A DNA stretch of 26,231 bases from Candidatus Bipolaricaulia bacterium (GTDB lineage Bacteria; Bipolaricaulota; Bipolaricaulia; JBHIAT01): assembly GCA_046758705.1 (NCBI GenBank), contig JBHIAT010000033.1:1-26231 (forward strand), in the 5' to 3' direction. Under the pieces are notes generated by a model. The model was not told the origin of the DNA, did not search any database, and worked only from the letters and a program-made list of their open reading frames with translations. The position numbers and the translations under genes are program-made. This document shows positions 1-26,231 of this stretch, piece after piece (position 1 is the stretch's first letter; every line of letters begins with the position of its first letter).

Positions 1-2
1 AA

Positions 3-1445
3 CGGATCAAGGAGACGATCGAGCGGTTTGAGATGGTTAAGCTGGGGGATCGGGTCCTGGTCGCCGTCTCGGGCGGTGTGGACTCGATCGTTCTGTTGCA
101 TAGCCTCTATGAGCTCCGTGGTGAGCTTGGGATCACGCTGGCGGTTGCCCATCTCGATCACCGATTCCGCCGGGAGGCGTCCCGGGAAGATGCCCGGTTC
201 GTGGCCCGGGAGGCCGAGCGGTTGAAACTAGCCTGCATCGTAGATAGGATCGACGTACCCGCCTACATCCGTGACCAGAAATGCTCGCAGGAGGCCGGGG
301 CCCGCGAGGTACGCTACCGGTTCCTCAAGCGGGCCGCCGCTGAGGTCGAAGCGGACCGGGTCGCGCTCGGGCACCACCTGGACGACCAGGTGGAGACATT
401 CTTCGCCCAGCTGCTGCGCGGTGCCGGGCTGAGCGGGCTGAAGGGTATGGAGCCGGTCCGGGGGCGGTATGTGCGGCCGCTGATCCGCTGCTCACGTGAG
501 CAGATCGAGGCGTTCGCCCGAAAGCGCCAGCTGAGCTACCGGGAGGACCGGAGCAATCGAGAGCTCAGCTATCTGAGGAATCGGATCCGCTGGGAGATTC
601 TCCCGTTGCTGGAACGCTACAATCCCAACCTGCGGGGAACGATCGCCCGGACCGAGGAGATCGTTCGAAACGTCCATGGGTATCTGGAACGGGTCGTAAG
701 TCGGAAGTTCCGGGGTGCCGTGTTGGAGAGCGGCACCGGGTCGATCACCCTGGACCGGGAGCGGTTGCTCGACGAGGCGGAGGTCATCGCCGAGATGCTC
801 ATCAGGGAGGCGATTCGACGTATCAAAGGGGATCTCAACGGGATCAAGTTCGTCCACGTCCAGGACGTGTTGAACCAGTTGGCTAAGGAGAGGTCACGAG
901 CCGAGCTCGATCTGCCCGGGATCAAGTTCGAGCGGCGCGGGCGGGAGGTGACGTTTCGCCGATCGGTCAGGGAGGGGGAGGAACAGGAAACCGCAGCCGG
1001 CCGTGAACCCTATGAGTTTCCCCTGGATCTGGATCGAGATAACCGCCTCGAGGGAATCGACTGGCGCTTCAGCTTTGAGGTGGTAACACGGGCGAACGGT
1101 GCGCCGTTCGAGCTTCCCGACGACCCCTTGCAGGCGTTCATCGATATGGATACAATAGAGAAGCCCTTGATCATCAGGAACCGGCGCTCGGGCGATCGGC
1201 TCGTCCCGCTGGGGATGACGGGAACCAAGAAGCTGAAGGATTTTCTGATAGACGCACGGATCCCCCATCATGAGCGGGATGGCATCCCGTTGCTCTGTGA
1301 TCGAAACGGTATCGTCTGGGTTGTCGGCCTACGGATCGATGACCGCCATAAGGTCAGATCGGAGACGGAGCAGGTGCTTCACATCACTGCGTTCCGGTAT
1401 GGAATGAGCAACTCGATAGCAGAGGGGAAGGAGAAGAACCGATGA
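3..1445 (+). CDS. tilS: tRNA(Ile)-lysidine synthetase, 5'-truncated by the window edge
   Basis: PP-loop SGGVDS, HLDH, GHHLDDQVET, RPL, D.SN...YLRN.IR and C-terminal R...GDR..P.G..G.KKLKD motifs. The frame is open from position 3 (RIKETIERFEM...), so the true start probably lies upstream of the window. Confidence 0.96.
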   Translation, partial: RIKETIERFEMVKLGDRVLVAVSGGVDSIVLLHSLYELRGELGITLAVAHLDHRFRREASREDARFVAREAERLKLACIVDRIDVPAYIRDQKCSQEAGAREVRYRFLKRAAAEVEADRVALGHHLDDQVETFFAQLLRGAGLSGLKGMEPVRGRYVRPLIRCSREQIEAFARKRQLSYREDRSNRELSYLRNRIRWEILPLLERYNPNLRGTIARTEEIVRNVHGYLERVVSRKFRGAVLESGTGSITLDRERLLDEAEVIAEMLIREAIRRIKGDLNGIKFVHVQDVLNQLAKERSRAELDLPGIKFERRGREVTFRRSVREGEEQETAAGREPYEFPLDLDRDNRLEGIDWRFSFEVVTRANGAPFELPDDPLQAFIDMDTIEKPLIIRNRRSGDRLVPLGMTGTKKLKDFLIDARIPHHERDGIPLLCDRNGIVWVVGLRIDDRHKVRSETEQVLHITAFRYGMSNSIAEGKEKNR

Positions 1446-2761
1446 TTACCGTTCTGATCTTTATTGGCACCCTGGCGTTTCTGATCGTTATCCACGAGTG
1501 GGGCCACTTTGCAGTCGCCAAGTGGGCCGGTGTCTGGGTTCATCGGTTCGCCGTCGGCTTCGGACCGAAGCTGTGGAGTTATCAGGGCAAGGAGACGGAG
1601 TACTCGATCCGGGCGTTGCCGTTCGGTGGCTACGTCCAGATGGCCGGCGAGGACAGCCAGGGCAACGAACGGGACGCGAGCATCCCCGAGGATCGGAGGT
1701 TCTACAAAAAATCTCCGCTCCAGCGAATGGCGATCGTCTCGGCCGGTCCATTGATGAACCTGATCGCAGCGGTGGTGATCATGATCGCTGTGGCCGGGGC
1801 GATCGGGGTCCCGTTCATCGAAGTGACCGACTTCACCGAGAACAGCCCCGCTGCGAGCAAACTCCAAGTCGGCGATCGGATCGTCCGGGTCGACGGCCGG
1901 GAGATCTACTTCACCGACCAGCTGCAAGGGATCATTCAGAGCCGCGGCGCGGAGCCGTTGGAAGTGGTGGTCCAACGCGGCGATGAGCAGCTGACGTTCA
2001 CGATCCAGCCGAGATGGTTTCCCGATCAGGGGCGGTATCTCATCGGGATCGTTTTCCCGGTGCCTGCGATCGCTACCACCAACGAGATCAGGGGACTGGA
2101 TGAAGATGCGTTCCTCAAAGCCCAGGGGTTGAGAGCCGGCGATCGGATCGTCAGTATCGGCGACCAACCAGTGATCAGCTACCTCAGCAACTTCATACCG
2201 GCGGTGGAGGTGGCGCTGGAAGAAAGCCGGATGCTAGAACTGGAGATCCTGCGGGAGGACAGGGTCATCCCGCAGACGATCGATCTGAGCACAGCGGCGC
2301 TGACACTGGAGGAGGTATTGGACGGCACTCGGCCGGTGATTGCGACGCGCCGGTCCGGATTCATCGACAGCTTCTCCGTCGGGTTCGCGCAGATCAGGGC
2401 GACGTTTAGTGCTCTGTCTCGTGGAGTTCGGGGGATCTTCGGAGGTGAGATCAGGCCGGGGGAGGCGGTCGGTGGCCCGATCGAGATCGCCAGGCTGCTC
2501 GGCCGTGGCTTCAATCAAGGGGCGCTCATCTTCTTCACCCTGGTTGCTTTCCTCAGCCTGAACCTGGGTCTCATCAACCTGATCCCGTTCCCGGCGCTCG
2601 ATGGCAGTCGGATCGTCTTCATCCTCTACGAGATGGTCCGCGGTCGACCGATCCCGCCGCAACGCGAGGGCCTGGTCCACTATATCGGGTTCATCATCCT
2701 GATCGGGTTGATGCTGCTCATCACCTTCAAGGACATCCTGCGGTTGCTGCCAGGACGATGA
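1442..2761 (+). CDS. rseP: Site-2 (M50) intramembrane zinc metalloprotease RseP with two PDZ-like domains
   Basis: HEWGH zinc motif, F.VGFGP, PFGGYV, AGP.MN, two GDRIV PDZ motifs and NLIPFPALDG. ATGA overlap with the tilS stop. Confidence 0.95.
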   Translation: MITVLIFIGTLAFLIVIHEWGHFAVAKWAGVWVHRFAVGFGPKLWSYQGKETEYSIRALPFGGYVQMAGEDSQGNERDASIPEDRRFYKKSPLQRMAIVSAGPLMNLIAAVVIMIAVAGAIGVPFIEVTDFTENSPAASKLQVGDRIVRVDGREIYFTDQLQGIIQSRGAEPLEVVVQRGDEQLTFTIQPRWFPDQGRYLIGIVFPVPAIATTNEIRGLDEDAFLKAQGLRAGDRIVSIGDQPVISYLSNFIPAVEVALEESRMLELEILREDRVIPQTIDLSTAALTLEEVLDGTRPVIATRRSGFIDSFSVGFAQIRATFSALSRGVRGIFGGEIRPGEAVGGPIEIARLLGRGFNQGALIFFTLVAFLSLNLGLINLIPFPALDGSRIVFILYEMVRGRPIPPQREGLVHYIGFIILIGLMLLITFKDILRLLPGR

Positions 2762-2763
2762 CG

Positions 2764-3399
2764 CTAACGCGAATCCGCCCTGATGATCCGCTTAACCATC
2801 TTAAGTCGGTAGATATTCTCCCGGGTGAGTTGGGCCAGCGTATCCTCGATGTACTTCTGCTGTGCCTCCAGGTCGGGGATGGTGTTCTCCTCCAGTGAGT
2901 TGATCTTGCGGTTCAGCCGTCGGATCTCCTCGCCGATCCTCTTGAGGTTGTGTTCCAGGTGAACGATCTTTAACAGATCCTCTAACAGCGATTCGAACGC
3001 CCTGGCCACTCGATCGATGCGGACGCTGACGTTGGCCGGGTTGTAGCCTCGGGAGAGCAGATCCCGTGTCAACGTTTGGGAGCCCACCTCAAAGATCGGG
3101 GTCCCCATGAGGTTGTCTTTTGAGATCTCCAGTTCGATATCCCGCCGGGTGGCCAGGGCGATCGACTTGACCGCGACCGAGCCGTCCCGGGCCTTGGTCA
3201 GCCTCAGCGCGTCAGCCCCACCCTTCAATGTCCCCAACAGCACTTCTCGATGCTGCTGATAGACGCGCACCATCTCCAGGAAGCGTTTCAGCAGCGTCTG
3301 CTTCTTCTTCTCCAGGATCTCCTTCCCCTGCTTAGCGAGCTTGATCTCCGCTTTGATCCTTAACAGCTCTTCTTTGGTGGCACTGACCTTCGTCGCCAT
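2764..3399 (-). CDS. atpD: A/V-type ATP synthase subunit D (central stalk)
   Basis: TK.EL...K..L...G..IL..K N-terminal helix and RKINSLE...IP motif; last gene of the operon. Confidence 0.93.
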   Translation of the reverse strand: MATKVSATKEELLRIKAEIKLAKQGKEILEKKKQTLLKRFLEMVRVYQQHREVLLGTLKGGADALRLTKARDGSVAVKSIALATRRDIELEISKDNLMGTPIFEVGSQTLTRDLLSRGYNPANVSVRIDRVARAFESLLEDLLKIVHLEHNLKRIGEEIRRLNRKINSLEENTIPDLEAQQKYIEDTLAQLTRENIYRLKMVKRIIRADSR

Positions 3400-3408
3400 A
3401 GTGTTCCC

Positions 3409-4779
3409 CTACAGGTATTTGTCCAGGTACTTGTCCTCGAGCCGCCTCAGCTCGTTGCGCGGCAGCTTCGCAATCAGCTGCCACCCGCTCTCCAGACTCT
3501 CCTCCAGGCTTCTCGCCGCGTCTCCTTGATCGATGAACTCCGTTTCGAACCGCTCCGAGAACTCGAGGACCTTGCGTTCGGTTGCATCCAGACCCTCGTC
3601 ACCGATGATCGCGGTGAGCTTCTCCAGATCCTTCCCCTCGGCGTAGAGGGCGTAGAGCTGATCCGCCAACTGGCGGTGATCTTCCCTTGTTTTTCCCTCA
3701 CCGATCCCCTGGTTCATCAACCGGGACAGGCTAGGGAGCACGTTGATCGGCGGATAGAAGCCCTTGCGATCGAGTTCACGGATTAGCAGGATCTGGCCCT
3801 CGGTGATGTAGCCGGTGAGATCGACGACCGGATGGGTGATGTCGTCATTGGGCATCGTCAGGATCGGTATCTGGGTGATCGAGCCTGGCGTGTCCTGTAG
3901 CACGCCGGCGCGTTCGTAGATCGACGCCAGATCGGTGTACAGATAGCCGGGGTAGCCGCCACGCCCCGGGATCTCCTCACGCGCCGAGCTGATCTCTCGC
4001 AGCGCGTTGGCGTAGTTGAGCATATCGGTAAGTATCACCAGCACATCCCGGCCGAGGTCGAAGGCGAAGTACTCGGCCGTCGTCAGCGCCATCCGTGGGG
4101 TCAGCGTCCGTTCGATCGTCGGGTCGTCGGCCAGGTTCAGAAACAACACACTGTTGGCCAACGCACCGCTCTCCTCGAACTCCCGACGGAAGAAGTTGTA
4201 CTCCCGATGGGTGATCCCCATGCCGGCGAACACGACCACCAGCGCCCCTTCGGATTGAGCGATGACCTGCCGGGCGATCTGGGCTGCCAGGCGGTTCGCT
4301 GGTAGACCTGAGCCGGTGAAGATCGGGAGCTTCTGCCCCTTGACCAGCGTGTTCATCAGGTCGAGGGTCGAGATGCTGGTCTCGATCCACTCGGTGAGAT
4401 AGGCCCGCGCCGTCGGGTTGATCGGGTTCCCGGTCACGCTGCGCTCAACCTCAGGAAAAACTTCACCCAGTCCGTCCCGCGGCCGGCCACTCCCGTTGAA
4501 GATCCGCCCGAGCAACTCCTCGGAGAGCGGCATGCGAACCACATCTCCGCTGAAGAAGACCTCGGTTGCCTGTTTGTCGAGGCCGTCGCTCCCCTCGAAG
4601 ACCTGGATGACGATCACATCCTCCCCAACCTCGAGCACCTGACCGCCTTTGCGGTTCCTGGCACGGTCGACCAGGGTGACCCGCTCGTTGAACTTCACGC
4701 CCGCGATCCCTTCCAGGAAGACGAGCGGTCCAGAGATATTCTGTACCTTGCGGTACGACTTGGAAGCGAGTTTCGCCAT
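3409..4779 (-). CDS. atpB: A/V-type ATP synthase subunit B
   Basis: ISGPLV, GQKLPIF.GSGLP.N.LA.QI, TPRMALT.AE, PGRGGYPGYLYTDL, PNDDITHP and PPINVLPSLSRLM motifs. Confidence 0.98.
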   Translation of the reverse strand: MAKLASKSYRKVQNISGPLVFLEGIAGVKFNERVTLVDRARNRKGGQVLEVGEDVIVIQVFEGSDGLDKQATEVFFSGDVVRMPLSEELLGRIFNGSGRPRDGLGEVFPEVERSVTGNPINPTARAYLTEWIETSISTLDLMNTLVKGQKLPIFTGSGLPANRLAAQIARQVIAQSEGALVVVFAGMGITHREYNFFRREFEESGALANSVLFLNLADDPTIERTLTPRMALTTAEYFAFDLGRDVLVILTDMLNYANALREISSAREEIPGRGGYPGYLYTDLASIYERAGVLQDTPGSITQIPILTMPNDDITHPVVDLTGYITEGQILLIRELDRKGFYPPINVLPSLSRLMNQGIGEGKTREDHRQLADQLYALYAEGKDLEKLTAIIGDEGLDATERKVLEFSERFETEFIDQGDAARSLEESLESGWQLIAKLPRNELRRLEDKYLDKYL

Positions 4780-4785
4780 CGGAGT

Positions 4786-6546
<1,761 letters not shown>

Positions 6547-6567
6547 TCTGCGGCCTCCTTCAATCGT

Positions 6568-6888
6568 TCAAGTATAAATCTTCCGGCCCAGATACCGCCT
6601 TGTCAACCGCTCGACATAGGTCGCTCCCGACTCCGCCTTGCGCAACGGGAGCGAGGCGAGGATCGGAAGCTCCCCGTCACCCCCGATGCGTGCCTCGAAC
6701 TGATCGATATAACGCTCGTCGACGAGCACGATCGCTACATCCTCCATCTCTGCGATCGCCGTGGCGATCTCCTCGATCCTCCGGTTGAGCTGGGCCTCGT
6801 TCGGATCGATCTCGAACACCGTCACCCCGGCGAGCCGAAAACCGTCGGCCAGGTCACTGTCGGTCACGATCACCGGTTTGTCTCTCAT
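6568..6888 (-). CDS. atpF: A/V-type ATP synthase subunit F (start corrected to ATG at 6888, 106 aa)
   Basis: V..D.D...GFRLAGV motif. The ATG at 6888 overlaps the atpC stop (ATGA). The track's 7044 start runs into atpC. Confidence 0.92.
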   Translation of the reverse strand: MRDKPVIVTDSDLADGFRLAGVTVFEIDPNEAQLNRRIEEIATAIAEMEDVAIVLVDERYIDQFEARIGGDGELPILASLPLRKAESGATYVERLTRRYLGRKIYT

Positions 6889-7952
6889 CTTATCCCGATC
6901 ATCTGCGCCTGGATCTCCTCTTTGGGAATCCTCCCCTCGATCCCGGTGGCGATCACTCGCAGGTTGATCGTCTCGACATACTTGCGCCAGATGTACGCGC
7001 AGGCCAGATGAATGTCGAACGGTCGACTGAGATCGATCGCACATTGCTCCACGAACAGATAGCGTTCCACCAGCTCTTGAAACGCCTCGGCGTCGGGTTG
7101 ACCGGCCTCCAGATCGAGATCGAGTTTCCTGGCATAGAAGGTACCCCGGAACAGCGTGAAGAACCGGTCGTGCGTGCCCGCATCGATCAACTGCTGGATG
7201 AAGTCGGTCGACAGCCGTTCGCCGCCGGGGATGATGTATCGGTACTTCTCCTCGGCCTCGACCGCCTCCTCGAGCACCCGAAGCGCATAGATGAGGTTGA
7301 GCAGATCGACCTCCGTTCCCAGCGCCGCCCGGATCAGCTCCGCGTTCTTCTCCATTTTGAACAGCCGCCGCTTCCGCCTGAGAAGGCGTCGAGAGTCCGA
7401 AAAGTAAGAGGCGTCGAGCGCGTGCTCCAGGAAGGCGAGGTTCCCGGTCTCGTTGTATTCACGTTGGGCGTCAAGCAGCGGTTGATAGTAGCGGCTGCCG
7501 ATCGTCAGCAGATAGTCGATAACCGTCCCGACATCCGGTTCGCGGGTCAGCTCCCGGTAGTAGCCCCGATCGTGGACGATCCTCGCTCTGAGGTTCTCCA
7601 GGATCTCGGCCTCGGATGCTCCGATGTGCTTGCCGCGCAGCACCGTTTTCAGGTTGAGGACTTCCCAACGGTCGAACACGATCCTGAGAAGCTCGCGAGG
7701 CCCCTCCGGGGCCATCCGATACAGCTTGCGGAAGATCCGTTCGTTGTGACGCACCAGCGCATCTTCGATGAGCGGGTACCCCGAGAATCGGACCGAGCTT
7801 CGCTCGATTTCCCGCCCGTAGTCCGTTTCGTCCAGGTAGTGAATGACGTCGGTCACGTCGTCCATGTCGAGCAACGCTCGATAGTCCCGGTCCCGGAGCA
7901 ACCGGGCCTTCAGCGCGTGGACTCGGGCGTTCAGATATTCGTAGCCAACCAT
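6885..7952 (-). CDS. atpC: A/V-type ATP synthase subunit C/d (start corrected to ATG at 7952, 355 aa)
   Basis: Y.YLNARV.ALK.RLL N-terminus, L.ETDYG, N LK..LRGK, E.D..N, PGG and E..NLR.I motifs. The ATG lies 4 nt after the atpE stop. Confidence 0.93.
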   Translation of the reverse strand: MVGYEYLNARVHALKARLLRDRDYRALLDMDDVTDVIHYLDETDYGREIERSSVRFSGYPLIEDALVRHNERIFRKLYRMAPEGPRELLRIVFDRWEVLNLKTVLRGKHIGASEAEILENLRARIVHDRGYYRELTREPDVGTVIDYLLTIGSRYYQPLLDAQREYNETGNLAFLEHALDASYFSDSRRLLRRKRRLFKMEKNAELIRAALGTEVDLLNLIYALRVLEEAVEAEEKYRYIIPGGERLSTDFIQQLIDAGTHDRFFTLFRGTFYARKLDLDLEAGQPDAEAFQELVERYLFVEQCAIDLSRPFDIHLACAYIWRKYVETINLRVIATGIEGRIPKEEIQAQMIGIR

Positions 7953-7956
7953 GTTA

Positions 7957-8538
7957 TTAATCCGCTTTGAACAGCTGCCGTCCCAGCTCCCTGAGGTAGG
8001 TCCGTTTGAGGTTCTCGATCCGGGTCTCCAGCCGATTATCGAGGCGGATCTCCTCGTCCTGGCTGGTTGCGATAAACCCGCCGAGCGTCTCAAGCGGTGT
8101 GTCGCCGATCTCGTGGGGCATGTCTTGGATCAACTCTCCGATCAACTCGCGGTCTCGGAGATCGATCTGCAGGCGTAGCGGGCCACCGATCTCGGCCTCC
8201 GCCTCCGCCAGCGCCGCCTTGAGAAAGGTTTTATATCGGTTGGTGGCTTGCCTCAACTGGGCAACCTCATCCACCAACTTGGCGAAGATCTCGTCGATGA
8301 CCTCCTGCTTCGCCCGGCTCACCGCCTGGTGGCTCCGAGCTCGGGCTTCGCCCAGGATGCGCTCCCGCTCCCGTTCGAGCTCCTGCCCGACCTGCTCTCG
8401 GTGAGCCCGCTCCCACGCCTCGACCGCGTTTCGGGCTTCGTCAACGAATCGTTGGGCCTCGGCCTCGGCCTCGGCCCTGGCGAGGATCGCCTGCACTTCC
8501 TGCTCTCCGGCTTTCTCGATCTGCTCTAGCAGTTCCAT
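7957..8538 (-). CDS. atpE: A/V-type ATP synthase subunit E (peripheral stalk)
   Basis: Ala/Glu-rich coiled coil followed by GG......DN.LE.R C-terminal domain; operon position between K and C. Confidence 0.9.
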   Translation of the reverse strand: MELLEQIEKAGEQEVQAILARAEAEAEAQRFVDEARNAVEAWERAHREQVGQELERERERILGEARARSHQAVSRAKQEVIDEIFAKLVDEVAQLRQATNRYKTFLKAALAEAEAEIGGPLRLQIDLRDRELIGELIQDMPHEIGDTPLETLGGFIATSQDEEIRLDNRLETRIENLKRTYLRELGRQLFKAD

Positions 8539-8548
8539 CGTCCCTGGG

Positions 8549-8854
8549 TTACCGGATCATCAGCGCGGTGACGAACCCGAGAATGACGACCGTCTCCGGG
8601 ATGGCGACCAGGATGATCGCGGTTCCGACCTGCCTGGGGTCCTCGGCGATCGTCCCGGCCATCGCCGCGCCGATCCGCGACTGGGCCCAGCCGGTCGCGA
8701 TGGCCGAGCCAAAGAACGCGAGCCCGGCGGCGAACGCCCTCATGCCGGCCGCGATGCCGACCTCTTCCTCTTCTCCTTCCTGTTGTGCCCACCCCACGGT
8801 AAAGACCACGGCGGTGACCAAAACGGGCAACAGGACGACAACGATACGCTTCAT
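8549..8854 (-). CDS. atpK: A/V-type ATP synthase proteolipid subunit K/c, single hairpin with N-terminal signal-peptide-like leader
   Basis: AQSRIGAA..G.IAED loop and PET ion-binding glutamate. AAGGGGG RBS upstream. Confidence 0.93.
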   Translation of the reverse strand: MKRIVVVLLPVLVTAVVFTVGWAQQEGEEEEVGIAAGMRAFAAGLAFFGSAIATGWAQSRIGAAMAGTIAEDPRQVGTAIILVAIPETVVILGFVTALMIR

Positions 8855-8867
8855 TGTCTACCCCCTT

Positions 8868-8894
8868 TCAAATTGTTTTGATCTCGACCCGCTT
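8868..8894 (-). other. Orphaned original 3' end of atpI (KRVEIKTI-stop) displaced by the IS630 insertion
   Basis: Joining 10145 to 8894 on the minus strand gives CCG CTG AAG CGG GTC GAG ATC AAA ACA ATT TGA in the atpI frame, ending directly before the atpK RBS. Confidence 0.8.
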
Positions 8895-10144
8895 ATGAAC
8901 ATTAAGAAATTAAATAGGTAACAATCCCACATAACGCAGCAAATCTGGTGAACCACACCGAAACTGGTCTAAGAAAGCCGCCACCCGCTGCTTCAGCTCC
9001 GGCCAGTCATCACTCTGCCGATGGAGATGCAAAATATCCTGGCTAAGCCAGCGCCACAGCTTCTCAATCGGGTTGCACCAAGACGCATAGGTGGGCAAAC
9101 AGAGAATTTGGATCGGCAGTTCGTCAGGCACGGCCTTCGCCGATGGCTCAGTCGGCCAATTCGGTGGCCGATAGAACGGATAGGGCCATGCCTGCGACTG
9201 AAGTCGAGCCAGCACGTCCGGATGGAAATGCACCGGCCAATTATCCTGGGTGGCGTAAATGATCTCCGCGTGCGGATAGACCGCACGAATATCCGCATAG
9301 AAGGCCGACAGTTGCTGGGTAGAGATCTTGCTACGTTGCCGATAGATCACCTTCCCGGTGCACGCATCCAGCGCAGCGACGATCCGAAACGCGGTATTGG
9401 TTCGGTAGCTCTGATACGCCAGCGGTTGCCGACGACCCGTGGCCTCATAGGCTGAAGCGAGGCGGGGTTGTCGATAGTAGGTCAGTTCATCCACGTACAA
9501 AAATACATAGCGCTCCGGATCGTATTTCGCCCGCAGACGCGCCAACTCGATCAGACTCAGTTTGTCGTCGTAGTGACGATCTGGACTATGGATGTAGGCC
9601 CGCCCCCGTTTGTAGCTGATGCCCAGCCGCTTCAGAAGCTGGGAGAGTCCTCCAGCGGTCGTGATGCGGAGCCAATCGCAGACCTGGCCCAGACGGTCCA
9701 ATGTCCAGCGACTCTGGAGGAAGCCGAACTGTGCCGGTTCGCGACGGACGACGTGCAAGATGGCCTCACGGGCCTGTTCATCCGTGTCGTGTTGAGGGGG
9801 AAAATGCGGGCTTGCGCCCCCGTCCTGGTTTGAGCAAGAGCCCTGGGAATCCTTCAGTCTGCCAGCGATGCACCCATTGGTAGATCGTGTCCGGTTGGCG
9901 TCGTTTGAGCAGTCCATGGTGAGCCACCTGACGCCCTGACCGACCATCGGCGATCTTGAGGATGGCGGCGGCCCGCTCTCGCACATGGGGCTTCTCGTGA
10001 GCATCACGTGCTGCCTCCAGTTCACGGCGTTGTTCCTCGGTGAGGATGATTTCCAGGGGTTTGGGCATGGTGTGATGTGGTTCCTCCCTTCTTTACCCAT
10101 GGATTTCACCCTCTATGTTACTCGTTTATTTCGTTAAAGTCCAT
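8895..10144 (-). mobile_element. IS630-family insertion sequence, 1250 bp
   Basis: Imperfect 20-bp terminal inverted repeats: ATGAACATTAAGAAATTAAA (8895-8914) versus the reverse complement of 10125-10144, ATGGACTTTAACGAAATAAA (15/20). Encodes an HTH + DDE transposase. Excision restores atpI. Confidence 0.9.
8910..10068 (-). CDS. IS630 transposase encoded as two overlapping ORFs (OrfA 9778-10068, HTH; OrfB, DDE) joined by a +1 frame change, about 385 aa fused
   Basis: OrfA has RA.AIL...G.S, T...W..RW...G..GL and GRKP motifs. OrfB has WT, L..LG.SYKR, YVDE, QDN...H and LPTYASWCNPIE.LW (D-D-E triad). The frames overlap at TTTTCCCCC. Confidence 0.88.
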
Positions 10145-11965
10145 CAGCGGCCGATACGGCTTCCCTCCCGCTTCCAAAAACTGTTTGAAGAACTCGACGA
10201 AGTGGAGCCGGGCCGCCTGGATCGTCGGATCGAAGATCGCCAGCACGAAGTTGAGACTGTGGAACAGGATCCCGATCAGGATCGCGGTAGCAACGTTACC
10301 GGTGATGCCGCCCAGCTCGTTGGCCGTCTCGGCCAGCAGCAGCGAGGCGGTTCCGATGGCCATGATCCGCGCGTAGGAGAGGATGTTGCCGATCGAGCTG
10401 AAGATCTCCAGGACGCCCATGATCCCGCCCCCGTAGATCAGCAGGGGGATCCCGATGATCAGTAGCCCGATCCCGAGGTTGCGCATTCCGTCGGGCACGA
10501 AGCCGATCATCTCGCCCACCAGCAGCCCGATCCCGATCAACAGGACGAGCGTGCTCGACTTCTCGACCAGATGCCTTCGTTCCCGGTTTCTGAGCGCGTT
10601 GACCGCGCCGAGCGCTAGGCCTAACAGGACATGGGCCACCCCCAGGGCGATGGCGAACGTCAGGAACTGCATCCGGTGCTCTGCCCGGCTGAAGTGGGGC
10701 CACGGAGCCCCGAACCCGAAGTACTCCCCGAACCCGATCCCGAATGCCACCGTCACCGCACCTGCCTGGAGCAAGATGGTCCCCGCGTCTTTGATCCGCT
10801 TGCGGTCCCGGAACCGGCGACGCAGGTAGAGCGCCAGGGTGACCATCCCGGCCCCGTATCCGAAGTCCCCGGCCATGATCCCGAAGAACAGCGGGAAGAA
10901 CGTGCTCACCAGCGGGGTCGGATCGATCGTGTTGTAGATCGGCCGGGGGAGGATCGACAGCAACGTCTCATAGGGCGCTGCCCATCGGTTGTTCTGGAAA
11001 GCGACTGGGATCGCTTCCCGGGGAACATGCCCGCGGTGTTCGCGGATGACGATCCCGGTGAACTCCTCGGTCAGCGTTTTCTTCAAGGATTTTAGCTCAT
11101 CGGTTGGGACCCAGCCGGAGATGATCACCGTGTAGCGGGTGTAGCCGAACCGTTGGATGGCGTCGATCTGGGCGAGCCGGTTCTCCAGCGTCCAGGTGAG
11201 TTGGCTGAGCCGGTCCGACCACTCTTTGGAAAATTCCTTCAACTGGCGGTCGATCTCAGCCAGCCGATCCGGGAGCTCCTCCAGCTCCCGCTTGATCTGC
11301 GCGATTGCATCGATGAACTTGGCTTCTGAGAGGTGAGGGGGGAAGGTCAGCAGGTGGAACCCTGTCTCTAAAAGATAAGCTCTCACCGGACCGGCATACT
11401 CCGGATCGACGGCGACCAGGACGGCCCAGCGCCCATCGCTGAGCTTGTGGTGGCCGAGCTGGAACCTGTCGGGGAGGTGTCGGTTCAACACCGCCTCGAC
11501 CTCCGCGATCGGCCCTCGCGCCTCGGTGATCAGCGGAATGACCTGAGTGTCGGTCAGATCGAGATCGGCGATGATGGTTTCAACGGCGGTGATCACCTCG
11601 GTGATCTGTTGGTCGGCCGCGTATCGGCCGGCCAGCTCGTCCCGCTCAATCACCAGCGTTCCAACGATCCGTTCCAGCTCCTCCACCTGCTCTGAAGACA
11701 GGGATTTGCCCTCCGGCGACTCGCTCTCCACCCGGCTCTCGCTGCCGCCGACTTCAGAGCAGATCTCCAGCAGCCCTCTGGCTCGGACCCGCAGGTTCTC
11801 CACCTGTCTGCGATCCTCTGGGAGATCGGGGGCTTCAGGCCCCTCAAGCCCTTCGATCTCGATCGGTTCGATATGGAGCACGCTAAGCTCTTGGAGCCGT
11901 TCCACCAACCGATCCCGTTGGTCCTGGATGGCGATCAGGTAGAGCTTGGTCATCGGTCTCAGCAT
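10118..11965 (-). CDS. atpI: A/V-type ATP synthase subunit I/a (ATG at 11965; last 8 codons supplied by the IS630 end)
   Basis: GWVP, P Y..IDPTP, FFG.M.GD.GYG, LSYARIMAIG (essential Arg) and RLHFVEFF..F..GG..Y.P motifs. TGATG overlap with the atpH stop, GGAGG RBS upstream. Confidence 0.96.
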   Translation of the reverse strand: MLRPMTKLYLIAIQDQRDRLVERLQELSVLHIEPIEIEGLEGPEAPDLPEDRRQVENLRVRARGLLEICSEVGGSESRVESESPEGKSLSSEQVEELERIVGTLVIERDELAGRYAADQQITEVITAVETIIADLDLTDTQVIPLITEARGPIAEVEAVLNRHLPDRFQLGHHKLSDGRWAVLVAVDPEYAGPVRAYLLETGFHLLTFPPHLSEAKFIDAIAQIKRELEELPDRLAEIDRQLKEFSKEWSDRLSQLTWTLENRLAQIDAIQRFGYTRYTVIISGWVPTDELKSLKKTLTEEFTGIVIREHRGHVPREAIPVAFQNNRWAAPYETLLSILPRPIYNTIDPTPLVSTFFPLFFGIMAGDFGYGAGMVTLALYLRRRFRDRKRIKDAGTILLQAGAVTVAFGIGFGEYFGFGAPWPHFSRAEHRMQFLTFAIALGVAHVLLGLALGAVNALRNRERRHLVEKSSTLVLLIGIGLLVGEMIGFVPDGMRNLGIGLLIIGIPLLIYGGGIMGVLEIFSSIGNILSYARIMAIGTASLLLAETANELGGITGNVATAILIGILFHSLNFVLAIFDPTIQAARLHFVEFFKQFLEAGGKPYRPLMDFNEINE

Positions 11966-12330
11966 CAAGAACCTCCGAGGAGTTCCTTATAGAGCTGGTC
12001 GATAAGCGCTTTCTGCCGCTTGGTCGCCAGCTTCCGGAGCTGGTTTGCCTGGGTTTCACCGGCGGCGACGATCTGTTTGGCTTCGGCCTCAGCGGCGCGC
12101 CGTGCCTCGTCACGCTCCGCCTCGATCCGTTCTCGAACCTCCGCCTCCAACTGCTTGCGCAGTTCCCGGGCGTTTTGCTGAGCTGCTGCAATGATCTGCT
12201 CAGCCTGCGCTCGACTCTGTCGGAGCTTCTCCTCGATCTCCTTCTCTTTGCGTTGGATCTCGATCAGCTCTTTGAGGTGCGCTTCAGGGGTCCGCTCGTC
12301 CTGAGCGATCTCCGGGTCTTTGTCTTTCAT
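11965..12330 (-). CDS. atpH: A/V-type ATP synthase peripheral stalk subunit H/G
   Basis: 121-aa Ala/Glu/Arg-rich coiled coil, first gene of the operon, AGGTGGAG RBS. Matches the Thermus G-I-L-E-X-F-A-B-D order. Confidence 0.8.
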   Translation of the reverse strand: MKDKDPEIAQDERTPEAHLKELIEIQRKEKEIEEKLRQSRAQAEQIIAAAQQNARELRKQLEAEVRERIEAERDEARRAAEAEAKQIVAAGETQANQLRKLATKRQKALIDQLYKELLGGS

Positions 12331-12384
12331 GATGACGGCTCCACCTAACCTTAACCTGACATAACTCGGAGTTAACGAAAATCC

Positions 12385-12440
12385 TGACGCGCCTAAGCCC
12401 CCTGCTTTCTGCTTTTAAGCATGAAGATACAGGCGCGTCA
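12385..12440. repeat. Left-end stem-loop: perfect 10-bp inverted repeat enclosing a decayed subterminal hairpin
   Basis: TGACGCGCCT (12385-12394) / AGGCGCGTCA (12431-12440). Inside are a tandem CTGCTTT duplication (12402-12415) and GAAG where the right end has GGGG. Confidence 0.85.
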
Positions 12441-12474
12441 CCGTATTATTATATAGTCAATAGTAACATAGGAG

Positions 12475-12502
12475 TTGACAACCTTCCATCCTATGGTATA
12501 GA
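12475..12502 (+). promoter_or_regulatory. Putative sigma70 promoter of tnpB (probably leaderless transcript)
   Basis: Perfect TTGACA (12475-12480), 16-nt spacer, TGG-TATAGA extended -10 (12497-12502). ATGs follow at 12508, 12511 and 12514 with no Shine-Dalgarno. Confidence 0.6.
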
Positions 12503-13022
12503 TATAGATGATGATGATCAAGACCTTGAAATACCGGCTCTATCCAACCCAACAACAAATCGAAATCTTTCAACACTGGCTTGATATCTGTAGAGAGATC
12601 TACAACGCGGGTCTGCAAGAGCGGCGCACCGCCTGGGAGCGACTTGGCCGTTCAGTCAGTCTCTCTGCTCAAAAAGCCCAACTTCCTGGGTTGAAGCAGG
12701 ATATCCCGGAGGTCGCTTCAGTGCATTCCCAAGTGCTCCAAGACGTGTTGTTGCGGTTGGATAAGGCGTTCAAGGCATTCTACCGTCGCTGTCACAACGG
12801 AGACAAGCCCGGCTATCCTCGCTTCAAGAGCGGCAACCGTTACCACTCCTTCACCTTTCCCCAATGGAGTAAGGGGGCTCAGTTTCAGGGCCAGAATGGC
12901 AAGCTGTGGCTCTCCAAGATTGGCGCGATCAAGATCAAGCTGCATCGTCCGATGGAAGGCCGAATCAAGACAGTGACCATCGTGCGCAAGGCGGGCCGTT
13001 GGTATGCTTGCTTCTCGGTTGA

Positions 13023-13251
13023 CTCACCTTTTGCACCTCATTATGATCTGCTTTATATCGACATCAACGTCGCCTCCATCTACCGCCATGAGTTGCGGTC
13101 TTCGCGATGGCTCGACCTTCACTCACGGCTACTGGCTTCGTCACTCCCTGCGGGAGTTCTATACATCAGCTCGAAGAGCGACGAAACATCGTAGCCGGGA
13201 GTGAAGCGGAGTGCAACTCCCGGCGATGTAGCAAGGGGTGCAAAAGATGTG
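13023..13251. mobile_element. 229-bp non-autonomous MITE with 17-bp imperfect TIRs and TTGA target-site duplication
   Basis: CTCACCTTTTGCACCTC (13023-13039) versus the reverse complement of 13235-13251, CACATCTTTTGCACCCC (14/17). TTGA at 13019-13022 and 13252-13255 (can also be read as a 5-bp GTTGA duplication). Confidence 0.88.
13085..13224. repeat. Inverted doublet of GTAG-type REP-like palindromes (REPIN/BIME-like) inside the MITE
   Basis: Plus unit: GTAG-CCGGGAGT-13nt-ACTCCCGG (13191-13223). Minus unit: GTAG-CCGTGAGT-27nt-ACTCATGG (13132-13086). Cross-pairing 13117-13132/13191-13206 (15/16), 13137-13146/13176-13185 (9/10) and 13085-13096/13213-13224 (10/12). Confidence 0.7.
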
Positions 13252-13759
13252 TTGAGATAGACAAGCCTGAGCCGTTGCCTAAGACGGGCAAAGACGTTGG
13301 GATTGACGTGGGTGTGGAGAGCTTCGCGACCTTGAGCGATGGAACACAGATTGAGAATCCCCAGTGGTATCACAAGGCTGAACGACGGCTGGCTAAAGCC
13401 CAACGACGAGTATCTAACCGCAAGCCGGAGAGTCACCGGTGCCACAAGGCGGTACGGTTGCTTCAAAGAGCGCATGAGAAGGTTCAGAATCAGCGTAAGG
13501 ACTTTCACCACAAGCTCAGTTGGAAGCTGGTCAATGAGAACGATGCCATATACTATGAGGATTTGAACATCCAGGACATGGTAAAGAATCGCCGTCTCGC
13601 TAAGAGCATATCTGATGCTGGCTGGGGCCAGTTCCTGCGATTCATCTGCTATAAAGCGGAAGAAGCTGGTAGGGATGCAGTTGCAGTGCCGCCCCAGTGG
13701 ACGAGCCAGAAATGCTCGAGTTGCGAGGAGACAGTGGCAAAGAGCCTTTCCCAGCGATG

Positions 13760-13931
13760 GCACAGGTGTCCACATTGTGGGCTGGGGTTGCATCGAGATC
13801 ACAATGCGGCGCTGAATATCCAACGGCTCGGACGGAGCCTTCAGGGAGTCCCGGCAATGGTCGGGGCGATGAACTGAGAAGCCCCTGAATTGATTCATGG
13901 GGAGTCGTCACTATAACAAAGAGTGGTCTGG
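13760..13931 (+). ncRNA. Predicted TnpB omega-RNA (reRNA): scaffold ending at the element right end (13911) plus guide from flanking DNA (about 13912-13931); 5' limit approximate
   Basis: Established TnpB biology (the scaffold overlaps the tnpB 3' end and right end, and the guide is the adjacent flank) applied to the right end identified here. Confidence 0.55.
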
Positions 13932-13938
13932 GTCTCAA
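13910..13938 (-). promoter_or_regulatory. Putative native sigma70 promoter of the ATP synthase operon, now separated from it by the tnpB element
   Basis: Minus strand reads TTGAGA (13938-13933), 17 nt, TATAGT (13915-13910) with a TGn extension. In the reconstructed empty allele the -10 ends 44 nt upstream of the atpH ATG. Confidence 0.65.
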
Positions 13939-13959
13939 ACCTTCAGAGGGATTCCCGGA

Positions 13960-15291
13960 TCAGGTGGGGAACGACCGGGCCAGGATCTCGGCCAGCGTCG
14001 GCCGACCGATCTCCTGGAGTTCATAGCGGATTCGGGTCACCGGACGATCGAACCGGATCAACCGCCTCAGGTCGATCGGCGTCGCGATCAGGATCGCATC
14101 GCATTCGGTCCGTTGGATCGTCGCTTCGAGATCTTGGATCTGCTCATCGCCGTAGCCCATTGCCGGAATCAGGTTTCCGATATGGGGATACCGGTCGTAG
14201 ATCTCAGCGATCGAGTTGACGGCGAACGGTCGGGGGTCGACCAGCTCTCGAGTACCGAACCGTTCGGCGGCGATCGTTCCGGCGCCGTAGGCCATTTCGC
14301 CGTGGGTGAGCGTCGGCCCGTCCTCGATCACCAGCACCCGCTTCCCCTCGATCACCTGGGGCTCATCCACAAAGATCGGCGACGCCGCTTCAACGATGAT
14401 CGCATCGGGGTTGATCCGCCGAACGTTCACCCGAACTTGATCGATCGCTTGGCGGTCGGCGGTGTCGATCTTGTTGATCACCACTACATCGGCAAGTCTC
14501 AGGTTTACGTTGCCCGGATAGTAGCTGAGCTCATCGCCCGGCCGGTGCGGGTCGGCGACGACGATCGCCAGATCGGAGCGGTAGAAGGGGAGATCGTTGT
14601 TCCCCCCGTCCCAGACGATCACGTCGGCCTCTGCTTCCGCCTGTCTCAGGATCTTCTCGTAATCGATCCCGGCGTAGACGAGGCTTCCCCGGTCGAGGTG
14701 GGGCTCGTATTCCTCGCGTTCCTCGATCGTGCACCCATACCGGTCGAGATCTTCATAGTTTTGAAACCGTTGTACCACCTGGTCGGTGAGGGTCCCGTAG
14801 GGCATCGGGTGGCGGACGATCGCCACCTGTTTTCCCCGTTCCTTAAGGAGATCGGCCACCCGGCGGGTCGTCTGGCTCTTCCCTGCGCCGGTGCGCACCG
14901 CGGTCACGGTGATCACCGGTTTTTTCGAATCGAGCTGCGTGGCATCGACCCCCATGAGCCGGAAGTCAGCCCCGGCGGCGAGCACACGGGCAGCGTGATC
15001 CATGACATACTGATTCGAGACGTCGCTGTAGGCGAAGACGACCTCATCGATCTGCTCGTCTCGGATCAGCGCTTCCAGTTTTGTCTCGGGTTCAATGGGG
15101 ATCCCGTCCGGGTAGAGATCCCCGGCGAGTTCGGGCGGATAGCGGCGTCCTTCGATATGTGGGATCTGAGTCGCGGTGAACGCGACCACCCGGTAGGCGT
15201 CGTTGTCACGGAAGCCGACGTTGAAGTTGTGGAAATCCCGGCCGGCGGCGCCCATAATGAGCACCCGCCTGACTCCATTGTTTGTTGGCAT
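13960..15291 (-). CDS. COG2403 P-loop enzyme (usually annotated cyclic 2,3-diphosphoglycerate synthase/GTPase); likely arginine synthetase ArcE family
   Basis: GAAGRDFHNFN, VVAFTATQIP.I.GR.YP..LAG, AVRTGAGKSQ (P-loop), RHPMPYG, TIEEREEYE, WDGGNND, EDGPTLTHG and PAMGY motifs. Confidence 0.8.
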   Translation of the reverse strand: MPTNNGVRRVLIMGAAGRDFHNFNVGFRDNDAYRVVAFTATQIPHIEGRRYPPELAGDLYPDGIPIEPETKLEALIRDEQIDEVVFAYSDVSNQYVMDHAARVLAAGADFRLMGVDATQLDSKKPVITVTAVRTGAGKSQTTRRVADLLKERGKQVAIVRHPMPYGTLTDQVVQRFQNYEDLDRYGCTIEEREEYEPHLDRGSLVYAGIDYEKILRQAEAEADVIVWDGGNNDLPFYRSDLAIVVADPHRPGDELSYYPGNVNLRLADVVVINKIDTADRQAIDQVRVNVRRINPDAIIVEAASPIFVDEPQVIEGKRVLVIEDGPTLTHGEMAYGAGTIAAERFGTRELVDPRPFAVNSIAEIYDRYPHIGNLIPAMGYGDEQIQDLEATIQRTECDAILIATPIDLRRLIRFDRPVTRIRYELQEIGRPTLAEILARSFPT

Positions 15292-15312
15292 TGCTCGGCA
15301 TCCTCTGATAGA

Positions 15313-15373
15313 ATTCTAACGGATTTGTGGTGAGGGATTCAACGTTGATGATTGTGCAGAGCTCTGCTATCTT
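15313..15373. promoter_or_regulatory. Back-to-back divergent sigma70-like promoters for the ArcE-like gene (-) and the Lon-like gene (+)
   Basis: Minus: TTGAAT (15342-15337), 18 nt, TAGAAT (15318-15313). Plus: TTGATG (15345-15350), 17 nt, TATCTT (15368-15373) with a TGc extension. Confidence 0.55.
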
Positions 15374-15399
15374 TGTAAGGTGAAAGAGAGGAGGTTGTT

Positions 15400-17817
15400 A
15401 TGAAGGAGCTTGCCCCTGAGGAGTTGAAACGGAGCTACGATCCCGATTTGTTCGGGTTTGAAACGACCGAGGAGGTGGAGCCTTCCAACGAGATCATCGG
15501 CCAGGAACGTGCGGTGGAGGCGCTCAAACTCGGTTTGGGGATCAAGAACTATCGCTACAACATCTATGTGGCCGGCGGGGCGGGGACCGGGAAGAATTCG
15601 ACCGTACGTCGGTTTTTGAAGCAAATCAGCGTCAACGAGCCGACACCACCCGACCTCTGCTACGTCTACAACTTCGATGACCCTTATCAACCGAGGTACC
15701 TTCAGCTACCCCCGGGCCAGGGGTGCCAGTTCCAGGATGAGCTGCAACAGCTGGTCGAGCGGCTCCAAGAGGAGATCCCTGAGGTCTTCGAATCCGACGA
15801 GTACCAGACGCGCAAGAAGGAGATCGACGAGCAATTTAATCAGCAGAAGACCGAGGTCTTCAGCAAGGTGGAGACGACCGCAGACGAGCGGGGGTTCATG
15901 CTGCAACGCACCCCATTCGGAATCAACACCGTACCGGTGAAGGCCGACGGGAAACCGTTGAGCCAGGAGGAGTTCAGGCGACTGGGCGACGAGCATCAAG
16001 CCGAGTTAAGACAGAGGCAGGAAGAACTCCAGGAGATGATCCAAGAGGCGATCCGGGAGGTTGGCCACATCGAGGAGGAACAGACCAAGGCGGTGAGGGA
16101 GCTCGACCGGCAGGCGACCGAGGTCAGCATCGGCCCTAAGATCGAAGAGCTCGAACAGAAATACAGCGACCACCCCAAGATCATCCAGCACCTGAATGCG
16201 GTTCGGGAGGACATCCTTAACAACCTCGACAGCTTTCACGACAGTGACGGGGAAGGTCAGCAGAACCCGTTCCAGATGCTGATGAGGCAGGCCAGCCTTG
16301 ATCGTTACGATGTCAATGTGGTAGTCGACCACAGCGAAACGGAGGGGGCACCGGTCATCGTCCAGGACAGCGCCACCTTCGGGAATATCTTTGGGGCGGT
16401 CGAGCGGCGTGTTCAGTTCGGTGCGATGACCACCGACTTCAACATGATCAGACCGGGAGCGCTACACCGGGCGAACGGCGGCTATCTGGTCATCAACGTC
16501 GACAACCTGTTCCGCTACGGCGGGCTATCCTGGGAAGCGTTGAAGGTCGCGATCAAATGTCAGTTAATCCGTATTGAGGATCCCGCCCACATGATGGGAT
16601 ACACCGCCACCGAGGGGTTGCGTCCCGAGCCGATCCCAATGGACGTGAAGATCATCCTCGTCGGAAGCTCCCTGCTCTACGAGCTCCTCCAGTTTTACGA
16701 CGAGGACTTCGGCAAGCTGTTCAACGTGAAGAGTGATTTCGATAACGAGATCGATCGGGATGAGGAGTATATCACCAAGTTCGGGGCGTTCATCCGGGCG
16801 CGATGTGAGGAAGAGGACGATCTGATGCCATTCCACAAGACCGGTGTGGCGCAGGTGCTCGAGCACTCCTCGCGGATCGCCGGGGATCAACGGAAGCTCA
16901 CCGGTCGGTTCAGCGACATGATGGCGATCATCCGGGAGGCGAGCTACTGGGCGCGTCAGGCCGGTTCGGACTCGGTCAAGGCCGAACATGTCAAGAAGGC
17001 GATCGACGAGCGGACCTATCGCCACAACCGGGTCGAGGAGAAGATTCAGGAGATGATCGAGCGAGACGAACTGCTCGTCGATACCGATGGTGAGGTCGTC
17101 GGTCAGGTGAACGGGCTTTCCGTCTATCAACTCGGGGATTTCAGCTTCGGCCGGCCGTCCCGGATCACCGCCAACGCCTACGCCGGCAAGGGCGGTGTGG
17201 TGAACATCGAACGCGAGTCGGAACTCTCCGGCAGCCTCCACACCAAGGGCTTGATGATCCTGAAGGGGTACTTGGCCGAGCGGTTCGCTCAGGATAAACC
17301 GCTGTCGCTGGCGGGGAGCATCACCTTCGAGCAGAGCTATGGGATGGTGGACGGAGACAGCGCGTCGAGCACCGAGCTGTACGCGCTGATCTCGGCGCTC
17401 TCCGGCGTTCCGCTGCAGCAAGGGATCGCCGTCACCGGTTCGGTCAGCCAGAAGGGGAGGATCCAGCCGATCGGCGGGGTCAACGAGAAGATCGAAGGTT
17501 TCTACAAGGTCTGCAAGGCGAAAGGGCTCTCCGGGAAGCAAGGGGTACTCATCCCAACCGGGAACGTGGAGCACCTGATGCTCGACGACGAGATGATCGA
17601 GGCAGTTCGAGATGAGAAATTCCATATCTGGGCGGTGGAGACGGTTGAGGAAGGGATCGAGCTGCTCACCGGCCAGCCTGCCGGAGCCTTGGTGAACGGG
17701 GAGTTTGAGGAAGGGACCATCTTCTACAAGGTCGACCAACGGATCCGGGAGATCAACGAGACCCTGAACAAAGCCTCCAAAACCGAGAAGACTGACGAGG
17801 ACGAGGACGAAGAATAA
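15400..17817 (+). CDS. Lon-like S16 protease, LonC type (AAA-like domain with coiled-coil insertions)
   Basis: IGQ.RA, G..GTGK, CYVYNF..P, PGALH.ANGGYL (Walker B degenerate: YLVINV), GQVNGL, P.RITA, FEQSY..VDGDSASS (catalytic Ser) and IGGVNEKIEGF (Lys). GGAGG RBS. Confidence 0.9.
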   Translation: MKELAPEELKRSYDPDLFGFETTEEVEPSNEIIGQERAVEALKLGLGIKNYRYNIYVAGGAGTGKNSTVRRFLKQISVNEPTPPDLCYVYNFDDPYQPRYLQLPPGQGCQFQDELQQLVERLQEEIPEVFESDEYQTRKKEIDEQFNQQKTEVFSKVETTADERGFMLQRTPFGINTVPVKADGKPLSQEEFRRLGDEHQAELRQRQEELQEMIQEAIREVGHIEEEQTKAVRELDRQATEVSIGPKIEELEQKYSDHPKIIQHLNAVREDILNNLDSFHDSDGEGQQNPFQMLMRQASLDRYDVNVVVDHSETEGAPVIVQDSATFGNIFGAVERRVQFGAMTTDFNMIRPGALHRANGGYLVINVDNLFRYGGLSWEALKVAIKCQLIRIEDPAHMMGYTATEGLRPEPIPMDVKIILVGSSLLYELLQFYDEDFGKLFNVKSDFDNEIDRDEEYITKFGAFIRARCEEEDDLMPFHKTGVAQVLEHSSRIAGDQRKLTGRFSDMMAIIREASYWARQAGSDSVKAEHVKKAIDERTYRHNRVEEKIQEMIERDELLVDTDGEVVGQVNGLSVYQLGDFSFGRPSRITANAYAGKGGVVNIERESELSGSLHTKGLMILKGYLAERFAQDKPLSLAGSITFEQSYGMVDGDSASSTELYALISALSGVPLQQGIAVTGSVSQKGRIQPIGGVNEKIEGFYKVCKAKGLSGKQGVLIPTGNVEHLMLDDEMIEAVRDEKFHIWAVETVEEGIELLTGQPAGALVNGEFEEGTIFYKVDQRIREINETLNKASKTEKTDEDEDEE

Positions 17818-17823
17818 ACTCAC

Positions 17824-20010
17824 CTAAGCGAGCTTGGCTCGGATTTTCTTAGCGCGTGCTTTCATGGCTGCTGCTTCGGCTTCTCGATTTGTCTTTATCA
17901 GCAGAACAGCGTAGTTTTCCAGAGTTTTGGCTAAGTCTAGATGATCTGGATCTAGAGCTTCTAGAATTGTCAAAGATCGTTTAAAAAGTGACTCAGCCTC
18001 ATCATATTTTTCTTGATTATAATAGAGTCCCGCTAAGTTTTGGAGACTGTTAGCAACGTCTGAATGATTCGGTCCCAAAATCTTCTCCCGGATTTCTAAG
18101 GACCGTTTGTAGAGAGGTTCAGCCTCGTCATACTTACCTTGGACATGGTAGAGCCCAGCGAGATTGTTAAGGCTGTTAGCCACATCGGGGTGATTTGGTC
18201 CTAGAATCTTCTTCCGAATTTCTAAAGACTGTTTGTAAAGGGGCTCAGCTTCGGCATATCTACCCTGCAAGTGATAGAACCCTGCTAAATTATTAAGGCT
18301 GTTAGCTGTATTAGGGTGATCTGGTCCCAAGATCTTCTTCCGAATTTCTAAAGACTGTTTGTAAAGGGGCTCAGCTTCGGCATACTTGTCCTGTCTATCA
18401 TAAAGCTGTGCCAAGTCGTTGAGACTTACAGCTATATCAGGATGGTTCGGGTCTAGAGTGTTCTGACGAATTTCTAACGCTTGTTGATAGAGAGGTTCAG
18501 CTTCAGCATATTTCTCTTGGATTCGATAAAGTTCGGCCAAGTTATGGAGAATTTGGGCTGTGTAAGGATGTCCTAATCCTAAAGTTTTCTTTGCAACTTT
18601 AATTGCCTGTTTGAAAAGAGGTTCGGCTTCAACATACTTGCCCTGGCTCTTATAGAAAACTGCGAGATTGTTAAGGATTGTAGCTATGTTTGGATGTTCC
18701 GAACCCAAAGCTTTCTCCCAAACTGACAATGCCTGTTTATAAAGGGGTTCGGCTTCAGTATATCTACCTTGATTTTTATAGAGCACTGCTAGGTTATTGA
18801 GAGCCTGAGCTATGTCAGGGTGATCTGGCTGTAGAGTCTTCTGGCGAATCTCTAGAGTCTGTCGGAATAAAGGTTCAGCCTCGACATATTTGCCTTGGTC
18901 ACTGTAGAGTTGTGCCAGACCGTTAAGGATTGCAGCAGTGTTTGGATGTTCTGATCCCAGAGCTTTCTCCCAGATCGATAGCGCCTGTTTGAAAAAAGAT
19001 TCAGCTTCAGTATACTTGCCCTGATTTCGATAGAGTTCCGCTAGATTATTAAGGCTTACAGCCACATTAGGGTTTTCTGGTCCCAAATCGTTTTTCAGGA
19101 TTTCTAACACCTTCTGATGGAGAGGTTCAGCTTCACTAAAGTTTCCAAGAGCTTGGAGCACTAAAGCTCGCAAATTGAGGATAGGGATGATATCTATAGT
19201 ATCCTTCATCTGCTCTAGATTGTCTCTTGCTTGATTCAATAGAATTAGGGCTTCAGTGTAACTTCCCGCCTCGTAAAGATCTTTCGCGAGAGGGATCAGG
19301 ACAGGGTAGATCAAGGAGTTTAGCGTTAGATTTTCAGCTAGCCCCTCGGTAAGCAGGCGCTGGAGTATACGAATGCGGCGGCTACGGGATTCGGGCGTGT
19401 CTCCAGGAACGCTAAAGCGACTTAGATTCAATGATTGTATAATACCATCTTGCTCAGTAGTGATCTCAGTCGGTTCGAGAGAATAGTGATGGGCGCGCCA
19501 TGTCCATAGGTTAAAGGCGCGAGTACGTATCAAGTCGATAAGGTAGGCGGGGAGAAGGAAGATAATCACGACGCCCAGGTCAGCAAGGCGTTCACGGCTA
19601 AGGTTAAGAGTTTCAAGAGCTCCGCCAGGATTTGGCATGGAGTCAATCCAGTATTCTAGTCCATCCACAAAAAGTATTTCTGGAGTAGATTCCAAGTCTT
19701 CGAGAAATCCACGCAGGATGGTGTAAGGAGATAGACTAGGATAGAATTTGGAAAAGTCGAAAATATCATGGGAGCGCGTCAGACCATCGGCAGTTAATCG
19801 CTCTGAAAGAGTATGTCGGAGAACGGGAGAGTTGATTTGTATAAAAAATAGCTCCCCTGGTACAGCATCTCGTAGAGCAAGTAATAGACGCGGATAATCT
19901 TTCCCGAACAATTCCGCATTTTGATCATGATGGGAGATAACCACCATATGATCATTCTTGTCCTTAGATTGAACTAATCTTTCTTTCTGCTTACGCTTTT
20001 TGCTCGTCAT
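17824..20010 (-). CDS. TPR protein: N-terminal alpha/beta domain (possibly an inactive NTPase-like fold) plus about ten 42-aa kinesin-light-chain-like TPR repeats and a capping helix
   Basis: Repeated (S/I)LNNLA.LY..QG.Y.EAEPL...L.I..K.LG..HP..A units at 126-nt period. N-domain contains ILFVDGLE...LNLSRE...IFLLP...LWTWR. Overlaps the upstream NTPase stop by 20 nt; exact start uncertain. Confidence 0.88.
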   Translation of the reverse strand: MTSKKRKQKERLVQSKDKNDHMVVISHHDQNAELFGKDYPRLLLALRDAVPGELFFIQINSPVLRHTLSERLTADGLTRSHDIFDFSKFYPSLSPYTILRGFLEDLESTPEILFVDGLEYWIDSMPNPGGALETLNLSRERLADLGVVIIFLLPAYLIDLIRTRAFNLWTWRAHHYSLEPTEITTEQDGIIQSLNLSRFSVPGDTPESRSRRIRILQRLLTEGLAENLTLNSLIYPVLIPLAKDLYEAGSYTEALILLNQARDNLEQMKDTIDIIPILNLRALVLQALGNFSEAEPLHQKVLEILKNDLGPENPNVAVSLNNLAELYRNQGKYTEAESFFKQALSIWEKALGSEHPNTAAILNGLAQLYSDQGKYVEAEPLFRQTLEIRQKTLQPDHPDIAQALNNLAVLYKNQGRYTEAEPLYKQALSVWEKALGSEHPNIATILNNLAVFYKSQGKYVEAEPLFKQAIKVAKKTLGLGHPYTAQILHNLAELYRIQEKYAEAEPLYQQALEIRQNTLDPNHPDIAVSLNDLAQLYDRQDKYAEAEPLYKQSLEIRKKILGPDHPNTANSLNNLAGFYHLQGRYAEAEPLYKQSLEIRKKILGPNHPDVANSLNNLAGLYHVQGKYDEAEPLYKRSLEIREKILGPNHSDVANSLQNLAGLYYNQEKYDEAESLFKRSLTILEALDPDHLDLAKTLENYAVLLIKTNREAEAAAMKARAKKIRAKLA
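18206..18384. repeat. 53-nt exact direct repeat at 126-nt spacing within the TPR array
   Basis: ATCTTCTTCCGAATTTCTAAAGACTGTTTGTAAAGGGGCTCAGCTTCGGCATA at 18206-18258 and 18332-18384. Confidence 0.9.
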
Positions 20011-21295
20011 CCCTGATCCTCATGACTTCACGGATTGCTGGATGTAAGTCGAACCAGCGGTTATCGTTGTTATATTCGAGGATGCAAAGATTCTGAAGCA
20101 GCATCTTAAATGCCTCATTCTGTTCGACCATCCCCTTTGGCCATTCATCAATAGGTTCTAGCACTCCATAGATCTCATTCAGCTCTACAGGGTTTTCACC
20201 ATATGAGCGCGGTGAAAGTCGGTTGTTATAATCATCACGAAGCAAACGGGCGGAATCTTGAACGTCATCGATTTCAATGGTGGTACGTCCTTTAACTTTT
20301 GCACCAACCGCGGACTCTCGAAGCAGGTAGAGTAGGTCACGCAGCACGCTCCCCGAGTATTGGATCAGATAATCGAGGGCCTCTGGTGTGATAAGATTCG
20401 CGCTCTCATCAATCCGTTGAAAAACAATCTGACGCAAAATGGGGGATGAAGAAACAGGGATCATCGGTAGGAGATAGCGGATCGGATAGTCGAGAGGACC
20501 GGTTTGTGGCTCATACCAGAGAGCAATGGGGAAGGTAAAGATTACGTTGCACGGAATATCTAAAAGTTGACGGCGGTGCTCGAAGAAAAGTTTGCGGCCT
20601 TGGTCACGATCTTCAATTTTGTCGAGGCCTTCGAGTATAAGGAGAAGTTTTTGTCCATCCAGTTTTTCTTCAATAGCCTGGACGATAACCCGCATGTTGG
20701 CGATCAGTTGATCCAGACGGCTCTCGATGTGTCTAGAAACTGTTTCTCTCGTTTCACCACCGCTGTAGAGCCTGCCAGAAAATTTGACAAAAAGGGCTTT
20801 AAAAATACTCAATTGGGCACCGCCTTTGACAGACAATTCATGTCCTCTCGATTTCACTTCATCTACGGTCCGTTCATCAAACCAATCCAGTAAAGCTTGA
20901 GCTTCATCCTCTCTTATTTCGGCATCCACTTCAGCAGCCTCTTCAACAAACTTCGAGGCACAAAAAAATAAGAGCAGACGGTAATCAACTGTCGTTAGTG
21001 AGTAATAGTCGTCAATCCCAGCAATCACGGTTTTATAAAGATCGGAAATCTCTCGGGTGACGCGAAATAGCTCAGTGGACTTTCCTGATCCTGAATGTCC
21101 TGTGAAAATAATCTTCAAGTGATCAGATTGAGTGTGACTTTGACGTAGCCATTCCACAAGCTTCCGTACCACTGCTCCGCTTCCACGAGCATTTTCTGTT
21201 TCTACCCACATGTGCCAAGTGTCATCATCCAGTGGCTTAGGACTTGCGAAACGTGATATTTCGGATAATTCTGTTGCTTTTTCTCCTGTGTTCAT
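19991..21295 (-). CDS. P-loop NTPase (STAND/KAP-like, uncharacterised)
   Basis: Walker A IFTGHSGSGKSTEL, Walker B-like LLILEGLDKI, SG..RDL helical motif and LEYN...WFDLHP winged-helix-like C-terminus. Confidence 0.85.
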   Translation of the reverse strand: MNTGEKATELSEISRFASPKPLDDDTWHMWVETENARGSGAVVRKLVEWLRQSHTQSDHLKIIFTGHSGSGKSTELFRVTREISDLYKTVIAGIDDYYSLTTVDYRLLLFFCASKFVEEAAEVDAEIREDEAQALLDWFDERTVDEVKSRGHELSVKGGAQLSIFKALFVKFSGRLYSGGETRETVSRHIESRLDQLIANMRVIVQAIEEKLDGQKLLLILEGLDKIEDRDQGRKLFFEHRRQLLDIPCNVIFTFPIALWYEPQTGPLDYPIRYLLPMIPVSSSPILRQIVFQRIDESANLITPEALDYLIQYSGSVLRDLLYLLRESAVGAKVKGRTTIEIDDVQDSARLLRDDYNNRLSPRSYGENPVELNEIYGVLEPIDEWPKGMVEQNEAFKMLLQNLCILEYNNDNRWFDLHPAIREVMRIRDDEQKA

Positions 21296-21500
21296 GTCAT
21301 AATTGACCTAACTCCAGAGAATAAGGAACTGATAGCGGGGGTTTTCAATATAACCACCCATTATATAGATGATGATGATAGAGAAAGCACTAGCTATTCC
21401 TAGCACTCTTTTCTCTTCTCAACTATCATATCATACCATATGGTTATGGTATAGTACACCTACAAAACTAGGGTAAAGAGTAGTAGAATATTCTTCAAAT

Positions 21501-22796
21501 CTAGACGACCGCCTCGATCGCTGCGTTCAAGATCTCCATCCCTTCGGTGAGCTGATCATCGGTGATCACCAGCGGAGCCAGGAACCGGATCACATTTCGG
21601 TCGGGTCCGGCGGTCAGGAACAGCGCGCCGTGATCCTGAGCCTCGGTGACGATCGCCTCGGTCTCCTCGGTCGCCGGTTCCTTCGTCTGCCGATCTCGGA
21701 CGAGTTCAACGGCGACCATCGCTCCCACGCCTCGGACCTCTCCGATCAGTTCATACCGGTCCTGCATCGCTCGCAGCCGCTCCCGCAGCCTTTGGCCGAT
21801 CACTTCGGCGCGATTCAACAGATCGGTTGCTTCGATGATCTCCAGCACCTCGACAGCCGCCCGACAGGCAACCGGGTTGCCGATGAACGTCCCGCCGATG
21901 GCGTTCGGCTCGGGGGTGTCCATGATCTCCTGGTTTCCGATCACCCCGCTGAGCGGCAGTCCGGCGGCGATCGATTTCCCGATCGTCATCAGATCCGGCT
22001 CCACGCCCCAGTGCTCGCAGGCGAACCACTTCCCGGTGCGGCCGAACCCGGTCTGAATCTCATCGGCGATCAACAGCATCCCGTACCTGTTCGTGAGTTC
22101 GCGTAGAAACCTCAAAAAACCGTCGGTCGGGACGATGAACCCCCCTTCCCCTTGGATCGGCTCGACGACCACGGTGGCGACCGTCCGGGGATCGACCTGA
22201 CGGACCAGCGCCCGTTCCACCTGATCGAACGGGATGGGATTGTGGTATGGATCGGGGAACGGCAGCCGATAGACCTCGGCGGCAAGTGGACCGAAACCGG
22301 ACTTATACGGTTTCCCCTTATGGGTCATGGTGAGCGTGAGCAGCGTTCGGCCATGGAATGCGCCTTCGAACACGGCGATCGCCGGTCGGCCGGTGTAGGC
22401 ACGGGCGAACTTCACCGCGTTCTCGACCGCCTCGGCGCCGCTGTTGAAGAAGACGGCCTTCTTGGGCGTCGGGCCCGGCGCCAGGGCGGTGAGTCGTTGG
22501 GCAAGCGCGATGTAGGGCTCGTAGGCGATGATGCTGAAGTCGGTGTGGATATACCGTTTCACCTGTTCCTGGATCGCGGCGACGATCCGGGGGTGAGCAT
22601 GGCCGACGTTGAGGGCGCTGACCCCGCCGGTGAAATCGATGTAGCGGTTTCCGTCAACATCCCAGATCAGCGCTCCTTCACCCCGGCTGATGACCATCGG
22701 GGAGGTGGGGATCGCATCGGAGACGTAAGCAACCTTTTTACGCAGCAGTTCGTCCGTCTTGGGACCGGAGCGCTCGGTTTGTAACGTGGTATTCAT
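21501..22796 (-). CDS. gabT: Class III PLP aminotransferase, 4-aminobutyrate aminotransferase-like
   Basis: D.DGN.YIDF.GG, NSGAEAVENAVK, FHGRT, EPIQGEGG, DEIQTGFGRTG and GKSIAAG (PLP Lys) motifs. AAGGAGG RBS. Exact substrate is not resolvable from sequence alone. Confidence 0.8.
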   Translation of the reverse strand: MNTTLQTERSGPKTDELLRKKVAYVSDAIPTSPMVISRGEGALIWDVDGNRYIDFTGGVSALNVGHAHPRIVAAIQEQVKRYIHTDFSIIAYEPYIALAQRLTALAPGPTPKKAVFFNSGAEAVENAVKFARAYTGRPAIAVFEGAFHGRTLLTLTMTHKGKPYKSGFGPLAAEVYRLPFPDPYHNPIPFDQVERALVRQVDPRTVATVVVEPIQGEGGFIVPTDGFLRFLRELTNRYGMLLIADEIQTGFGRTGKWFACEHWGVEPDLMTIGKSIAAGLPLSGVIGNQEIMDTPEPNAIGGTFIGNPVACRAAVEVLEIIEATDLLNRAEVIGQRLRERLRAMQDRYELIGEVRGVGAMVAVELVRDRQTKEPATEETEAIVTEAQDHGALFLTAGPDRNVIRFLAPLVITDDQLTEGMEILNAAIEAVV

Positions 22797-22828
22797 CGCA
22801 CCCCTCCTTAGTTTCTTTTTCCAACTTC

Positions 22829-22834
22829 ATTATA
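22829..22834 (-). promoter_or_regulatory. Candidate -10 box for the aminotransferase gene
   Basis: Perfect TATAAT on the minus strand 32 nt upstream of the ATG; only a weak -35 (CTGCAA at 18 nt). Confidence 0.4.
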
Positions 22835-22933
22835 CCCTTCGGGCGCAACCGATTGCAGTGCTTGAAGTTACATTCCCATCCAGGCGGGGAAGGGGCGAGA
22901 TAAGAGCTCAGGTCGTCAGCGAGAATCCGCCGG

Positions 22934-23776
22934 TTACCCTTTCACGCCCCCGGCGGTCAGTCCCTTGACGAGGTATCTTTCGAAGAGCAGGAACAGCAAG
23001 ATGATCGGCACGGTGGCGATCACCGACGCGGCCATCACCAGCTGCCAGGAGAGATGGATGCTGTTGAACAGCTGGACGATCCCACGCGATAGGGTGAACT
23101 TGTCCGGAGTGTCCAGAAAGATGAACGCGAACAGAAATTCGTTCCAGGCGATCATGAACGTATACAGCGCGACGCTCGCCATCGCCGGCAGCGACAGCGG
23201 AATCGTGATCCGCCAGATCACCCCCACCCGGCTCAGCCCGTCGATCAGGCCGGCCTCCTCAAGGTCGACGGGCAGTGTCTGGAAGTAACTCTTCAGCATA
23301 TAGAGGGCGACGGGGATCGTCTGAGCCAGATAGACGAGGATGAGTCCGTTGACCGAGTCCCGGATTCCGAGCCGGGAGAACAGCACATACAGTGGAATGA
23401 CCAGAACGATCGCCGGGAACATGTAGATGAGTAAGATGCTCCGCGACATGACCTCCTTGCCCCGGAACTGCAGTCGGGTGATCGCATAAGCGCCGAGTGT
23501 GGCCAGGGAGACGGTTAACAGCACGGTGAGCGATGAGACGTAAACGCTGTTCCCGATGAACCGAAGGAAGCTGCGTTCGAACAGTACCTCCCGGTAGGAG
23601 TTGAGATCAATTCGACTGATTCCGAGGTTCGGCGGGAAGGCGATGATCTCCTCCAAGGGCTTTATCGAGGAGAGCAGCATCCAGTAGAATGGGAAGGCGA
23701 CGACCGAGATGAAGAAGGCAAACCCCAGCACCCGCAGGATCCAGATGGTGACTTTCTCAACCTGTGTTCGGGTCAT
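22934..23776 (-). CDS. Carbohydrate ABC transporter permease (MalG-like)
   Basis: Multiple TM helices, EEAGLIDG.S EAA motif and AWNEFLFA. Confidence 0.93.
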   Translation of the reverse strand: MTRTQVEKVTIWILRVLGFAFFISVVAFPFYWMLLSSIKPLEEIIAFPPNLGISRIDLNSYREVLFERSFLRFIGNSVYVSSLTVLLTVSLATLGAYAITRLQFRGKEVMSRSILLIYMFPAIVLVIPLYVLFSRLGIRDSVNGLILVYLAQTIPVALYMLKSYFQTLPVDLEEAGLIDGLSRVGVIWRITIPLSLPAMASVALYTFMIAWNEFLFAFIFLDTPDKFTLSRGIVQLFNSIHLSWQLVMAASVIATVPIILLFLLFERYLVKGLTAGGVKG

Positions 23777-23778
23777 CG

Positions 23779-24693
23779 CTATCTTTCCCTAAGTACCCAC
23801 TTGAAGTAGAAGATCAGCAGGACGGCCAGCAACAGGAACAGGAAGACAGAGACGGCCGCCCCGGCACCGACGTCGAACTCGCCGAACGCGAAATCGTAGA
23901 GTTTAACCGGCAGCACCTCAGTCCCGGCGCCACCCCCAGTGAGCAGGAAGACGTCGTCGAACTTGTTGAACAACCACAAGAACCGCAGCAGAAAGATCGT
24001 CGCCAGCACCCATCGGAGTTGGGGGAGTGTTACATAGAAGAACCGCTGGAACGGGGTCGCTCCGTCGACCTCGGCCGCCTCATACAGACCTTTGGGGATC
24101 GCCTGGAGGCGCGCCAAGACGAACAGGAACGCGAACGGAAAGTAACGCCATCCCTCGAAGAAGATGACGGTGATCAACGCGTAGGGCTCCTCGGCGAGGA
24201 ACGCGATCGGCCGAGGAAGGATCCCGGACGCCTGGCCCAGGTAGCCGACGATCCCGAAGAGCGGCTCCAGGAGCCAGCGGAACGTATAAGTCACCGCGAT
24301 CACCGGAGCGATGAACGGGAACAGGAACAGTCCGCGCACCACCCCCCGTCCCGGGAAGCGGGTGTTCACCAGCAGCGCCGCCAGCAGGCCAAGCAGCAGA
24401 GAAAGAGAGGCACCCCCGACCGTGTAGATGAGTGACGTGCGAATGTCGGGCAGGAAATCGCGGTCGGTGAACAGTTTTCTGAAGTTCTTAACGGTGAAGT
24501 CGGGGTCGAAGAGCGATATCTCGCCGAGTCGGGCCAGCGATACCTCCTGGAAGCTCAACCGGAGGTTCCACAGGACCGGAAAGATGACGATAGCGATCAC
24601 GATCAGGAACGTCGGGATCAGCATCCAGTAGGCGATCCGTTGCTCCTGCTGGCGGAGTGAGAGTCTGCGTTTGCCCAGTGACTTCAACTGCAT
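23779..24693 (-). CDS. Carbohydrate ABC transporter permease (MalF-like)
   Basis: LQAIP..LYEAA.VDGA...F..VTLP EAA motif and F..V..LT.GG. Confidence 0.93.
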   Translation of the reverse strand: MQLKSLGKRRLSLRQQEQRIAYWMLIPTFLIVIAIVIFPVLWNLRLSFQEVSLARLGEISLFDPDFTVKNFRKLFTDRDFLPDIRTSLIYTVGGASLSLLLGLLAALLVNTRFPGRGVVRGLFLFPFIAPVIAVTYTFRWLLEPLFGIVGYLGQASGILPRPIAFLAEEPYALITVIFFEGWRYFPFAFLFVLARLQAIPKGLYEAAEVDGATPFQRFFYVTLPQLRWVLATIFLLRFLWLFNKFDDVFLLTGGGAGTEVLPVKLYDFAFGEFDVGAGAAVSVFLFLLLAVLLIFYFKWVLRER

Positions 24694-24700
24694 ACCCCAT

Positions 24701-24737
24701 AAAACGCGGGGAGGGAAGGAACCCCCCTCCCCTCCCC
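24701..24737 (-). terminator. GC-rich hairpin with a short U-tract between the binding-protein and permease genes (partial terminator or mRNA stabiliser)
   Basis: Minus strand GGGGAGGGGAGG (24737-24726) pairs with CCTTCCCTCCCC (24719-24708), followed by GCGTTTT. Confidence 0.6.
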
Positions 24738-24764
24738 CTCTGGTGCTCTGAAACTTTGCTTACG

Positions 24765-26093
24765 TCACTCCTCCAACGCCTTCACCGCTGCGTCGATCTC
24801 CGCGGCCGCCTCTGTGGTCGTGAGTTTCCCGCGCAGGAAATCGACAACCAGTTCCGGGACAACCTTCGTCCCGTAGATCTTGGAGACGAGCGCACCTTTA
24901 CCGGCGGTGAACCCCCAGCGGTTGAAGCCCTCGATGCCACTGAGGATTGCCTCAACGACCTCCGGGCCGTAGAACTCCGAGATCTTCGCCCGGGTGGTGG
25001 CCCCGAACTCCAGCTCGGCCCAGCCGCGGATGAACGCATCGGGGTCTGCCAGAGTGCCTCTTCGCATCGGGAACTTCCCCTCGGGGGCGAAGCTGAGCCA
25101 CCTCAAGTATCCGTCGGTAAGCAGAAACTTGACCCACTCCTTGGCTGCCGGAGTGTTCGCGCCGGTGGTGATCCCGAAGTAGCTCACTTGGCCGTACTGG
25201 GCAGCGCCGTTGGGGCCTTGGATGACGGTCACGAACCCAGTTTTCTGGGCCAGATCAGGAACCAGGATCGGCTGATCTCGCCTGAGTCCGGAGAGCTCAT
25301 CGAGGATGAACGGGGACCAGACCATCATCGCAATTCGATCGCCCAGGTAGAAGAGCCGGGTCTGGCGCCAGAAGATACTGCCGGGCGGGGTGAATTCGAC
25401 GAGTTGCTTGTAGAAGTCCAGTGTCTCTCTGAACTCCGGTGTGTTGAGGTTTACGTTGCCCGTCGCATCGACCAACGCCGCTCCGTTGGACAGGGCGAAG
25501 CCCTCGAAGACCTGCTGGGTGTAGACCTGATCCGGTGCCGTCGCCGCCGCGAAGCCGAACATCCTCGGAGGATTGTGCAGCGCCTCGGCGACTGTCAGGA
25601 TATTGTCCCAGGTGTCAGGGGTTGGCAGGTTGTTGGCCTCGACCAGATCTTTGCGGTAGACCAACAGCTGTCCCCAACCGTCGGCCGGCACTGCTGAGTA
25701 ACCGCCCATGAACTCCGCCAACGCCAACGGACCCGCTGCAAACGTCCCGGTCCCCAGCTCGCCAACGACCTCAGCCGCTGCTCGCCAGTCGAGGATCCCC
25801 TGTTCGGCCCAGCCGATGGTGAAATCGACCGGGTGGAAGATCACGTCGGGAAGATCCCGGGCGGCTTGAGCTGCGGTGAGCCGCTCAGAGAGCAGATTTT
25901 CGTCGACCGGGATGACCTGAACCTCGATCCCGGTGCTCCCCTGGAACTCTGCGGCCATCTGCTGCTGGACCCGCATTCGATCCACTTCCGTCTCGGTCGT
26001 CCAGAAGGTGATCGTCTGGGCGTAGAGACCAAAGCTAAAAAATCCTAGCAACAGTATACTGAACATCACAACCCGAAACTTGCGCTCACTCAT
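24765..26093 (-). CDS. Carbohydrate ABC transporter substrate-binding protein
   Basis: Sec-type signal peptide without a lipobox Cys, ITFW, LPDV, L.YRKDL and P.TWD motifs. AGGAGG RBS. Confidence 0.92.
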   Translation of the reverse strand: MSERKFRVVMFSILLLGFFSFGLYAQTITFWTTETEVDRMRVQQQMAAEFQGSTGIEVQVIPVDENLLSERLTAAQAARDLPDVIFHPVDFTIGWAEQGILDWRAAAEVVGELGTGTFAAGPLALAEFMGGYSAVPADGWGQLLVYRKDLVEANNLPTPDTWDNILTVAEALHNPPRMFGFAAATAPDQVYTQQVFEGFALSNGAALVDATGNVNLNTPEFRETLDFYKQLVEFTPPGSIFWRQTRLFYLGDRIAMMVWSPFILDELSGLRRDQPILVPDLAQKTGFVTVIQGPNGAAQYGQVSYFGITTGANTPAAKEWVKFLLTDGYLRWLSFAPEGKFPMRRGTLADPDAFIRGWAELEFGATTRAKISEFYGPEVVEAILSGIEGFNRWGFTAGKGALVSKIYGTKVVPELVVDFLRGKLTTTEAAAEIDAAVKALEE

Positions 26094-26231
26094 TGGACCT
26101 CCTTCATTTGTTTAGATTCGGTTGACCCAGCAACTCTGAAAACCTGCCTCTGACCACCTCCTAAATAATGATTACTAACCCGTGATGTGAATTATGACAT
26201 ACCGATACCCTGAAATAGACAGAAGGTGTCC

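Follow-up and report, generated by a model that had tools for sequence, protein, structure and literature searches.

We propose that a tnpB-only element was inserted by a Y1 transposase acting in trans inside the −10 hexamer of a promoter-like motif ahead of a V/A-type ATPase operon, that the motif was kept at the right end of the element, that the insertion was most likely tolerated, and that tnpB was later inactivated by a MITE; we give this reading a probability of about three in four. The element would be a non-autonomous, IS1341-like one, mobilised by a Y1 transposase encoded elsewhere, and it would have landed 3′ of TTAAC in an otherwise 94-nt spacer between a GTPase-domain gene and the operon. 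The insertion point separates the fourth from the fifth base of the −10 hexamer of a strong sigma-70-like motif, and the motif survives whole at the right-end junction owing to the ...GTCAC terminus of the element. It now stands 1.58 kb away from the operon and points into the element, in antisense orientation to tnpB and its omega-RNA; transcription of the operon probably still passes through the element, starting either at the junction site or upstream. In the strain analysed here a 229-bp MITE later inactivated tnpB, and the likeliest state of the locus is that of a tolerated, decaying insertion rather than of an active conflict.

The window, by which we mean the whole stretch of 26,231 nucleotides that was analysed, is contig C33 of a bacterial assembly of 3.7 Mb in 319 contigs that is 93.9% complete with an estimated contamination of 4.7%, and the closest kin of this genome among species representatives share only its class. 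Genome-wide there are 20 matches to sigma-70 region 2 and none to TBP, so bacterial promoter logic is valid here; the same counts rule out an archaeal origin, under which sigma-70 logic would be void. The stretch is contained in four public runs of a single study, labelled hydrothermal vent metagenome; a search for RNA runs that contain it returned none. The features on which the argument turns are as follows.

11965–12330, minus strand: first gene of the ATPase operon, subunit-H-like (weak matches to V-type subunit H models, below cut-off).
12372–12376, plus strand: TTAAC, the left-flank target motif and presumed TAM, directly 5′ of the left end.
12377–13911, plus strand: tnpB-only element of the IS200/IS605 family, 1,535 bp with the nested MITE included (ends set by other copies; Pfam domains).
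12475–12502, plus strand: tnpB's own promoter-like site, TTGACA-16-TATAGA, preceded by TG (relaxed scan, 10/12; conserved in the C49 left-end fragment).
12508–13022, plus strand: 5′ part of tnpB with the HTH domain (HTH_OrfB_IS605, PF12323, E=6.9e-14); its ORF, 12508–13194, runs into the MITE and stops.
13023–13251, no strand assigned: 229-bp MITE inside tnpB, with the 4-bp duplication TTGA at 13019–13022 and 13252–13255.
13256–13877, plus strand: 3′ part of tnpB with RuvC and Zn-ribbon (OrfB_IS605, PF01385, E=3e-31; Cas12f1-like_TNB, PF07282, E=1.5e-22).
13797–13911, plus strand: right end, presumed 3′ part of the omega-RNA scaffold, kept in solo and full copies (terminal hairpin 13882–13902).
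13910–13938, minus strand: sigma-70-like site TTGAGA-17-TGnTATAGT, spanning the right-end junction (scan score 10/12, TG-extended).
13912–13931, plus strand: right flank, the predicted guide and target, as expected from the family mechanism.
13960–15291, minus strand: gene upstream of the operon with a CobW/HypB-like GTPase domain (domain match).

The element and its ends

An earlier note on this DNA placed a tnpB element at 12377–13911; these limits are borne out by other copies in the genome, and Pfam domains assign the element to the IS200/IS605 family. Seven right-end copies were found elsewhere: five carry the identical terminal 16-mer CATGGGGAGTCGTCAC (C14, C24, C159, C297 and C46), in one the end is the same but for 1 nt that is deleted (C274), and one has a different end (C19). 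The sequences of the copies part company immediately past ...TCAC, which sets the right boundary at 13911. The left end at 12377 is matched by a single other copy, a truncated fragment on C49, which begins at the same base and follows TTAGC. With a related subfamily on C14 and C23, whose left end is different and whose boundaries are less certain, TTAGC again stands where the similarity starts. The left-flank motif given in the earlier note is thus correct for the window, and from TTAAC here and TTAGC at the junctions on C49, C14 and C23 we infer a flanking motif TTARC, on the basis of four junctions in one genome, two of which have uncertain boundaries.

Direct repeats sought at both ends of the element revealed no target-site duplication; the insertion thus lies 3′ of a short conserved motif without duplication of the target, as is characteristic of IS200/IS605 elements. 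No tnpA is present within 12377–13911, and the element is accordingly not of the autonomous form. Since all six Y1_Tnp matches of the genome lie outside the element, the transposase would have acted in trans; candidate TnpA genes are on C27, C207 and C257. The TNB domain of TnpB has 23 matches in the genome.

On folding, the last 90 nt of the element form three hairpins, and eight of the 28 predicted pairs at the right end are maintained through changes on both sides among six sequences. This covariation is supportive, not conclusive, because the compared copies are kin. The ends are structured in the manner of the family, with a fixed ...TCAC cut motif and hairpin pairing kept by compensatory changes, and among the TnpB loci of the genome that were examined ten others also finish in a hairpin followed by ...TCAC. 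It is an unremarkable copy of a family that is well represented in this genome. A GAAGC-hairpin-...TCAC terminus is common to many right ends in the genome, and solo right-end fragments occur on C24, C159, C297 and C46. Beyond this genome, the exact 20-nt right-end stretch is absent from the contigs of species-representative genomes, and the same terminus is shared by two of 80 relative TnpB loci (L156 and L117), the former being a Ktedonobacteraceae locus that contains both tnpA and tnpB. A search of 11800–14300 against Rfam with E up to 1 gave no matches, which places the omega-RNA and the MITE outside the curated Rfam families.

A nested MITE splits tnpB

The TnpB domain set, consisting of the N-terminal HTH, the RuvC-like OrfB_IS605 domain and the Zn-ribbon TNB domain, is complete but distributed over two ORFs, 12508–13194 and 13107–13877. 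The intact 378-aa TnpB that had been described from the sequence has the right length, in that a 378-aa frame is regained when 233 bp (229 bp plus the 4-bp duplication) are removed by script; it is not intact in the window's strain, where this same insertion splits the frame. As read from the DNA, TnpB cannot be made in that strain, because the MITE splits tnpB.

The inserted sequence has the properties of a MITE: terminal inverted repeats that match at 13 of 15 positions, a target duplication, multiple copies and no ORF. There are three complete copies, one in the window and the others at C97:2683–2918 (97%) and C190:1953–2183 (98%), and the target duplications of the three are TTGA, CTGA and TAAA. 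Two further copies are partial: C162:1–55 is cut by the contig end, and C6:31191–31323 comprises a 136-nt core only, 83% conserved and lacking inverted repeats. The MITE folds into a single long hairpin (z-scores −5.3 and −6.2). Our search for its parent IS returned none.

The 3′ half of tnpB aligns with the ISDra2 TnpB (8bf8) at E=3.9e-40, and three acidic residues are aligned. These are the D of GIDVG, the E of YYEDL and the D of RDHNAA, and they correspond to residues 191, 278 and 361 of 8bf8_A, which we take to be the catalytic RuvC Asp-Glu-Asp. The closest paralogue in the genome, on C14, is frameshifted. Among species representatives, the nearest TnpB relatives reach at most 59% identity over a 208-aa query and come from Ktedonobacterales and other Chloroflexota MAGs.

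The promoter-like site at the right-end junction

What is the basis for regarding the right-end junction as part of a promoter? Four sites were found by the scan of 11900–14100, where shuffled sequences predict 0.7, and the site at 13938–13910 tops them. Its −10 hexamer occupies 13915–13910, and the junction at 13911/13912 separates TATA from GT. Read on the minus strand, these last two bases derive from the terminal ...GTCAC of the element or, in the empty configuration, from GTTAAC; because GTCAC and GTTAAC both supply them, the hexamer is the same with and without the element. In the empty state, as reconstructed from the element boundaries, the site lies 44 nt from the ATG at 12330 with a GGTGGAG ribosome-binding site between them. 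Three claims of the earlier note hold up in this analysis, namely that the junction falls inside a strong sigma-70-like −10 (10/12 and best in the region), that the element end regenerates this hexamer, and that 44 nt separate the motif from the first ATG of the operon, a distance verified by counting.

The hexamers of the motif stand ahead of the first gene, in the orientation of the operon and at a spacing within 16–18 nt, and the motif is of a kind that is rare by chance. Sites of the same quality with TG number 164 genome-wide, or about 0.002 expected per 94-nt spacer on one strand. Among 10/12 sites, 190 of 488 lie outside long open frames, that is, in 7% of the genome, and the excess of high-scoring sites outside open frames is 5- to 8-fold. 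From the enrichment of the 10/12 sites we conclude that the organism evidently uses canonical promoters, and we put at roughly two in three the odds that the minus-strand motif at 13938–13910 is a working promoter.

The strongest competitor of our reading is that the motif is a chance match or a part of the terminator of the upstream gene, that the operon is transcribed from elsewhere, and that the element sits in a neutral spacer. A weak terminator-like stem at 13941–13925 does overlap the −35, and the upstream gene, which shares the strand of the operon, ends at 13960. However, terminator-like stems occur in this region at chance frequency (two found, 2.0 expected from shuffles), the motif is the best of the region and TG-extended at the low expectation given above, the enrichment of such sites outside open frames argues for function, and a distance of 44 nt up to the ATG, in a stretch that includes GGTGGAG, is typical. 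We consider this explanation unlikely, while regarding it as the one that deserves the most weight after our own.

If the motif is a promoter, how is the operon reached? Read-through into the operon is plausible, because the element contains only one minus-strand terminator-like stem, a weak one at 12690–12677. The left end does not offer a comparable outward promoter; the best candidate there scores 9/12 with a 19-nt spacer. Silencing of tnpB by antisense transcription from the host promoter is possible, as pure inference. Were the motif a real promoter, the locus would exemplify an IS200/IS605 insertion that owes its tolerance to a transposon end able to rebuild the −10 box, and a strong host promoter would fire antisense into tnpB and the omega-RNA.

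Guide and donor joint

In Meers et al. (10.1101/2023.03.14.532601), excision by TnpA is described as leaving a scarless donor joint, made up of the TAM and the right flank, to which TnpB is directed by the element's own guide, forcing recopying; a further source on the TnpB mechanism is Karvelis et al. (PMC8612924). By analogy, TTAAC followed by 13912–13931 is the expected donor-joint target of the window element. Allowing at most one mismatch in 16 nt, the guide matches only its own site in the genome, and there it is preceded by CGTCAC and not by TTARC. The proposal that the predicted guide targets the empty promoter allele is sound insofar as this is the target to be expected. It is generic to all TnpB elements, as Meers et al. 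show, and carries nothing specific to this locus; being true of every such element, the match between guide and empty site is uninformative about this promoter.

Two strains carry the insertion

Three of the four runs (X1–X3) match the window exactly. The fourth, X4, represents a diverged strain, and its contigs bridge both junctions: record 27 covers the left junction (12336–12625, 1 mismatch) and record 29 the right junction (13828–14028, 12 mismatches). The insertion is thus common to both strains. A third X4 contig, record 28, skips 13018–13250, so that the MITE is absent from it; this contig, for which there is no link to the locus, parts from the window's sequence at 13391. Nothing in X4 covers 13446–13736.

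The empty allele was sought in related genomes and in the metagenomes, as the earlier note had suggested, and did not appear in 40 relatives, 80 loci or the contigs of the four runs. With the left flank as the query, 0 of 40 relatives matched, and the joint 12376–13912 is absent from the contigs of the four DNA runs, contigs being a form of data that drops rare variants.

A comparison of the window with X4 counts 2 mismatches over 552 positions in the element's left and middle parts and 50 over 993 in the host flanks (Fisher p=6e-8), or about 99.6% identity in these parts of the element and about 95% in the flanking host genes, in a comparison where record 27 alone is provably at this locus. 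The right-end part shows 4 differences in 84 positions. Simple vertical inheritance does not predict such a contrast, which counts against our reading; a filled allele that passed from strain to strain, or recombination affecting the flanks, could account for it.

Alternative readings and known systems

The contrast between element and flanks bears on a second alternative, according to which the locus is the site of an active conflict: TnpB and its omega-RNA would cut alleles in which the promoter has been restored, thus enforcing the insertion, and the host promoter would silence the element by antisense RNA. The cleavage mechanism is established for the family (Meers et al., 10.1101/2023.03.14.532601), conservation extends to the catalytic residues and to the right-end scaffold, the MITE is missing from one X4 contig, and a near-identical left and middle of the element beside flanks that differ by about 5% fits the spread of a filled allele. 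Yet in the window's strain the MITE interrupts tnpB, the closest paralogue, on C14, has a frameshift, and the X4 contig without the MITE, which departs from the window's sequence at 13391, is not tied to the locus. Furthermore, the guide-target relation is generic, and where the promoter is regenerated, enforcing the insertion does not in itself set the nuclease against the host. We regard an active conflict as improbable.

A more elaborate scenario, and in our view slightly more doubtful still, is that the filled allele spread between diverged vent strains after their separation, through recombination assisted by the homing of TnpB to TTAAC together with the promoter sequence. An insertion that rebuilds the −10 would thereby escape counter-selection, capture the host promoter as antisense control and leave a guide that matches a promoter core. 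Were this so, it would be a starting point for the evolution of promoter-targeting TnpB derivatives. Knowledge of TnpB is left unchanged by all this, the relation of guide to target being standard in the family and the copy in this genome defunct. The locus could nonetheless be used to seek TnpB-driven retention or spread of insertions in nature, since two strains carry the element.

The window element resembles ISDra2 of Deinococcus radiodurans (PDB 8bf8, 8ex9, 8exa, 8h1j) in its domain order, in the three RuvC acidic residues, in a structured right end that abuts the presumed guide, and in its insertion 3′ of a 5-nt motif without target duplication. It departs from ISDra2 in being tnpB-only and IS1341-like, without tnpA, in the interruption of its gene by a MITE, and in its left-flank motif, which is TTAAC or TTAGC. 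In ISDra2 this motif is TTGAT.

Similarly, with the Geobacillus ISGst elements encoding TnpB and IscB, as presented by Meers et al. (10.1101/2023.03.14.532601), the window element would share a donor joint that is the target of its own guide, a flanking motif read by both TnpA and TnpB, and a different motif at the right end (GTCAC in the window) that should prevent self-targeting; unlike those elements, the window copy is non-autonomous, broken and known from sequence alone. A guide complementary to a promoter region overlapping the −10 is likewise a property of the TldR proteins, described by Wiegand et al. (PMC10705468), in which TldRs are without RuvC activity and transposon ends and target a distant, TAM-flanked promoter. 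In the window element, by contrast, the complementary promoter is its own flank and has no TAM in the filled state. A TldR-like, nuclease-dead repressor is ruled out for the window TnpB because the acidic triad is conserved and both transposon ends are present.

Finally, insertions of IS elements into promoters offer a further comparison. As in such cases, the operon has been separated from a promoter-like site and a −10 has been re-formed at the junction. The window element is unlike them in supplying just two bases (GT, on the minus strand) and in having a left end without a comparable outward promoter, the best score there being 9/12.

The ATPase operon and neighbouring genes

The operon beside the element is on the minus strand, with the gene order H-like, I, K, E, C, F, A, B, D. 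It had been described as an ATP synthase operon beginning with atpH. An operon is indeed present, but its type is V/A, and the scores of the supposed atpH against subunit-H models stay under the cut-offs. Nor is it clearly the sole rotary ATPase of the genome, because there is a second V-type gene set, with A, B and D on C171:525–4388 (59, 53 and 30% identity) and I and K on C7:41283–43128. This second set weakens the claim that a core energy operon is at stake and speaks for tolerance of the insertion. It could in principle belong to another organism, given the estimated contamination of 4.7%. An F-type gamma subunit was not found in the 93.9%-complete assembly.

Relatives of the upstream GTPase-domain gene were located at 80 metagenome loci (at most 71% identity), and ATPase or Lon genes stand beside none of them. 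A further mobile element is present in the operon itself: an IS630-family element at about 8893–10147, between the genes for ATPase subunits I and K, overlaps the last nine or so codons of subunit I and encodes a 399-aa transposase with a DDE_3 domain (8910–10109, minus strand). Copies of it occur elsewhere in the genome on C127 (90% identity) and C167 (82%). On the other side of the locus, a Lon-like protease of 805 aa with LonB-type AAA, LonC helical and Lon_C domains is encoded at 15400–17817 on the plus strand, divergent from the upstream GTPase-domain gene.
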